Shown here: piece after piece, positions 1 to 64,000 of the stretch
Layout of the letters: every line of letters starts with the position of its first letter
Position numbering within the stretch: the stretch's first letter is position 1
From: Cyclobacteriaceae bacterium
GTDB lineage: Bacteria; Bacteroidota; Bacteroidia; Cytophagales; Cyclobacteriaceae
DNA: 64,000 nucleotides
Assembly: GCA_039971015.1 (NCBI GenBank)
Contig: JBDVKV010000024.1
Coordinates: forward strand, 1,171 to 65,170
Direction of reading: 5' to 3'
Notes under the pieces: generated by a model
The model's input: only the letters and a program-made list of their open reading frames with translations
The model's database searches: none
Told to the model about the DNA's origin: nothing
Made by a program: the position numbers and the translations under genes

Positions 1-44
1 TGGCCTGGGAGAACACAATGGTTAAAGTACCGCTCAAGTATTAA
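1..44 (+). CDS. 3' end of an upstream gene (partial), possibly a DUF2911-family C-terminus
   Basis: Frame from nt 3 reads AWENTMVKVPLKY* (TAA 42-44) and is followed by a terminator. The WENT-x-V-x-VP ending resembles DUF2911 C-termini, but only 13 residues are visible. Confidence 0.4.
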   Translation, partial: AWENTMVKVPLKY

Positions 45-67
45 TTAGCCGTATAAAAGATATAATG

Positions 68-96
68 AGGCCACCACACGGTGGCCTTTTTCTTTT
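68..96 (+). terminator. Intrinsic terminator
   Basis: AGGCCACC-acac-GGTGGCCT stem followed by TTTTCTTTT. Confidence 0.85.
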
Positions 97-164
97 CCGC
101 ATAGGGCTACTATAACCTTTTCAATGAATTTGCTACATTCGTTAATAACAAATCAAATTATACC

Positions 165-1463
165 GTGCGGATACTCTCCATCATACTTATTCTTCTGGTT
201 TCGTCTGCTTTTGTTGCTGGCCCTCCAATGATCGATAAAAAGTTAATCAAAAATGATATGCCGTTTCTGGTTGATTTTTATAAAACCCGACACAAAAATC
301 CTGAAATCTCCTTACAGGAGAAAGAAACTTCAAAAGCACTTGCTGCAGAATTGAAAAAAGTTGGGTTTTCTGTGACAGAAAATTTTGGAGGCTATGGCAT
401 AGTAGGTGTTTATAAAAACGGGAACGGCCCTACCATTTTGTACCGCACCGATATGGATGCCCTTCCCATGTATGAAAAAACTGACTTACCCTATCAAAGT
501 CAATTAAAGGCATCGCTCAATGGTGAAGAAGTGGGCACTATGCATTCCTGCGGTCATGACATACACATGACCACATGGTTGGGCACGGCCAGGGCCATGG
601 TAGCTATGAAAGATAAGTGGAAAGGAACACTTTTGCTGATCGGACAACCTGCCGAAGAAATTGGTGCTGGCGCGAAAATGATGCTTGAGGCTGGGCTTTA
701 CGAAAAATTCGGAGTTCCTAATTATGGCATTGGCTTACACTCAAGCCCAACATTACCTGCAGGAAAAGTAGGCATTAGCGATGGTTTTGTTATGGCCAGC
801 TCACAAAGCGTTGATATCAATGTATTTGGAGTAGGGTCACACGGTGCTTCACCTCATATGTCAATCGATCCACTGGTAGTGACAAGTATGCTGGTGATGG
901 AGTTACAAACAATTGTCAGTAGAAACTTAAAGCCAACAGAATCTGCGGTGGTTACCGTAGGAACAATAAAAGGAGGCACTGTTCATAATATTATCCCTGA
1001 CATGGTTACCCTAAAACTCACAATTCGCACATTCAAAGCCGAAGTATTGGAAATGGTAAACAAAAGAATAAAGGAGATTGCAAGGGGAGTTGGGATAGCG
1101 GCAGGCTTGCCAGAAGACAAACTACCAGAGGTAATCATCAAGGCTGCAGGTCCTGCTAATTATAATAACCCCGCAGTAACTTCCCGGATAATTGAATCCG
1201 CAACTTCGGTTGTAGGAAAAGAAAATGTAATAGATGAAGAGCCCGTTATGCTTTCTGAAGATTTTTCGTACTATGGACAAACAGAACACAAAGTACCCAC
1301 AGTATTTTATTGGTTAGGTACAGTGCCTGAAGCCCGTATGAAAAGCGGTGATCTTCCTGGACTGCACTCCCCCTTTTATTACCCACAACCTGAGATTTCT
1401 ATAGAAACTGGTGTGGGTGTTACTTCTCAAGCCCTACTAGATTTATTTAACACTAAAATGTAG
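165..1463 (+). CDS. M20D-family amidohydrolase (HipO/AbgB-like) with signal peptide
   Basis: Motifs YRTDMDALP, MHSCGHDIH, QPAEEIG, SEDFSYY and LHSP; hydrophobic N-terminus; GTG start. Confidence 0.9.
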   Translation: MRILSIILILLVSSAFVAGPPMIDKKLIKNDMPFLVDFYKTRHKNPEISLQEKETSKALAAELKKVGFSVTENFGGYGIVGVYKNGNGPTILYRTDMDALPMYEKTDLPYQSQLKASLNGEEVGTMHSCGHDIHMTTWLGTARAMVAMKDKWKGTLLLIGQPAEEIGAGAKMMLEAGLYEKFGVPNYGIGLHSSPTLPAGKVGISDGFVMASSQSVDINVFGVGSHGASPHMSIDPLVVTSMLVMELQTIVSRNLKPTESAVVTVGTIKGGTVHNIIPDMVTLKLTIRTFKAEVLEMVNKRIKEIARGVGIAAGLPEDKLPEVIIKAAGPANYNNPAVTSRIIESATSVVGKENVIDEEPVMLSEDFSYYGQTEHKVPTVFYWLGTVPEARMKSGDLPGLHSPFYYPQPEISIETGVGVTSQALLDLFNTKM

Positions 1464-1968
1464 TAGTCTCTTCTAAATTGGAATTGGTGATTCTCAAAAA
1501 GCGTTTCTCCTGCCCGTGATAAATTGTAATGATATTGGATTGCGTAGGAAACAATTCCATTAAGAAATCAGCTTTAACATCTACTTTATCCCATTGATCA
1601 GGGCATTCTATATCAAAATGAAACCAAACTGCATCACCATTCAATTCACAATGAGAAAGTGCCAGACTTGTTGATTTGTCGTTGATCGAATAACTCAAGT
1701 GTGCAGCAAAATAAGTCTCTATCTCAGACTGAATACCCTCACAATCTGATGTATCTAGAAAGTGAAAACGCTTTTTAAACGTATTCAATATCGCATCCTC
1801 CATATCATCAGTAAACACTTTTATTTTGATGGTTGCTGTACCACCAAGATTCTTATGATCAACCTCTACTAAGGATAAATAAATAGCGTGATCATTGTCG
1901 GGGTGCTGAACGCCACTAAATGGGGCGCTCATTAAAGCAAAAAGAATAGCTAATAACTGGCTTTGCAC
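1453..1968 (-). CDS. DUF6702-like exported protein
   Basis: Signal peptide, then HAIYLSLVEV...KVFTDDMEDA...LMELFPTQSNI, a pattern typical of this Bacteroidota family. Confidence 0.7.
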   Translation of the reverse strand: MQSQLLAILFALMSAPFSGVQHPDNDHAIYLSLVEVDHKNLGGTATIKIKVFTDDMEDAILNTFKKRFHFLDTSDCEGIQSEIETYFAAHLSYSINDKSTSLALSHCELNGDAVWFHFDIECPDQWDKVDVKADFLMELFPTQSNIITIYHGQEKRFLRITNSNLEETTTF

Positions 1969-1998
1969 TGAATCGGGGTATCTATCAAAGATACACGT

Positions 1999-2418
1999 TT
2001 ATCTCCGTACGATTTCTATATTGGTAAGTTCGTTGCCATCCGGCCATGGAAAAATGTAGGTGGCCTCTTCTACTATAATTACGCTAAAATCATCACTTGC
2101 TTTAAGATTGGTAAAAGTAATATTGTATGGGCGTACCAAATCAGCATCATTGGCATTGATGCGTATCCGCCCAAAGGTGGTCTCAGTGATTGATTCTGTT
2201 TGTACCTCAGCCATCCCTTCCTGGCCTTCCACAAATATCTTTTGGTTAGTCACTGCGAGTATTTCAGGATTACCACCTACAATATCAAACTCAACTTTGA
2301 TTTTCTCATCAGGAGTAGTATAGGTCCACATTCCAATCAGTGAAGTAAACCCCATCTCTTCTTCTTTGCATCCAAATAAGAATGCTACCATTATCATCCA
2401 ATAAACTCCGCCTTTCAT
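1999..2418 (-). CDS. Hypothetical lipoprotein
   Basis: Lipobox-like FLFGC followed by KEEE; beta-rich body (IGMWTYTT, lipocalin-like start); co-oriented with the DUF6702 gene. Confidence 0.65.
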   Translation of the reverse strand: MKGGVYWMIMVAFLFGCKEEEMGFTSLIGMWTYTTPDEKIKVEFDIVGGNPEILAVTNQKIFVEGQEGMAEVQTESITETTFGRIRINANDADLVRPYNITFTNLKASDDFSVIIVEEATYIFPWPDGNELTNIEIVRR

Positions 2419-2526
2419 AATCTATTCTCTATTAATTAATTGATAGTCCCTAATAAGAAACGCAGTGACACAATTGATTGTTCAAGATTGAGCAAAGTAA
2501 CCTATTAAACACTCTCTTCTAATACC

Positions 2527-2534
2527 TAAATTTG
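2527..2534 (+). promoter_or_regulatory. Bacteroidota -7 promoter element (SET gene)
   Basis: TAAATTTG matches TAnnTTTG; the ORF track's TTG start lies inside it. Confidence 0.6.
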
Positions 2535-2561
2535 CGTGAACCTTATGCATCTGATCATCAA

Positions 2562-2981
2562 ATGGCACTGTTAGAAAAGATACTTGTAGTAAAGAAGTCT
2601 AAAATACCACGTTCCGGCCAAGGCTTATTCACCACTGAAAAAATATATAAGGGCGCATGTATTGTGGAGTATAAAGGACGTCTTGAAAAATGGAGTGAAG
2701 TCAAAGATCAGGACGGATACAATGGATACCTTCTTAAGCTCAATGAGAGATGGGCAATAAACGCTTTACCCTACAAACGCGCTCTGGGAAGATTTGCTAA
2801 TGATGCTAAGGGAATCCATCGAAAAGATAATCTTACTAATAATGCTGAATACCTGATTGAGGGAAAACGATGCTTTATTTTTGCTAAAAGGGGAATAAAT
2901 CCGGGTGAAGAGATTCTGGTGAGTTATGGTAGAGAATATTGGAATCTCATCAAAAGAATATCAAAAGAACTCGGGAAATAA
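2562..2981 (+). CDS. SET-domain protein-lysine methyltransferase
   Basis: KSKIPRSGQGLF (SAM-binding GxG), RFANDA (NH-motif variant) and GEEILVSYGREYW (ExxxxY motif). Start moved to ATG 2562. Confidence 0.85.
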   Translation: MALLEKILVVKKSKIPRSGQGLFTTEKIYKGACIVEYKGRLEKWSEVKDQDGYNGYLLKLNERWAINALPYKRALGRFANDAKGIHRKDNLTNNAEYLIEGKRCFIFAKRGINPGEEILVSYGREYWNLIKRISKELGK

Positions 2982-3042
2982 GCGCTGGCAACTATTTTAC
3001 GCTACTTTCAGTAAAATAGGTTTGCTATGAATAAAAAGGATA

Positions 3043-3050
3043 TATATTTG
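3043..3050 (+). promoter_or_regulatory. Bacteroidota -7 promoter element (HU gene)
   Basis: TATATTTG, 41 nt upstream of the HU ATG. Confidence 0.65.
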
Positions 3051-3091
3051 CGCCCCATAAGTAATTCATTAAACACTTACCGTACTTTTTT

Positions 3092-3358
3092 ATGACTAAA
3101 GCAGAACTTATTACCAAAATTGCAGATGATGCAGAAATTACTAAAGTAGCAGCTACTACAGCGCTTAACTCATTTCTAGAAGGAGTTACTAAGACTTTGA
3201 AGAAAGGAGACAAATTAACATTGGTTGGTTTTGGTACATTTTCTGTTAGCAAAAGAGCTGCAAGAAAAGGCCGCAACCCTTTCACTGGTGAAGAGATAAA
3301 AATCAAAGCCAAAAAAGTTGCCAAATTTAAAGCAAGCAAAGAACTGTTGACTAAATAG
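3092..3358 (+). CDS. hup: DNA-binding protein HU
   Basis: MTKAELI...LVGFGTFSVSKRAARKGRNPFTGEEIKI, the canonical HU signature. Confidence 0.97.
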   Translation: MTKAELITKIADDAEITKVAATTALNSFLEGVTKTLKKGDKLTLVGFGTFSVSKRAARKGRNPFTGEEIKIKAKKVAKFKASKELLTK

Positions 3359-3373
3359 TTAAACGCAAGCGAA

Positions 3374-3407
3374 ATAAAAAAACCCTGACTAGTCAGGGTT
3401 TTTTTAT
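3374..3407. terminator. Bidirectional intrinsic terminator (perfect 34-bp palindrome)
   Basis: ATAAAAAAACCCTGACT|AGTCAGGGTTTTTTTAT between convergent hup and the OmpA-family gene. Confidence 0.9.
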
Positions 3408-3429
3408 GCTCATTATTTATCGCTCCGTT

Positions 3430-4740
3430 TTACTCCTCCAATATTTCAACATCCACACGAACATTTTTCTTTGCATTTACGCTGTTCTTGTCATGAATCA
3501 TTCTTCCTCCACCCCACGCCTTAATTTCAATACGATCTTCAGCTACTCCTTGGGATACCAACCACTCCTTAATCGCTAATGCTCTCTGCTTTGACAATTC
3601 TTTTGCTGATCCAGAACCATCATTCACATCATTTGCCAGGGAGAAAAAAGATTTACTTGGCCCCATAGTAATTAACCTCCCTCTTGAATTTCCATTAGTG
3701 TGGCCATGCAACATAATTCTGTAATTGGGATTTTCTTGCATCATAGTCAACAGGCTGTTCAATTGATACTTCGACTCAGGAAGCATAATGGCAGCATCAT
3801 TATAAAAGAAAACATTATAAAGCGTATTGATATCCCCTTTATGATAGCGAACCATATCAAACTTAATCACATAGTGATTGCCTGCCCATTCCATAAAATG
3901 GCTTGTACTGTCATTAGGCACTTGGCCGTATAGAATAGTATGTTGAACTGGCCTGTATCCAAATACATTCGCAATCAAAGAAATTTTACCCGTTTTGCTT
4001 TTAGGATCTGGCAGACTTGCGTACTCATTTCCTTTCACTTTCTCTACAAGTCTCGCTCTATCAATATCAATCACCTCTACTTCGCCTTCTATTTGATTGT
4101 TATTGGTTGCGTTAAACAGGCTTAAATATACGGATGCTTCAGCCACTGGTTTTGGTTCAGTGATAGGATCCTCCTCCACTTCTTCCACTACAGCATCACT
4201 TTCAGCAGATGCTGTCTCTTCTACTTCTGCCACCTCTTCTTCCATTACACTTTCATCAGGCTTGCTTTCAGGTTCTGTAGGTTCCATTATCTCTTCGGCC
4301 TTTTCAGGAACCTCAACAGTTGTTCCATTGGGCACAACTTCCTCCTCTTTTTTCGTTTCCACCACAGGGGTTGTGCTTGCAATCATTTGAACCTTCGTGT
4401 TCATCTCCCCTTTCATAATCCTTACCCACGCCTCTTCGAATCCTGCTTTTTTACGAGTCTCCAGCATTTCCTTAATCGACTCATCAAAATCTTCGAAATA
4501 ATCTAAATAGACATATAGGTAATTCCGCTTGGTATCAGCGCCATACTTGGCATCAATACCATCCTTATTAATGCGATTGATATAATTCTGTGCGTAGGTG
4601 TCTTGACCCAGTCGATATGCTGCAACTACTACGTAGTAACCCGATGCCAAAGGAGCAGCAGCAGTTTGAGCTCTACCCTCGAAATAGAGGAATTGAGAAA
4701 GGAATAGTGCGATGAAAATTCCTTTTGATTGTAAGCGCAT
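3430..4740 (-). CDS. OmpA-family protein: SPOR-like N-terminus, acidic linker, atypical OmpA_C domain
   Basis: Signal peptide; YYVVVAAY...AGFEEAWV (SPOR-like); E/P-rich linker; C-terminal LHGHTN...LSKQRA...AWGG...NVRVDVEI. Confidence 0.8.
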   Translation of the reverse strand: MRLQSKGIFIALFLSQFLYFEGRAQTAAAPLASGYYVVVAAYRLGQDTYAQNYINRINKDGIDAKYGADTKRNYLYVYLDYFEDFDESIKEMLETRKKAGFEEAWVRIMKGEMNTKVQMIASTTPVVETKKEEEVVPNGTTVEVPEKAEEIMEPTEPESKPDESVMEEEVAEVEETASAESDAVVEEVEEDPITEPKPVAEASVYLSLFNATNNNQIEGEVEVIDIDRARLVEKVKGNEYASLPDPKSKTGKISLIANVFGYRPVQHTILYGQVPNDSTSHFMEWAGNHYVIKFDMVRYHKGDINTLYNVFFYNDAAIMLPESKYQLNSLLTMMQENPNYRIMLHGHTNGNSRGRLITMGPSKSFFSLANDVNDGSGSAKELSKQRALAIKEWLVSQGVAEDRIEIKAWGGGRMIHDKNSVNAKKNVRVDVEILEE

Positions 4741-4823
4741 GATAAAGCCTTTTGGTTGTACTAAATATTATGCAAAAATGGCACTTTTTCAAAGGGTTTT
4801 ACTCCTAAATGAGCCCTCCTCAG

Positions 4824-5795
4824 CTACGCATGTAAGTTTCTGAGGATCTCTCTCAAAAAACCGGCCCCATACCCCGTTAATTGTACAAATGCGGCAGGCC
4901 CCGCAAGTAAGGTTACTACTACAGATTTCGTTTTTAGAAAGGCAGAAACAGATAAAGTAAGCATATAAGCCAGGTATACAACCCCCAATAAGGTGCTTAT
5001 CTGCATATCAATAGGCAAAAACCCGAGCAACAACACCCACCCCATCAGGAAAACAGCCGGAAACCAGTGAGTAATCTTTATGGCTCCAGGGTGGGCAGTG
5101 TTCACCAAAACACGCCCCCTCCCAAAATTAAAAACCTGCCAAAAGAATTGCTTGAAATTGGTGCGTCTCTTGTGATACACAAACGCATCGTTAATGTACC
5201 CCACCTTATATCCTAATTTCTTCATCCGGAGACTGAATTCAATATCTTCCGCAAAGCGATCAAACTTGAAGCCTCCCGTATTCAAAAAAACATCTCTGCT
5301 GATACCCATATTGAAGCTGCGTGGCTGAAAGGAGCCCATCCGCTTTTCTCCACCCCGAATTCCTCCCGTTGTGAAAACGGAAGACATGGTGAATGCCATC
5401 GCTTGCTGTAGTTGAGTAAAACCTTCATGCCCTTTATCAGGACCACCCCAGGCATCCAATGGAGTTTGAGCAAGGTATTCGTCTACCGCTTTAAAGTAAT
5501 GCGGAGGAAGAATACAATCAGAATCAAACACGACAAAATAGTTTCCCTTTGCCTGCGCAAAACCAAAATTCCGACTTGGTCCCGGGCCACTATTGGGTTT
5601 GAAGAAGTATTGAATTTGAAGCACATCCGTAAACTGTTCATACACCTCTACGCATGTATCAGTAGAACCATCTTCCACGATCAGTACTTCAAAATTTTTA
5701 AATACCTGATTTGTGAGACTTTGAAGAAGTTCTTTTATTTCTTGTGGTCGGTTATATACCGGAACAATGATGGAGTATTTTGGATTGACACTCAT
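4824..5795 (-). CDS. Glycosyltransferase family 2
   Basis: YSIIVPVYNR, VEDGS, GPGPSRN, FDSDC (DxD), EDIEF, HKRR and C-terminal TM helices. Start moved to ATG 5795 because the track's TTG sits in the promoter box TACTTTTG. Confidence 0.9.
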   Translation of the reverse strand: MSVNPKYSIIVPVYNRPQEIKELLQSLTNQVFKNFEVLIVEDGSTDTCVEVYEQFTDVLQIQYFFKPNSGPGPSRNFGFAQAKGNYFVVFDSDCILPPHYFKAVDEYLAQTPLDAWGGPDKGHEGFTQLQQAMAFTMSSVFTTGGIRGGEKRMGSFQPRSFNMGISRDVFLNTGGFKFDRFAEDIEFSLRMKKLGYKVGYINDAFVYHKRRTNFKQFFWQVFNFGRGRVLVNTAHPGAIKITHWFPAVFLMGWVLLLGFLPIDMQISTLLGVVYLAYMLTLSVSAFLKTKSVVVTLLAGPAAFVQLTGYGAGFLREILRNLHA

Positions 5796-5895
5796 GCAAT
5801 GCAAAAGTAATCAATTGATTACATTCGTCTTTCGCTCGAAAAAGTTACCTTGAAACACCGTTCGAACATTAGATCACTTTAGTATTTTTAACAAT

Positions 5896-6408
5896 ATGAA
5901 ACAGGGAGTTTTCTTAATTCTAATCTTTCAGCTCTGTCATATCACTTCCATAGGACAGTCTATGGACTACAGTAAGGATGTTGAAACAATAGAATCTACC
6001 ATACAGTCACTTTATGAAGTGATATCCGGGAGCCCGGGACAACAACGGGATTGGGCTCGATTTCGCAATTTATTTTTACCTGAGTCCAGGTTAATCCCCA
6101 CAGGAAAAAATAAACAAAATGAATTTACCCTACGCACTATCACACCGGAGGAGTATATTCAGATGTTTACTAAAAATGTTAAAACCGGATTTTTCGAAGA
6201 AGAATTACATCATGAGGTGGAGGAATACGGAACTATATCCCATGTTTTCAGTACTTACGAAACACGTGAAAGCATAAATGGCCCAACCAGCAACAGAGGT
6301 ATAAACAGCATACAATTGTACAATGACGGTAATCGTTATTATGTTGTTAATATATTCTGGTGTGCCGAAAGTATGGGCTTTACCATTCCATCTAAGTATC
6401 TCAATTAA
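5896..6408 (+). CDS. Exported hypothetical protein, NTF2/SnoaL-like
   Basis: Signal peptide; LYEVISG...RDWARFRNLF...SHVFSTYE...GINSIQL is a conserved pattern of a common uncharacterised family. Confidence 0.6.
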   Translation: MKQGVFLILIFQLCHITSIGQSMDYSKDVETIESTIQSLYEVISGSPGQQRDWARFRNLFLPESRLIPTGKNKQNEFTLRTITPEEYIQMFTKNVKTGFFEEELHHEVEEYGTISHVFSTYETRESINGPTSNRGINSIQLYNDGNRYYVVNIFWCAESMGFTIPSKYLN

Positions 6409-6422
6409 TTTTAACTATTTTC

Positions 6423-7943
6423 ATGAAACTATCCATTAAATTATTTCTCCTGTTGGGAGCAATGCTCACTACCCTTACCAGTGTAGCACAAAAGAAAAAT
6501 AACCAGGACGAACTTATTCATAAACATGCTGTCGAATCATTCAAAGACCTTTATGCATTGTTAAGCATTCCTAATGATGCGCATTTCCCTAAAGACATCG
6601 AAAAAAATATTCAGTGGTGTGAAGAGGCATTCACAAAAAGAGGTTTTACAACCACACGTTTAGAAACCCCTACCGTGCCTTTACTTCTTGCCGAGCGCAA
6701 AGCCAAAAAAGCAACCAAAACTGTTCTTATCTATCTGCAGATAGACGGCCAACCTGTAGATACCAGTAAGTGGTTTCAGGAAAGCCCCTGGACACCCACA
6801 CTAAAAGAAAAGAGTGCCAGTGGCGAATGGAGGGCCATCAACTATGAACGACTTTACGAAAATTATAATCCAGACTGGAGAGTTTTTGCCCGATCTGCCT
6901 CAGACGCAAAAGGGCCCGCTGCGGCTTTTCTTGGCTCACTGGATGCAATGATAGCCGCTAAAGCGGAACCTAATTACAACATCAAGGTCATTATGGATTT
7001 TGAGGAAGAGTTGGGCTCTCCAAGGCTTCCTGCGGCTGTTAGCAAGTATAAAAATGAACTGGCCTCTGATATGTTCATCATATTTGACGGGCCACGACAC
7101 GTAAGCAATGAGCCTACGCTAAGCTTTGGCGCGAGAGGGATAAGTGATATCACTATTACTACCTATGGCCCACGGCAGCCGGTACATAGCGGCAATTATG
7201 GAAACTATACGCCCAACCCTGCCATGAGGCTTTCACAGCTGTTGGCATCCATGAAAGATGAGGATGGAAGAGTAATCATTCCTGGGTATTATGATGGAAC
7301 AACACTAACAGATGCGGAGAAGGAAACTTTGATGCTGGTACCGGACAACGAAGAGGAGATCAATAAATTTTTGGGGATAGCAGAGGCTGATAAAATCGGT
7401 GCAAACTTTCAGGAATCGCTTCAGTATCCTACCCTGAACATCAGAGGGCTGGATGCACTTTATGTGGGTGACAAAGCCAGAACACTCATACCTGCACAAG
7501 CCACCGCAGAAATTGATATCAGACTGGTTCCGACCAGCGACCCGGACAGGCTAATCGGTCTTGTTAAAAAACATATTGAAGATCAAGGTTACCACCTCAC
7601 AGCAGGAGAACCAACAGAAGAAGAAAGACAGAAATACCCCCGATTGGCTTCCTTTACTTCAAGCACTTCTTACCTGGCATTTCAAACTCCTTTTGATTCA
7701 GAGGTGGGCTTGTGGTTGAATCGCGCCATGACCCGTGCATTTGGTAAGGAGCCCATTAAGATCAGAACTGCGGGAGGGTCAATTCCAATATCACCTTTCG
7801 TTATCACATTAGGAATTCCTGCCGTAGCCGTTCCTACGGTAAACGCAGACAACAATCAACATGCACCCAATGAGAATATCCGCATTGGCAATTATGTTGA
7901 AGCCGTAAAAGCTTTCTATTATATCCTTACAGAGAAATTGTAG
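6423..7943 (+). CDS. M20-family metallo-hydrolase/dipeptidase, exported
   Basis: DGQPVD, ARSASDAKGP, DFEEELGSP, HSGNYG and DNNQHAPNEN; signal peptide. Confidence 0.85.
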   Translation: MKLSIKLFLLLGAMLTTLTSVAQKKNNQDELIHKHAVESFKDLYALLSIPNDAHFPKDIEKNIQWCEEAFTKRGFTTTRLETPTVPLLLAERKAKKATKTVLIYLQIDGQPVDTSKWFQESPWTPTLKEKSASGEWRAINYERLYENYNPDWRVFARSASDAKGPAAAFLGSLDAMIAAKAEPNYNIKVIMDFEEELGSPRLPAAVSKYKNELASDMFIIFDGPRHVSNEPTLSFGARGISDITITTYGPRQPVHSGNYGNYTPNPAMRLSQLLASMKDEDGRVIIPGYYDGTTLTDAEKETLMLVPDNEEEINKFLGIAEADKIGANFQESLQYPTLNIRGLDALYVGDKARTLIPAQATAEIDIRLVPTSDPDRLIGLVKKHIEDQGYHLTAGEPTEEERQKYPRLASFTSSTSYLAFQTPFDSEVGLWLNRAMTRAFGKEPIKIRTAGGSIPISPFVITLGIPAVAVPTVNADNNQHAPNENIRIGNYVEAVKAFYYILTEKL

Positions 7944-7949
7944 GTTGGC

Positions 7950-9041
7950 TTAGTCAACCCACTCTGCAAAAAACAGATTAGTATCTCGTGTTCCTCCATT
8001 GTTCCTATTGGAGCTGAACACGAGGTATTTTCCATCCGGAGAAAACATAGGGAACGCATCAAAAGTGTCATCGTGTGTTATGCGCTCCAAACCTGTACCA
8101 TCAACATTGATCATATACAGGTTAAATGGAAATCCTCTTTCTGTTTCATGATTAGAAGCAAAAATTACTTTTTCACCTGAAGGATGGAAGAATGGACACC
8201 AGTTGGCTTTTCCTAAATCTGTCAACTGACGCAAATCAGATCCATCCACATTACAAATAAACAATTCCATGTCAGTTGGCATTACCAATCCTTCCGCAAG
8301 CAGGTCTTTATAGACCTTGATATCTTCCTCCGTCTTTGGACGAGAAGATCTGAAAATCAATTTTGATCCATCCGGAGAAAAGAAAGCTCCTCCGTCATAT
8401 CCCAATTCATTGGTTATCTGCTTTACATCTGTACCGTCAATATTCATAGTATACAACTCAAGATCACCTGTCCGCAATGAAGTAAAGACGATCTTATCTC
8501 CATTTGGAGAAACAGTAGCTTCTGCATCATAACCAGGCTCGTCTGTAAGCTGCTTAACGATGTTTCCTTTTAAGTCTGTAACAAAAATGTCAAAGTCTGG
8601 ATAGATAGGCCACACATATTTTCCGTCCTCTCTACGCGCAGGAACAGGAGGGCATGCTTCATTGCCTAAGTGTGTAGAGGCATATACAATCGTTGTGTCA
8701 CCAGGCATAAAGTAAGAACAAGTTGTTCTTCCCAACCCAGTGCTCACCATCTGAGGAGTCGAGTTATTGAGGTCATCCGTAAATGGGTTCACATAAAAAA
8801 TTTGATCGCACTCTGTACCAAATTTTTCGCTGGTAGATTGAAACGTAAGCATGGAGTTATCAAAACTCCAATAAGCTTCTGCGTTGTCGCCACCGAAGGT
8901 TATTTGTTTTATGTTCTTCAGGTGTTTTTCATCGTCATAACGAAGGGTGTCAGCTGTTGCTGTTTGATCGTTGTTTTGATTTTCTGACTTCTGGCTACAT
9001 GCAGCCAAAATGACAATAAGAAATAGGTAATAAAACTTCAT
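7950..9041 (-). CDS. TolB-like PD40/WD40 beta-propeller lipoprotein
   Basis: Lipobox ILAAC; repeated xSPDGxKxxFxS blades (VSPNGDKIVFTS, FSPDGSKLIFRS, FHPSGEKVIFAS, FSPDGKYLVFSS). Confidence 0.9.
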   Translation of the reverse strand: MKFYYLFLIVILAACSQKSENQNNDQTATADTLRYDDEKHLKNIKQITFGGDNAEAYWSFDNSMLTFQSTSEKFGTECDQIFYVNPFTDDLNNSTPQMVSTGLGRTTCSYFMPGDTTIVYASTHLGNEACPPVPARREDGKYVWPIYPDFDIFVTDLKGNIVKQLTDEPGYDAEATVSPNGDKIVFTSLRTGDLELYTMNIDGTDVKQITNELGYDGGAFFSPDGSKLIFRSSRPKTEEDIKVYKDLLAEGLVMPTDMELFICNVDGSDLRQLTDLGKANWCPFFHPSGEKVIFASNHETERGFPFNLYMINVDGTGLERITHDDTFDAFPMFSPDGKYLVFSSNRNNGGTRDTNLFFAEWVD

Positions 9042-9125
9042 GAGGTATGTGCTAAGTGCTTAAATTCGTGCTTTAATTTCTGGTCGCAAATTTAATAGTA
9101 AAGCATCGCAATCCTCAACTTTATC

Positions 9126-10370
9126 ATGACAAGACACACACTTTTATCTATAGTTTTAATCTTATTTCTCATTTCGTGCGGCAAAGAAAAAAAGAGCCTG
9201 GCTGAATTGGGTATTTCTTTGAAGAATGACGTTACTTTTTTAGCAAGTGACGAATTGGAAGGAAGAGAAATCGGTACGGAAGGAGAAAAGAAAGCTGCCT
9301 CCTACCTTGCAGACCGGTTCAAAGCGATCGGTTTGGCCCCGGCTGGTACAAATGGTTACACGCAGGTATTTGAAGTTACTCCGGCTCAAAACCCACACGA
9401 GCAGGCAAAAGTAGGTGCAGGAGGTGATTCGCTAACCATTGTAGGCACCAACATCGTAGGCATGATCGATAACCCTGGTGATGAAATAATCATCATAGGC
9501 GCACATTTTGATCATCTTGGTTACGGAGGGGTAAGTTCACTGTATCGCGGAGATTCTTTGGTACATAATGGGGCAGATGACAATGCCAGCGGAGTGGCTG
9601 TGATGATTCAACTGGCTGAGCTTTTAAAAAGTGAGCAATTGCAAAAAGACATTTTATTTATTGGCTTTTCGGGAGAGGAAGAAGGTCTTTGGGGTTCTAA
9701 CTATTTCAGTAAAAACCCAACCATTGACCTGAGCAAGGTAAGTGCGATGATCAATATGGATATGGTCGGAAAATTGGATGAGCAAAAAGCTCTGGCCATT
9801 CATGGTACTGGTACTTCCCCTTCATGGGAAGGCATTTTAAACAAATCGAATACTGATTCTATATCACTCCTATTCAGACCATCAGGAATCGGCCCTTCTG
9901 ATCACACTTCATTTTACCTTCAGGATATTCCGGTTCTGCATTTTTTTACCGGCCAACATGAGGACTACCACAAACCTACTGATGACTCAGAAAAATTGAA
10001 TTATGAAGGAATGGCCAAAATAGCCCTTATGATTGACCGGATAGTGGGTGAATTGAACACTGCTGACAAACTTGCTTTCACCAAAACCAAGGACGAATCG
10101 AGGGATACGCCTCGATTTACGGTTACGCTCGGTGTAGTACCGGATTATCTTTTTGGTGGAGAGGGTATGCGGATCGATGGTGTAACCGATGATAAACCAG
10201 CAGCAATAGCTGGGTTGCAAAAAGGTGATGTAGTTACCCAACTCGGAGACTTTGTAGTAGATGGAATGAACGGATACATGGAGGCCCTTTCCAAATTTGA
10301 AAAAGGTGCTGAGACTACCGTAAAAGTGAAGCGAGGAGATGAGGAACTCACCTTTCCAATTAAATTTTAA
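9126..10370 (+). CDS. M28-family aminopeptidase lipoprotein with C-terminal PDZ domain
   Basis: Lipobox LISC; IGAHFDHLG, NGADDNASG, FSGEEEGLWGS, SDH and DYHKPTDD; PDZ segment TLGVVPDY...PAAIAGLQKGDVV. Confidence 0.9.
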   Translation: MTRHTLLSIVLILFLISCGKEKKSLAELGISLKNDVTFLASDELEGREIGTEGEKKAASYLADRFKAIGLAPAGTNGYTQVFEVTPAQNPHEQAKVGAGGDSLTIVGTNIVGMIDNPGDEIIIIGAHFDHLGYGGVSSLYRGDSLVHNGADDNASGVAVMIQLAELLKSEQLQKDILFIGFSGEEEGLWGSNYFSKNPTIDLSKVSAMINMDMVGKLDEQKALAIHGTGTSPSWEGILNKSNTDSISLLFRPSGIGPSDHTSFYLQDIPVLHFFTGQHEDYHKPTDDSEKLNYEGMAKIALMIDRIVGELNTADKLAFTKTKDESRDTPRFTVTLGVVPDYLFGGEGMRIDGVTDDKPAAIAGLQKGDVVTQLGDFVVDGMNGYMEALSKFEKGAETTVKVKRGDEELTFPIKF

Positions 10371-10424
10371 GGTAAGCGTGTTTAACATTTTCTTATCCCA
10401 AAGAAGGTATTAATTTGCTGGCTG

Positions 10425-11525
10425 ATGGATAATTTTGTTGTATCGGCCAGAAAGTATCGCCCGCTCGGATTTGATGAGGTTGTAGGCCAGGAGCATATTA
10501 CCACCACACTCAAAAACGCGATCGATAACAATAAGCTTGCGCAGGCTCTTCTCTTCTGTGGCCCAAGGGGAATCGGGAAAACTACGTGTGCCCGGATTGT
10601 GGCCCGAATGATCAACGGATTTGAAGAGAAAGCAGAAGTAAATTCGCTTAACATTTTCGAATTAGACGCAGCCTCTAACAATTCAGTAGAGGATATCCGC
10701 AACCTGATCGATCAGGTACGGTACCCGCCTCAATTCGGAAAATATAAAGTCTATATCATTGACGAGGTTCACATGCTTTCCAATTCAGCATTCAATGCTT
10801 TTTTGAAAACGCTGGAAGAACCACCTCCCTATGCCATTTTTATTCTTGCCACTACGGAGAAGCATAAAGTAATCCCTACTATCCTTTCTCGTTGTCAGAT
10901 ATTTGATTTCAACAGAATTCAGGTGTCCGACATCAGCAGACAGCTAAAAAAGATTGCCGATCGAGAGAAAATAGCTGTAGAAGAGGAAGCACTCCATCTT
11001 ATTGCTCAAAAGGCGGATGGGGCTCTTCGCGATGCCCTCTCCATTTTTGATTTAATGGTCACCTTTTCCTCCGGTAAGGAAGTGACCTTCAAGGACGTAC
11101 TGAACAATCTGCATATTCTCGACTACGACTATTATTTCCAGGTGGTGGATAGTTTACTGGCAGAGAATATGAGTCAGCCATTGCTGCTACTGGATGAGAT
11201 ATTGAGAAAAGGATTCGATGGTCACAATTTTATCGGAGGATTCAGCGAACACATCAGAAACCTTTTGGTGGCACAGGATGCACGCACCATCGACCTGATG
11301 GAGGTGCCGGATGTAACCAAGAAAAAATATATGGAGCAAGCGGGATCAGCATCTCCTTCTCTCCTTTTGTCATGGCTCAGCATTGCTAACCAGTGCGATC
11401 TAAGCTATAAAGCCAGTAAAAACCAGCGCCTTCTTGTGGAGTTGGCACTGATGAAAATGGCACATGTAAATGCAGTTGTGAAACCCACACCTTCTGAAGA
11501 GGCAGTAAAAAAAAAAGTGAAGTAA
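10425..11525 (+). CDS. dnaX: DNA polymerase III gamma-like short product (zero frame, 366 aa)
   Basis: ARKYRP, GPRGIGKTT (Walker A), IIDEVHMLS and SRCQ. The frame ends ...AVKKKVK* just after the A10 run. Confidence 0.95.
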   Translation: MDNFVVSARKYRPLGFDEVVGQEHITTTLKNAIDNNKLAQALLFCGPRGIGKTTCARIVARMINGFEEKAEVNSLNIFELDAASNNSVEDIRNLIDQVRYPPQFGKYKVYIIDEVHMLSNSAFNAFLKTLEEPPPYAIFILATTEKHKVIPTILSRCQIFDFNRIQVSDISRQLKKIADREKIAVEEEALHLIAQKADGALRDALSIFDLMVTFSSGKEVTFKDVLNNLHILDYDYYFQVVDSLLAENMSQPLLLLDEILRKGFDGHNFIGGFSEHIRNLLVAQDARTIDLMEVPDVTKKKYMEQAGSASPSLLLSWLSIANQCDLSYKASKNQRLLVELALMKMAHVNAVVKPTPSEEAVKKKVK

Positions 11526-12109
11526 ATCCAGATCTTAAGACAGAGGAAGCTCCAGTTCCTTCATCACCTCCTCCGACAACACCATCAACTCCAACGCCCA
11601 GCCATCCTCAACCCATACCTTCGAAAACGAAGCCGCCTGGGAGGCAAAAATTAACCCCAAGCCTTGCTGATCTTGCCAACGGAAAATCAAAAGCAGCAGA
11701 GGAAGCACCCAAAGAAGATATTAACCCAAAAGAAACCTCCACGGCAAATGACAAACCTGTCACATTAGAAGCATTAAAAATTGCCTGGGACGAGTTTACT
11801 GAGCAAAGAAAATCACAGGTAGGAGAATACCATTTGCTAAAGCAGGAATTTCATTTTGAAAACAACCTCGTTACTATTCATCTGACTAACCCGGTAGAGG
11901 AGCCTCTTTTACAAACTATTCGTAATCCGCTTACTGAATTTTTACGGGAAAGGCTCGGGAACAGAAGTCTCAATGTAACCAGTCAGATTCGAGAGATACA
12001 AGCACAAAAGATAGCTTATACCAACAAGGAAAAATTTGATAAGCTAACTGAACGAAACCCCGTACTAAAAGAATTAAAACAAAGGCTGGATCTTGATACT
12101 GATTTTTGA
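10425..12109 (+). CDS. dnaX: DNA polymerase III tau, full length (about 561 aa) via -1 frameshift/slippage at the A10 run
   Basis: The -1 frame is open from 11516 (SEVNPDLKTEEAPVP...) to TGA 12109. It encodes a Pro-rich linker and a tau-type C-terminus (AYTNKEKFDKLTERNPVLKELKQRLDLD). Confidence 0.8.
11507..11516 (+). other. A10 slippery site (candidate programmed frameshift or transcriptional slippage)
   Basis: GT AAAAAAAAAA GTGAAGTAA at the junction of the two dnaX frames. Confidence 0.75.
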
Positions 12110-12113
12110 AAAA

Positions 12114-13226
12114 TCAGATTCTGATATAAATCTTTTTTCGGTCCATCCAATACACAATACCCCAACAAATCGCCAATGCACTCAAGGCAAACATAAAAGA
12201 ACCGAAATAATCTCCAAACAAGGGCTGATATCCCTGTTGATAAATCCAGTGATAGAGTTTCTGGTCTCCTACTCTAAAAAAGAAAAGGAGAATAACACCA
12301 ACCATTGATAATACGTAAATGAAAAGCGGGTTTTTACCCAATACTTCAAATGGGTATGTCCATCTAGCTATTTTCTGTAAGTCTATTATATAAATCAATA
12401 TGGATAGTACCAACAAATCAACACCAACCGTGTAGATCACGTAACTGCTTGTCCATAGCTTTTTATTGATTGGGAAAAATAGATCCCACCACAATCCAAA
12501 GAAGATAAGAACGCAACCCATAACCATAAGGTGAGTAACGGTCTGATACGAAACGCCTCGCCTTATAACAAAAATACCAACACAATATCCTGCAATGACA
12601 TTCACTACAGCAGGTAGTGTACTCAATATCCCTTCAGGATCAAAAGCAATACCCTCGCCATGAAACATATGCTGATCACCTAATATCCATTGATCTAATT
12701 TTAAAATGGCATTGCCTTCAAGTGTTAAGTCCCCAAAAGCCAGTAGAATAAATCTATAGGCTATTAAAATAAAAAGGCTAACCAAAAGGGCACCATTTAT
12801 TTTTGCATAATGAATTATTAAGGACGCCAACCAATAAGCCAATGCAATTCGTTGCAGCACACCAAATATTCGGGTAGTAGAAAAAGATTTAACAATGAGA
12901 TCACCCTCTGCATTGTATTTCACAAATGGAAACCAAAACATGAAATACCCGATTAAAAAGATAATGAGGAATCGCTTAGTTACTTTCATTAAAAAGGAGC
13001 GCTCGCCCAACGATTCCATTTTGGAAAACCCAAAACTCATGGCATTACCCATCACAAATAAAAAAGTAGGAAACACCCAGTCAGTGAGGGTTAACCCATG
13101 CCAATCTGCATGTAGAAAGGGAGCATAAGTGGTGATGTAATTGCCAGGTGTATTGACTACAATCATTAATGCGATCGTCAGTCCACGCAATACGTCAATG
13201 GAAACAAAACGGTTAGTGAAATCCAT
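12114..13226 (-). CDS. HGSNAT/NagX-like membrane acyltransferase (DUF5009/DUF1624 type)
   Basis: RFVSIDVLRGLTIALMIVVN, HADWHGLTLTDWVFPTFLF, GVLQRIAL, DPEGILSTLPA and PINKKLWTSSY. Confidence 0.88.
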   Translation of the reverse strand: MDFTNRFVSIDVLRGLTIALMIVVNTPGNYITTYAPFLHADWHGLTLTDWVFPTFLFVMGNAMSFGFSKMESLGERSFLMKVTKRFLIIFLIGYFMFWFPFVKYNAEGDLIVKSFSTTRIFGVLQRIALAYWLASLIIHYAKINGALLVSLFILIAYRFILLAFGDLTLEGNAILKLDQWILGDQHMFHGEGIAFDPEGILSTLPAVVNVIAGYCVGIFVIRRGVSYQTVTHLMVMGCVLIFFGLWWDLFFPINKKLWTSSYVIYTVGVDLLVLSILIYIIDLQKIARWTYPFEVLGKNPLFIYVLSMVGVILLFFFRVGDQKLYHWIYQQGYQPLFGDYFGSFMFALSALAICWGIVYWMDRKKIYIRI

Positions 13227-13280
13227 AAGAACTTAAAATAGGGAATAGTCTACAATTACGCTATCCTTTTTCTTGACCAA

Positions 13281-13312
13281 AAAAAAGATCAGCCATTTGA
13301 CTGATCTTTTTT
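13281..13312 (-). terminator. Intrinsic terminator of the hmuTUV-hemS unit
   Basis: AAAAAAGATCAG-8 nt-CTGATCTTTTTT hairpin 18 nt past the hemS stop. Confidence 0.85.
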
Positions 13313-13330
13313 ATTAAATTTCATTATCAA

Positions 13331-14410
13331 TTACACCTTTGGAAGGCCGTCCACCAATTTTCTCCATGATTCCAATTCAGGTATACCCGGCTTCCTTAAA
13401 CCAAAAAACTGAACTATCATTTCCTTATTGGCATCAAACACTTCTATTGCCGTAACTACTCCGTCTTCAGTTGGTTTTTTCACAACCCAAATGCTATCAA
13501 CTAAATCTTCTCGAAGGTGCATGTTGCAATCAGGGTCAAGTACATTCAACCAATTGTCCATTACTTTAATGGTGTTCACCTTTCCCTGATGGATTTGAAT
13601 ATTCCCCTTGTTGCCAACAAAAATCATGATGGGCATTTTTTCGCCAGATGCCTTGTCCAACATCAGTTTGAGTGAATCTTTTTGAAGGCGATAGGTAAAC
13701 TCTCCTTCAGCCAAAATAACAGCATCAAGTCTGTTCACCTGATGTTTGCGAATCATACCAAAAAAATCATGAGTATCTTTCATGCTCCCCCAATCTGAAA
13801 TCAAACCAGCCTTATCCACCTCGCCAATTGCTTTAGTGGGCTGAGCTGGAGTAGCCTTTACCTCGATATCAAGAGTTTGCTCAGCTGCTTTAAAGTCCGC
13901 AACCAACTTTCTATAGGCTTCCAAGTCGCTTCCTTTCCTATTTTCAGTAGCTTCTTGTAAAAATACTTTCATTACAGCTTCACCCGCTCCATCAAAAATC
14001 TGAATACTTCTCATCCATCCCCTTGGAGTTTCTTGCTCTACGGCAAACCCATATTTCCAACCACTAAAGAAAACGCGTGATTCAATAGGGCCAATAACAG
14101 TTGCCATTTTAAATGGCCCTTGGCTCATGATATCAATCTTCTGGAAAGGTCCTTTGTTTTCCAATACGCAACCTTCATTGCGCGTTAACGACATCACTCT
14201 TCCCAGCTCCGGAAGGCGCTCCAGTAATTGAGTCCAGTCGCCTTCCAATTTAGTCGTGTAATCACCGATGGTCGTGGCCAACAATTCCGCCTCACTTACT
14301 TTCAATGCTGCAGCACAATCGCGAATGCGCATGCCTGGTTTTTCTTGTTTTAATTTATCCCACGCAGCCCTAAGCGCTGACGGTTGTTGTGCTATACTTG
14401 TAGTACTCAT
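13331..14410 (-). CDS. hemS: HemS/ChuS-family heme-binding/degrading protein
   Basis: RIRDCAAALKVSEAELLA, MSLTRNEGCV, RSIQIFDGAGEAVMKVF, THDFFGM (heme-ligand His region), IMIFVGNKGNIQIHQG and QFFGLRKPGIPE. Confidence 0.93.
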   Translation of the reverse strand: MSTTSIAQQPSALRAAWDKLKQEKPGMRIRDCAAALKVSEAELLATTIGDYTTKLEGDWTQLLERLPELGRVMSLTRNEGCVLENKGPFQKIDIMSQGPFKMATVIGPIESRVFFSGWKYGFAVEQETPRGWMRSIQIFDGAGEAVMKVFLQEATENRKGSDLEAYRKLVADFKAAEQTLDIEVKATPAQPTKAIGEVDKAGLISDWGSMKDTHDFFGMIRKHQVNRLDAVILAEGEFTYRLQKDSLKLMLDKASGEKMPIMIFVGNKGNIQIHQGKVNTIKVMDNWLNVLDPDCNMHLREDLVDSIWVVKKPTEDGVVTAIEVFDANKEMIVQFFGLRKPGIPELESWRKLVDGLPKV

Positions 14411-15216
14411 GAGTTTACTGTTATTGATGATGAAATATTAAATTCGTTTTCTGGAACAATGTAGGGGCAGTTGGTGCAAGGATCGTTATAAACATTCACC
14501 TTACAGCAAAACGTTTCTTCAATTATTGGCTTTGTGAAAATTTCCCTGGGGCTGCCTTTCGCAGCTATATGCCCATCCTTTAGTAAATACAGCTGATCTG
14601 CAAATTGGGAAACTTGATTTAAGTCATGCACGATGGCCAGCACTCCAATATTTCGGGCGCAAGCTTTTTTCACTAAACCAAAAATGAGTTGTTGCCTCGC
14701 AATATCTAAACTTGATGTAGGCTCATCCAAAAGTATGTACCTGGGGAAATCTTGTTCCTCCCACACTTGAGCCAGTACACGCGCCAGCTGCACACGTTGC
14801 TGCTCTCCTCCTGACAATGTCAGATAGTTTCTCTCTCTCAAATTGTGTGTCCCAGTCAAATCCATGACTTCCTCCAACAGGGTACCATTGATGTTTTTTG
14901 ACCTACCGCTGTACTGTCTTCCCATTTCTACCACTTGTTGAACGGAGAAGGGAAATTGAAGGTGAGTATTTTGAGGCAACACCGCCCTGACTTTTGCAAG
15001 GGCAATTGCCGTATAATTATTTATGGCTTTTCCATTCAATAATACACTTCCCCGATAACCCTGTGTCTCGTTGGAAATTATTTTCAAGAAAGAACTTTTA
15101 CCCGCTCCATTGGGTCCGGCCATTGCTGTGAAGGATCCCGGTTGAACATCTACATTCACCGAATTCAATATGGCTCTTCCATTTTTTGTTAACGATATGT
15201 TGCTGGCAGCTATCAT
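14407..15216 (-). CDS. hmuV: Heme ABC transporter ATP-binding protein
   Basis: GPNGAGKSS, LSGGEQQRVQLARVLAQVW, LDEPTSSLDIARQ and IVHDLN. Confidence 0.92.
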   Translation of the reverse strand: MIAASNISLTKNGRAILNSVNVDVQPGSFTAMAGPNGAGKSSFLKIISNETQGYRGSVLLNGKAINNYTAIALAKVRAVLPQNTHLQFPFSVQQVVEMGRQYSGRSKNINGTLLEEVMDLTGTHNLRERNYLTLSGGEQQRVQLARVLAQVWEEQDFPRYILLDEPTSSLDIARQQLIFGLVKKACARNIGVLAIVHDLNQVSQFADQLYLLKDGHIAAKGSPREIFTKPIIEETFCCKVNVYNDPCTNCPYIVPENEFNISSSITVNS

Positions 15217-16286
15217 CTGATCATTAGTTCTTGTTTGGACTTAGCTCTCAATAAAAGAGTAATAAATACAGGAGCCCCAATTAATCCAGTTACAACCCCT
15301 ATGGGCAGTTCTGAAGGCGCTACAACAGTACGTGCAATAAGGTCCGCAACGATCAATAGAATGGGGCCACCCAAAAGTGATGCAGGCAAAATCAATCGGT
15401 TGTCGGCATGAAAAGTAATTCTGATCAGATGAGGTACTACTAAACCAATAAATCCAATTACACCAGAAAGAGAAACACTCACACCTACAGCCAAGGCACA
15501 CAGCACAATAATTAGTTTTTTCACCTTTTCTACATCCACTCCCATATGAAATGCCTCCGCTTCTCCTACCGCGATGGCATTCAACTCATTGGGAAAAAGT
15601 AACAGCCACACTGTAGCAAAAATCAGGATAGGTGCCGCCACCCAAAGTTTCTCCCATGAAGCACCACCAAGATCTCCCAATGTCCAGAAAGTGAATGTGC
15701 GCAACTGATTTTCATCTGCATAAAATATTGCATATCCAATAAGCGCAGCGGCAAGTGCATTGACAGCCACACCACCTAATATCAATACAGCAATGTTTGT
15801 TTTTCCTACCTGCTCACTTATTTTCATCACCAGATAGGTGGCCAGTAACCCGCCACCAAAAGCAATTACTGGAACTATAAAATGACCTAGTACAGAATTG
15901 GCTTCAATAAATGAAGAACCGAACACAATCAAAACGACCATTCCTAACGCGGAACCACTCGACACACCAATTAGGCCTGGCTCTACCAATGGGTTTCTGA
16001 ATAAACCCTGAAGAGCCGCTCCACTTACAGCCAATGCTGCGCCTATTAATACTGTCATCACCAATCTTGGCAAACGAATACTCCAAAGTACAGCTTCAAA
16101 TACCTCATTGACTTGAAAGGAAAACAGGCCCGTCTTGTTCAATACTATTTTTAAAATGTCTCCAACAGGAATAACAACCTGTCCTATGCTTAAAGAGATA
16201 AGAAAAAGAGCAATTAATAATGCCGAAAGCCCGGAAAGTATTGCCGGGTTTTTTACTTGCTTCAAAGTAAGCACGGCAGTCGCCAT
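15213..16286 (-). CDS. hmuU: Heme ABC transporter permease (FecCD family)
   Basis: IRLPRLVMTVLIGAALAVSGAALQGLFRNPLVEPGLIGVSSG, GFIGLVVPH and ELPIGVVT. Confidence 0.92.
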   Translation of the reverse strand: MATAVLTLKQVKNPAILSGLSALLIALFLISLSIGQVVIPVGDILKIVLNKTGLFSFQVNEVFEAVLWSIRLPRLVMTVLIGAALAVSGAALQGLFRNPLVEPGLIGVSSGSALGMVVLIVFGSSFIEANSVLGHFIVPVIAFGGGLLATYLVMKISEQVGKTNIAVLILGGVAVNALAAALIGYAIFYADENQLRTFTFWTLGDLGGASWEKLWVAAPILIFATVWLLLFPNELNAIAVGEAEAFHMGVDVEKVKKLIIVLCALAVGVSVSLSGVIGFIGLVVPHLIRITFHADNRLILPASLLGGPILLIVADLIARTVVAPSELPIGVVTGLIGAPVFITLLLRAKSKQELMIR

Positions 16287-17123
16287 TTATTGTTTTTGTA
16301 TTTCAGGATGAAGCAGAAGGGTAAGTTCTTTTACCGCCTCGCCCAATCTTGGTCCGAAATTCGAAAGCTTGATTCCTTCTACTGCAATTATTTGTTTTTT
16401 TCTACCCGCTGTAGTCTGTGCAACGCCTTGAATTTTTAATGCTCCGTTCACCCCACCCAGGCTTTCCAATCCAGACTCAAAAAATAATATATAATCAGGA
16501 TTGGAAGCAATTAAGGCCTCGCTGTTCAGTGCTTTGTACCCTTGCACTCCTTTTATGGCGCTGGTCGCTCCCACAAAAGGGAAAATATCAGCGAAGGTTT
16601 TTTCACCTGCTACATTAACAAGCGCAGTACCTCTGTTATGAACCCCCAATACCCTCGGAGTGGTCTTGGATTGAGCCACCCATGATTGTGCCTCCGCCAA
16701 CTCCCCTTCTATTTTGGCGATTAATTGCTCAGCCTCAGCATTTCTATTGAGGGCTTTACCAATACCTCTTATGGCTTCTTTGGTTCCCTCAAAGGTGTAT
16801 TTCTGTTCTACAGAAACGATAGTAACACGGGAAGATCGAAGTTGGGAAAGTACTGCCTCATCCACATAATCTTTCTCTACAATGACCAAATCAGGTTGAA
16901 GGCTTAGAATTCCCTCTGCATTGATGGCGGATCGATAGCCGATGGAGGGCAAACTTTGAATATGGGCTGGATATAAACTGGTACGATCGCTGGCTACAAT
17001 CTTATCACAATCCCCCAACGCACAAACCGTTTCCGTTACTACACTACCAGCGGTGATCACCCGAATCTGGCCAAAAACAACGTTTGAACACAGCAAAACC
17101 GCACTTATCAATAAAAATCTCAC
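16287..17123 (-). CDS. hmuT: Heme ABC transporter periplasmic binding protein
   Basis: ITAGSVVTETVCALG; LPSIGYRSAINAEGILSLQPD (heme-ligand Tyr motif of HmuT/PhuT); FGPR. Confidence 0.9.
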   Translation of the reverse strand: MRFLLISAVLLCSNVVFGQIRVITAGSVVTETVCALGDCDKIVASDRTSLYPAHIQSLPSIGYRSAINAEGILSLQPDLVIVEKDYVDEAVLSQLRSSRVTIVSVEQKYTFEGTKEAIRGIGKALNRNAEAEQLIAKIEGELAEAQSWVAQSKTTPRVLGVHNRGTALVNVAGEKTFADIFPFVGATSAIKGVQGYKALNSEALIASNPDYILFFESGLESLGGVNGALKIQGVAQTTAGRKKQIIAVEGIKLSNFGPRLGEAVKELTLLLHPEIQKQ

Positions 17124-17128
17124 TATTG

Positions 17129-17145
17129 TTTAGATTTAATCTAAA
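17129..17145. promoter_or_regulatory. Fur-like box upstream of hmuT
   Basis: Perfect 8-1-8 palindrome TTTAGATT-T-AATCTAAA, 5 nt from the hmuT start. Confidence 0.7.
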
Positions 17146-17168
17146 TAAAGCTCAAATAACCCCACTAT

Positions 17169-17185
17169 TTAGAATTAATCCAAAT
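17169..17185. promoter_or_regulatory. Second, degenerate Fur-like box upstream of hmuT
   Basis: TTTAGAAT-T-AATCCAAA, same consensus with 2 mismatched pairs. Confidence 0.55.
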
Positions 17186-17224
17186 ACAAACATTGAAAAA
17201 ATGCCAGGCCTTGGAAAAATGATT

Positions 17225-17258
17225 AAAAAAAGGCCTGAACTCAGTAAGAGTTCAGGCC
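17225..17258 (-). terminator. Intrinsic terminator after hmuY
   Basis: GGCCTGAACTC-5 nt-GAGTTCAGGCC (11-bp stem) followed by T7 on the minus strand. Confidence 0.88.
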
Positions 17259-17291
17259 ATGAATTAAAACCATGAAAAAATCAATAAATTC

Positions 17292-18713
17292 TTAGCTCCC
17301 TCCTTTCACCAACTCAAAGTCGAAGGCTGGTTTGCCTCTCTCTCCAGATTGAAGTAGGGCTGTGAACTTCAGCTTGAAAACGTTTCCGTCAGCATCTTTA
17401 ATAATGTAAAAGCGATCGCTCTTAAGGGCAGGGGAAGAAAAAGGACCTCCTCCAGATCTCCAACTTGAGCCTATATTGGTTTGAGAAGTTCCAAAAGCAA
17501 TTCCCGCGAGATTTGCCTCAGTAAAATTCTCATAAGCAATATCAGCAGTTAACACCTGAGCTGTCTCCGTTCCATTTACGTTCTGTAGAATCATATCCTG
17601 GAAATAGTAAGGTACCGGGCCTGTACCAAAGTCGGTAGAATTGGCAAAGGCGGTCCAGGCAATATCCCATTTTTCTTTAGCTGGCTCTACATCCACGGCT
17701 CCGTTGGCCATACTTACATATTGAAAAGCATATTTTGAATCCTTGGTTATCTGAATTTCTGAAAATGTAGTGGCAGATATATCAGCGTGTTGTAAAGTAT
17801 AGCCCGTTCCGTTTCTGACAATTCTTATTTTCTTCCATCCTAAATCCGTTGGTGTTGAACCAGGACCGCTTCCTCTATTTACGATATAAACTTTATTCTC
17901 AGCTGCGGTAGCAGATATAGCCGCAATGGCTGTGCCATTTAAATCTCCAGTGGGATCGTCAATCCAGGTAATCGCCTCTGGCACCCAGGACGGAGGTGTG
18001 TCTGAAGTGATTGCTGCAAAAACTGCATCCAGTGACAGTTGTAAGCCAAAGCCAACGGTATCATTTGCAGTTACTGCATTAAGATCAGTTTTATCAAGTG
18101 CCTTTACCATCATTCCATTAGACGAATTGAGAATCACTCTGAAATCGCTGCCTGAACTAAAACCAAAATCCCAGGTTGTTCGCTCAATAGCAGTTTGACG
18201 CTTAGCGCTTAAATCGATAAACACCTTGTTAGGATAATTTTCTCCTCCGCCATTAATATTTATTGATCCGCTCAGTGCTAAAATTTCCCCAAATGATAAT
18301 GACAAAGAAGATTTTGATCCAACTACTAATGATTGCACCGTAGAGGCTAGAGTAAATGAAATTGACTCGTCACCATCCAGCAAAAGATCTTCTGCCTTAA
18401 TTACCTTGAACGATACGGATGAAGAGGATGCAGGAACATCTATGGATATAGTACCATCAGCGCCTGTAGGATCGGTGGTAAAATCTGTTCCGTATTCAAT
18501 ACCTGTTGTCTCATAAGACAAAGATATAGTTCCCGCTTCTGTAGTTTCTCTGGAGAAGTTAATGTTTATAGTCAATTCAGTATCGTCAGCACCAAACCCC
18601 AATTGATCTGATTCAAATTCGATGGTATTATCAGGAAGTTGCAATTCATCTTCACATGCTGTGACGCCAATAGTGAATAAAGCAATGAATATATATTTAA
18701 AAAGATTAGACAT
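17292..18713 (-). CDS. hmuY: HmuY-family lipoprotein with N-terminal Calx-beta/Ig-like domain
   Basis: Lipobox VTACEDE; C-terminal HmuY features (VFIDLS, WDFGF, WDIAWT, FYIIKDADGNVFKLKF); gene lies directly downstream of the TBDR. Confidence 0.8.
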   Translation of the reverse strand: MSNLFKYIFIALFTIGVTACEDELQLPDNTIEFESDQLGFGADDTELTININFSRETTEAGTISLSYETTGIEYGTDFTTDPTGADGTISIDVPASSSSVSFKVIKAEDLLLDGDESISFTLASTVQSLVVGSKSSLSLSFGEILALSGSININGGGENYPNKVFIDLSAKRQTAIERTTWDFGFSSGSDFRVILNSSNGMMVKALDKTDLNAVTANDTVGFGLQLSLDAVFAAITSDTPPSWVPEAITWIDDPTGDLNGTAIAAISATAAENKVYIVNRGSGPGSTPTDLGWKKIRIVRNGTGYTLQHADISATTFSEIQITKDSKYAFQYVSMANGAVDVEPAKEKWDIAWTAFANSTDFGTGPVPYYFQDMILQNVNGTETAQVLTADIAYENFTEANLAGIAFGTSQTNIGSSWRSGGGPFSSPALKSDRFYIIKDADGNVFKLKFTALLQSGERGKPAFDFELVKGGS

Positions 18714-18739
18714 GATTAAGTATAGATTAGTTGTTGTGT

Positions 18740-20782
18740 TTAATTGTAATTATTAATTGAATAAGAAATTCCAAGGAAATAAGATCTACCGTATCCAATA
18801 GGTCTGCTTCCTCCTGAAGTATGCGTACCCCCATCAACTGATGTATTGTTAATATTTTTTACATCCAACAGGTTGCGGACGCCAGTAGTAAGAATAAAAT
18901 TTTTCAACACGTCTTTTTGAATAGTGAAGTCAAGCCAGTCATAGCTGCTGATTTTTGCCAGAGAAATGGTTTCTGCTCCATCTACATCGGCTATCTCAAA
19001 ATATGGCGTTACCCCAGTATGCTTATGGTATAGGGAGAGTATAAGCCCTGCTGTAGGCACTTTATAGCTTAATATTGTAACCACCTCAGGGGACCAGGTA
19101 AACTCGTCAAGGTCATTTGCGCTCTCCAGGTATTGATTAAACCTTCCAATGTAAGAGAACCCAACTGCCGCAGTCAATTTTCCGAACTTAAGGTTATTCC
19201 TGAGTGTAACTCCTTTAGTTTTAAATCGGTCAATATTGAGGTAAGTTGTGATTAAAGTATTTCCGGGTTTTTGCCCAAAGCCAATCATGTTTTCCACCGT
19301 GTTGTAAAAAGCACCGAGACTTGTATTGAATCGCACTTGGTCTTTATCCACCACCTGCCAGTTCCATGAAGCATTATAACTATGCGACAATTCTGCTTTT
19401 AGATTCTGATTACCTTCGATCGCATGACTGGCATCAAAGAAGTCAAAATAAAGTTCTCTCAATGAAGGCGCGCGAAACCCACGTCCATAAGAAGCACGTA
19501 GGTCATGATGCTTTGATAATACCAACTTAGAATTAATAGACGGAATAACTGGTGGTGCTTTATAAACGGTGTTATGAACTATCCTTATTCCCGGTCTAAT
19601 CTGTAAAGCCTTCACAATTTGCCATTCGACAGAACCAAAAAATGCGTAATCGTTAATATTTTGAACGCCTGATTGAATTCTACCTCCTTCACCTTGCTCA
19701 AGGTTAATATCAAAGCCAGGTTGAATAGCTACCTTATCATTTATTTTATATTGAAAGGTACCACGCGCAGTGGTTCCTCCAAATCGATTCACATCTTGAA
19801 GCCCTGCTCCCAAAGCAAGCCGTTCAATACCTGTTATCTTATCAACTGTGCTGGTTTGCGTTTTTCTTTCATAGCTGGTATAAGCTAAGGCTCCATTGAA
19901 ATTAAAGCGATCAGAAAAATTATGTGACCCCTGAATCTGATGCATAAACCTATTGGTAATATAGTCTTGGTCCAATGCTTCATTCCCTTCAAACACTCCT
20001 GGGTTGTATATGTTTTCATTAAGGTAATCCAGTCGATAATAGACATCGCTTTTATCTGTTTTCCACCCTACCAATCCACTGGCCAGCCATTGCTTTTTAG
20101 GGTGCCATTGCTTGTCCCTTTCTTCTGCATTACCCTGCCAGCCGCCAAAACTATTTCTACTTAAGTCAACGTGTGTATAAAGCTTTTCCCATGCATAGCC
20201 ACCTCCTAAACTTTGATTATGTGTTCCTTCATCCTCCCCGTATTCTTTTCCCACTGTCTCCTCTTGTACTCTTGCATTGATGCTCCAGGTTCCTTCCACT
20301 TCTTTTTTGGTGATAATATTTATTACCCCGGCCAGCGCATCAGCACCATATACCACAGACATCGGCCCCTCCACAATTTCGATGCGCTCTACCGTCTGGG
20401 GATTGATCTGATTAATATTGATTTCGTTGGAAGTTCCCTGGCGGCCTATCATAGGTACACCATCGATAAGCACTTTTACATTTTGACCCGACAGACCCTG
20501 CAGTGATAGGTTTGACCCCCCTAGGGCCTGATCCTGAGAAAACCTAACATTGAGTTCGGTATTAAGAACATCCTCCAGTTTTGTAGCACCCCTGGCCTGG
20601 ATAATCTCCATAGGAATGGTGCGGACAGAGTACACAGATTTCCTTGCCGACTGTGGCTCAAATTGGCCGGTTATTACCACATCCTCCAGAAAACGGGTAG
20701 CCAAAGTATCTCCAAATTGCCCCTGTGCGCGTACTGCAATTGTTGCAGTAATTAATAATAGGGAGCAGGTCATTTTTTTCAT
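18740..20782 (-). CDS. TonB-dependent outer-membrane receptor, HmuR-like (heme)
   Basis: LEDVVITG, plug VKVLIDGVP...IERIEIVEGPMSVVYGADALAGVINIITKK, FRAPSLRELY, NLKAELS and GRSYFLGISY. Start moved to ATG 20782. Confidence 0.9.
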   Translation of the reverse strand: MKKMTCSLLLITATIAVRAQGQFGDTLATRFLEDVVITGQFEPQSARKSVYSVRTIPMEIIQARGATKLEDVLNTELNVRFSQDQALGGSNLSLQGLSGQNVKVLIDGVPMIGRQGTSNEININQINPQTVERIEIVEGPMSVVYGADALAGVINIITKKEVEGTWSINARVQEETVGKEYGEDEGTHNQSLGGGYAWEKLYTHVDLSRNSFGGWQGNAEERDKQWHPKKQWLASGLVGWKTDKSDVYYRLDYLNENIYNPGVFEGNEALDQDYITNRFMHQIQGSHNFSDRFNFNGALAYTSYERKTQTSTVDKITGIERLALGAGLQDVNRFGGTTARGTFQYKINDKVAIQPGFDINLEQGEGGRIQSGVQNINDYAFFGSVEWQIVKALQIRPGIRIVHNTVYKAPPVIPSINSKLVLSKHHDLRASYGRGFRAPSLRELYFDFFDASHAIEGNQNLKAELSHSYNASWNWQVVDKDQVRFNTSLGAFYNTVENMIGFGQKPGNTLITTYLNIDRFKTKGVTLRNNLKFGKLTAAVGFSYIGRFNQYLESANDLDEFTWSPEVVTILSYKVPTAGLILSLYHKHTGVTPYFEIADVDGAETISLAKISSYDWLDFTIQKDVLKNFILTTGVRNLLDVKNINNTSVDGGTHTSGGSRPIGYGRSYFLGISYSINNYN

Positions 20783-20793
20783 GTGCGCAAAGG

Positions 20794-20808
20794 TTAGAAT
20801 GATTCTAA
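20794..20808. promoter_or_regulatory. Fur-like box overlapping the TBDR promoter
   Basis: Perfect 7-1-7 palindrome TTAGAAT-G-ATTCTAA overlapping a near-consensus -7 box (AACCTTTG, minus strand 20795-20788). Confidence 0.75.
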
Positions 20809-20879
20809 ATAAAAAATACCCGTATGAGTATAATAAGTGCCCTATTGAATACTTTACCATTCGGATGGACAAATTTTGG

Positions 20880-20887
20880 TATTTTTG
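20880..20887 (+). promoter_or_regulatory. Bacteroidota -7 promoter element (AraC gene)
   Basis: TATTTTTG upstream of ATG 20956. Confidence 0.55.
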
Positions 20888-20955
20888 AACCCATTATGGA
20901 TGAAATAAGTTAATAACAGCACTGACGTTTGTCATTTTTTTATCAACACAAGCCC

Positions 20956-21837
20956 ATGAAAGCAACTCTGTTAGAAAAAAATACCCATGAAGGGATAATT
21001 CGGGAGCTCTATGATCGCGATGAAGTATCGCTATCCGTAGTAGAAAATAAGGGATATGAGACTTTTTCATGCCCTGCAGAACTGAAAAAAAACCTTATCC
21101 ACTTCTATTTTTGTATGGAAGGAAGTGCATTGTTTGAATTTGGACCTCATTATTCAAGGGAAATACAGAAAAAAAGAAATTATTTCTTTTACAATCCCGA
21201 AGGTGACTTGCCATTCCGAATCAATCTGGCCCCAGCCACCCGAATGGTTTTTCTAACCATCTCCCTCAAAAATCTCCACGAGCTTTTCTTACACGACACA
21301 CTTCCATTTTTGAAGCCTGAGACGATTAACAGGAAGTTTTACGATGAAAGGGAAATACCGGCATCGCTGATGGTGGTACTCAATCAGCTTTCAACGGTAA
21401 ATCTTAGTGAGGCAGCAGAAAAACTCTACTATCAGGGAAAGGTGCTGGAACTATTAAGTTTATATTTCTCGGAGAGGAAAGCAGATACGGAAAGCTGTCC
21501 TTTCTTAAATGATGAAGAAACTGTACGGAAAATTAAGCGGGCCAAGGAGTTTTTGTTAAAAAATAGTGATTCACCTCCCAGCTTAAAAGAGCTCGCCAAA
21601 ATGGCGGGATTGAATGAGTACCAGCTGAAAGTAGGTTTCAAGCAAATCTACGGCAATACAGTTTTTGGTTTTTTGTTGGATCACAAATTGGACAACGCCC
21701 AATTATTGTTGGATACCGGAAAATATAAAGTGAATGAGGTGGCTTATCAGATTGGTTACACTAATCCGAGCCATTTTATTGCTGCCTTTAAAAAGAAGTT
21801 TGGGGTAACACCAAAAAAATATCTGATGAGTAAGTAG
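20956..21837 (+). CDS. AraC-family transcriptional regulator
   Basis: C-terminal double HTH (PPSLKELAKMAGLNEYQLKVGFKQIYG...VNEVAYQIGYTNPSHFIAAFKKKFGVTP); divergent from the heme receptor. Confidence 0.93.
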   Translation: MKATLLEKNTHEGIIRELYDRDEVSLSVVENKGYETFSCPAELKKNLIHFYFCMEGSALFEFGPHYSREIQKKRNYFFYNPEGDLPFRINLAPATRMVFLTISLKNLHELFLHDTLPFLKPETINRKFYDEREIPASLMVVLNQLSTVNLSEAAEKLYYQGKVLELLSLYFSERKADTESCPFLNDEETVRKIKRAKEFLLKNSDSPPSLKELAKMAGLNEYQLKVGFKQIYGNTVFGFLLDHKLDNAQLLLDTGKYKVNEVAYQIGYTNPSHFIAAFKKKFGVTPKKYLMSK

Positions 21838-21843
21838 TAGAAA

Positions 21844-23358
21844 CTACCTTTTGCTAAAGAGCATCCCAAAAATTCCGCGCACCAAAGACCGGCCTACCTG
21901 CTTACCTATGGAAGAGTCCATAATTTCTTCCAGGGCACTCTTCTCCTTTCTTCGGGAGGATGATCTCCGTGCAGCTGGTTTTGTCTTCCGTTCCTCTTCC
22001 TCCTCCTCTTGGGCTTCCATTTTCTTTGAAAGCAATTCATAGGCACTTTCCGGATCTATCGTTTTCTGATATTTCTTATAAAATTCAGACTGGCTCAATA
22101 ACTTCTCATATTCCTTTTCATCCATTGGCCCCATAACAGAAACAGGAGGTGCAAGGTGCGTTGCTACAGTTTCCGTTGGAATCCCTTTGTCATTAAGTAC
22201 CGTAATAAACGCCTGCCCAGTCCCCAACTGGGTAAATTGCTTCTCTATATCATAAAATTCAGATTTTGGAAAGGAATTCACTGTCTCCCGAAGTGCTTTT
22301 ACATCATTGGGGGTAAACGCACGCACCACGTGATGAATCCTGTTGCCTAACTGAGATAATACATTGGCAGGCACATCCTGGGAAAGTTGTGTGCAAAAGA
22401 AGATTCCCACCCCTTTTGATCGGATCAGTCGGATTACCTGATCGATCTGATCGAGAAATGCTTTTGGTGCATCTTTAAAAAGCAGGTGAGCTTCATCCAA
22501 AAAGAAAATGAGTTTGGGTTTATCCTGATCACCCGCTTCAGGCAATTGCTGGTAAAGCTCCGCTAATAAGGACAGCATAAAGGTAGAGAATATGGCAGGC
22601 TGATGCTGAACATCAGAAACGTTGAGCAAACTGATCACTCCACGGCCATCCACTTTTTCGAATAAGTCATCAATATCAAACGATTTTTCACCAAATAACT
22701 GGCTCACTCCTTTCTGTTCCAACACAACAATTTTTCGTAGAATGGTACCGGCAGTAACAGAAGATATTTTTCCATAGTCTTCCTTTATTTCTTTCGCTCC
22801 CTCACCCTCCGACAAATAGTTGAGTACTTTCTTAAGATCATTAAGATCGACTATTGGTAGTTTTTTATCATCTGCATACTTAAAGATCACCGATAACACC
22901 CCGCTTTGCACCTCATTCAAATCCATGATCTTGCTGAGCAGGACAGGACCAAACTCAGTGACAGTCGCCCTCATCTGACTTCCCAGCTTTCCACTTAAGG
23001 AATATAATTCCAATGGAAAATACGATGGCTTAAACTCAATACCCAAAGCGGTAGCCCGCTCAATTAATCTATCGTTGATCACACCTTCCTTCCCCATTCC
23101 TGACAAATCCCCTTTCATATCGGGCATAAAAACAGGAATACCTTCCGCTGATAACTGTTCTGCCAATAGTTGTAATGTCCTTGTTTTTCCTGACCCAGTT
23201 GCACCTGTGACCAACCCATGACGATTCATCATCTTCAGGGGTAATTTCACTTTTGCATCGGCCAATATTTCATTGTCCAGCATTCCCGCCCCCAGAAAAA
23301 TTGACGATCCCTTAGGTGAATACGATTTTTGGACTGCTTCAATAAATTTTGCTTTCAT
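21844..23358 (-). CDS. DUF853/YjgR HerA-like ATPase
   Basis: NRHGLVTGATGSGKTRTLQ, DMKGDLSG, FFLDEAHLLF, IRSKGVGIFFCTQ and LGNRIHH. Start moved to ATG 23358. Confidence 0.9.
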   Translation of the reverse strand: MKAKFIEAVQKSYSPKGSSIFLGAGMLDNEILADAKVKLPLKMMNRHGLVTGATGSGKTRTLQLLAEQLSAEGIPVFMPDMKGDLSGMGKEGVINDRLIERATALGIEFKPSYFPLELYSLSGKLGSQMRATVTEFGPVLLSKIMDLNEVQSGVLSVIFKYADDKKLPIVDLNDLKKVLNYLSEGEGAKEIKEDYGKISSVTAGTILRKIVVLEQKGVSQLFGEKSFDIDDLFEKVDGRGVISLLNVSDVQHQPAIFSTFMLSLLAELYQQLPEAGDQDKPKLIFFLDEAHLLFKDAPKAFLDQIDQVIRLIRSKGVGIFFCTQLSQDVPANVLSQLGNRIHHVVRAFTPNDVKALRETVNSFPKSEFYDIEKQFTQLGTGQAFITVLNDKGIPTETVATHLAPPVSVMGPMDEKEYEKLLSQSEFYKKYQKTIDPESAYELLSKKMEAQEEEEEERKTKPAARRSSSRRKEKSALEEIMDSSIGKQVGRSLVRGIFGMLFSKR

Positions 23359-23412
23359 AACCACTCTCTCTTCATCACAAATTAGTGTAATTAAGCACAT
23401 TATCCCACCCCG

Positions 23413-23928
23413 CTATTCTACCCTTTTCTTCATTAACCAATCGGTTTGAATTTCACTACCCATTTTAAAAGGGTGTTCATCGAATTTTTCAAAACCCCGA
23501 TTAAGATAAAATTGTTGTGCTTTCACATTGTGTTCCCAAACGCCCAACCATATCCAATAAAAATCATGTGCTTTTGCATAGTCTAAGCAAGTTTGCAGGA
23601 GCAGAATACCCACCTTTTTTCCCTGATATTTATTCAGCACATAAATTCTTTCAAGCTCAATGGCGCCTTCCTTGAGTGTATCGTTTACCTCCTCATTTCG
23701 TCTCACCTTCGCATATCCTATCGGAGTTAATTCATCGAATGCCAAAAAAAATTGACTGTTTCCATCCTTAAGTTCTCCTTCGATTTTCTCTACTGCAAAT
23801 GCATTGCTAATATACGCCTCCATGTTTTCCGGAGAATTATCCTTCGCGAAGGCGGAAAGAAATGTTTCCCTTCCCATCGACACCAATAGTGACAGATCAC
23901 TAAGAGAAGCAGTTCTAACCTTAATCAT
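23413..23928 (-). CDS. GNAT acetyltransferase (PaiA-like)
   Basis: ETFLSAF...ELERIYV...YQGKKVG...IWLGVWEHNVKAQQFYLNRGF. Confidence 0.9.
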   Translation of the reverse strand: MIKVRTASLSDLSLLVSMGRETFLSAFAKDNSPENMEAYISNAFAVEKIEGELKDGNSQFFLAFDELTPIGYAKVRRNEEVNDTLKEGAIELERIYVLNKYQGKKVGILLLQTCLDYAKAHDFYWIWLGVWEHNVKAQQFYLNRGFEKFDEHPFKMGSEIQTDWLMKKRVE

Positions 23929-24845
23929 TTTTTCTTTTCTTTATAATTCTGAAAGGTGTATAAAAATCCAAGTGAAAATGCCTGGCTCAGCTGTACACCA
24001 CTATCCTGGTCAAAGTCATAAAGCAGAATACCTCCCAAGCTGACATTAACAAATTTATTTACCTTCGCAGTTAAATTAATATCGAGCCGATGATCTATCG
24101 TCTTCATTTCCAATGTCTGGTAATTAGCAAAAAAGAGATACCTCCATTTTAGTTCCAAATTTTCAGCAATATCCTTGCTGTACTCTGCCAACATCTGGAA
24201 GGCCAATGCTTCTACACGAACCCTCTCACCCACTTTCACTCCGTAAGGCGCTATTGAATCAACAGCAAGATATCGATCACTGTTTTGCACGAGTGTTAAT
24301 CTTGAGGCTATAGGAGCTAATCTCAGCTTAAAGCTTTCGTCAGGAGAATATTCAAAACCCAACGACCCTGTAATAAATGCTGGCGCCAAAAAATCCGAAA
24401 TAACGCTACTTTGCTCCACACCATTGGCGTCTTTTTCATACTTAAAACCTTCTGCAAATTGAGATGAAAAGTTAAGTGCAGTAAACAACCCCCAGTTTTC
24501 ATTAAAGTCGTAGCCGTATTTTGTATCGAGATAAATCCGATCCAAGGTTTTTCTAAAACCCTGCCCATCATTGTTCACCATACCGAATAGCAGATCCATT
24601 TCATTAGTCCATGATTTCTTCTTCTTTTTATAATTTGCCTTGGTATTCAAAAAAGCGTTGAATCCAAATGAATTTACACCCCCTGCCTTCCAATTGGCTG
24701 AAAAGGAAGATTGATTAAGGTTAAGACCGGCCTTGAAACTTTTCTTCCAAAAAGTGGTTGTATCTATCCGAATAATTTGCGCAGAGGCGGCAACAGAAAA
24801 AGTTAGAGAAAAGAAAACCGCGCAGAAAAATTTAAAATGAAACAT
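23925..24845 (-). CDS. DUF3078 outer-membrane beta-barrel
   Basis: Signal peptide; NQSSFSANWKAGG, FRKTLDRI, SDFLAPA and alternating beta strands. Confidence 0.85.
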   Translation of the reverse strand: MFHFKFFCAVFFSLTFSVAASAQIIRIDTTTFWKKSFKAGLNLNQSSFSANWKAGGVNSFGFNAFLNTKANYKKKKKSWTNEMDLLFGMVNNDGQGFRKTLDRIYLDTKYGYDFNENWGLFTALNFSSQFAEGFKYEKDANGVEQSSVISDFLAPAFITGSLGFEYSPDESFKLRLAPIASRLTLVQNSDRYLAVDSIAPYGVKVGERVRVEALAFQMLAEYSKDIAENLELKWRYLFFANYQTLEMKTIDHRLDINLTAKVNKFVNVSLGGILLYDFDQDSGVQLSQAFSLGFLYTFQNYKEKKK

Positions 24846-24900
24846 ATAGGTGATTTTGATTACTGCTCAAAAGTAAAAGCAAAATCAAAAAGTAGCTAAC

Positions 24901-25314
24901 CTAAATGTTATTGAGTTTAATCTCTTCCAATGCTATTTCAGTGAGGGGCTTGGTGATAAACTTGATAACGTGATTGTTGTTAACAATCTTGTCAATATCA
25001 CGCTTGTTATCAGAACTGGAAAGGATAATTACCTTGCATTTATTTTTTACCAACTCGTTAAACTTTTCAAATTCATAGAGGAATACAAACCCATCTACAA
25101 TGGGCATATTGATGTCCAGAAAAATGATATTGGGGAGTTCGGTTACATTATTTTGATTCTCTTTCAGGTAATCCAATGCGCTCTTTCCAGAACTCTTCAC
25201 CTCTACTCTTTTCGAGAACTTGGTTATCTCTATAATGCGTTTACTGATAAAATTATCAGTATCGTTATCATCAACCAGCATTACTAAATCAATTACCTTA
25301 TCCAAAGTTTCCAT
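24901..25314 (-). CDS. Stand-alone receiver-domain response regulator
   Basis: LVDD, IFLDINMP (phospho-Asp), ILSSS and FITKP. Confidence 0.92.
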   Translation of the reverse strand: METLDKVIDLVMLVDDNDTDNFISKRIIEITKFSKRVEVKSSGKSALDYLKENQNNVTELPNIIFLDINMPIVDGFVFLYEFEKFNELVKNKCKVIILSSSDNKRDIDKIVNNNHVIKFITKPLTEIALEEIKLNNI

Positions 25315-25456
25315 CAAAAAATCAAATCAGCCCAGAACAATACTTAGTTACACCTCAATTAACTCCAAAAATATCCTTTTCAGCAAAAAGATAGGTACTT
25401 CTTTGCCCATTAAGTCAATCAGGTAAGTATTTTGGAATAATTGACAAAAAATGAAA

Positions 25457-27052
25457 TTAAGGCTGCAATATCCTTAATTTTTCACCAAGTGACAGGTTAA
25501 AGTCCTTCTTTTCATTCCATTCCATCAAATCTTTTATGGTTACACCATACTGCCGTGCTACACTGTATAGCGTATCTGAAGACCTTACTTCGTGAACTAT
25601 TGGTGAGTTGTTTTCATTCAATACAATCATGCTGGTCGCAGGAATTGAAGCGTTGCTAACGACTGTTATCTGTTCATTTGGCAAAGTATCTGTACTTTCT
25701 TCGGTCTTGGGCAAAAAATCCTCCTTAATATCAGGCTTATAAGTCTTTTCATTGACTGAGGCCTGTCCCCAATTAAATTCGTCATCAGTGTTCAATTCTA
25801 CAATTTCTCCTTCTTGTGGTACATCCTCTTTAGGAGGTTTGGTGCTGCTCAGCCACAGCATTGCACTTACATTTACTTTATCATTTTGACTCAAACGGTT
25901 GTATTTGCGTAGCTTTTTAAGTTGAACACCGTATGTCTGACTCACCATCCACAGGTTCTCACCATCCATTACCTTATGATAAGCTTCAGATGCACGCCTC
26001 TTTTTCTTTTCAACGAAATACTTCTTCCCAGGTATAACCGAGTGATCGATTGACACATCATTGTATCTAAGAAAGGCGGAAAGGCTTATTCCTGAACGAT
26101 CAGCTAAAGATGTTATTCGATCCCCAGGCTTGGCAATAACGACAGGTATTCCATTCACAAATAGGGATGGAGTAGCTACTTCAGAAGCCACTCCGGTTTC
26201 AACTATCACAGGACTGGGAGGTTTACTGATGGATAACTTAGTAAAGTTTTGGTCATAGGCTCCCTGAGGAATAAGAACCGTATACTGCTTATCATCTGGT
26301 ATGTCTCCCCTTCTGGCCCATTTATTATACTCTTCGATTGTTTCAAGGTCTACCTGATACTTATTGGCAATATCCTTAAGGGATGTTTTACTGACTGTTT
26401 CAAAGGTCACCAATTTCAACTGAGGCTCTCCATTCAAGGCACTTTCAAAGGCGATTTTATGGGCAAGGTACTTTTTTACATACCAATATGTTTTTCCATT
26501 GATGTCCATGTGCTTGGCACCATTGTGCTTGTCCCCCACTGCGCGTCTGGCTCCTCCAGCTCCCATTTGGTATGCCTGTAAAGCATAAACCCAGTTATTG
26601 AAATAGAAATTATTTTGCTTTAGATATCGGGCAGCTCCACGGGTAGCTGATATCAGGTTCATCCTTTCGTCTACTTCCTTATCTACACGCATGCCGACTT
26701 CTTCGGCTGTAAAATCTTTAAACTGCCAAAACCCTACCGCATTGGAACTGGAAACCGCATCAGAAATCAGTGCGCTCTCCTGAAGAGCAAGATATTTAAA
26801 GTCATCGGGTAGCCGTTCTTCCTGGAAGATTTTTTCAATAATTGGAAAATAGGTTTTTGCACGTTCCACTTTCATATTGAAGTAGTACGGGTGCTGGGTT
26901 AGTGCATCCACATCTTTTTGAATTTCGCGTCTTGCATCATCCTTGATAACAAGGGTCATGCCTGCGAATTGCATTTTGTGGGGCACTTCAGGAGTCTGGC
27001 CGTTAGAGACAGCTGCTCCCAAAAAAAATAGTGCTGCTGCAAAAAATCTCAT
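25457..27052 (-). CDS. MltD-like lytic transglycosylase with LysM domains
   Basis: SLT core LALQESAL...AVGFWQF...YQMG; LysM repeats (HKVMDGENLWMVS, HEVRSSDTLYSVARQYGVT). Start moved to ATG 27052. Confidence 0.88.
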   Translation of the reverse strand: MRFFAAALFFLGAAVSNGQTPEVPHKMQFAGMTLVIKDDARREIQKDVDALTQHPYYFNMKVERAKTYFPIIEKIFQEERLPDDFKYLALQESALISDAVSSSNAVGFWQFKDFTAEEVGMRVDKEVDERMNLISATRGAARYLKQNNFYFNNWVYALQAYQMGAGGARRAVGDKHNGAKHMDINGKTYWYVKKYLAHKIAFESALNGEPQLKLVTFETVSKTSLKDIANKYQVDLETIEEYNKWARRGDIPDDKQYTVLIPQGAYDQNFTKLSISKPPSPVIVETGVASEVATPSLFVNGIPVVIAKPGDRITSLADRSGISLSAFLRYNDVSIDHSVIPGKKYFVEKKKRRASEAYHKVMDGENLWMVSQTYGVQLKKLRKYNRLSQNDKVNVSAMLWLSSTKPPKEDVPQEGEIVELNTDDEFNWGQASVNEKTYKPDIKEDFLPKTEESTDTLPNEQITVVSNASIPATSMIVLNENNSPIVHEVRSSDTLYSVARQYGVTIKDLMEWNEKKDFNLSLGEKLRILQP

Positions 27053-27116
27053 CTCTAAGACAAATGTAGGAATAAATCTCAAAATATTGAATATCAATCC
27101 ATAACGATCCAATTAT

Positions 27117-27752
27117 TCAAATCTTGCGCAAAACCATAATTCCATCCCTAATAGGCAATAGCACATGCTCCACGCGCGGGTCTTCACACACTTTTTTATT
27201 GAATTCCAGGATATTAAGGGTGTCTTTATCGGGTTTTTCGTCAAGTACCTTACCGCTCCAAAGCACGTTGTCAGCCAATATATAGCCACCCGTTGACATC
27301 TTATCAATCACGAGGTCATAGTACATAGAATAACCCGCCTTATCTGCATCGATAAACACTAAATCAAAAGGACCTTGGAGAGTAGGAATTATTTCCCTGG
27401 CATCACCAATCCTGTAATCCACCTTATCATTAAATTCTGACTCCATGAAATAGCCGCGAACTCTTCCTTCCAACTCCTCATTAATATCAATAGTTATGAG
27501 TTTTCCTTTGCTCGACAGGCCTTCCGCCAAACAAAGAGCCGAGTATCCGGTATAAGTTCCTATTTCAAGAATTAAATCCGGTTGAATCATTTTACTGATC
27601 ATTGAAAGGACCCGCCCCTGCATGTGACCAGAAAGCATGCGCGGCTTAAGCACTGACAGATGTGTCTCTCTGTTTATCTTATAAAGAAGCTCGGTCTCTT
27701 TTACGGTATGAGCTTCAGCGTATTGAAGAATATTTTCATTAAGTAATTCCAT
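27117..27752 (-). CDS. O-methyltransferase (family 3, YrrM/CCoAOMT-like)
   Basis: RMLSGHMQG, LEIGTYTGYSAL, LVFIDADK, ADNVLW and RDGI. Confidence 0.92.
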   Translation of the reverse strand: MELLNENILQYAEAHTVKETELLYKINRETHLSVLKPRMLSGHMQGRVLSMISKMIQPDLILEIGTYTGYSALCLAEGLSSKGKLITIDINEELEGRVRGYFMESEFNDKVDYRIGDAREIIPTLQGPFDLVFIDADKAGYSMYYDLVIDKMSTGGYILADNVLWSGKVLDEKPDKDTLNILEFNKKVCEDPRVEHVLLPIRDGIMVLRKI

Positions 27753-27753
27753 A

Positions 27754-28986
27754 TCAATTAGGTTCCATTCTCAATATACTAAACTGATCCTCATCAAAAA
27801 TATCGTTAGCCAGTGTCATTAACGTTTGAGGGGTCGTCTCTCTGATACGGGTATATGTTTCTTCAATAGGTAGTATTTTGCCACGATCCAATATACTCCT
27901 GGCCATCATAATCATATAACTACTGTTATTCTCCTGGGCCATAGCGAGTTGCCCGAACAGTTGCTCTCGGGCGGCATTCATTTGTTTTGTCCCTAACGGA
28001 ACTTCTTTTAATCTCCTCAACTCTTCGCTTATGAGTTGGAGACTTTTTTTCATCTGGGTGGGCTCAGTACCAAATGAAATCATAAATAAACCTGTATCAG
28101 AAAAAGGATAGTAGTGAGAACCAATAGAATAAACATATCCATGCTTTTCACGAAGAGCCCAATTGAGTCGGGAGTTCATTCCAGAACCCCCCAAAATATT
28201 GACGAGCATAAAAAAAGCACTCCTTCGCTCATCTTTCAAAGCATATGCCGGTCTTCCCATCGCACACCGTGATTGACTTACATTGCGTTGAACCAAAAGT
28301 TCTTTCGGTTTATATTTTGTAAACCTTTTCCTTTTGCTCGAAGAAGTTATGAGCGGTAAATGCCCCATGTATTTTTCCGCAAGCCTTATTACCTCTTCCA
28401 TCGGAATGTTTCCCACACATGAAAACACAATTTTATTTGTGTCTAAATGGTCTTTTATAAAAGACCGAAAATCTTTTCTGCGAAAGGACTTCACCGTTTT
28501 CTGTGTCCCCAAAATATTCATGCCCAATGGATGACCGGTAAAAACCACATTATCAAATTCATCGTGAAGAGAGTCTTCCGGATCATCCAGATACATAGCC
28601 ATCTCCTCAAGAATTACATTTCGCTCCCTCTCGATTTGGTTTTCAGGAAAAACAGAATCAAACGTAATATCTGTAAGCAGGTCTACTGCCTTTTCGAAAT
28701 ACACATCACGAAGAGAGGCATAGAACAATATTTTTTCTTTATCGGTAAAAGCATTCAGTTCTCCACCCAATGAATCGAGTCGATTGAGGATATGGTAGGC
28801 ATTCCTTTTCTTGGTTCCTTTAAAGGCCATGTGCTCCCAAAAGTGTGCTATACCTTGATTTGCGGGATTTTCATCTCGACTACCAATGTTCAACATGATT
28901 CCACAGTGCACAATCTTTGTGGTTGTTATCCTATTGTGGACCACCCGAATTCCGTTCGAAAGTGTATAATGTTCTATCTCCCTCAT
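27754..28986 (-). CDS. M16 (pitrilysin/insulinase) family zinc peptidase
   Basis: GIAHFWEHMAFKGT (HxxEH), LNAFT, ERERNVILEE and SRLNWALREKHG. Start moved to ATG 28986. Confidence 0.92.
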   Translation of the reverse strand: MREIEHYTLSNGIRVVHNRITTTKIVHCGIMLNIGSRDENPANQGIAHFWEHMAFKGTKKRNAYHILNRLDSLGGELNAFTDKEKILFYASLRDVYFEKAVDLLTDITFDSVFPENQIERERNVILEEMAMYLDDPEDSLHDEFDNVVFTGHPLGMNILGTQKTVKSFRRKDFRSFIKDHLDTNKIVFSCVGNIPMEEVIRLAEKYMGHLPLITSSSKRKRFTKYKPKELLVQRNVSQSRCAMGRPAYALKDERRSAFFMLVNILGGSGMNSRLNWALREKHGYVYSIGSHYYPFSDTGLFMISFGTEPTQMKKSLQLISEELRRLKEVPLGTKQMNAAREQLFGQLAMAQENNSSYMIMMARSILDRGKILPIEETYTRIRETTPQTLMTLANDIFDEDQFSILRMEPN

Positions 28987-29149
28987 ATGAAGTTGCAAAC
29001 TTAGTCATACTGGAGTGTACTTGGAACTTATTTACCGTCCCAAGCACGAACAATCTTGCCCGCTAGCGGGCAGGAGTATTGCACTACACCACATTTTTTT
29101 TGTAAAATCGAAGAAGTTAAATGGCATAACAATTGTAATTCTATTCAAC

Positions 29150-29401
29150 ATGGAAACTCAAAAAGTTCAAACTTGCTTCACAATTACTTTTACTCAAGAG
29201 CAGTACCTTCATGCGCAGGCATATATAAATGACATGAAGAGACACCCAAAGAGAGTATTCTGGATTGGCAAGCAAGGAAAATCAGATGAAGCGCTGGTAA
29301 TGGAACAAATTGCTCATCGTATTCTTTCTGGCTTCTATCACGATGATCCATTCAATGCCAGCAGGCATATTATCAGAATGGAGAGCATGACAGCTGCGTA
29401 A
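29150..29401 (+). CDS. Small hypothetical protein (83 aa)
   Basis: ATG in an A-rich context; METQKVQTCFTITF...RILSGFYHDDP; fills an otherwise empty divergent gap. Confidence 0.65.
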   Translation: METQKVQTCFTITFTQEQYLHAQAYINDMKRHPKRVFWIGKQGKSDEALVMEQIAHRILSGFYHDDPFNASRHIIRMESMTAA

Positions 29402-29437
29402 AGTTTACCGATTATAAACTCAGAGCGACTCGATTAC

Positions 29438-30295
29438 CTAAATTCTTTCAAGCACTTTTTTAATGAGTGCGTCCACTACTTTCGTAGGGTTTTTTGAAAA
29501 TTTATTTTTAATCCTGTTAGCAATCACGGCATTGATGCTGATCGCCTCATGGCCCAACATTCGTGCGAAAGCATAGTAAGCCGAAGTCTCCATCTCAAAA
29601 TTGGTCAACCAGAAATCACCATTATGATAATAGTTGGCATCATCCAATAATTTAGGAAATTGTAATGGTAGGCGGATTGCCCTTCCCTGAGGTGCATAAA
29701 ACCCAGGACAAGTTACTGTATTACCACTTACCATATCTGCCCCCAATTTTTCTTTTAAAAGTTGAGAACCTTCTACCAGATAAGGCCTAAAATTCAATCT
29801 TAACTTTTTTTCTATGTCTTCAGCAATTGACAACTCAAAGTCAGTTAAATTTAGTTTGTAGAAATTCATCAGATTATCAAAACCAACAGCGAACTCAGTC
29901 ACCAAATGTGAACCCAAGGGAATATCCTCCTGAAGTGCACCTGATGTGCCTATACGGATAATATTAAGCTTCTTCTTTTTGGGTTTAAGCGTCCGGGTTT
30001 TTAAATCCACATTAACCAACGCATCCAATTCGTTGAAAAAAATTTCAATATTATCTGTACCAATGCCTGTGCTAATGACCGTAATACGCTTGCCTTTGTA
30101 CTTGCCAACATGTGTAATGAACTCCCTCTTGTTCATTTCAAACTCAATCTCATCAAAGTACTGACTTACGGAATACACTCGGTTAGGATCACCGACTGCA
30201 ATGATGGTATCAGAAATATGTTTGGGCAGCAAGTTGAGGTGGTAAACGCTACCATCCTTATTGAGAATAAGATCCGTTTCTGAAATCTTAACCAC
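29438..30295 (-). CDS. Nucleoside phosphorylase (uridine phosphorylase/PNP_UDP_1 family)
   Basis: YHLNL, VGDPNRV, KREFITH, STGIGTDN, RIGTSG, GFYAPQGR and NFEMETSA. Start moved to GTG 30295. Confidence 0.9.
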   Translation of the reverse strand: MVKISETDLILNKDGSVYHLNLLPKHISDTIIAVGDPNRVYSVSQYFDEIEFEMNKREFITHVGKYKGKRITVISTGIGTDNIEIFFNELDALVNVDLKTRTLKPKKKKLNIIRIGTSGALQEDIPLGSHLVTEFAVGFDNLMNFYKLNLTDFELSIAEDIEKKLRLNFRPYLVEGSQLLKEKLGADMVSGNTVTCPGFYAPQGRAIRLPLQFPKLLDDANYYHNGDFWLTNFEMETSAYYAFARMLGHEAISINAVIANRIKNKFSKNPTKVVDALIKKVLERI

Positions 30296-30299
30296 TTGC

Positions 30300-30938
30300 T
30301 TAGGTCTTAATTTTTTGCGCTGGATTGCCAAAAACAGTTTCGCCAGCACCCACAGATGCCACCACAACAGATCCGGCACCTACCCTTGCTCCCTTCCCAA
30401 TCGTCACCCCCGAAACAATAGTAACCCCTGCACCAACAAACACCTCATCCTCTACCACCGCATCGTTACCTATCGATGTCCCTGATCCTATTTGAACAAA
30501 ATCGCCAATTTTTGTCCCCACCCCAACTGTACATCCTACATTAAGAATATTGTGATGCCCCATCTGACTGCCTACACTAAGTATTACTTTGTTGTCAATC
30601 AGATTACCATGCCCAATGTCACTACGAAGAGATACTGAGGCTCCGCTATGGATAGCGTTGGCAGGCTGCACTTTTCGCACATCGTTAAGCATTTTAACAA
30701 GGCTTTTCCTTAATCGATTGTCATCTGTGGCCACAAACGACTCACATTTTTTTCCAATCAAATTGAGAAAGGACTCATCATCCGTCCCTCCCAGAACAAC
30801 CACATCATCTACCTCCGCGTTGTGCAACTTTTTATCATCATCCAAAAATCCATAGACGACAACCTTATTTTGCTCAAAAATTTCCTTTGCTACTCGACCT
30901 AGTGCATTGGCACCAAAAATTATTACTGGGTTCTGCAT
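30300..30938 (-). CDS. NeuD/PglD-like sugar O-acetyltransferase
   Basis: IIFGANALG, GFLDDD, hexapeptide repeats and VGAGSVV...TVFGNPA. Confidence 0.88.
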   Translation of the reverse strand: MQNPVIIFGANALGRVAKEIFEQNKVVVYGFLDDDKKLHNAEVDDVVVLGGTDDESFLNLIGKKCESFVATDDNRLRKSLVKMLNDVRKVQPANAIHSGASVSLRSDIGHGNLIDNKVILSVGSQMGHHNILNVGCTVGVGTKIGDFVQIGSGTSIGNDAVVEDEVFVGAGVTIVSGVTIGKGARVGAGSVVVASVGAGETVFGNPAQKIKT

Positions 30939-30976
30939 AAGCACAAAAATAGAATAAGACACTCAGCCTTCCGAGC

Positions 30977-32248
30977 TCACCTTATTTTTAATTTGTTAAT
31001 CTTCTCAAATAGTAGCTGTGAAGGATAGTATAACAGAAGAAAAAAGAAAAATGGAAGAAACCCCACTCTATATCGTGATAAGGTGCCAAAATTAGGAGTG
31101 GACAGCGTCAGGAAGATCGCCAAAAGGCAGATATATATACCCACGCTGATAATCAACAAACGATGATTTGAATGCCATGCTCTGGTAATGTACTGGATAT
31201 TAAAGAGGCATAGTCCCAATAGAAGTAAATTCTCTAGCGCAATAACCATTTGAAATACAGAACCACTCTCCAGCACAAAAGGCCTGAACAATCCGGAGAA
31301 TAACGCCCATGGGCTATTCACTAATATACTCCCCCATGTTGATTCCAAATTATAAAAGTTAACAACAGGTCCTTCCACAGAAGCAATCACATACGCATTG
31401 TGATTTTCAACAACAACATTTAAGAACCTACTCAAATAAAAATTAGGATGAATGTTGCTTGCCCCTAAAACAATAAATCCAAAAATGATTAGCCATAACA
31501 AAACTTCATACACCTTGTTGCGGCTATTTATAACCGGGATAATAAACCTTAACAGCAGAATTGTCGTCACGGCCGCGGGCATAAAAAGTGCTGCCCAATA
31601 ATATTTTAGCTTCCAAAGAAATACCACGGCTGTTAGTGCCACAATCCACTCCCATAGTTTATTCTTTTCTCCACTCAACAGCTGAACAATAAATCCGACC
31701 AAAAACATCAAAGCTGCAATAGAAAGGCTCTCCTTAATAATCCCTGAACTCCAAAACACAAACGATGGCACAAGGAGGAATGAAATTATGGCAGCCCATT
31801 TTCCTTCGGGAAATTGATCAGTAATTTTTCTGAACGCATACCAACATCCTAAAAAAGAAACTGTTGAGAAAGCTACAGATGCCACCCAATAGTTGTTAAA
31901 AGATAGCATCGAAATCAAGCTTAAGTTCTTCACTAAAAAAAGTGATCTCCGCTCTGAATTTAATAACTCGTCAGCCAATGCATATGATCGGTCGCCTTGT
32001 ATCAGAAAACCAAAATATTCACCAGGCGCTTTTTTCAGAAAACTTGACAACGTTTGCGCATCATTAAAAAACCCAAAAGTATCCCCAGCAGAATAGTAGT
32101 AAGTGTATACAAGACCGACACCAATACCTGCGAGGATTTTAACAAAAAGCCCAGTCGCAAAAAACGGCTTCAGGTCTGCATCCTGGCTAAGGAATAATCT
32201 TGCCAACAGAATCATGACAGCAACCCAGAATAATATGGAAATTATCAA
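30977..32248 (-). CDS. Polytopic membrane protein, Wzy/GT-C-like
   Basis: About 10-11 hydrophobic helices; GDTFGFFNDA loop, FWSSGIIKES, large periplasmic loop and RYRVGFLP. Confidence 0.6.
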   Translation of the reverse strand: MIISILFWVAVMILLARLFLSQDADLKPFFATGLFVKILAGIGVGLVYTYYYSAGDTFGFFNDAQTLSSFLKKAPGEYFGFLIQGDRSYALADELLNSERRSLFLVKNLSLISMLSFNNYWVASVAFSTVSFLGCWYAFRKITDQFPEGKWAAIISFLLVPSFVFWSSGIIKESLSIAALMFLVGFIVQLLSGEKNKLWEWIVALTAVVFLWKLKYYWAALFMPAAVTTILLLRFIIPVINSRNKVYEVLLWLIIFGFIVLGASNIHPNFYLSRFLNVVVENHNAYVIASVEGPVVNFYNLESTWGSILVNSPWALFSGLFRPFVLESGSVFQMVIALENLLLLGLCLFNIQYITRAWHSNHRLLIISVGIYICLLAIFLTLSTPNFGTLSRYRVGFLPFFFFLLLYYPSQLLFEKINKLKIR

Positions 32249-32250
32249 AG

Positions 32251-33531
32251 TCAGGACTTTACTGGTTTGAGAATATCAACACCAATATTGCAAGCTAAGC
32301 ACCTTCTCTTCAAACAATAATTATTATTTAGCTCAATTAATGCCTGTGAATCAAATGAATCCTTGACGGTAAAACCAATTTCACCCCAGGCTTTTGTGAT
32401 TTTATTTTTTTCAGCCTTAATTCCGTGTAACAGCTCTACCGCCCTGTCGATCATCGATTGATCGTCCTGCGCTTTTCCATATGCTACCAGTAAGGGCACA
32501 ACAGTGTTAATGATTAAATTGTTAACGCTTTCTATGCCAAGCCCGGAAATTGACCTGGCCGTCTTCCTGCCAAACCTATAATGACTATGCCAATAGGCAG
32601 AAGTTTTTACATCAAATAATTTAACAATGTCCGTTTCAGGCTCTATTAGTTTTGAGAAAAAATTCCTGTTCTTGTGAAAGAGAGCACTAAACTGCGCAAT
32701 ACGAATAGTGGGAAAGTTGGCAGGTCTAAGTCTTAAGAATTTCCAGTTCTCCTTCCTGATTTTTTGATTATCCAATCCGTACTTTGCAGACAGGGCTTTG
32801 TATTCGCGTTGTAATTCCTTAAAATAATCGTCTTTGATTCCGTAATCCAAAAATCCAGCCTGACCAAACAACAACGCTTCTATCTGCGTCAGATTATCTC
32901 CATGCTTCAATAACGTTTTTCTGCGTACCACATTGGCCAATTGAAAAAAGGGATCATAATTAATTTTAAAACCAAAATTTCTGGCAAGCAGTTGATAGGT
33001 GACCTCTTCCCAATCACTATTGGAAGGTTTTAATAGCAGTGCAATTTGCTCTGCCTTACTTTCCAATCGTTGCATCAGTGCCTTGTCCAACATCCCATGC
33101 TTCACAAGGTCACTTATACTTGAGAATATTTTTTCACAAGGGATAGAGGAAGGGTTTTGTACAAGATTTTTGTATTTGCTGATCAAGGATTCATCCACCC
33201 TGTCTTTCAGCACCAAAGTAGGAATTTCGGTGCCATCCGCTCTCAATACTTTCTTGTCTTCATTCCAAACGATATGTAATACCACATTATCATAGGCACC
33301 ATCGGTATCATGGTGATGGTCGTACCAACCAGAGGACTGGATATGAATCTCGGCACTACCCACCCAATCTATATTGTCCAATCTGATTTTCGCATTACTG
33401 AAGTCCGGGCCGGAGTCACCGTTGAGCGTACCCGGAAAGAATATTTCAAGTTGCTCTCCAGAAGAGGTACGCAACTCCTTTTTATCAAAATACTGAAACT
33501 GCCAAATGTAATGGAGGAAGGACTCCTGCAT
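32251..33531 (-). CDS. DUF2851 family protein
   Basis: ESFLHYIWQF, GPDFSNAKI, WVGSAEIH, HHHDTDGAYDNVVLH, LRLRPANFPTIR and C-terminal CLKRRCLAC. Confidence 0.9.
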   Translation of the reverse strand: MQESFLHYIWQFQYFDKKELRTSSGEQLEIFFPGTLNGDSGPDFSNAKIRLDNIDWVGSAEIHIQSSGWYDHHHDTDGAYDNVVLHIVWNEDKKVLRADGTEIPTLVLKDRVDESLISKYKNLVQNPSSIPCEKIFSSISDLVKHGMLDKALMQRLESKAEQIALLLKPSNSDWEEVTYQLLARNFGFKINYDPFFQLANVVRRKTLLKHGDNLTQIEALLFGQAGFLDYGIKDDYFKELQREYKALSAKYGLDNQKIRKENWKFLRLRPANFPTIRIAQFSALFHKNRNFFSKLIEPETDIVKLFDVKTSAYWHSHYRFGRKTARSISGLGIESVNNLIINTVVPLLVAYGKAQDDQSMIDRAVELLHGIKAEKNKITKAWGEIGFTVKDSFDSQALIELNNNYCLKRRCLACNIGVDILKPVKS

Positions 33532-33545
33532 AGCTGACTATTTAC

Positions 33546-34361
33546 CTAAAGATAAGTATCAAGCAGCATTTTCATTTCTTCTTGTAGCTTTTTTGCTTCG
33601 CTTCTGGCCACATCAGCAAAATCCTCATTTACAGAGGCATAAATAATTCCCCTTGCAGAGTTAACCAATAGCCCACAATCCTTATTCATCCCATGTTTGC
33701 TTACCTCCTCGAGGTTTCCGCCCTGGGCGCCAACCCCGGGAACGAGGAAAAAATGATTGGGTGCCAGTTCGCGAATTTCTGAAAGTTTATCCGCTCGGGT
33801 GGCCCCAACGACATACATCATGGCATCGGCCGTAGCCCATTGTTGTGATTTTTCAATCACTTCTTCAAAGAGTCTTTTTCCTGTGTCTTTCGCAACGGTG
33901 AGTTGAAAGTCTGCACTTCCCGGATTGGAAGTATGCACCAAAAGAATCACCCACTTCCCATCCCTCAGAAAAGGCGTGACAGAATCCTGGCCCATATAGG
34001 GCGCCACGGTAATCGAGTCAAATGACATCTGCTCAAAAAATGCTTTGGCATAAAGAGCTGATGTATTACCAATATCCCCGCGTTTGGCATCGGCTATGGT
34101 AAACACATCTGACGGAAAGTAGTCTACCGTTTTCTGCAAGCTTTCCCAACCCTTTGCACCCAGGGCTTCGTAGAAGGCAATATTAGGCTTATAAGCCACC
34201 GCAAATTCTTTGGTGGCGTCAATAATCTGTTTATTGAATTCAAAGATCGGGTCATCTTTTTCAAGAAGGTGCTTTGGAATCTTTGTAAGATCGGTGTCCA
34301 ATCCCACGCACAGATAAGACTGCTTCTTTTTGATTTGCTCGAAAAGCTCGCTACGGGTCAT
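33546..34361 (-). CDS. pyrF: Orotidine-5'-phosphate decarboxylase
   Basis: [43 protein letters not shown] and NSARGII. Confidence 0.96.
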
Positions 34362-34366
34362 AAAAA

Positions 34367-34374
34367 CAAAAATA
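34367..34374 (-). promoter_or_regulatory. Bacteroidota -7 promoter element of pyrF
   Basis: TATTTTTG only 5 nt upstream of the ATG. Confidence 0.6.
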
Positions 34375-34460
34375 CGCAGGTTGACCTACTTTGCCAGAGT
34401 CTAGTGGATTTTATCGGCATCGCCATCAAGGATTCTCCTTTCAGCTCTGACCTTTTCAAT

Positions 34461-34486
34461 AAAAAAGCCCACGCATTGCTTGGGCT
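34461..34486 (-). terminator. Intrinsic terminator after ftsK-lolA
   Basis: AGCCCA-9 nt-TGGGCT followed by T-tract on the minus strand. Confidence 0.7.
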
Positions 34487-34510
34487 CCAGTTATCAATTC
34501 ACTGACTTAA

Positions 34511-35152
34511 TTATCTCAAATCAATCACTTCCACTCCCGGGTATTTCTTCGGGTCGAAAGTAAAGAAGGAATCATCCACCTTCACGTTGGGTACAAACTT
34601 ACTGATGGCATACTTGTAACGATTGCCTGACTTGTCAAACATCGTCCAGCTTTGAATGCTCTTATCTTTCTTGGCAATGTTCATCCTTATTTTAAAATAC
34701 TGTGCATCCTTTTTCTCCGGTACTAAATCCACCACTTCACACAATACACCTCCATCCATCTGATCTTCCAGGTACAGGTATTTGTAGCCTTTTTTATACA
34801 TAATATAGAACTTGGATGGGTTCATCTCATCCGTATCAGGGTCTACATTATCAATATTTACCTCCTCAGCTGACGGCAGATAGGTCCATACTGTGGTCCC
34901 GTTATTGATAATCTCCTGGTCGTCAACCAACAACTTGAACTTATCCCCCTTTACGGTAATCTTTCCTTTAAATTCTTCATGAATCCCGTCTGTATCGTTG
35001 GTGAGGGAGGAAGTAAGGTTGGCTTCAAATGAGGTCAAACTCTTGTATTTGGCACTCATTGCCTCCAAAATCTCTAATGCCTTAGGGTCGTATTGGGCAA
35101 AAAGGAGTGTTCCTGTAAGTATAAATATTAGCGTAAATAGGCTCTTTTTCAT
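34511..35152 (-). CDS. lolA: Outer-membrane lipoprotein carrier protein LolA
   Basis: Signal peptide; GKITVKGDKF, NGTTVWTY and DSFFTFDP; directly downstream of ftsK (conserved synteny). Confidence 0.88.
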   Translation of the reverse strand: MKKSLFTLIFILTGTLLFAQYDPKALEILEAMSAKYKSLTSFEANLTSSLTNDTDGIHEEFKGKITVKGDKFKLLVDDQEIINNGTTVWTYLPSAEEVNIDNVDPDTDEMNPSKFYIMYKKGYKYLYLEDQMDGGVLCEVVDLVPEKKDAQYFKIRMNIAKKDKSIQSWTMFDKSGNRYKYAISKFVPNVKVDDSFFTFDPKKYPGVEVIDLR

Positions 35153-35170
35153 CAATTCTGGTTCAACGGG

Positions 35171-37633
35171 TTATGACGGACTATGTTTTTCTTTTAATTC
35201 ACTCAATAATTGTTCCAAACTCACCTCATCTGAAATTAAAACTTCACGTGCCTTGGATCCTTCAAATGCACCTACAATTCCTGCCGCTTCCAATTGATCA
35301 ATAAGCCTTCCTGCGCGGTTATATCCAAGTTTTAGCTTACGCTGAATCAAAGAAGTACTACCTTGCTGATGCCCCACTATCAGGCGGGCGGCTTCTTCAA
35401 ATAAGGCATCTCTCTCTGACAAATCAACGGCTGTCGCTCCTTTTTCATCATCTCCTTCAAACTCAGGAAGCATATAAGCAGACTCATATCCTCGTTGAGC
35501 TCCAATGTATTCACAAATTTTCTCTACTTCGTGGGTATCAACAAACGGGCATTGTAGCCTGATAACATCTGATCCTTCCGACAGCAACATATCCCCCTGT
35601 CCGATAAGCTGATCTGCGCCTCCCGCATCCAGAATAGTGCGAGAATCAATCTTGGAAGTTACTCTAAATGACAAACGCGCTGGAAAATTGGCCTTTATCA
35701 CCCCTGTGATCACATTAACAGAAGGACGCTGTGTAGCCACCACCAAATGTATGCCTATGGCACGAGCCAATTGAGCAAGTCTTGCAATAGGAGTCTCTAC
35801 CTCCTTACCTGCCGTCATCATTAAGTCAGCCAACTCGTCAATCACCAGTACGATGTAAGGTAGAAAGCGATGGCCTTCCTTCGGGTTGAGCTTGCGTGAA
35901 ACAAACTTGGCGTTGTACTCCTTCAAATTTCTGGCACCTGCATCCTTCATCATCTCATATCGGTTTTCCATTTCGATACAAAGCGAGTTAAGGGTGTGCA
36001 CTACTTTACGCGTGTCGGTAATAATAGCATCCTCTGTTCCCGGAAGCTTGGCCAGAAAGTGTCTCTCCAATTTGCTAAAGAGCGACATCTCCACCTTTTT
36101 AGGATCGACCAATACAAATTTAAGCTGGCTGGGGTGACGCTTGTAGATCAATGAGGTCAGTATCACATTTAACCCAACCGACTTACCCTGACCTGTCGCT
36201 CCTGCCACTAACAAGTGGGGCATCTTGGCCAAGTCGATAACCAACACTTCATTGGAGATGGTCTTACCCAATGCAATCGGCAACTCTTTGTCCGATTTCA
36301 TGAACTTTTCTGTGCTGAGCACCTGGCGAATGCCCACCATCTCCCTGTTCTTGTTGGGCACCTCTATACCAATTGTACCTTTTCCAGGGATGGGTGCAAT
36401 GATACGAATCCCTAATGCCGCTAAGCTTAGCGCAATATCATCTTCAAGGTTTTTAATTCTGGAAATCTTGATCCCTGCCTCCGGAACTATTTCATACAAG
36501 GTAACTGTAGGCCCGATGGTTGCCTTTATGCTGGATATACCAATCTTAAAATTGGTAAGGGTTTCAAGAATTTTGTCTTTGTTCTGCGTAAGCTCTTCCT
36601 GCGTTACTTGCACCTTTCCGGAATCATATTCATCCAAAAGATCAAGTGTTGGAAATTTATACTTACTCAGATCCATGGTGGGATCGTATACGCCATGCTC
36701 TGCCACTAGTTTGTCTGCAGCTTGATCCGTATCCGATTTTGGTGCCTCCACCACAAAGGATGGCTCTGCTTTCTTTTCAACGGGCTTCTCTGGCTTATTC
36801 ACTTCAATAGGCAAAGGAATTTCCTGCTTTACCTCTTCTTCCTCTTCAACCTCTTCTTCGTCTGTCTCTTCTTCACCCAGCAATTCTTCCTCCTCAGCTG
36901 CTTTGTTCTGCTGTTGGGCCGCCCAATTGTCCCCCTCTTCTGTGTAGCCACTCTTCAGTTCATCCTCCAATATGGCATCATTGCCCATTGGCTTAGGGTC
37001 TTTTACTTGAAATGCATTGATAGCGGTAACGTTGAAAAAGTATATAATAAACACAAATAGTGAAAACGCAAGAACTAAAAATGTTCCCCAACCTAAAAGG
37101 CCATCAGAAATTTTTGCCAATTCAAAACCAAGACCTCCGCTTAGAAAATTTATTTCATGTACACCTGAAATGCTATTAGTGATATACCCTAACAAAAGAC
37201 TCAGCCATAGGCCAGAAAATAACGAGAAAATAAATACAGAAAAGATAGGCAGCAGCACCCTCTTAAAGACCATTTTAAATCCAAGAATGAATAATATTGG
37301 AGGAATGAAAAAAGCTGAAATCCCAAACCATTTAAAGATAAAATAGTGAGATGTAATGGCACCATATAAACCCAGCCAATTTTCTACTTCTCTACCCGAA
37401 TCAATTAAACCGGTCTCCCCTACAGAGTCGACTACACTTTGATCCACCTTTCCTGTAAACAGGTAAGAAATAAATGCCGTAACCAGATAAAGGGAGGCAA
37501 TTAGAAGAAAAAAGCCTAATGCCAGCTGGAGACGCGGATCACTAAAAAAGGAAAAAGAAAAATTAGACTTCTTGTCTTTTTTCTTTTTGTCAGCCTTCTT
37601 AAAAGTATTGGACTTGTATGAGTTTTGAGCCAT
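35171..37633 (-). CDS. ftsK: DNA translocase FtsK
   Basis: N-terminal TM domain; PHLLVAGATGQGKS, VIDELADLMM, ARAIGIHLVVATQRP; gamma domain QRKLKLGYNRAGRLIDQLE. Confidence 0.97.
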   Translation of the reverse strand: MAQNSYKSNTFKKADKKKKDKKSNFSFSFFSDPRLQLALGFFLLIASLYLVTAFISYLFTGKVDQSVVDSVGETGLIDSGREVENWLGLYGAITSHYFIFKWFGISAFFIPPILFILGFKMVFKRVLLPIFSVFIFSLFSGLWLSLLLGYITNSISGVHEINFLSGGLGFELAKISDGLLGWGTFLVLAFSLFVFIIYFFNVTAINAFQVKDPKPMGNDAILEDELKSGYTEEGDNWAAQQQNKAAEEEELLGEEETDEEEVEEEEEVKQEIPLPIEVNKPEKPVEKKAEPSFVVEAPKSDTDQAADKLVAEHGVYDPTMDLSKYKFPTLDLLDEYDSGKVQVTQEELTQNKDKILETLTNFKIGISSIKATIGPTVTLYEIVPEAGIKISRIKNLEDDIALSLAALGIRIIAPIPGKGTIGIEVPNKNREMVGIRQVLSTEKFMKSDKELPIALGKTISNEVLVIDLAKMPHLLVAGATGQGKSVGLNVILTSLIYKRHPSQLKFVLVDPKKVEMSLFSKLERHFLAKLPGTEDAIITDTRKVVHTLNSLCIEMENRYEMMKDAGARNLKEYNAKFVSRKLNPKEGHRFLPYIVLVIDELADLMMTAGKEVETPIARLAQLARAIGIHLVVATQRPSVNVITGVIKANFPARLSFRVTSKIDSRTILDAGGADQLIGQGDMLLSEGSDVIRLQCPFVDTHEVEKICEYIGAQRGYESAYMLPEFEGDDEKGATAVDLSERDALFEEAARLIVGHQQGSTSLIQRKLKLGYNRAGRLIDQLEAAGIVGAFEGSKAREVLISDEVSLEQLLSELKEKHSPS

Positions 37634-37960
37634 TCCTTAAATATGCTACAAAACTAAGGAATTAATTAAAACGTCTGAAATTGAGTTGAAATAAGCTTTA
37701 GGGAGTTATGAGTCATTTCACGGTATCCAGTTTTATTTTTTTGATAGATTAGAATAGATGATAAACATCCAATAGCGCACTTAATCAATGGCATTAACAA
37801 TTGAGTTACCGTTATCCTCGGACGGGTATTAACGAATATTAAACATTAATCGAACACCTGTAAGATAAGAATCATGTCTTTTCTGGTTTAGGGAAAAAAT
37901 ACTAACTTCAATTGATGGTATCGATAGATGTGAATTCAAGCATTAAATTCAATACTCCAA

Positions 37961-40684
37961 ATGTGCATAAACGCCCGTGGTTTACTACTTATCGGAGCAC
38001 TTCTCCTCTGTCTTCCGACTTATAGTCAAGTCATCAGTGATTTTAGTGGTGGTATAGAAAGCTGGACTGCAGCTGGGTCATTAGGAGATTTAGTTAGCCA
38101 CATTCCATCAGGAGGAAATCCGGGTGGTTATATTTCTGCAACTCCTACCTGGACTGGAACTATAGGTGTGTTCCCTGTTTATTTCTACTTTTCAGCTCCA
38201 ACTAAATTTCTTGGAAATTTTAGCTCTTACTATAATGGTAACATTACTTTTGATTTAAGACAAGGTGTATTGACCACCGCTGTTGTAAGACCGGAAGTAA
38301 TTCTTTCCGATGGCATTACTCCTCTATACTATTTCCCCCCTACTCCTTTCAATCCTCCAACAAGTGGATGGACAACATACTCTGTTACGCTAAGTTCCTC
38401 CTCAGGTTATTGGAAAACAACGAATAGCGATACTGGACCCGCAGCAACTGCTCTCCAGATTCAAACTGTACTATCAAACATTACAATTTTTGCAATTCGT
38501 GGAAGATTTAATTCTGTTGCATCACCACCAGCAACAAGTCTGGATAATGTAGTTCTTCAGCCCTTGATCAGCATTATTACTCAACCTACCTCACAATCTG
38601 TATGCGCAGGAACAAACGCTGTACTTAATACCGCAGCAACTGGTAATAGTAATATTGGTTATAACTGGCAAATATTCAATATAGCAACCGGTGGTTATGT
38701 TGATTTGACCAATACTGGAATTTACTCAGGGGTCACCAGCACCTCTTTCACTATCAATACTGTGGGAGGTGCCGGGGCTGGTACGTACAGGTGCAGAGTT
38801 TCAGGAACCAACACACCCAATGCATTTACTAATTCTGTAAACGTAACAGTTAACACTGTCCCTTCAGCACCTGGCACCACCGGGAACTCTGCTTGTGGCT
38901 CTTCTGCCATTACACTCAACGCATCAGGTGGTTCGGCAGGACAATACAGATGGTATACCGTACCAACTGGAGGTACTCCAATAGGTGGTCAAACCAATAG
39001 CACATACACAACTCCCGTTATCGCAACAACCACAACCTATTATGTGAGCATCAATAATGGGACATGCGAAAGTACAAGAACATCCGTCACCGCAACTATT
39101 AATACCATCCCAACTGCTCCCACCACAACAGGAAATGCTTCTTGTGGTTCTGCTGCCGTTACACTTAACGCATCGGGAGGCTCTGCAGGACAGTACAGAT
39201 GGTATACCGTACCAACTGGAGGAACTCCAATAAGCGGTCAAACCAATAGCGCATACACTACCCCAGTGATCACAACTACCACAACCTACTATGTGAGCAT
39301 CAACAATGGAGCATGTGAAAGCGCGAGAACATCAGTTGTTGCAACAATTAATTCCATCCCTACCCCTCCCGGTACAACAGGAAACTCTTCTTGTGGGCCA
39401 GCTGCCGTGACTCTTAACGCATCGGGTGGTTCGGCAGGACAGTACAGATGGTATACCGTACCAACCGGAGGTACTCCAATAGGTGGTCAAACCAATAACA
39501 CATACACAACACCCGTCATTGCAGGAACAACAACTTATTACGTGAGCATCAACAATGGAACTTGCGAAAGTACAAGAACATCCGTCACCGCAACTATTAA
39601 CACCATCCCAACTGCTCCCAGCACAACAGGAAATGCTTCTTGTGGCTCGGCTGCCGTGACTCTTAACGTATCGGGTGGTTCGGCAGGACAATACAGATGG
39701 TATACTGTAGCAACTGGAGGAACTCCAATAAGCGGTCAAACCAATAGTACGTACACTACCCCTGTAATTGCATCAACAACAACCTACTATGTGAGTATTG
39801 AGGATGGAACTTGCGAAAGTACAAGAATGCCTGCGATTGCAACTATCAACGCAATACCCGCTTCACCTAATGTAACGGGTGCCAGCAGTTGTACCCCAGC
39901 TCAATTAACCCTCACTGCATCTGGAACTAGTGATGGTAACTACCTTTGGTATGATTTACCCACTGGAGGCAATGCTATTGGAGGCGAGGTGAATTCCACT
40001 TTCACAACACCAACATTAAGTAATACAACTGATTTTTTTGTTTCGATTCATAACGGTTCATGTGAAAGTTCTCGCGTAATGGTAACCGCAACTATTGGCG
40101 GGACAGCTTGTACCAACAACCCCCCAGCCATTGCCGCCTCCAGTCAATCCACAACTATTGAAGGTATGGTAACCTTAAATTTACTTGACCTTATCAGTGA
40201 TGCAGACGATAACCTTGACCCAAGTACTCTGAAAATAACTACACAGCCTGCCAGTGGTGCTGCTGCACAAATAAACAACGGCATTCTGACCGTTAACTAT
40301 TCAGGTTTAGATTTTACCGGTCAAGACAAAATTAGCATTGAGGTTTGCGACCTTCTTGGTAGTTGTTCAGAACAGGAGTTTATTATTGAAGTAATGGGCG
40401 AACTCCAGATTTACAATGGTATGTCCCCTAACAATGATCCGTATAACAACAAATGGATTATAAGCAACATTGCTTCACTACCAGACACACGATCCAACCA
40501 TGTTAGCATTTTTAACAGATGGGGTGATGTGGTTTTTGAAATCGATAATTATGACAACGAAGATCGAGCCTTCATTGGTATAAGTAACAATGGGAAGGAG
40601 CTTGGAGGTGGCGTTTACTTCTACAAAATCGAGTTCACGAGCGGTCGAAAAACGATAACAGGTTATTTAACGGTTAAGAAATAA
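37961..40684 (+). CDS. T9SS-secreted adhesin: laminin-B-like + Ig + 5 Ig_7-like repeats + Big_9-like + type-B CTD (CHU_C)
   Basis: Signal peptide; YFSAPTKFLGNFSSYYNGNITFDL (laminin IV/B-like); ITQPTSQSVC...YRCRV (Ig); 83-aa repeats; CTD IYNGMSPNND...IFNRWG...GVYFY...GYLTV. Confidence 0.88.
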   Translation: MCINARGLLLIGALLLCLPTYSQVISDFSGGIESWTAAGSLGDLVSHIPSGGNPGGYISATPTWTGTIGVFPVYFYFSAPTKFLGNFSSYYNGNITFDLRQGVLTTAVVRPEVILSDGITPLYYFPPTPFNPPTSGWTTYSVTLSSSSGYWKTTNSDTGPAATALQIQTVLSNITIFAIRGRFNSVASPPATSLDNVVLQPLISIITQPTSQSVCAGTNAVLNTAATGNSNIGYNWQIFNIATGGYVDLTNTGIYSGVTSTSFTINTVGGAGAGTYRCRVSGTNTPNAFTNSVNVTVNTVPSAPGTTGNSACGSSAITLNASGGSAGQYRWYTVPTGGTPIGGQTNSTYTTPVIATTTTYYVSINNGTCESTRTSVTATINTIPTAPTTTGNASCGSAAVTLNASGGSAGQYRWYTVPTGGTPISGQTNSAYTTPVITTTTTYYVSINNGACESARTSVVATINSIPTPPGTTGNSSCGPAAVTLNASGGSAGQYRWYTVPTGGTPIGGQTNNTYTTPVIAGTTTYYVSINNGTCESTRTSVTATINTIPTAPSTTGNASCGSAAVTLNVSGGSAGQYRWYTVATGGTPISGQTNSTYTTPVIASTTTYYVSIEDGTCESTRMPAIATINAIPASPNVTGASSCTPAQLTLTASGTSDGNYLWYDLPTGGNAIGGEVNSTFTTPTLSNTTDFFVSIHNGSCESSRVMVTATIGGTACTNNPPAIAASSQSTTIEGMVTLNLLDLISDADDNLDPSTLKITTQPASGAAAQINNGILTVNYSGLDFTGQDKISIEVCDLLGSCSEQEFIIEVMGELQIYNGMSPNNDPYNNKWIISNIASLPDTRSNHVSIFNRWGDVVFEIDNYDNEDRAFIGISNNGKELGGGVYFYKIEFTSGRKTITGYLTVKK
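38858..40102 (+). repeat. Five in-frame 249-bp tandem repeats (four near-identical, fifth diverged)
   Basis: Units start at 38858, 39107, 39356, 39605 and 39854. The shared core ggacaRtacagatggta recurs every 249 nt in units 1-4. Confidence 0.92.
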
Positions 40685-40689
40685 GCGTG

Positions 40690-41736
40690 CTATTTTAAAA
40701 CAGCCACTTTCTTCAGAATCGCTTTGTTAATGCTTTTAGCAATCCCAGGCCCTTCATAGATAAACCCGGTATAGACCTGGATTAAATCAGCACCTGCATT
40801 CAGTTTATCAAGAGCGTCTTGTGGGTTCATAATTCCACCTACGCCAATAATGGGATAAGTCGCTCCAAGATTATTGCGCAAATAGCCAATCACTTCGGTA
40901 GATCTTTCGGTTAATGGCTTACCACTCAATCCTCCCATTCCCAGAGCTGCTACCTCAGTGTCTGATGTGGCCAAGCCATCTCGGCTGATGGTAGTGTTGG
41001 TAGCAATCACACCATCCGTCTTCGTTGTTTTTAATATCTCAATAATATCATTCAGTTGATCTGTATTCAAGTCAGGCGCGATCTTCAATAAAACAGGTTT
41101 CGACTTTGTTTTTTCGTTGCTCAACTTCTTGACGTGCAACATCAATTGCGTCAGGGGCTCCTTATCCTGCAATTCCCTAAGACCTGGTGTATTCGGTGAA
41201 CTCACATTGACAACAAAGTAATCTACATAAGGGTACAGTGCCTCGAAACATAATCCGTAATCAGAAAATGCCGCTTCATTAGGCGTAACTTTATTTTTAC
41301 CAATATTCCCCCCTACAATTATTTTAGAATTTCTTTTTCTTAATCTTTTTACCGCAGCCTCTACCCCCTCATTATTAAAACCCATCCGGTTGATCAATGC
41401 CTGATCTTTTGGCAATCGAAACAATCTTGGCTTATCGTTACCAGGTTGTGGACGAGGTGTCAGAGTGCCTATCTCAATAAAACCAAATCCAAAACAGGCC
41501 AACTCATCAATGAGTTTAGCGTCTTTGTCAAACCCAGCAGCCAAACCAACAGGATTTGCAAATTTTAACCCAAACAATTCTTTTTCAAGCTTGTTGTTTT
41601 TGTAGTTAAACAATGCATTTAAAAAAGGTTTAAATCCCGGAATGTTACCCTTGAGCATCAACACCTTGAAAACAAAATGATGAATGGCTTCAGGATCAAA
41701 CAGGAACAAAAAAGGTCGGACGAAAAATTTATACAT
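40690..41736 (-). CDS. pyrD: Dihydroorotate dehydrogenase (quinone), type 2
   Basis: [45 protein letters not shown] and GGLSGKP. Confidence 0.96.
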
Positions 41737-41769
41737 CAATCATGCAGGAATTGCGCAAAGGTAACAGGA

Positions 41770-42666
41770 TTAACTTCTTGGATGAAATTCCTGGATCACT
41801 TGTCTCAAATAATCGCGATCCAGATGGGTGTAAATTTCTGTAGTGGTAATGGACTCGTGCCCGAGCATTTCCTGAACTGCGCGCAAGTCCGCACCACCCT
41901 CAATGAGATGTGTAGCAAAAGAATGGCGAAAGGTGTGAGGACTGATTGTTTTTTTTAGCCCGATTTTCGCTGCTAATCCCTTTATGATGGTAAAGACCAT
42001 TACGCGTGTCAATTTCTTTCCCCTGCGGTTGAGAAACATATAACTTTCAAAATCTTTTTGCACAGGTACATGTACCCTGATTTGCTCTTTATAAATTTTA
42101 AGAAACTTCAGGGCATCTTTACCCACCGGAACAAGCCGTTCTTTGTTGCCCTTACCTACTACCCTCAAAAACCCCACATCGAAATACACATTGTTAATCC
42201 GTAAGTCAACCAGCTCTGTAACACGAAGCCCAGAACTATAGAGTACTTCCAACATGGCTCTGTTCCTGCCTCCTTCAGGTGAAGACATATCAATGGCTTC
42301 AAGAAGTTGTTCTATTTCCATATAGCTCAGCGTATCAGGAAGCTTTCTGCCTAACTTTGGCCCCTCTATCAATTCAGTAGGATCCTTGTCCAGCAACTCT
42401 TCATAAATTAAGTATTTGTAAAAGGCTTTTACACCAGAAAGAATCCTTGCCTGACTATGGGCACTCATACCCAGTTCATTAACGTAAGTAAGGAATGCTT
42501 GTAAATGTTTGGAAGTAATCCTTAGTGGAGATAATCCTTTAAGATTCATTTCAACAAACTGATGTAGCTTTTCAATATCGCGAACGTAGGCCTCAATGGA
42601 ATTACCGGAAAGAGATCTTTCTAGTTTTAGGTAATTACTAAAATGCTTGATATGAACCTCCCACAT
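41770..42666 (-). CDS. xerD: Site-specific tyrosine recombinase XerD
   Basis: ERSLSGNSIEAY, LYSSGLRVTEL, GKGNKERLVP, HTFRHSFATHL and LGHESITTTEIY. Confidence 0.92.
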   Translation of the reverse strand: MWEVHIKHFSNYLKLERSLSGNSIEAYVRDIEKLHQFVEMNLKGLSPLRITSKHLQAFLTYVNELGMSAHSQARILSGVKAFYKYLIYEELLDKDPTELIEGPKLGRKLPDTLSYMEIEQLLEAIDMSSPEGGRNRAMLEVLYSSGLRVTELVDLRINNVYFDVGFLRVVGKGNKERLVPVGKDALKFLKIYKEQIRVHVPVQKDFESYMFLNRRGKKLTRVMVFTIIKGLAAKIGLKKTISPHTFRHSFATHLIEGGADLRAVQEMLGHESITTTEIYTHLDRDYLRQVIQEFHPRS

Positions 42667-42759
42667 GTTAGTCAAAATTCAAGATTCATTGCACAGAAAA
42701 CAAATTTGTCCTCATCTCCCTTTTTTGCTTCGTAATTACATACCCGTTATCTTTCCAAA

Positions 42760-43185
42760 ATGAAAATCCAGGTAATCAACGGCCCCAACCTTAATCTATT
42801 AGGAACACGCGAAAAGTCCATCTATGGCGATCAGACCTTTGAAGATTATCTGGAAAAATTAAAAAAACGATTTTCAGAAATTAGCATTGATTATTATCAA
42901 TCTAATGTGGAAGGCGAGATCATAAACAAACTTCATGAAGTAGGATTCTCTTATGATGGGATAGTACTTAATGCAGGCGCTTACACCCATACCTCCATTG
43001 CGATCCATGATGCGATTGGGTCAATCACTACCAAAGTGGCAGAAGTTCACATTTCCAATTTACATGCGCGTGAAGAATACAGACACAAAAGTCTAATAAC
43101 CTCTAAATGCGTTGGGCTCATTACGGGATTTGGAATGGAAGGCTACGCAATGGCCATTCAATATTTTATTTCCAAAACAATTTAA
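42760..43185 (+). CDS. aroQ: Type II 3-dehydroquinate dehydratase
   Basis: INGPNLNLLGTRE, QSNVEGE, NAGAYTHTS and EVHISN...REEYRH. Confidence 0.97.
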   Translation: MKIQVINGPNLNLLGTREKSIYGDQTFEDYLEKLKKRFSEISIDYYQSNVEGEIINKLHEVGFSYDGIVLNAGAYTHTSIAIHDAIGSITTKVAEVHISNLHAREEYRHKSLITSKCVGLITGFGMEGYAMAIQYFISKTI

Positions 43186-43292
43186 TAATTCAAATCTCGG
43201 GCTGCATAAAAAAGCTACCCCTTAAATAAGTTCCATTGCCAATGGTCCAAAAGTTATTTTCTTGGGCCAAAATTAAAATTGAACCAAAAAGC

Positions 43293-44060
43293 ATGTATAG
43301 GAATCTTTTTATCACCATTATCCTTATTACGAGTTTGTCCCCGGCTGCGTGGTCACAAAAAAACATCATCGATCAAAACAATGGTTGGTACATGTATTTT
43401 GGCAACCACAAGCTGTCTGATAAATACAGTCTTCACACAGAATACCAGTGGCGAAGAGATGAGGTGATTAAGAATTGGCAACAATCACTAACCAGAATTG
43501 GAATTGATTACAAAATGGCACCTTCAGTGATTGTTACTGCAGGATATGGCTACATTGTCACACATCCCTATGGGGAACAACCCGTGGCTTTCAAATTTCA
43601 TGAGCATCGCATTTGGGAGCAATTAATTCTCAATCAAAATGTGGGTCGGTTTTACTTTAATCATCGGTTCAGACTGGAGCAACGCTACATCGAAAACAGA
43701 ATTGATGATGGATCAGGCGGCTCAAGCAAAGATGGGTATACCCACAAAAAGAGAGCGCGGTATCGGTTTATGGTAAACATACCAATTAACAAACCTACCA
43801 TGGAGAAAGGTGCATTCTTTGCAAGTATATATGATGAGGTATTTATACAATACGGGCCAAACTTTGGAATAAATTACCTGGACCAAAACAGACTGTATGG
43901 TGCAATCGGCTATGTGCTTGCGCCCAATGCACAGGTGCAGGTAGGATACCTCAACCAATACGTTATAAAAGGCAACGCAGTGGATGTGGAAAATAATCAC
44001 ACGCTCCAGGTTTCACTCACTTACCATTTTGACTTCAGCAAGAAGAAAACAGAAGATTAA
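43293..44060 (+). CDS. DUF2490 outer-membrane beta-barrel
   Basis: WYMYFGN, EYQWR, EHRIWEQL, HRFRLEQR, RARYR, DEVF and QNRLY. Start moved to ATG 43293. Confidence 0.88.
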   Translation: MYRNLFITIILITSLSPAAWSQKNIIDQNNGWYMYFGNHKLSDKYSLHTEYQWRRDEVIKNWQQSLTRIGIDYKMAPSVIVTAGYGYIVTHPYGEQPVAFKFHEHRIWEQLILNQNVGRFYFNHRFRLEQRYIENRIDDGSGGSSKDGYTHKKRARYRFMVNIPINKPTMEKGAFFASIYDEVFIQYGPNFGINYLDQNRLYGAIGYVLAPNAQVQVGYLNQYVIKGNAVDVENNHTLQVSLTYHFDFSKKKTED

Positions 44061-44109
44061 GTTATCCCGAGTCGATAATTGTTAATTTTGCGGATTAACA
44101 TTCATCAAC

Positions 44110-44688
44110 ATGGGTATATTTAGTTTTACAGAAGTATTTTCAGTTACCCTCATCCTGTTTTCTGTCATAGATATTTTAGGGGCAATACCCTTAATCATGG
44201 TTATAAAAAAACGGGATGGGAGAATTTATGCAGAAAAAGCTACTATAATTTCTGCCGTACTCATGGTCCTTTTTCTATTCTTAGGACAATCCATATTGAT
44301 GCTTTTTGGATTGGACGTGGCCTCATTTGCGTTGGCGGGCGCTATCGTCATCTTTATAGTGGCTATGGAAATGATATTGGGCATAACGCTTATCAAAGAT
44401 GACCCGGAAGCAGGTGGGTCTGGCTCAGTGGTACCTTTGGCTTTTCCCTTGATCGCTGGAGCCGGAACATTAACAACCATTCTATCTTTAAGAGCTGTCT
44501 ATTCTGAAATTAATGTACTGATAGGTATTCTTGTCAATCTTGTATTTGTTTATATAGTCCTTCGTCTTTCCGGCTGGTTAGAAAGGGTAATTGGAAAATC
44601 GGGTTTTGAGGTTTTAAGAAGGGTATTCGGAGTCATCCTTTTGGCCATTGCCGTTAAAATCTTCAAATCAAATTTAGTTTCAGTTTAA
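44110..44688 (+). CDS. MarC-family membrane protein
   Basis: LFSVIDILG, VPLAFPLIAGAGTLTT and RVFGVILLAIAV; preceded by TAATTTTG (44083-44090). Confidence 0.92.
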   Translation: MGIFSFTEVFSVTLILFSVIDILGAIPLIMVIKKRDGRIYAEKATIISAVLMVLFLFLGQSILMLFGLDVASFALAGAIVIFIVAMEMILGITLIKDDPEAGGSGSVVPLAFPLIAGAGTLTTILSLRAVYSEINVLIGILVNLVFVYIVLRLSGWLERVIGKSGFEVLRRVFGVILLAIAVKIFKSNLVSV

Positions 44689-44711
44689 AGTTCAGTTTCT
44701 CCTTCAATTAC

Positions 44712-45167
44712 ATGATTCAAATTTTTACAGATGGTGCCGCACAAGGAAACCCTGGTCCGGGGGGGTTCGGAACAATTCTTCGTTACGGCAAACACGAGAA
44801 AGAACTCAGTGAAGGATTTCGGTTAACCACCAATAACCGGATGGAATTGTTGGCTGTAATAGTGGGGTTGGAGTCTATAAAAAAGAGCGGTATTCCAGTG
44901 GTGGTGATTTCAGATTCCAAATACGTAGTCGAGGCTGTAGAAAAAGGATGGATATGGAATTGGGAGAAGAACAATTTTAAAAAGAAGGCCAATCCAGACT
45001 TATGGAAAAGATTTATCCCTCTTTATCACAAATACAAACCCAAGTTCAAGTGGATAAAAGGACATGCTGGGCATGCCGAGAATGAGCGCTGTGATCAACT
45101 GGCGGTAGACGCAGCACAAGGTTACGACCTTAAGATAGATGCGGAGTACGAAAATTTGAAAGCTTAG
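44712..45167 (+). CDS. rnhA: Ribonuclease HI
   Basis: FTDGAAQGNPGPGG, TTNNRMEL, SDSKYV and WIKGHAGHAENERCDQLA. Confidence 0.97.
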   Translation: MIQIFTDGAAQGNPGPGGFGTILRYGKHEKELSEGFRLTTNNRMELLAVIVGLESIKKSGIPVVVISDSKYVVEAVEKGWIWNWEKNNFKKKANPDLWKRFIPLYHKYKPKFKWIKGHAGHAENERCDQLAVDAAQGYDLKIDAEYENLKA

Positions 45168-46510
45168 TCCAACACCCGTTCTACTTCATCAGCATGAATC
45201 CCCAGTGTTTTCAGCTCCTTTAAAATTGGATCATACAATTCTTTACTGACTGGTATGCAAACACCTCTTTGAGTAATCTTACCCTCCAGAAAAAGCCTGC
45301 ATGCAATTGCCAATGGTAACCCAACTCCTTTTGCCATAGCGGTATGCACTGCATCATCGCCAAGCATGATTAAGTAAGACTGAATTTCATGTGTCTTCTG
45401 ATTCAATTCATAGGTAAACCTATGCCACATCACAACCATGTCTTTATCTTCCGGCTCCAGTTTCCACTTCTTATTTAATATCACTTCCAATATTTGCGCA
45501 GGTGTTCCTTCGTTAAGGCCGACCAAGTCCCGATCAAAAAAACCAGACCATTTCAACTTTTTCATTTCTTCGCTTGACTCACCCAAACCAAATCGTGATA
45601 TAAGTTTTTCTTCCACCATCTCCACATCATCATAGGGCGAAAAAGAATTGATGAAATCACGATGTGACATTTTACTTACTCCCTCCATCTGGTAGGTGTC
45701 ATCAGTGCATCCCAATTGCACCAAAATATTCCAGGCAGAACAAAATCCTTCATTCCTTAAGGTACCACGCAACATGGTTTTTACACCCTTCAAACCATAG
45801 GTATCCAAATATTTTAAAGAGTCTCGGTTCGCATAACCCTGAAAATTTCCATAACCAGGTATATGAACATTCGTTGTACGCGTAAATAATCTTTGGTAGG
45901 GGATGAATTTATATTGATTCTCCTGTAAAAATTTTGCTACCCCTTGCCCTGCCATCACAACATTGCGGGGGTTCCAGGTGAATTTATACCTCCAAGGATT
46001 ATCAGGATCGGTTTCAGGGGCTATCAACCCGCCCGCAAAAGATTCAAAAGACAACACCTTGCCACCTTTTGCTTTTATTCCGTCAATTACCTCCATGGCG
46101 CTCATATGGTCAATCCCCGGATCAAGACCACATTCATTCATAAAAAGAAGACCTTTAGACTTTGCCTCCTCATGGAAAGAACTCATCTCATCTGAGACAT
46201 AGCTTGCATTGAAAAGGTGTTTGCCTAAAGCAAGACAATGCCTTGCTACCTTAGGATGAAAAGCTGCCGGCAACAAGGAAATAACAACATCGCATGATGC
46301 AATTACCTCCTCACACAATTCAGTTTCTTCAATATTAAAGCGGATAGCTATCCCATTCTTTGAGTTGCCAATTCTCTCCTGAGCTGACTTGATATTGAAA
46401 TCGCCCACCGTAACCATCCAGTTCCCATTGTTAGCATGATCCAGAAGGTAAGTGATCAATGCAGAAGATGATCTCCCCGCACCCAATACCAGTATTGATT
46501 TTTTTGCCAT
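45164..46510 (-). CDS. Saccharopine dehydrogenase family protein
   Basis: ILVLGAGRSS, NASY, ECGLDPGIDHMSA, YKFTWNP, YANRDSL, RGTLR and TAMAKGVG. Confidence 0.9.
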   Translation of the reverse strand: MAKKSILVLGAGRSSSALITYLLDHANNGNWMVTVGDFNIKSAQERIGNSKNGIAIRFNIEETELCEEVIASCDVVISLLPAAFHPKVARHCLALGKHLFNASYVSDEMSSFHEEAKSKGLLFMNECGLDPGIDHMSAMEVIDGIKAKGGKVLSFESFAGGLIAPETDPDNPWRYKFTWNPRNVVMAGQGVAKFLQENQYKFIPYQRLFTRTTNVHIPGYGNFQGYANRDSLKYLDTYGLKGVKTMLRGTLRNEGFCSAWNILVQLGCTDDTYQMEGVSKMSHRDFINSFSPYDDVEMVEEKLISRFGLGESSEEMKKLKWSGFFDRDLVGLNEGTPAQILEVILNKKWKLEPEDKDMVVMWHRFTYELNQKTHEIQSYLIMLGDDAVHTAMAKGVGLPLAIACRLFLEGKITQRGVCIPVSKELYDPILKELKTLGIHADEVERVLD

Positions 46511-46650
46511 TTGCATTACTATTATCAAGAGAGCAGAGAGTCAAAAACCTACTTCCTGCTCATTAAGCGCCAAATTAAAGGAATTATGTTCAAATCCTTT
46601 TTAGGAAGGTGGGTGTTTATTAACTTTAGTTGACCACCCTCCTTCATTTT

Positions 46651-47118
46651 ATGAAAGGATTATTGACCTTCGATCAAGTAGATGATTTGGACGCTGAATC
46701 TAAGTATCTAGTCCATAAGGCAAAGGATGCTGCCCAACATGCTTATGCCCCCTACTCCAAATTTCAGGTAGGTGCCGCCATTATTCTTGAAGATGATTCT
46801 TTGGTGGTAGGTAATAATCAGGAAAATGCGGCCTACCCTTTAAGTATGTGCGCTGAGCGCATTGCGCTATACACTGCAGCCTCTGCCTATCCTGGTCAAA
46901 AGGTAAAGAAGCTGGCTGTGGTAGCACATAAAAAAAATCATAAGGAGCTAACCGCTGCCACTCCTTGCGGAGGATGCAGACAGGTAATACTGGAATATGA
47001 AACACTGCAAAAGGCCCCTATACAAATTGTGATGCTTACTGAAGAATCTAAATGGACGCTATTCCCATCTGCTTCATTCTTACTACCATTCAGTTTCAAT
47101 AAGGAGAATCTTATATAA
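46651..47118 (+). CDS. cdd: Cytidine deaminase
   Basis: AYAPYSKFQVGA, NQENAAYP, CAERIA and PCGGCRQ. Confidence 0.94.
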   Translation: MKGLLTFDQVDDLDAESKYLVHKAKDAAQHAYAPYSKFQVGAAIILEDDSLVVGNNQENAAYPLSMCAERIALYTAASAYPGQKVKKLAVVAHKKNHKELTAATPCGGCRQVILEYETLQKAPIQIVMLTEESKWTLFPSASFLLPFSFNKENLI

Positions 47119-47224
47119 TATTACCTCGAATAGATGTGATAATCTTTATTAATCCGCCAATATGCTATAAATTGGGGCTAATAATTGTACTTTTTCATTC
47201 TCTTATCCTTATCATAAGAATTAA

Positions 47225-47590
47225 ATGAATCCACTAGTAATTGCGGAGACCTCCGAAACCCCCAACATTTTGATGGATAAAGCCCAAGGTAAATTTGAGG
47301 TGACAGGCAGATCACTCATTGATAACGCGAGCACTTTCTATCAACCTGTGGTGGAATGGTTAAAAGAGTATGCAAAGAAACCCAACGCTGAAACTGACAT
47401 TTCATTTAAATTTGAATACCTCAATATTGAATCTTCTAAATCCATATTGGACTTACTTACTGTTTTGGATAAAATAAAAGGTGTCACCGTCACATGGTAT
47501 TTCAACGAGGATGATGAGGACATGGAAGAGATTGGAGAAGAATTAGCCGAGCTTGTCACCATCCCATTTAAATTCGAAATTTATTCCTAA
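47225..47590 (+). CDS. SiaC-family (DUF1987) protein
   Basis: ETSETPNI...GRSL...FYQPVVEWL...FEYLN...WYFNEDDEDMEEIGEE...PF. Confidence 0.85.
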   Translation: MNPLVIAETSETPNILMDKAQGKFEVTGRSLIDNASTFYQPVVEWLKEYAKKPNAETDISFKFEYLNIESSKSILDLLTVLDKIKGVTVTWYFNEDDEDMEEIGEELAELVTIPFKFEIYS

Positions 47591-47615
47591 ACGTGCCCGC
47601 ACCTGCTAGAGTGAT

Positions 47616-50600
47616 ATGAGTGAAGAAATACTAAAGGCACTTACCCAATTATTTGCCATCATCACCAAGCAGGATGGCGGGGTGACTGTGAATGAACGTC
47701 AATACGTAATTCGGTTCTTTCAGCAGGAATTGGATCAGGCATCCATTGAGGCCTACCTGGAGCGTTACGATAAATTTTCAGGGTATAGCGAGAAAGGTCC
47801 TTCCCATCAGTTAACAATCGCAGCTCCTTCTGTTAAAGATTCAATAGTTACGCTGGGTATCTGCAAAAAGATCAACAGAACCCTTACCCAGAAACAAAAG
47901 GTAATTGTATTAATAAAATTACTTGAGTTGGTAGGGTCCGATAATAAATTTACTCCCCAACGCATGGAAATCATTAACACGGTTTCCACGGTATTCAACA
48001 TCAGTGCGGATGAGTACAAACTCATTGAAACATTTGTAGTCACCACCAACATGGCTGAGCTGGATTTCTCAGACATCCTTGTTGTCAATGCTCAACCGGA
48101 AAAAGCTGCAAAAAAGCAAAAACACATACAGACCGACATCGATGGAAACCTGTTCTTTCTGAAAGTACCAAGTGTCGATTTATACTTTGCACAATACCTG
48201 GGTGAAGAATCCCATTACCTCAATGGGTTTGTCATGCAGCATAACCGCATCTATCTATTCTCCCATGGAAGTACCATAAAAATACAATCTGGAAATGCCC
48301 TTTATTACAGCGACATAGTTGCTGACTTTAATGAAGAACTGCAAACCACTAAACTTTCGTTTAATGCAACCATTGATGAATATCGGTTTCCAAACGGAAC
48401 GGTTGGTCTCAAAGACATTGTAGTTGCTGAGGGTCCGGGGAAGTTAATTGGTATAATGGGTGCCAGTGGCGCAGGGAAAACAACCTTATTAAATGTACTT
48501 GCAGGGCTTGAAAGACCAACCAAAGGAGAAATTCTCGTTAACGGGTATAACATTCATAGCCGGCCTGACAAAATAAAAGGTGTAATCGGGTACGTGGCAC
48601 AGGATGACTTGCTCATTGAAGAATTAACCGTGTACGAGAACCTCTACTTTAATGCTAAACTCTGTTTTGCAAATTTTTCAGAAACAGAAATAAATGATCG
48701 CGTTCTGGAAGTACTCGGCAATCTCGGGCTTGAAACCCGCAAGGATTTGAAGGTAGGAAGTGTGCTGGATAAAAAAATCAGTGGTGGTCAACGCAAAAGA
48801 CTCAACATCGCTCTGGAACTTATCCGAGAGCCAGCCATTCTGTTTTTAGACGAGCCTACATCTGGATTGTCATCACGTGATTCAGAGAATGTAATAGATC
48901 TACTAAAAGAATTATCCTTAAAAGGAAAACTGGTTTTCGTAATCATACACCAGCCCTCGTCTGACATTTTTAAAATGTTCGACAAGATGATAATCATGGA
49001 CACTGGAGGGTATCCTACTTATTACGGAACTCCGGTAGAGGCTGTATCATACTTTAAACGTGCCACACATCAGGCACACAGCAACAGAGGACAATGCGAA
49101 ACTTGTGGAAATGTAAATCCAGAACAAATCTTCAACATCATTGAGGCTAAAGTAGTGGATGAGTACGGCCAACCCACCAATAAGAGGAAGGTAACACCCA
49201 TGCAGTGGCATAATATGTTCAAGAGCAAGTTTAAAATTGCTGCATTAGCTAACGAAAAGGAAGATCCTCCACAGTCCCTTCATATCCCGAACAGGATAAA
49301 GCAAACATTAATTTTTGCTACGAGGGATTTGAAGGCCAAAATAAGCAACCGTCAATACTTATTGATCAATCTTCTTGAAGCACCCTTTCTCGCACTGATA
49401 CTTTCATTCATCATCAAGTACAAAAGCGCACCTGGTGGAGAAGATTACATGTTTCGATTTAACGAGAACCTTCCTGCCTATTTGCTGATGAGCATCATTG
49501 TTGCCTTGTTTATGGGCCTGACGGTGAGCGCAGAAGAAATCATTAGAGATCGAAAGATTTTAAAAAGAGAATCCTTTTTGAATTTAAGCTGGAACAGTTA
49601 TCTCGTTTCCAAACTAGGTATTTTGTTTTTATTATCTGCCCTACAAACACTGATGTTTGTCCTGGTTGGAAATCTTGTATTGGAAATTCAGGGAATGACT
49701 TTGGCCTTTTGGTTTATCCTCTTCTCTACTTCCTGCTTGGCCAATGTGCTTGGTTTAAATATCTCCTCCGCATTTAATTCTGCGGTAACGGTCTATGTCT
49801 TAATCCCACTGCTCCTTATCCCACAAATGATACTAAGCGGTGTGCTTTTTAGCTTTGATAAACTTCACACTGTGATCAGCAATAAAGAAAATGTACCCTT
49901 TGTTGCCGATCTCATGGCCTCCCGGTGGGCATACGAAGCTTTGGCTGTTTATCAGTTTGTTAACAATGACTATGAAGAACCTTTTTACGCATATGAAAAG
50001 GAAGCATCCATAGCAGATTTCAAGTCTGCCTACCTGGCTGATGAGATGATAAAGCGAAACCAATTTGCGATTGATCATTACCAAAGTGACAATGATTCAA
50101 CCAGAAATGAAGTTCGCATTGCATTAAGCATTCTGAGAAATGGCCTATTAAATGAATCGTATAACGAAGGCCTGGAGGGCCAAAATCTCAATACGCAATT
50201 GACCCCAAATGGGTACTCAAAGGAGTTTGGCAATCTGCTAGATGGTTATTTACTCAATTTCAGGAAGCATTATCAAAATGTGTACAACGAACAGGTGAAA
50301 ACTGCAGATTTAAAAAGAACCTTTTATGAAAAAGAAGGATTTGACCTGAATGAAGAGAAAAACAATTACTACAACGAGAGCCTTGCTGATCTGGTAAAAA
50401 ACGTGAATACGAAAGAGAGACTCGCTATTGAGAATAACCGCCCAATACAACTAATCGACCCTATTTATCAAACTCCAAGCCCTAATCATCCATTAGACTA
50501 CCGAACAGGATTCTTCTTTCCTAAAAAAAGCTTCTTGGGCATGGAATACAGCACTTACACCTTCAATAGTGTGGCAATTTGGCTGATGACCATTGCCCTG

Positions 50601-50678
50601 TACGTTATGCTTTATTTTGAGTTGCTCAGGAAACTCCTTGACACCTCAGGTAAGGTTACATTTGTAAACCGAAAGTAA
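47616..50678 (+). CDS. Fused ABC exporter: TerB-like + FHA-like + ABC ATPase + ABC2 permease (ABCG-like topology)
   Basis: Helical TerB-like N-terminus; GASGAGKTT, ISGGQRKR, LDEPTSGL and IHQPS; six-helix permease (EEIIRDRKILKRE, LLIPQMILSG) plus a C-terminal TM helix. Confidence 0.85.
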   Translation: MSEEILKALTQLFAIITKQDGGVTVNERQYVIRFFQQELDQASIEAYLERYDKFSGYSEKGPSHQLTIAAPSVKDSIVTLGICKKINRTLTQKQKVIVLIKLLELVGSDNKFTPQRMEIINTVSTVFNISADEYKLIETFVVTTNMAELDFSDILVVNAQPEKAAKKQKHIQTDIDGNLFFLKVPSVDLYFAQYLGEESHYLNGFVMQHNRIYLFSHGSTIKIQSGNALYYSDIVADFNEELQTTKLSFNATIDEYRFPNGTVGLKDIVVAEGPGKLIGIMGASGAGKTTLLNVLAGLERPTKGEILVNGYNIHSRPDKIKGVIGYVAQDDLLIEELTVYENLYFNAKLCFANFSETEINDRVLEVLGNLGLETRKDLKVGSVLDKKISGGQRKRLNIALELIREPAILFLDEPTSGLSSRDSENVIDLLKELSLKGKLVFVIIHQPSSDIFKMFDKMIIMDTGGYPTYYGTPVEAVSYFKRATHQAHSNRGQCETCGNVNPEQIFNIIEAKVVDEYGQPTNKRKVTPMQWHNMFKSKFKIAALANEKEDPPQSLHIPNRIKQTLIFATRDLKAKISNRQYLLINLLEAPFLALILSFIIKYKSAPGGEDYMFRFNENLPAYLLMSIIVALFMGLTVSAEEIIRDRKILKRESFLNLSWNSYLVSKLGILFLLSALQTLMFVLVGNLVLEIQGMTLAFWFILFSTSCLANVLGLNISSAFNSAVTVYVLIPLLLIPQMILSGVLFSFDKLHTVISNKENVPFVADLMASRWAYEALAVYQFVNNDYEEPFYAYEKEASIADFKSAYLADEMIKRNQFAIDHYQSDNDSTRNEVRIALSILRNGLLNESYNEGLEGQNLNTQLTPNGYSKEFGNLLDGYLLNFRKHYQNVYNEQVKTADLKRTFYEKEGFDLNEEKNNYYNESLADLVKNVNTKERLAIENNRPIQLIDPIYQTPSPNHPLDYRTGFFFPKKSFLGMEYSTYTFNSVAIWLMTIALYVMLYFELLRKLLDTSGKVTFVNRK

Positions 50679-50739
50679 ATCTTGCATTTTTGGCAAGTGA
50701 CAGTTGATTTTTTTACTTTGTAACGATAAACGATCCGTT

Positions 50740-51636
50740 ATGAGAATTTTAAGTGTGGCTCTGGTGGCCCTATTCTTAATATCCTGCAGCTCTGGGAAAA
50801 AACCAGATGAGCAGGCTTTTGAAGACAGTTTGGATTCAACGCTCAATCAGGGACCATCTATTGATGAAGAGGTTATTGGCAGTATTTTAGATCAAATACC
50901 CAGTCCGCTTGAAATTTCTGTTTTGCTGAAGAAATCAGGAATCAAGTACAATCCTGACTTATTGAATTCCCCGGATAACCTGCCTAAGTACAATAGTAAC
51001 TACAAAATGGCCCTCAATCTGGGTATATATGGTACCGATCTTGGCTATACTAATATTTACGGACAAAACCAGAGCGGCATTAAGTACTTGTCTTCGATTA
51101 AAAGCCTGGCCAATCAGCTTAATATTGGTCAATTTTTTGACATTGAGACAATCGGCAGACTGGCCACCAACAGTAAAAATCTCGATTCATTATTGCTCAT
51201 TACCACTCAGAATTTTAACTCAATCAATCATTATCTCCAGCAACAAAACAGATCCAATCTCAGTGTATTGCTACTTACTGGAGGCTGGTTGGAAGCCATG
51301 CAGGTAACCTGTCAGTTGGCCGCCAATAACCCTGATCATGGCGAACTAAAAGAGAAAATTGGTGAGCAAAAGATCACTTTAGAGCAAATTTTACTGCTTT
51401 TTTCATTCTACGAAAACGATGAAAATATGGCATCGTTATTGACTGATTTGAAAGAGTTAGAAGCAGCATTTAACAAAATCAACATAACCTATACCTATAA
51501 GGAGTCATCAATGGAAGTGGTAGATGGGGTGGCTGTAATCAAAGACAACAGCACCACCACTATTGAAATTACAGATGAGGATGTTCGTAACATCATGTCC
51601 AAAACCAATTCCATTAGAAACAAAATCATTAGCTAA
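50740..51636 (+). CDS. Uncharacterised all-helical lipoprotein
   Basis: Lipobox LISC followed by SSGKKPDEQ; IPSPLE, ALNLGIYGTDLGY and GGWLE. Start moved to ATG 50740. Confidence 0.8.
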   Translation: MRILSVALVALFLISCSSGKKPDEQAFEDSLDSTLNQGPSIDEEVIGSILDQIPSPLEISVLLKKSGIKYNPDLLNSPDNLPKYNSNYKMALNLGIYGTDLGYTNIYGQNQSGIKYLSSIKSLANQLNIGQFFDIETIGRLATNSKNLDSLLLITTQNFNSINHYLQQQNRSNLSVLLLTGGWLEAMQVTCQLAANNPDHGELKEKIGEQKITLEQILLLFSFYENDENMASLLTDLKELEAAFNKINITYTYKESSMEVVDGVAVIKDNSTTTIEITDEDVRNIMSKTNSIRNKIIS

Positions 51637-51649
51637 CATTGCATTAAAT

Positions 51650-52081
51650 ATGAAAAGGATAGTTTTTTCAGTTTTATTAATCTGCATAGCAAGTTGGGGC
51701 TCAACCGGATTGGCTGGTCAATGTGATGCCGAAAACTTAAGCAACGCTTGTATTCCCAAATTATCGGGAGGGTTCAACTTTCTCAAAAGTTATAAAATTG
51801 ACGGCCAGGGCGGCTCAAAGGATAAAGTGGAATATTCCTATGTATTTACCAAAGGCACACAATATATGATCAACCTGTGTGCTGGTGGCAACGGCCCTGA
51901 CGGCCTGGTAGTAAGTCTTTACGATTCTCAGCGCAACAAGGTAGCCAGTAGCAAAGTAAATGACCAGTTTATCTCTGCTATAGCTTATCCATGTAACGCT
52001 ACAGGGATATATTATATTCAATACACTTTTGATGGTTCAGCCACCTATTGTGGGGGTAGTGCACTGGGATTCAAAAGATAA
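51650..52081 (+). CDS. Small secreted Cys-rich beta-sandwich protein (PPC-like)
   Basis: Signal peptide MKRIVFSVLLICIA; 5 Cys in the mature part; LVVSLYDSQRNKVASS and CNATGIYYIQYTF. Start moved to ATG 51650. Confidence 0.75.
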   Translation: MKRIVFSVLLICIASWGSTGLAGQCDAENLSNACIPKLSGGFNFLKSYKIDGQGGSKDKVEYSYVFTKGTQYMINLCAGGNGPDGLVVSLYDSQRNKVASSKVNDQFISAIAYPCNATGIYYIQYTFDGSATYCGGSALGFKR

Positions 52082-52101
52082 AAGCCATATCAATTTGATA
52101 T

Positions 52102-52142
52102 CAACGGCCGCTCTGAATTAATTGGAGCGGCTGTTGTTTTTA
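52102..52142 (+). terminator. Intrinsic terminator closing the siaC/ABC/lipoprotein unit
   Basis: CAACGGCCGCTC-loop-GAGCGGCTGTTG followed by a T-tract. Confidence 0.8.
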
Positions 52143-52147
52143 TTAGG

Positions 52148-52810
52148 ATGAAGGAAAAGCAGTTACAATTCAATTTCGAAGCTCGATACTATACACTTGG
52201 GAAATTAACACCTGAGACCCAACAAGTATGGTTCGTCATTCACGGTTATGGGCAATTAGCACAGTACTTTATTAAAAAATTTAAGGCACTAGAGAATGAG
52301 CGTATTTACGTAATTGCTCCTGAAGGCCTTTCCCGGTTTTATCTCGAAGATATACCGACCAGAGTAGCAGGAGGAAGTAACCGCGTAGGCGCTACCTGGA
52401 TGACCAGAGAAAACAGGGAAGCAGATATTCGCAACTATATTAGTTATCTACAAAGTGTTTACGACACCGAACTTCATCAAATAAATTACCCACCTGTTTC
52501 CATTCTTGGATTTTCACAAGGTGGAGCCACAGCAACAAGATGGGCTTTAAGTGGCAAACCCCAGTTTGATAAATTTATTTTATGGGCTGGAATATTTCCT
52601 CCAGATATGAATTTTGATAGCGGAAAAGAAATCCTGAAAGACAAGAAAGTAATTACCGTATATGGTGATCAAGATCCTTTTATTACCCCAGAAAGAATGA
52701 AGGAAATGGAATTGCTTTCTGCAAAGATCGATCTTGTTCCAAACAAAATAATCTTCAATGGCAAACACGAAATAGAAGACCAGACGTTGCTAAGTCTGGT
52801 GGACTTATAA
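52148..52810 (+). CDS. Alpha/beta hydrolase (carboxylesterase/phospholipase-like)
   Basis: VIHGYGQLA, LGFSQGG (nucleophile Ser), GDQDPF and GKHEI. Confidence 0.88.
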   Translation: MKEKQLQFNFEARYYTLGKLTPETQQVWFVIHGYGQLAQYFIKKFKALENERIYVIAPEGLSRFYLEDIPTRVAGGSNRVGATWMTRENREADIRNYISYLQSVYDTELHQINYPPVSILGFSQGGATATRWALSGKPQFDKFILWAGIFPPDMNFDSGKEILKDKKVITVYGDQDPFITPERMKEMELLSAKIDLVPNKIIFNGKHEIEDQTLLSLVDL

Positions 52811-53566
52811 ATTCTTCTTCACTATTGTTGAACTTGCCTGAGCAGTAGGAAACACAACTAAATCTGCCATTACCACGTGAGGCGGCCGTGTGAGCGCAAA
52901 CAATATCATATCAGCGATATCTTCAGGTCTCAACGGCTCAAACCCTTTATACACAGTGTTTGCGCGTTCTTCATCTCCTTTAAATCGAACCAATGAAAAT
53001 TCAGTTTCCACCAAGCCGGGATGAATGGCCGTTACTTTTATTCCATGGGCGTTTAAATCCATTCGCATGCCCTTTGTAATGGCGTCTACTGCAAATTTAC
53101 TGGCACAGTATACATTTCCGTTGGGGTAAGCTTCCTTGCCTGCAATGGATCCAATATTGATAATATGGCCTTGATTTTTTTCGACCATACCAGGCAAAAC
53201 TTCATGCGAAACATAAAGCAACCCTTTTACATTGATATCAATCATGGCGTCCCAATCTTCCACACTGCCAGATTGTATAGGGGCCAGACCGTGAGCATTT
53301 CCAGCATTATTGATAAGTATATCTATCTGCTTCCACTTTTCATCCAATGATTGAAATGCTTCAGACACCTCTTTCTTATTCCTCACATCAAAAGACAACA
53401 CTGTTACATCTGTCTTACTTCCGAGGTCACTCTTCAGGTTGTCCAATCGCTCTTTTCTCCTACCGCAAAGAATTAATCTATAATTATGATCAGCGAGTAG
53501 ACGGGCAGTGGCCTCTCCTATTCCTGATGTAGCTCCAGTTATTAACGCAGTTCTTTTTTGGGACAT
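52805..53566 (-). CDS. Short-chain dehydrogenase (YdfG-like)
   Basis: ITGATSGIG, INNAG, YCASK and PGLVETEFS. Confidence 0.92.
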   Translation of the reverse strand: MSQKRTALITGATSGIGEATARLLADHNYRLILCGRRKERLDNLKSDLGSKTDVTVLSFDVRNKKEVSEAFQSLDEKWKQIDILINNAGNAHGLAPIQSGSVEDWDAMIDINVKGLLYVSHEVLPGMVEKNQGHIINIGSIAGKEAYPNGNVYCASKFAVDAITKGMRMDLNAHGIKVTAIHPGLVETEFSLVRFKGDEERANTVYKGFEPLRPEDIADMILFALTRPPHVVMADLVVFPTAQASSTIVKKNL

Positions 53567-53568
53567 TT

Positions 53569-54303
53569 TTACTGAAAAATAAAGTAAACAGATATGGTAT
53601 TGGTATTCACCCGGTTCAAAGGTTCCTTAAACGAACTAGGATCGGGTCCTAGCAAATTGGCTATACCTCTTGAAAATCGAATCTCCTGAGAGAATTTGAA
53701 TAATGGGAAATAAAAATCAAAACCGATTCCTGCATCCAGCGAAAGGTTGGTTTGTTTTATATCCAATACCTCCGAACTTGATTGTATATCGTTTTTCCCA
53801 GAGGCTTCGATGGAGGGCGTAATTCCACCCACCATGTACATGCGCACATTCCCTCGTCTCATTGATTTATATTTTAGAAGTATTGGAAATTCCACCATCG
53901 TGGTTTCCGTCAACTGGCTTTGGCTAGACTCATCAGTATAGTTGTACTCCAATTGATGATCATAAAAGCCTGCCTTCGGCATTAACCTCAAATCCAAATC
54001 GCTATTGATCCTGAGGTTGACCAGAAACCCAAGTGAGAACCCGGGAGCAAATGGTGTAAGTACAGAATGAACAGTGTCTAAAGACTGAGTAACAAATTGA
54101 TCTGAATATTTTACCTGGTAAGCAGAGGTATGAATCCCTATCATGAATCCATAACTGATCTTTCGCTCGTCATAGTTAGGGTTGTGCTGTCTGGCCCACT
54201 TAAAGCTTTGACCCCATGCATTAGAGCAAAGCAATAGCAATCCGATCAGAACTATTTTGTTCCTATGTAGAGTGAACTTATGCCAAAGGTAAGTGCCTTG
54301 CAT
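53569..54303 (-). CDS. porT: T9SS outer-membrane component PorT/SprT
   Basis: NPNYDERKISYGFMIG, PGFSLG, DLRLMP, VEFPILLKY and FKFSQEIRFSRG; downstream of menG/ubiE as commonly seen in Bacteroidota. Confidence 0.85.
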   Translation of the reverse strand: MQGTYLWHKFTLHRNKIVLIGLLLLCSNAWGQSFKWARQHNPNYDERKISYGFMIGIHTSAYQVKYSDQFVTQSLDTVHSVLTPFAPGFSLGFLVNLRINSDLDLRLMPKAGFYDHQLEYNYTDESSQSQLTETTMVEFPILLKYKSMRRGNVRMYMVGGITPSIEASGKNDIQSSSEVLDIKQTNLSLDAGIGFDFYFPLFKFSQEIRFSRGIANLLGPDPSSFKEPLNRVNTNTISVYFIFQ

Positions 54304-54974
54304 GATGTGTTTTTATACCCCAATTGGTTTAGAATCTTAACAAAACCCTCGCCATCCGGAAAGGCTTGTACAGATTCAGGCAAATAGGTGTAGGCTGAGC
54401 TGTCTTTAGAGACCCAACGGCCGATTTTAGGTAAAACGAACTTAAAATAAAAGTTATACAACTGTTTAAATGGAAATTTGCGAGGCTTGGAAAACTCAAG
54501 AACGACTACTTTTCCTCCTGGCCTTACCACCCTGAGCATTTCTGCCAATCCATTTTCGAGGTTTTCAAAGTTGCGCACCCCAAAAGCAACGATGACAGCA
54601 TCGAATTTATTCTCCTCAAAGGGAAGATTTTCTGAGTCACCATACAAAAGTTCTATTTTTTCATCCAGCTTCCTTTCCTTCATTTTAGTCCTGCCTACCT
54701 CTAACATGCCTTCTGAAATATCAACTCCTACTACTTTATCAGGGTTTAATTTTAGCGCCTCAATCGCAAAATCACCCGTTCCGGTAGCCACATCCAATAT
54801 TTGCTTTGGAGCAATAGATCTCAATTGTTTGATGGCCTTCTTCCTCCAGATAATATCAATTCCAAGACTTAAGAAATGATTGAGAAAGTCATAATTACCG
54901 CTGATGTTGTCAAACATCTTAGCAACCTGGTCTTTCTTCGCTGAAGTATCTTTTTTGTAGGGTACTATTGTCAT
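54252..54974 (-). CDS. ubiE: Demethylmenaquinone methyltransferase MenG/UbiE
   Basis: VAKMFDNISGNYDFLNHFLSLG, LDVATGTGD, FGVRNF, VLEFS and AYTYLPESV. Confidence 0.95.
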   Translation of the reverse strand: MTIVPYKKDTSAKKDQVAKMFDNISGNYDFLNHFLSLGIDIIWRKKAIKQLRSIAPKQILDVATGTGDFAIEALKLNPDKVVGVDISEGMLEVGRTKMKERKLDEKIELLYGDSENLPFEENKFDAVIVAFGVRNFENLENGLAEMLRVVRPGGKVVVLEFSKPRKFPFKQLYNFYFKFVLPKIGRWVSKDSSAYTYLPESVQAFPDGEGFVKILNQLGYKNTSCKALTFGISSLYIGTK

Positions 54975-55039
54975 AAAAAAAATTAACCAACGACTTAACA
55001 ATCGTTGGTTTAAGAAGTTTCAAAGTTGGTAAAAAGAAT

Positions 55040-57019
55040 CTAATTATCGAGCACTTTGAACTCGACTCTTCTATTTAATTCTCTGCCGTCCTTTTCGTCA
55101 TCATTACTGGCAATTGGGCGCTCCTCACCATAGCCAGCAGTTGTTACTCTTCTTGTGTCAACACCTTTGGACACCAAAAAGTCTTTAACTGCATTCGCTC
55201 GTTTCAATGATAATTTCATATTGAAATCAGCACTACTTACATTATCCGTATGCCCCGCTATCTCCACTTTAATCCGCTCATTCTGCTTGAGCATATTTTC
55301 AAGCTTATTCAATTCACTGTACGATCCATCTTTGAATGTAGCCTTACCATAATCAAAATAGATATTGCGTAGCACTGAAACCGTACCTACTTCCAATTTT
55401 TTCATAAGAACAGTTATCGAAGCACTGCGCTCAAATTCCGAGGCACCCCTTATTTCAACCTTGAAATTTTGAAATGCATAACCATCGCTTTCTACAGAAA
55501 GATTGTACTCATCAATTTCCGGAGACTTAACCGCAAAAATATATTGGCCTGGTCCCTCAGTTTTGAATCCCGAAACAGTATTGTCCGTTACGCGCTGCAA
55601 TTTTACTTTCGCCTCAATGGGCTCTTTGGTCTTATAGTCCTTTACGGTAACTTCATATTGCAAAGGCACCAATTCTTTATCCTTAGCTGGAGGAGTTCCT
55701 TTTGGTGTTGTGATGATATAGATATCTGAATATCCCATTCCATCATCACGAATTGAGGAGTAATATCCACGTTCACCATCTTTTGACCCTACATAAAAAA
55801 TATCGTCCTCCGGTGTATTCATGGGGTAGCCAAGGTTTTCAGCTTCCGTCCATTCATTCTTCTTTGCATTCACAAGAGTGCTTTTAAAAATATCAAACCC
55901 ACCCATACTCTTCTTACCCTTAGAGGAATAGTACAACGTAGCATTATCATAATCTATAAAAGGGCTATCCTCATCTTGTTCAGAATTAATTGTGGGGCCA
56001 AGATTTTTTATTTTGGTCCATTCGCCCATACCGTTCTTAGTAGCTACGTAGATATCAGATCCACCCAAGCCACCAAGCCTGTTACTCGCAAAGTACAATG
56101 AGTTTCCGTCTGCGGAGAGAGACACGGAAGTTTCTCTGTAATTAGAGTTTACATCACCGGGAAGCGGCTCTGGTGAAGTCCAGGTACCATCTCCCGAACG
56201 TGTGCTCACATAAACATCTCCGGCATTGTCATCTTTATAAATGAACAATGTATTTCCATCGGCTGAGAGCGCAAGGTTTGAATCGTTAAAAGGAGTGTTT
56301 ACCTGATCGCTAATATTTTTCGCTCTGCTCCACTTTCCATCCACTTTAGTGGAAATAAAAATATCCTCGTAAGGCTTATTATCGTCTGCAACATCTTCAT
56401 TGATATTTCCATCCCTTCTGCGCGAGGTAAAAACAAGCTCGTCTTCATTTTCATTCAAAACAGGCGCATAGTCATCAAACTCAGAGTTGATTTCCCTACC
56501 AAGATTGACAATAGAATATTCACTTGGATTAGCCACAAAGTCTTTTCCATTATTGCATTCAAATATTTTTCTATCCACGATCTCAATATCAACCCTATCC
56601 TCACCTGAATAATCAGGATTAGCTTGAAGTTTAGCTTTGTACAGGTTGTAAAACTTAATGGCTTTATCAAATTCCAAAGCGAAATGGTATCCTCTACCAA
56701 TCAAATATTCCAACCCGAATTTAAAGTCGGGATTCTGTCTATAAACCCTTAGAAAGTATTTGGTAGATCTTGCCTTTCCGGTTGTGCGTAAATGCATATC
56801 ACCAGCCTCATAGTTGGCTTTGATATTGGTGGTGTCAAAATTGGCAGCAATTACCATCAAGTCCAGTGCATCATCCATGGCCTGGGTAGCTTCCATCATC
56901 AGCTGAGCCTGCTCCATATACAAGGCAGACTGCTCTTTATCCTGACTTTGAGCACTTGCCTGATCGTATAATGCAATGAATACAGCCAAAAAAATCAGTA
57001 TTCGGGGGATACTGTGCAT
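55040..57019 (-). CDS. PorE-like protein: TPR + PD40 propeller + carboxypeptidase-regulatory-like + OmpA_C
   Basis: TPR helices; blades NSEFDDYAP, LSADGNTLF, LSADGNSLYF and NTPEDD; AGHTD...LSLKRA...GYGE...NRRVEF. Confidence 0.85.
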   Translation of the reverse strand: MHSIPRILIFLAVFIALYDQASAQSQDKEQSALYMEQAQLMMEATQAMDDALDLMVIAANFDTTNIKANYEAGDMHLRTTGKARSTKYFLRVYRQNPDFKFGLEYLIGRGYHFALEFDKAIKFYNLYKAKLQANPDYSGEDRVDIEIVDRKIFECNNGKDFVANPSEYSIVNLGREINSEFDDYAPVLNENEDELVFTSRRRDGNINEDVADDNKPYEDIFISTKVDGKWSRAKNISDQVNTPFNDSNLALSADGNTLFIYKDDNAGDVYVSTRSGDGTWTSPEPLPGDVNSNYRETSVSLSADGNSLYFASNRLGGLGGSDIYVATKNGMGEWTKIKNLGPTINSEQDEDSPFIDYDNATLYYSSKGKKSMGGFDIFKSTLVNAKKNEWTEAENLGYPMNTPEDDIFYVGSKDGERGYYSSIRDDGMGYSDIYIITTPKGTPPAKDKELVPLQYEVTVKDYKTKEPIEAKVKLQRVTDNTVSGFKTEGPGQYIFAVKSPEIDEYNLSVESDGYAFQNFKVEIRGASEFERSASITVLMKKLEVGTVSVLRNIYFDYGKATFKDGSYSELNKLENMLKQNERIKVEIAGHTDNVSSADFNMKLSLKRANAVKDFLVSKGVDTRRVTTAGYGEERPIASNDDEKDGRELNRRVEFKVLDN

Positions 57020-57175
57020 GTTCAAAAAATGGTTTCGTACGAATTTAACACAAAAAATAACATTGCAATTGGAGCAATTTAATAAAATCTTCCACAAAGA
57101 AAGCCTAAAAACAGCCAGATAAGGTACCTTGGCATTTTGTTATGCCACATTCAACGGTAAGATTGTAAGGATAAA

Positions 57176-57775
57176 ATGGATATTAAGTCTGCTGAATTTA
57201 TAATTAGCAACACCGAACTGAGCAAATGCCCCAAGCCTGATAAGCCCGAGTTTGCCTTCATAGGTCGCTCCAACGTGGGTAAATCTTCCCTTATCAACCT
57301 GCTTACCAAGCGTAAAGACCTGGCTAAAACCTCAGGCAAACCTGGCAAAACCCAAACAATCAACCACTTTCTGGTAGACAAAGAGTGGTTTCTGGTAGAC
57401 CTACCTGGTTATGGTTATGCCGGAGTAAGCCGCACTGCCCGAAAAGGATGGGGCAAGATGATCGAAACCTATCTGCTGAATCGAGAAAACTTATACTGCA
57501 CTTTTGTTCTGGTAGACGCCCGACACGAGCCTCAAAAAAAAGATATAGAGTTCATCACCTGGCTCGGTGAAAAGCAACTCCCGCTTTGTATTATTATGAC
57601 AAAAGCAGACAAGCTTTCGCGTGTTGAGTTGGCCAAATCAGAGAAACAATACAAAAAGAAATTACTGGAAACGTGGGAAGAGCTTCCTCCTATTTTTATT
57701 ACCTCAGCAGAAAAAAAAGTAGGCAGGGAAGATGTGCTGGATTTTATAGACAAAGCCATTAAAGGTCAACTCTAA
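57176..57775 (+). CDS. engB: Ribosome biogenesis GTP-binding protein YihA/YsxC
   Basis: [31 protein letters not shown] and ITSA. Confidence 0.97.
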
Positions 57776-57811
57776 ATTCTTAATTTTACTTTTTCTAAAA
57801 AATATTTGAGC

Positions 57812-58252
57812 ATGAAGTTAAGCGAAATTGCAGCGGTGTCAGGTAAGGGTGGCTTATTTAAAGTATTAAAGCCCGCAAAGGCCGGACTCATTCTTGAATC
57901 TATGGATGAGAACAAGACCAAGATCATGGCCTCCGGATCGCACAAAGTTTCATTACTTGACGAAATATCAATTTACACCCATACCAAGGAGGGCACAACA
58001 CCTCTAGAGGAGGTACTAAAAAAGATACACAAGGACTTTGGTGATGATATTGGACTCGATGCCAATGCAGAAGGAACTGAACTAAAGGCTTTTCTTAAAT
58101 CGATACTGCCAGACTATGACGAAAACAGGGTTTATGTTTCGGATATCAAGAAATTGGTAAAATGGTATTCGGTACTCCTTAAGTATGCCCCTGAAATCTT
58201 TGAAGAAAAGAAAGAGAAGCCTGCAAAAAAAGAAAAGAAGAAAGAAGGCTAG
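57812..58252 (+). CDS. DUF5606 family protein
   Basis: [21 protein letters not shown] and [20 protein letters not shown]. Confidence 0.88.
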
Positions 58253-59232
58253 AACGACTGCGCCAATTCCACCATTTTTTTTGATCCCACAAAAAATGGC
58301 ACACGCTGATGTAGTGCGGTAGGTTGGATATCCAATATTCTTTGTTTCCCATCGGTTGCAATACCACCTGCCTGTTCAGAAATAAAAGCCAGAGCATTGC
58401 ACTCGTACATCAGGCGCAATTTTCCATTAGGGTCTTTGGCTGTAGATGGGTAAATGTAAATACCACCCTTCAGAAGATTGCGATGAAAATCCGCCACCAA
58501 AGATCCGATATACCTTGCTGTCATTTTCTTATCCTTACAGTCCTGCAAGTATTTTTTTACTGAGTCAGGGAAAGAGTTGGACTGCCCCTCATTAATGGAG
58601 TAAATTTTACCATCCTCCGGAATCTTCATATCCGGATGTGACAAGAAAAACTCACCCAGTGATTGTTCAAAAGTAAATCCATTAACGCCATGACCAGTGG
58701 TGTACACCATCATAGTGGACGATCCATACAAAATATATCCTGCCGCAACCTGCTCCGAACCTTTTTGTAAAATATCCTCTTGCTGAATAGGACTCCCTAC
58801 TTTACTAATTCTTCTATAAATGGAAAAAATCGTTCCAATAGAAACATTCACGTCAATATTGGAAGAGCCATCCAATGGATCGATCGCAATAACATATTTC
58901 CCATTGTTATTGAGATCCTCGTAAGATTCAGATTCTTCAGAAATCAAAGCACAAACTTCCCCTCCTTTTTCCAGGGCCCTTGTAAATCGAATATCCGCTA
59001 AAACATCCAGTTTCTGCTGATCGTCTCCTGCCATATTCTGTGAGCCCAACGGCCCCATAATATCGATAAGCCCTGCCTTATTTACTTCCCTGTTTACCAC
59101 CTTTGAAGCCAGTGCAATATCCCTTAACAATTGAGAGAGCTCACCACTGGCATATTGAAATTGATCCTGGTTGTTTTTAATAAAACGATCTAAAGTAAAA
59201 CCAATCGATTGGGCTATTCTGGATGCTTCCAT
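58249..59232 (-). CDS. fbp: Fructose-1,6-bisphosphatase class 1
   Basis: [45 protein letters not shown] and HQR. Confidence 0.97.
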
Positions 59233-59338
59233 TTAATTAGGTGTGTATTTCTTAGTTGTGCTCAATTTTGAACCTAAATTCGCAGCTAGTAGGTCTTAAC
59301 CGCAAATATAGGACTGTTATTTGAATTCAGTTTAAAAG

Positions 59339-60595
59339 ATGAGGGTATTCAAGTTTGGTGGCGCTTCTGTAAGAAATGCTGATTCCATAAAAAAAGTAGC
59401 AACCATTATTAAATCTTTTACAGATCAGCCTCTGCTGATCGTGGTTTCTGCTATGGGAAAAACCACAAATGCGCTAGAAAACCTGATAAAATCAAAAGAA
59501 TTTGAAAAAGGACTCGCTCAAATTCTCACCTACCATATATCAATTATAGAAGAGCTTTTCGAAGGCAAAAATCCTTTAGCCAAAGAGCTTGAATCAATCC
59601 AATTGAATATTAGGGGGCAATTAAAAAAATCACACTCCAACCATGATGAATTATATGATCAGGTGGTTTCACAAGGTGAGATTATCTCAACTTTAATAGT
59701 TAACGCATATCTGAAGGAAATAGGATTGCCTGCCCTATGGCAAGACGCCAGAAAATATATCACTACAGATGCCACTTTTAGAGAAGCACAGGTGGACTGG
59801 GATAAAAGCAATGATCTGATTCAGCGCTTAACAAAAGTTTTGAATGACAATATCATTGTAACACAAGGCTTCATTGGATCTTCCAATGGCAACACCACCA
59901 CCCTGGGACGCGAGGGGTCTGATTTTAGTGCCGCTATATTCGCAGCCTGTCTTTCGGCTGAATCCGTTACTATCTGGAAAGATGTACCCGGAGTGATGAG
60001 CGCTGATCCAAAGCGACTTCCAAACGCCACAACATTTGATGAATTGCCATTTAGAGAAGCTGCTGAGATGACCTATTACGGTGCGTCTGTGATTCATCCT
60101 AAGACAATCAAGCCATTGGCTAATCGCAACATTCCGCTTTTTGTAAAAAGCTTTGACAACATTGATTTACCCGGAACCAGAATACATGAGTGTAAAATTG
60201 ATCAACTGCCACCTTTAATTGTATTTAAGGATAACCAATGTCTGATATCATGTCAGGTTACAGACTACACATTTATCGATGAGTCTCAAATCGGAGTAAT
60301 CTTCACTGCGTTATCCACGCGTGGCCTAAAAGTAAACATGATTCAAAATTCTGCTATCTCATTTTCTTTTTGCCTGGATTTTAATGAGGATAAAGTTCTT
60401 GCTTTAATTAAAGAACTAGGGAAAATATTTGAAGTTTATTATAACACCGGACTTACACTCATCACTATTAAAAACTATGATTCGGAAAGTTTTAACACCT
60501 ATAAGAATCAACAGAATGTGGTATTGGAGCAATCATCACGATCTACCCTTCAGGTATTGATTAAATCAACTTCTTTGACTGAAGGTGCCGAATAA
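59339..60595 (+). CDS. lysC: Aspartate kinase
   Basis: VFKFGGASV, VSAMGKTTN, GEIIS, TLGREGSDFSA, KDVPGV and YYGASVIHPKT. Confidence 0.93.
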   Translation: MRVFKFGGASVRNADSIKKVATIIKSFTDQPLLIVVSAMGKTTNALENLIKSKEFEKGLAQILTYHISIIEELFEGKNPLAKELESIQLNIRGQLKKSHSNHDELYDQVVSQGEIISTLIVNAYLKEIGLPALWQDARKYITTDATFREAQVDWDKSNDLIQRLTKVLNDNIIVTQGFIGSSNGNTTTLGREGSDFSAAIFAACLSAESVTIWKDVPGVMSADPKRLPNATTFDELPFREAAEMTYYGASVIHPKTIKPLANRNIPLFVKSFDNIDLPGTRIHECKIDQLPPLIVFKDNQCLISCQVTDYTFIDESQIGVIFTALSTRGLKVNMIQNSAISFSFCLDFNEDKVLALIKELGKIFEVYYNTGLTLITIKNYDSESFNTYKNQQNVVLEQSSRSTLQVLIKSTSLTEGAE

Positions 60596-61031
60596 ACTCA
60601 TCAATCGACCTGTCTAAAATATCAAAAACCTCCTGAAACCCATCTTCACCACCGTAGTAAGGATCAGGAACTTCAGCCCCCTCCTCAGGATCAAATTCTC
60701 TCATTAACATCACTTTGGTTTTTACTGATGGATTGTTCGTAAGCCTGAGAATGTTATTATAATTAGAGCGATCCATAGCCAGGATAAAATCAAATTGATC
60801 GAGATCCTCATTACTTAATTGCCTCCCACGATGATTCAACACAACACCATTTTTCTCTGCGCTTCGTCTCGTTCTACTATCAGGTAAATCCCCAATATGG
60901 TAATTAGATGTACCACAGGAATCAACAACCACTTTAACACCCAATTCCAATGATTTTAATTTATGTTTCATTATCCCCTCAGCCAGAGGAGATCGGCAAA
61001 TATTACCCAGACAAACAAAAAGTATCTTCAT
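60561..61031 (-). CDS. Low-molecular-weight protein-tyrosine phosphatase
   Basis: VCLGNICRSP (CX5R) and VPDPYYGG. Confidence 0.95.
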   Translation of the reverse strand: MKILFVCLGNICRSPLAEGIMKHKLKSLELGVKVVVDSCGTSNYHIGDLPDSRTRRSAEKNGVVLNHRGRQLSNEDLDQFDFILAMDRSNYNNILRLTNNPSVKTKVMLMREFDPEEGAEVPDPYYGGEDGFQEVFDILDRSIDEFIRHLQSKKLI

Positions 61032-61131
61032 TATAAATAGTTTACAGCAAATTTATAATGTAAGTACTGTTACCAAACTGATTCATAGCGTATAAACCAT
61101 CGTATAGCATTTATTTTTCGCCTTTTGGTTG

Positions 61132-61165
61132 AGAAGCCCCCATTTTCCGGGGGCTTTTCTTTTTC
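61132..61165 (+). terminator. Terminator-like hairpin inside a divergent intergenic region
   Basis: AGAAGCCCCC-attttcc-GGGGGCTTTTCT followed by TTTT. Confidence 0.7.
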
Positions 61166-61224
61166 ATTCTTTAAGTACAATTTAAAGTATTCCTTAGTTT
61201 TGGGATCGCTTAAACGATTTAACT

Positions 61225-61998
61225 ATGGAACTAATTAAAGTTACTGAACAATATGAGCCTAATGTGGCACTTATAGAACTCAATAGACCCAAGGAGTTAA
61301 ATGCATTGAATCCACAATTGATGCAGGAAATGAGGGATGCCTTGATGGAGCTGGACAAAAATGAAAATGTTAAAGCCATCGTCATCACAGGCAATGAAAA
61401 AGCATTTGCTGCAGGAGCTGACATCAAACAAATGGCAGACAAGAGTGCCATTGATATGCTTATTCTTGATCAGTTCAGCACCTGGGATCAGATAAGAAAG
61501 ACCAAAAAACCAATCATTGCAGCAGTCTCGGGTTTTGCCTTGGGCGGTGGTTGTGAGTTGGCAATGACCTGCGATATGATCATCGCATCTGAAACAGCTA
61601 AATTTGGACAGCCAGAAATAAAATTGGGTGTAATCCCTGGCGCTGGTGGAACACAACGCCTCACAAAGGCAGTAGGCAAAGCCAAAGCCATGGAATTAAT
61701 TTTGACTGGAAGGTTTATTTCTGCAGAGGAGGCTCATTTTTATGGGCTCGTCAACAAGGTAGTACCTGCAGAAATGTATTTGAAAGAAGCCCTACAGCTT
61801 GCCGGGGAAATCGCACAGATGTCTCCTATAGCAGTGCAGTTAGGAAAAGAAGCGATCAACCGCTCTTTTGAAACTCCGTTGGATGAAGGACTTATGTTTG
61901 AACGAAAAAACTTCTACATGACCTTTGCATCCGAAGATCAAAAAGAAGGCATGAGCGCATTTGTAGAAAAGAGAGCACCGAAATTTAAAGGGAAATAG
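61225..61998 (+). CDS. Enoyl-CoA hydratase (crotonase; PaaF-like)
   Basis: NRPKELNAL, AFAAGADI, GFALGGGCEL, FGQPEI and PGAGGTQRL; promoter box TAGTTTTG at 61195-61202. Confidence 0.93.
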   Translation: MELIKVTEQYEPNVALIELNRPKELNALNPQLMQEMRDALMELDKNENVKAIVITGNEKAFAAGADIKQMADKSAIDMLILDQFSTWDQIRKTKKPIIAAVSGFALGGGCELAMTCDMIIASETAKFGQPEIKLGVIPGAGGTQRLTKAVGKAKAMELILTGRFISAEEAHFYGLVNKVVPAEMYLKEALQLAGEIAQMSPIAVQLGKEAINRSFETPLDEGLMFERKNFYMTFASEDQKEGMSAFVEKRAPKFKGK

Positions 61999-62015
61999 TT
62001 TCTCTTAAAGAACAT

Positions 62016-62046
62016 AAAAAAGGCTGCCCAAGAGCAGCCTTCTTTA
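62016..62046. terminator. Bidirectional intrinsic terminator
   Basis: AAAAAAGGCTGC-ccaaga-GCAGCCTTCTTT between convergent genes. Confidence 0.85.
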
Positions 62047-62065
62047 TTATATACTTAAACAGTCT

Positions 62066-63085
62066 TTATCTTACACTAATTCCAAAACCAGCGGTAAGTG
62101 CACTGTACTTTTGCAATGTGTAATCAGCATGGAAAGTGAACACTGCTAACTTCAATCTCATCCCTACACTTCCACGAAAACCAGAAGCTGCGTAACTCAA
62201 GTCAACAGGGTCTATTACATTTGATCCTCCAATATCATAAGTACCCAACATAGCTAAGTTAGACTTGGCAATATTGTATCCTAGACCTCCATAAAAAGTC
62301 ACTACTGAAAGTTTTTTAGATGCAACGCCTTGAATAGTGGTTGAACTTACCTCAAATAATCCGTTCTGACCTGGATCAAATGCAACATCCAATTTCATTT
62401 TGGTGTAGCCAACGAATGCAGAAAGGTCAAACGGCAGGTTCTTAATTCCCGGTATGTATTGCTTTACATCATGCATTACACCAATTCCAAACAAATTAAA
62501 TTTGCCATCATCGCCCACATCTACTTTAGGCACAAATCTAAATTTTATGTCTGTTCCCTTAGGTAACCCAAACCCTAACTGAAGCATTGCGGCTGGCATT
62601 TTATTCTTAAGTAGTTTTACATCTTCTCCCAGCTCTAGCCCACCAGGAACCTCAACATCATCGGACTGATCTATTGTTCCATCATTAACTGTAGATGACA
62701 ATGAAAATATAGCTGGCACATCAGGACCTAAGATAGTTGATATATTACCATTGCTCCTTGGGTTTCCGTTGGCATCAACTAGCGTAAGTTCGGTTAGGCC
62801 AAGAGCATTCACATCAAACAATTGTTCTGATGATGGCACCTTCATCAAGCTACCTGTAAACGTTAAGTCTACCCCTGCTACCTTATGGGGTTTTGCTGTA
62901 TTGTACCAACCCTGGTTCATCCCTAAACTGAAAGCTTTAATCGCTGGTGCAATGTATGCGCCTATAAGCTTTTCTCCATCTTCAGCACTTTGCTCCAGGA
63001 ATTGATCAAGGTCATCCTGCGCATTGGCCTGGTAGACAAATGTCAAGGATAGCATTAACATTAATAAGATACGTAGTCTTTTCAT
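62066..63085 (-). CDS. DUF6588-like outer-membrane protein
   Basis: Signal peptide; AYIAP...GWYNTAK, LQLGFGLP, RFVP, GIGVMHD; C-terminal beta-signal GFGISVR. Confidence 0.8.
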   Translation of the reverse strand: MKRLRILLMLMLSLTFVYQANAQDDLDQFLEQSAEDGEKLIGAYIAPAIKAFSLGMNQGWYNTAKPHKVAGVDLTFTGSLMKVPSSEQLFDVNALGLTELTLVDANGNPRSNGNISTILGPDVPAIFSLSSTVNDGTIDQSDDVEVPGGLELGEDVKLLKNKMPAAMLQLGFGLPKGTDIKFRFVPKVDVGDDGKFNLFGIGVMHDVKQYIPGIKNLPFDLSAFVGYTKMKLDVAFDPGQNGLFEVSSTTIQGVASKKLSVVTFYGGLGYNIAKSNLAMLGTYDIGGSNVIDPVDLSYAASGFRGSVGMRLKLAVFTFHADYTLQKYSALTAGFGISVR

Positions 63086-63209
63086 GGTTGGTCTTTTAAT
63101 TAATCAAGTTATAAAATTACTAAAATATCGTTTAGGAGCACTCTGTAACGGTTATTTCAACTACCCAATGTTTTACGATTATATTTGCGTTTAACCATCA
63201 AAGTCGCTC

Positions 63210-64000
63210 TTGTATTCACTCGGAATTAATATTATAGCTGGTCTTGTAAGGATAGTTGCGCTGTTTAATGCCAAAACAAGGGCATTTGTAAACGGCCGGA
63301 AGAAAATATTTTCAAAGCTGGAAAATGCCTTTAAAGAGGAGCAATCGCCAATTGCATGGGTGCATTGCGCCTCTTTGGGTGAGTTCGAGCAGGGGAGACC
63401 TGTAATTGAGCAATTCAAAAAAGAATTCCCTTCATTCAAAATACTTCTCACTTTCTTTTCTCCATCAGGGTATGAAGTGAGAAAGAACTATGCACAGGCA
63501 GACTATGTATTTTATCTGCCTCTGGACACAGCCGCGAACGCTCAAAACTTCATCAAAATCACCAACCCTCAAATTGCTATTTTTATAAAGTATGAATTCT
63601 GGTATAACTATTCACTAGCACTAAAGAAGAAAAAAATTCCTATTCTTTCTGTTTCTTCCATCTTTCGCAGAGAGCAAATATTCTTCAAAAGTTATGGTGC
63701 ATGGTTTCGATCCATACTCAAAAGATTTGATTATTTTTTTGTTCAAAATGAAAAATCTGATCAATTGCTAAGGTCAATAGGTATTAACAAGGTTACAGTC
63801 ACCGGAGATACTCGCTTTGATAGAGTGAAGGAAGTAATCAGCAGCGCAAAAGAAATACCAATTGCCAAAGAATTTAAAGGAACTGACAATGTTATTGTGG
63901 TTGGCAGTTGCTGGTCGGAAGATCTAGAAGTACTGGCCCCTCATATAAATGGAAACTCAGGGAAATTGAAGTTTATAATTGCTCCTCATGAAATTAAGGA
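63210..64000 (+). CDS. waaA: 3-deoxy-D-manno-octulosonic acid transferase (partial, runs off the window end)
   Basis: Not in the ORF track. Frame reads WVHCASLGEFEQGRP...TFFSPSGYE...YLPLD...KYEFW...GDTRFD...GSCW. Probable TTG start at 63210 downstream of TATATTTG (63180-63187). Confidence 0.92.
   Translation, partial: MYSLGINIIAGLVRIVALFNAKTRAFVNGRKKIFSKLENAFKEEQSPIAWVHCASLGEFEQGRPVIEQFKKEFPSFKILLTFFSPSGYEVRKNYAQADYVFYLPLDTAANAQNFIKITNPQIAIFIKYEFWYNYSLALKKKKIPILSVSSIFRREQIFFKSYGAWFRSILKRFDYFFVQNEKSDQLLRSIGINKVTVTGDTRFDRVKEVISSAKEIPIAKEFKGTDNVIVVGSCWSEDLEVLAPHINGNSGKLKFIIAPHEIK

What the first reader, a model, noticed from the sequence alone, without database searches (positions are those of the whole stretch)
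47225..52142. Uncharacterised four-gene system: SiaC-like + TerB/FHA-like ABCG-type exporter + helical lipoprotein + secreted Cys-rich protein
Seen: four co-oriented genes with gaps of 25, 61 and 13 nt, closed by one terminator at 52102-52142. They encode a cytoplasmic SiaC-type adaptor, a single-chain NBD-before-TMD ABC transporter, a lipoprotein and a small Sec-exported protein. Known: SiaC normally acts in the SiaABCD Thr kinase/phosphatase module, and NBD-TMD fusions of this type occur in Rv1747-like and eukaryotic ABCG transporters. Inference: a signal-controlled export or envelope system in which the lipoprotein and secreted protein are partners or cargo. I know of no described function for this combination. 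It is the best candidate here for an undescribed system.
Basis: partly seen in the sequence, partly recalled or inferred. Interest (0 to 1): 0.75.

Follow-up and report, generated by a model that had tools for sequence, protein, structure and literature searches.

The report
Partner-switch-linked ABC exporter cluster, reduced form
These four genes are the conserved output half of an undescribed Cytophagales system in which a SiaABC-type phospho-switch, often fed by chemotaxis-like sensors, sits next to an ABC transporter with two novel periplasmic partners; this genome keeps only the output half, and its switch protein has lost its phosphorylation site.

Summary
In detail: four co-oriented genes with gaps of 25, 61 and 13 nt and one strong terminator. 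They encode a SiaC-family protein, a 1020-aa TerB-ABC-ABC2 half-transporter, a lipoprotein and a small secreted Cys-containing protein. The last two have no Pfam, NCBIfam or PDB relatives.

The cluster is a real unit. In 80 Cytophagales genomes all four genes keep the same order wherever the contig allows, while the flanking genes vary. The ABC, lipoprotein and small protein stay together down to about 29% N-terminal identity, even where gene order changes.

The main new result lies outside the window. In most relatives the four genes are preceded by cheR, cheB, a GAF protein, a large sensor PP2C phosphatase (SiaA-like) and a SiaB-family kinase. In some, a full CheA/W/Y/B/R/D pathway with REC-PP2C phosphatases takes their place. 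A search anchored on SiaC gave SiaB 67/67, PP2C 46/46, ABC 60/62, lipoprotein 35/36 and small protein 33/35.

The window has the reduced form: no SiaA or SiaB in 64 kb. The SiaC phospho-acceptor Thr68 is Ile, yet the gene remains under purifying selection.

Best reading: a partner-switch-gated envelope ABC machine, here probably phosphorylation-independent. The substrate is unknown. I found no paper describing it.

The parts
47225..47590 (+). g1: SiaC-family (DUF1987, STAS-like) partner-switch protein, 121 aa
   Evidence: Pfam PF09345, 120 bits. NCBIfam SiaC equivalog 75 bits, below its cutoff of 150. Aligns over its full length with P. aeruginosa SiaC structures 6KKO/6K4F, E 1.2e-10. dN/dS 0.06-0.08 against L001 and L002.
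47426..47428 (+). Codon 68 of g1: Ile at the position of the SiaC phospho-acceptor Thr68 (motif YLNIESSK, against YFNTASSK in relatives)
   Evidence: Alignment to SiaC peptide LLYLNTSSIK (phospho-site from PMC7647112). Thr in 71 of 78 sequences (77 orthologues plus the window's own g1). Ile, Val or His only in the window's clade. Codon read directly.
47616..50678 (+). g2: 1020-aa half-transporter with an N-terminal regulatory module, NBD, ABC-2 type TMD and a periplasmic insert
   Evidence: Pfam TerB, ABC_tran, ABC2_membrane. Walker A, signature, Walker B D412/E413 and H445 are invariant in 12 homologues. Closest solved structures are Pdr5, Cdr1, ABCG2, ABCG1 and ABCG5/8.
47637..48023 (+). TerB-like domain of g2 (aa 8-136), cytoplasmic
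   Evidence: PF05099 above its gathering score in the window protein and matched in 17 of 17 family members.
48123..48365 (+). Conserved beta-rich region of g2 (aa ~170-250) with weak FHA-like similarity
   Evidence: N-terminal profile against PDB: best hit Mek1 FHA domain 5YYX, E 0.0074, query residues 179-227. No Pfam FHA hit. Invariant residues include H170, G177, N203 and G218.
48384..49055 (+). Nucleotide-binding domain of g2 (aa ~257-480)
   Evidence: ABC_tran 111 bits. PDB profile hits cover residues 262-496.
49095..49106 (+). Invariant C494-x-x-C497 motif in the NBD-TMD linker
   Evidence: Invariant run S489-Q504 in A1. Codons read directly. Function not tested.
49353..49859 (+). Predicted TM1-TM5 of g2 (aa 580-748)
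   Evidence: Kyte-Doolittle scan finds five hydrophobic segments, inside the ABC2_membrane match.
49860..50561 (+). Predicted periplasmic domain of g2 (aa ~749-982) between TM5 and TM6; in its 199-aa core (aa 782-980) acidic and Cys-free
   Evidence: No hydrophobic segment between residue 748 and 983. Composition was computed on aa 782-980: 22 K+R, 31 D+E, 0 Cys. The C-tail carries 4 K/R in 15 residues. It occupies the position of loop EL3 in ABCG proteins (my knowledge). No Pfam match.
50562..50630 (+). Predicted TM6 of g2 (aa 983-1005)
   Evidence: Hydrophobicity scan.
50740..51636 (+). g3: lipoprotein, 298 aa, a new family with no Pfam, NCBIfam or PDB match
   Evidence: Lipobox LISC with an invariant Cys. 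2951 database clusters, all named 'hypothetical' where a source gives a name. AF2 pLDDT 70: helical domain plus a C-terminal four-strand sheet and helix. Foldseek PDB best E 0.6. Found next to the ABC gene in distant loci.
51650..52081 (+). g4: secreted 143-aa protein, predicted beta-sandwich, five invariant Cys, a new family
   Evidence: Alignment A2. 1461 clusters, none with a Pfam domain. AF2 pLDDT 53, eight strands. Foldseek not significant. HMM hits next to the ABC gene in L084, L089 and L090. dN/dS about 0.012.
52102..52146 (+). Intrinsic terminator closing the cluster
   Evidence: 15-bp stem with 8 GC pairs and a T run.

Best explanation
The four genes are the effector half of a widespread, undescribed Cytophagales system.

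g2 is an ATP-driven ABCG/ABC-2 type half-transporter, presumably a homodimer. It has a cytoplasmic TerB plus FHA-like N-terminal module and a periplasmic domain of about 235 aa inserted between TM5 and TM6. g3 (lipoprotein) and g4 (disulfide-containing beta-sandwich) are its periplasmic partners. They either receive what the pump extracts from the inner membrane or are acted on by its periplasmic domain.

g1 is a SiaC-family, STAS-like switch protein. I infer that it binds the cytoplasmic part of g2 and gates its activity. The analogies are SiaC activating SiaD and MlaB binding the MlaF ATPase.

In most relatives the phosphorylation state of g1 at the Thr68 equivalent would be set by an adjacent SiaB-family kinase and a SiaA-like PP2C phosphatase. 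Their input is either a dCache-HAMP-GAF-PAS sensor accompanied by CheR and CheB, or a complete Che pathway acting through REC-PP2C proteins.

In this genome's lineage the sensor, kinase and phosphatase genes are gone from the locus, and Thr68 has become Ile. g1 therefore most likely acts as a phosphorylation-independent, constitutive subunit.

Shown: gene content, domain identities, co-inheritance, loss of the Thr, purifying selection.
Inferred: g1-g2 binding, the direction of regulation, the periplasmic partnership, and an amphiphilic envelope substrate (lipid or glycolipid-like).
For: - Domains.
- Active-site motifs invariant.
- Six TMs with a large TM5-TM6 loop.
- Synteny in 80 genomes: g1 78/80, g3 78/80, g4 76/80, against 38-49/80 for the flanking genes.
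- The ABC-g3-g4 trio persists to 29-32% N-terminal identity, including the order g3-g4-ABC.
- Upstream genes in relatives: SiaB family NF038262 at 180 bits against a cutoff of 85; SiaA-like PP2C at 214 bits over the SiaA phosphatase region; CheR, CheB and GAF.
- Full Che clusters.
- SiaC-anchored reciprocal test: ABC 60/62, g3 35/36, g4 33/35, SiaB 67/67, PP2C 46/46, CheR+CheB 31/32.
- Phospho-site: YFNTASSK in 51 of 53 SiaB-adjacent loci, variable in 24 SiaB-less loci, and Thr lost only in the window clade.
- No SiaB or PP2C in the window.
- g1 dN/dS 0.06-0.08.
- Literature precedents: unphosphorylated SiaC binds and activates its neighbouring output protein, and the authors propose that DUF1987 proteins modulate adjacent proteins (PMC8457831; PMC7647112). 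The STAS protein MlaB binds the ABC ATPase MlaF, with the phospho-site-equivalent Thr52 at the interface (PMC7367683).
Against: - No interaction, transport or expression data exist. Three RNA-seq runs gave zero reads on the locus.
- Some ABC homologues keep the N-terminal module but have no SiaC gene nearby (L081, L085, L090). The module is therefore not solely a SiaC dock.
- SiaA and SiaB could be encoded elsewhere in this genome, since only 64 kb is visible.
- Glu69 next to Ile68 could mimic the phosphorylated state. g1 would then be locked in the non-binding state rather than the binding one.
- The structure models of g3 and g4 are of low to moderate confidence and match no known fold. Their roles and the substrate are guesses.
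Confidence: 0.6

Rival explanations
1. g2 is a mechanotransducer rather than an exporter. Like FtsEX, MacB or LolCDE in logic, though not in fold, it would use ATP hydrolysis to move its large periplasmic domain. That movement would switch the activity or conformation of g3 and g4 in the periplasm, for example to control a surface behaviour such as adhesion, gliding or matrix release. No substrate would cross the membrane.
For: - A periplasmic insert of about 235 aa, apparently mostly helical (judged by eye from the sequence, not computed), lies between TM5 and TM6.
- Two dedicated periplasmic proteins are under very strong purifying selection, with dN/dS about 0.012.
- Upstream chemosensory-type inputs with CheR/CheB adaptation imply fast behavioural control.
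Against: The TMD belongs to the ABC-2/ABCG family. The characterised members I know of are true exporters of lipids, glycans or drugs. Known mechanotransmission ABC systems use the unrelated FtsX/MacB fold. No enzymatic or effector domain was detected in g3 or g4.
Confidence: 0.2
2. g2 is an ordinary multidrug or toxic-compound efflux pump, as database names suggest. The neighbouring genes would have no mechanistic connection to it.
For: Sources name homologues 'ABC-type multidrug transport system ATPase subunit'. The NBD resembles those of DrrA and PDR transporters.
Against: Those names are automatic. Co-inheritance of g3 and g4 with the ABC gene holds across deep divergence and gene-order change, while the flanking genes turn over. 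The dedicated SiaB/SiaC/PP2C/Che front end is not what simple efflux pumps carry. The gene is single-copy and highly conserved: 69% identity at rank 120 of the hits.
Confidence: 0.08
3. In this genome g1 is a decaying remnant with no remaining role. Only g2-g4 would be functional.
For: Thr68 is lost and no SiaA or SiaB is nearby. g1 is the least conserved of the four genes: 42-87% identity, against 65-92% for the ABC gene.
Against: The ORF is intact and of normal length. Its dN/dS is 0.06-0.08 against genomes whose synonymous sites are saturated. The rest of the SiaC fold signature is retained, with Pfam E 4.8e-35. The 25-nt spacing to g2 is kept.
Confidence: 0.1

Closest known systems
SiaABCD partner-switch system of Pseudomonas aeruginosa
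   Same: It has a SiaC-family (DUF1987) protein. In relatives, a SiaB-family kinase and a PP2C phosphatase matching the SiaA phosphatase domain lie directly upstream in the same order A-B-C-output. The Thr68 motif (YxNT) is conserved.
   Different: The output is an ABC transporter, not the GGDEF cyclase SiaD. The sensor phosphatase is much larger (dCache-HAMP-GAF-PAS-PAS-PP2C), or is replaced by REC-PP2C proteins under a Che pathway. CheR and CheB are present. In the window SiaA and SiaB are absent and Thr68 is Ile. All scores against the NCBIfam SiaA and SiaC equivalog models fall below their cutoffs.
MlaB-MlaF in the MlaFEDB phospholipid transporter (PMC7367683)
   Same: A small STAS-type protein is encoded with an ABC transporter and, in Mla, binds its ATPase. 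The residue at the phospho-site-equivalent position lies at the interface.
   Different: No kinase or phosphatase is known for MlaB, whereas here both are encoded next door in relatives. The transporter fold differs: an ABC-2/ABCG-type TMD here, MlaE there. There is no MCE protein. g1 belongs to the DUF1987 family, not to canonical STAS. Binding has not been tested here.
Rv1747 of Mycobacterium tuberculosis (FHA-ABC exporter regulated by PknF; PMC3138270)
   Same: It is a single-chain exporter with the NBD before an ABC-2 type TMD and an N-terminal cytoplasmic regulatory module. It is linked to Ser/Thr phospho-signalling encoded next to it.
   Different: Rv1747 has two bona fide FHA domains and a Hanks-type kinase. 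Here there is a TerB domain plus a region that is only weakly FHA-like, a SiaB-type (HATPase-like) kinase acting on a separate switch protein, a large periplasmic insert and two periplasmic partners.
Eukaryotic and fungal ABCG/PDR transporters and bacterial ABC-2 exporters (Wzm/Wzt, TarGH, DrrAB)
   Same: Same domain order and TMD family. These give the best PDB and TIGRFAM matches. The extracytoplasmic loop lies between TM5 and TM6, as in ABCG.
   Different: The loop is expanded to about 235 aa. The protein carries N-terminal TerB and FHA-like modules and an invariant CxxC in the linker. Scores fall far below the subfamily cutoffs: TIGR00955 gives 256 bits against a cutoff of 736.
Chemosensory pathways with alternative cellular functions (for example Wsp to WspR) and REC-PP2C/STAS switches (HptB-HsbR-HsbA)
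   Same: In relatives L084 and L089, a CheA/W/Y/B/R(/D) cluster is followed by PP2C, kinase and switch protein. This parallels REC-PP2C partner switches downstream of phosphorelays.
   Different: The terminal target is an ABC transporter with periplasmic partners rather than a cyclase, sigma factor or flagellar component. I found no description of it in the searchable literature.

Membership tests
SiaABCD-type partner-switch system | SiaC-family (DUF1987/PF09345) switch protein | tested here: met
   PF09345 at 120 bits against a cutoff of 24.5. Full-length alignment to SiaC structures 6KKO/6K4F. The NCBIfam SiaC equivalog scores only 75 bits against 150, so g1 is a family member but not an orthologue.
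SiaABCD-type partner-switch system | Phospho-acceptor Thr68 in the YLNT motif | tested here: not met
   The window has Ile68 in YLNIESSK. Thr is present in 71 of 78 aligned sequences (77 orthologues plus the window's own g1) and in every distant homologue examined.
SiaABCD-type partner-switch system | Adjacent SiaB kinase and SiaA PP2C phosphatase | tested here: not met
   Neither is present in the 64-kb window by tblastn or HMM. Relatives do have them: SiaB in 53 of 77 genome loci and 67 of 67 metagenome loci, PP2C in 46 of 46. The rest of this genome is not visible.
SiaABCD-type partner-switch system | Output is the diguanylate cyclase SiaD (GGDEF) | tested here: not met
   The gene after siaC-like is the TerB-ABC transporter, with no GGDEF hit.
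ABCG / ABC-2 (type V) exporters | NBD N-terminal to an ABC-2 family TMD in one polypeptide | tested here: met
   ABC_tran at residues 272-416, then ABC2_membrane at 563-778 (64 bits against a cutoff of 26.9). Best PDB matches are Pdr5, Cdr1 and ABCG2.
ABCG / ABC-2 (type V) exporters | Intact ATPase motifs (Walker A, Q-loop, signature, Walker B Glu, H-loop) | tested here: met
   GASGAGKTT, SGGQRKR, D412-E413 and H445 are invariant in 12 homologues.
ABCG / ABC-2 (type V) exporters | Membership of a curated ABCG subfamily (TIGR00955/TIGR00956) | tested here: not met
   256 bits against a cutoff of 736, and 169 bits against 1959. g2 is related to these subfamilies but is not a member.
Rv1747-like FHA-ABC exporters | Canonical FHA domain(s) N-terminal to the NBD | tested here: inconclusive
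   No Pfam FHA hit in 17 members, even at E up to 5. The N-terminal profile gives the Mek1 FHA domain as best PDB hit, at E 0.0074 over 49 residues. The GR and SxxH phosphothreonine-binding motifs are not evident in alignment A4.
TerB domain proteins | PF05099 match above the gathering score | tested here: met
   27.5-30.8 bits against a cutoff of 24.4 in the window protein. 17 of 17 members match, best E 1.3e-9.
MlaFEDB-type (STAS-regulated ABC with MCE protein) | STAS-type subunit bound to the NBD; MCE-domain periplasmic subunit | not testable with these tools
   Binding cannot be computed here because no multimer prediction is available. No Pfam family of any kind passed threshold in g3 or g4, so no MCE domain was detected. 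This is an analogy only.
Bacterial lipoproteins | Signal peptide ending in a lipobox [LVI][ASTVI][GAS]C | tested here: met
   g3 has MRILSVALVALFLISC. The Cys is invariant across homologues down to 26-32% identity.

The most novel reading that the evidence does not exclude
The full system would be a new kind of signal-to-envelope machine. A chemotaxis-type pathway, or a CheR/CheB-adapted sensor phosphatase, would control within seconds an ABC-driven periplasmic apparatus (g2 periplasmic domain, g3 and g4) through a phospho-switchable STAS-like subunit. That apparatus would govern a surface behaviour such as gliding, adhesion or slime release in non-flagellated Cytophagales. This would give the first output for Che-like signalling in this group and the first natural case of a phospho-regulated STAS-type subunit gating an ABC transporter.
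Probability: 0.15. Interest if true: 0.9.

Novelty: new variant of a known kind. Interest (0 to 1): 0.68.

Why it matters
Post-translational control of ABC transporters by small binding proteins is poorly understood. The MlaFB study explicitly left open whether a STAS-type subunit of an ABC transporter is ever phospho-regulated (PMC7367683). This gene family offers a natural test case. A SiaC/STAS-like protein sits next to an ABC transporter, and in hundreds of genomes its kinase, phosphatase and sensory input are encoded alongside.

The finding also assigns a candidate output to orphan Che-like and CheR/CheB clusters in non-flagellated Bacteroidota. It defines two new, very strongly conserved periplasmic protein families (g3 and g4).

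The window's lineage is a natural 'front-end deletion' with a non-phosphorylatable switch protein. That makes it useful as a comparison for working out the direction of regulation.

Tried and rejected
- AlphaFold2 of g4 gave a poor model (pLDDT 53), and g3 only a moderate one (pLDDT 70). The alignments were shallow in diversity. Foldseek against the PDB gave nothing significant for either. A PPC or jelly-roll resemblance for g4 therefore stays an impression, not a result.
- Pfam, NCBIfam, PADLOC and PDB-sequence profile searches found nothing for g3 or g4. A defence-system reading was rejected, because the only hits were generic ABC ATPase matches.
- Rfam found no RNA element in 46000-53000.
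- Transcription could not be tested. The bacterium occurs in DNA runs labelled with another organism. Three RNA-seq runs of that label laid zero reads on the locus.
I used the SiaC alignment instead.
- Literature searches for DUF6272, DUF1987, partner switch plus ABC, TerB plus ABC, and chemosensory plus PP2C plus ABC returned only the Pseudomonas Sia papers and unrelated work.
- I considered whether L085-type clusters (g3-ABC next to saccharopine dehydrogenase and cdd) mean there is a second paralogue in the window. There is none. The only other ABC hit, at 14413-15183, is a generic ATPase at 23% identity.

Full report
OBSERVATION

The window carries four + strand ORFs at 47225-47590 (g1, 121 aa), 47616-50678 (g2, 1020 aa), 50740-51636 (g3, 298 aa) and 51650-52081 (g4, 143 aa). 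They are separated by 25, 61 and 13 nt. The only strong terminator-like hairpin in the region follows them: 52102-52136, a 15-bp stem and then a T run. G+C content is about 0.39-0.41 across these genes, within the 0.37-0.45 range of the rest of the window. No Rfam element is present.

Domain calls:
- g1 matches Pfam SiaC/DUF1987 at E 4.8e-35.
- g2 matches TerB (aa 8-136), ABC_tran (272-416) and ABC2_membrane (563-778). Fungal PDR and human ABCG transporters are its closest solved relatives.
- g3 has the lipobox LISC.
- g4 has a signal-like N-terminus and five invariant Cys.
- Neither g3 nor g4 matches any Pfam, NCBIfam, PADLOC or PDB sequence.

Only 'FHA-like' is weak. No Pfam FHA hit appears in 17 members. 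The best PDB match of an N-terminal profile is the Mek1 FHA domain, at E 0.0074 over 49 residues.

IS IT A UNIT?

A scan of one genome per GTDB species, using N-terminal motifs of g2, found 439 species with a relative. The best 80 are all Cytophagales: Cyclobacteriaceae MAGs, Ohtaekwangia, Chryseolinea, Chryseosolibacter and Fulvivirga. The closest is a Cyclobacteriaceae MAG at 92% identity, which places the window organism.

In those 80 loci, g1, g3 and g4 occur in the same order in 78, 78 and 76 loci. The misses fall where the locus or contig is short or ends near the cluster. The flanking genes of the window (cytidine deaminase, saccharopine dehydrogenase, hydrolase, SDR) are present in only 38-49 loci. 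Median gaps are 57, 62 and 17 nt.

g3 and g4 are more conserved than the transporter: 96-97% identity against 92% in the nearest genome. Their dN/dS is about 0.012. g1 is the fastest-evolving of the four but is still constrained, at dN/dS 0.06-0.08.

In 53 of the 77 genome loci that could be scored, five further genes lie directly upstream on the same strand:
- cheR
- cheB
- a GAF protein of about 260 aa
- a dCache-HAMP-GAF-PAS-PAS-SpoIIE (PP2C) protein of 1120-1166 aa, whose last 260 residues match the SiaA phosphatase model at 214 bits
- a 180-aa DUF6272 protein that passes the NCBIfam 'SiaB family protein kinase' cutoff (180 bits against 85)

The order is therefore siaA-like, siaB, siaC-like and then the ABC gene, in the slot that siaD occupies in Pseudomonas.

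I then searched 1.84 billion representative proteins with the g2 N-terminal module. This gave 619 clusters at E up to 1e-3. The full-length members are all about 990-1110 aa, down to 28% identity. The contexts of these distant members were as follows (g3 and g4 verified with HMMs):
- L082, Microscillaceae: cheR, cheB, GAF, PP2C, siaB, siaC, ABC, g3.
- L084: CheW, CheY, CheB, CheA, CheR, a SpoIIE-DUF6272 fusion, SiaC, ABC, g3, g4.
- L089: CheA, CheW, CheR, CheD, CheB, CheY, REC-PP2C, two DUF6272 genes, SiaC, REC-PP2C, ABC, g3, g4.
- L090: g3, g4, ABC, with no SiaC.
- L085: g3, ABC, with no SiaC.
- L081: the ABC gene alone.

RECIPROCAL TEST

I anchored a metagenome scan on the SiaC-like protein instead of the ABC gene. 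Counting only loci with enough flanking DNA, the results were:
- TerB-type ABC immediately downstream: 60 of 62
- g3: 35 of 36
- g4: 33 of 35
- SiaB upstream: 67 of 67
- PP2C: 46 of 46
- CheR plus CheB: 31 of 32

This SiaC subfamily is thus essentially dedicated to this transporter. The typical system has nine genes.

THE WINDOW HAS A REDUCED FORM

Cytidine deaminase sits 106 nt upstream of g1. Neither tblastn nor HMMs built from 54-60 relatives find a SiaB or PP2C gene anywhere in the 64 kb.

The SiaC phospho-acceptor is known to be Thr68 in the peptide LLYLNTSSIK (PMC7647112). In the alignment to the SiaC structure this residue falls on Ile68 of g1, in the motif YLNIESSK.

Across relatives, 51 of 53 SiaB-adjacent loci carry YFNTASSK, and so does every distant homologue examined. 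The 24 SiaB-less loci show varied motifs. Thr is replaced by Ile, Val or His only in the window and its six closest relatives. Glu69 appears in this clade before the Thr is lost (LNTESSK in L006 and L039).

The g2 N-terminal module is not decaying in this clade. It is 90% identical to L004, against 84% for the whole protein.

ANATOMY OF THE TRANSPORTER

Walker A, the signature motif, Walker B (D412-E413) and the H-loop His445 are invariant, so g2 is expected to hydrolyse ATP.

A hydrophobicity scan finds six TM segments: 580-602, 619-641, 662-689, 693-716, 720-748 and 983-1005. A loop of about 235 residues lies between TM5 and TM6; its 199-aa core (aa 782-980) is acidic and Cys-free. The C-tail is basic. 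With a cytoplasmic NBD, this places the loop in the periplasm, at the position of loop EL3 in ABCG proteins but much larger. That placement is an inference from topology. The loop is the obvious contact surface for g3 and g4.

An invariant C494-x-x-C497 motif sits in the NBD-TMD linker.

The AF2 model of g3 (pLDDT 70) shows a helical domain plus a small C-terminal sheet and helix. The g4 model (pLDDT 53) shows eight strands. Neither matches a known fold.

MECHANISM

Established knowledge: unphosphorylated SiaC binds and activates the protein encoded next to it. SiaB phosphorylation blocks this and SiaA reverses it. The authors of that work proposed that DUF1987 proteins generally modulate adjacent proteins (PMC8457831). 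Separately, the STAS protein MlaB binds the ABC ATPase MlaF, with the phospho-site-equivalent Thr52 at the interface (PMC7367683).

From these precedents and the gene-neighbourhood statistics, I infer that g1 binds the cytoplasmic part of g2 and gates it. I also infer that in most Cytophagales this is set by sensory input through PP2C and SiaB.

In this genome g1 would act without phosphorylation. That most likely makes it a constitutive partner. Glu69 raises the alternative of a locked 'phospho-like' state.

g2 with g3 and g4 would move an envelope amphiphile, as other ABC-2/ABCG exporters do. Less likely, it transmits force to its periplasmic partners.

None of these steps has been measured. 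RNA evidence could not be obtained.

COMPARISON AND NOVELTY

The system works like SiaABCD with a different output. It resembles MlaB-MlaF and Rv1747/PknF in its logic. It fails the membership tests for each:
- It has no GGDEF output, and the Sia equivalog scores fall below their cutoffs.
- It has no canonical FHA domain.
- It has no MCE protein.
- Its ABCG subfamily scores are sub-threshold.

Searches of the held literature found no description of the ABC-coupled system, of DUF6272 beyond database naming, or of g3 and g4. I rate it a new variant of known kinds: a partner switch and an ABC-2 exporter joined in a new way, with two new accessory families.

The window shows a derived, front-end-less version. 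This lowers the interest of this particular locus somewhat, but it provides a natural comparison.

Noticed in passing
window 49095-49106 (g2 aa 494-497): An invariant C-x-x-C lies inside a 16-residue invariant run (SNRGQCETCGNVNPEQ) in the linker between the NBD and TMD. It might form a metal or redox site, perhaps across the dimer. I could not link it to any known motif.
   Followed up: partly
L019 1347-3567; L079 1132-3323; 31 of 32 metagenome loci among L091-L170: CheR and CheB (a methylesterase-only protein, without a REC domain) accompany the dCache-HAMP-GAF-PAS-PP2C sensor, although Pfam detects no MCP signalling domain in it. The methylation substrate is unclear. It might be the HAMP-proximal coiled coil or the adjacent 260-aa GAF protein.
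   Followed up: no
L084 6871-8442; L088 693-1816; L089 6913-8007: The kinase and phosphatase genes vary in architecture among distant relatives. There is a single SpoIIE-DUF6272 fusion protein (L084), tandem duplicated DUF6272 genes (L088, L089), and two REC-PP2C genes flanking siaC (L089).
   Followed up: partly
L019 12573-13733, also L022, L024, L035, L051, L058: A sigma-54-dependent response regulator (REC-AAA+) lies directly downstream of g4 in one subclade, on the same strand. It may be a transcriptional link to the system, or it may be coincidental.
   Followed up: no
window 47429-47431 (g1 Glu69) and relatives L006, L018, L039: Ala69 changes to Glu next to the phospho-site in SiaB-less lineages that still have Thr68. 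The change therefore precedes the loss of Thr. It could be a phosphomimic or a compensatory change.
   Followed up: partly
window 46500-52900 (runs X1-X4): The locus is fully contained, at 14.6x word depth, in contigs of DNA runs labelled with another organism. That organism also has oligo-dT RNA-seq and large PacBio runs, so it is probably a eukaryote. The bacterium is likely an associate or contaminant of that host's samples.
   Followed up: partly
L085 8972-15316 versus window 45164-47118: A SiaC-less g3-ABC cluster in another Cyclobacteriaceae MAG lies next to the same saccharopine dehydrogenase and cytidine deaminase pair that flanks the window's cluster, but on the opposite side. This suggests an old, rearranged chromosomal neighbourhood.
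   Followed up: no
window 50681-50697: A weak 5-bp hairpin (cttgc...gcaag) lies in the 61-nt gap between g2 and g3, which is the longest gap in the cluster. It is too weak to call a terminator, and its conservation was not checked.
   Followed up: no
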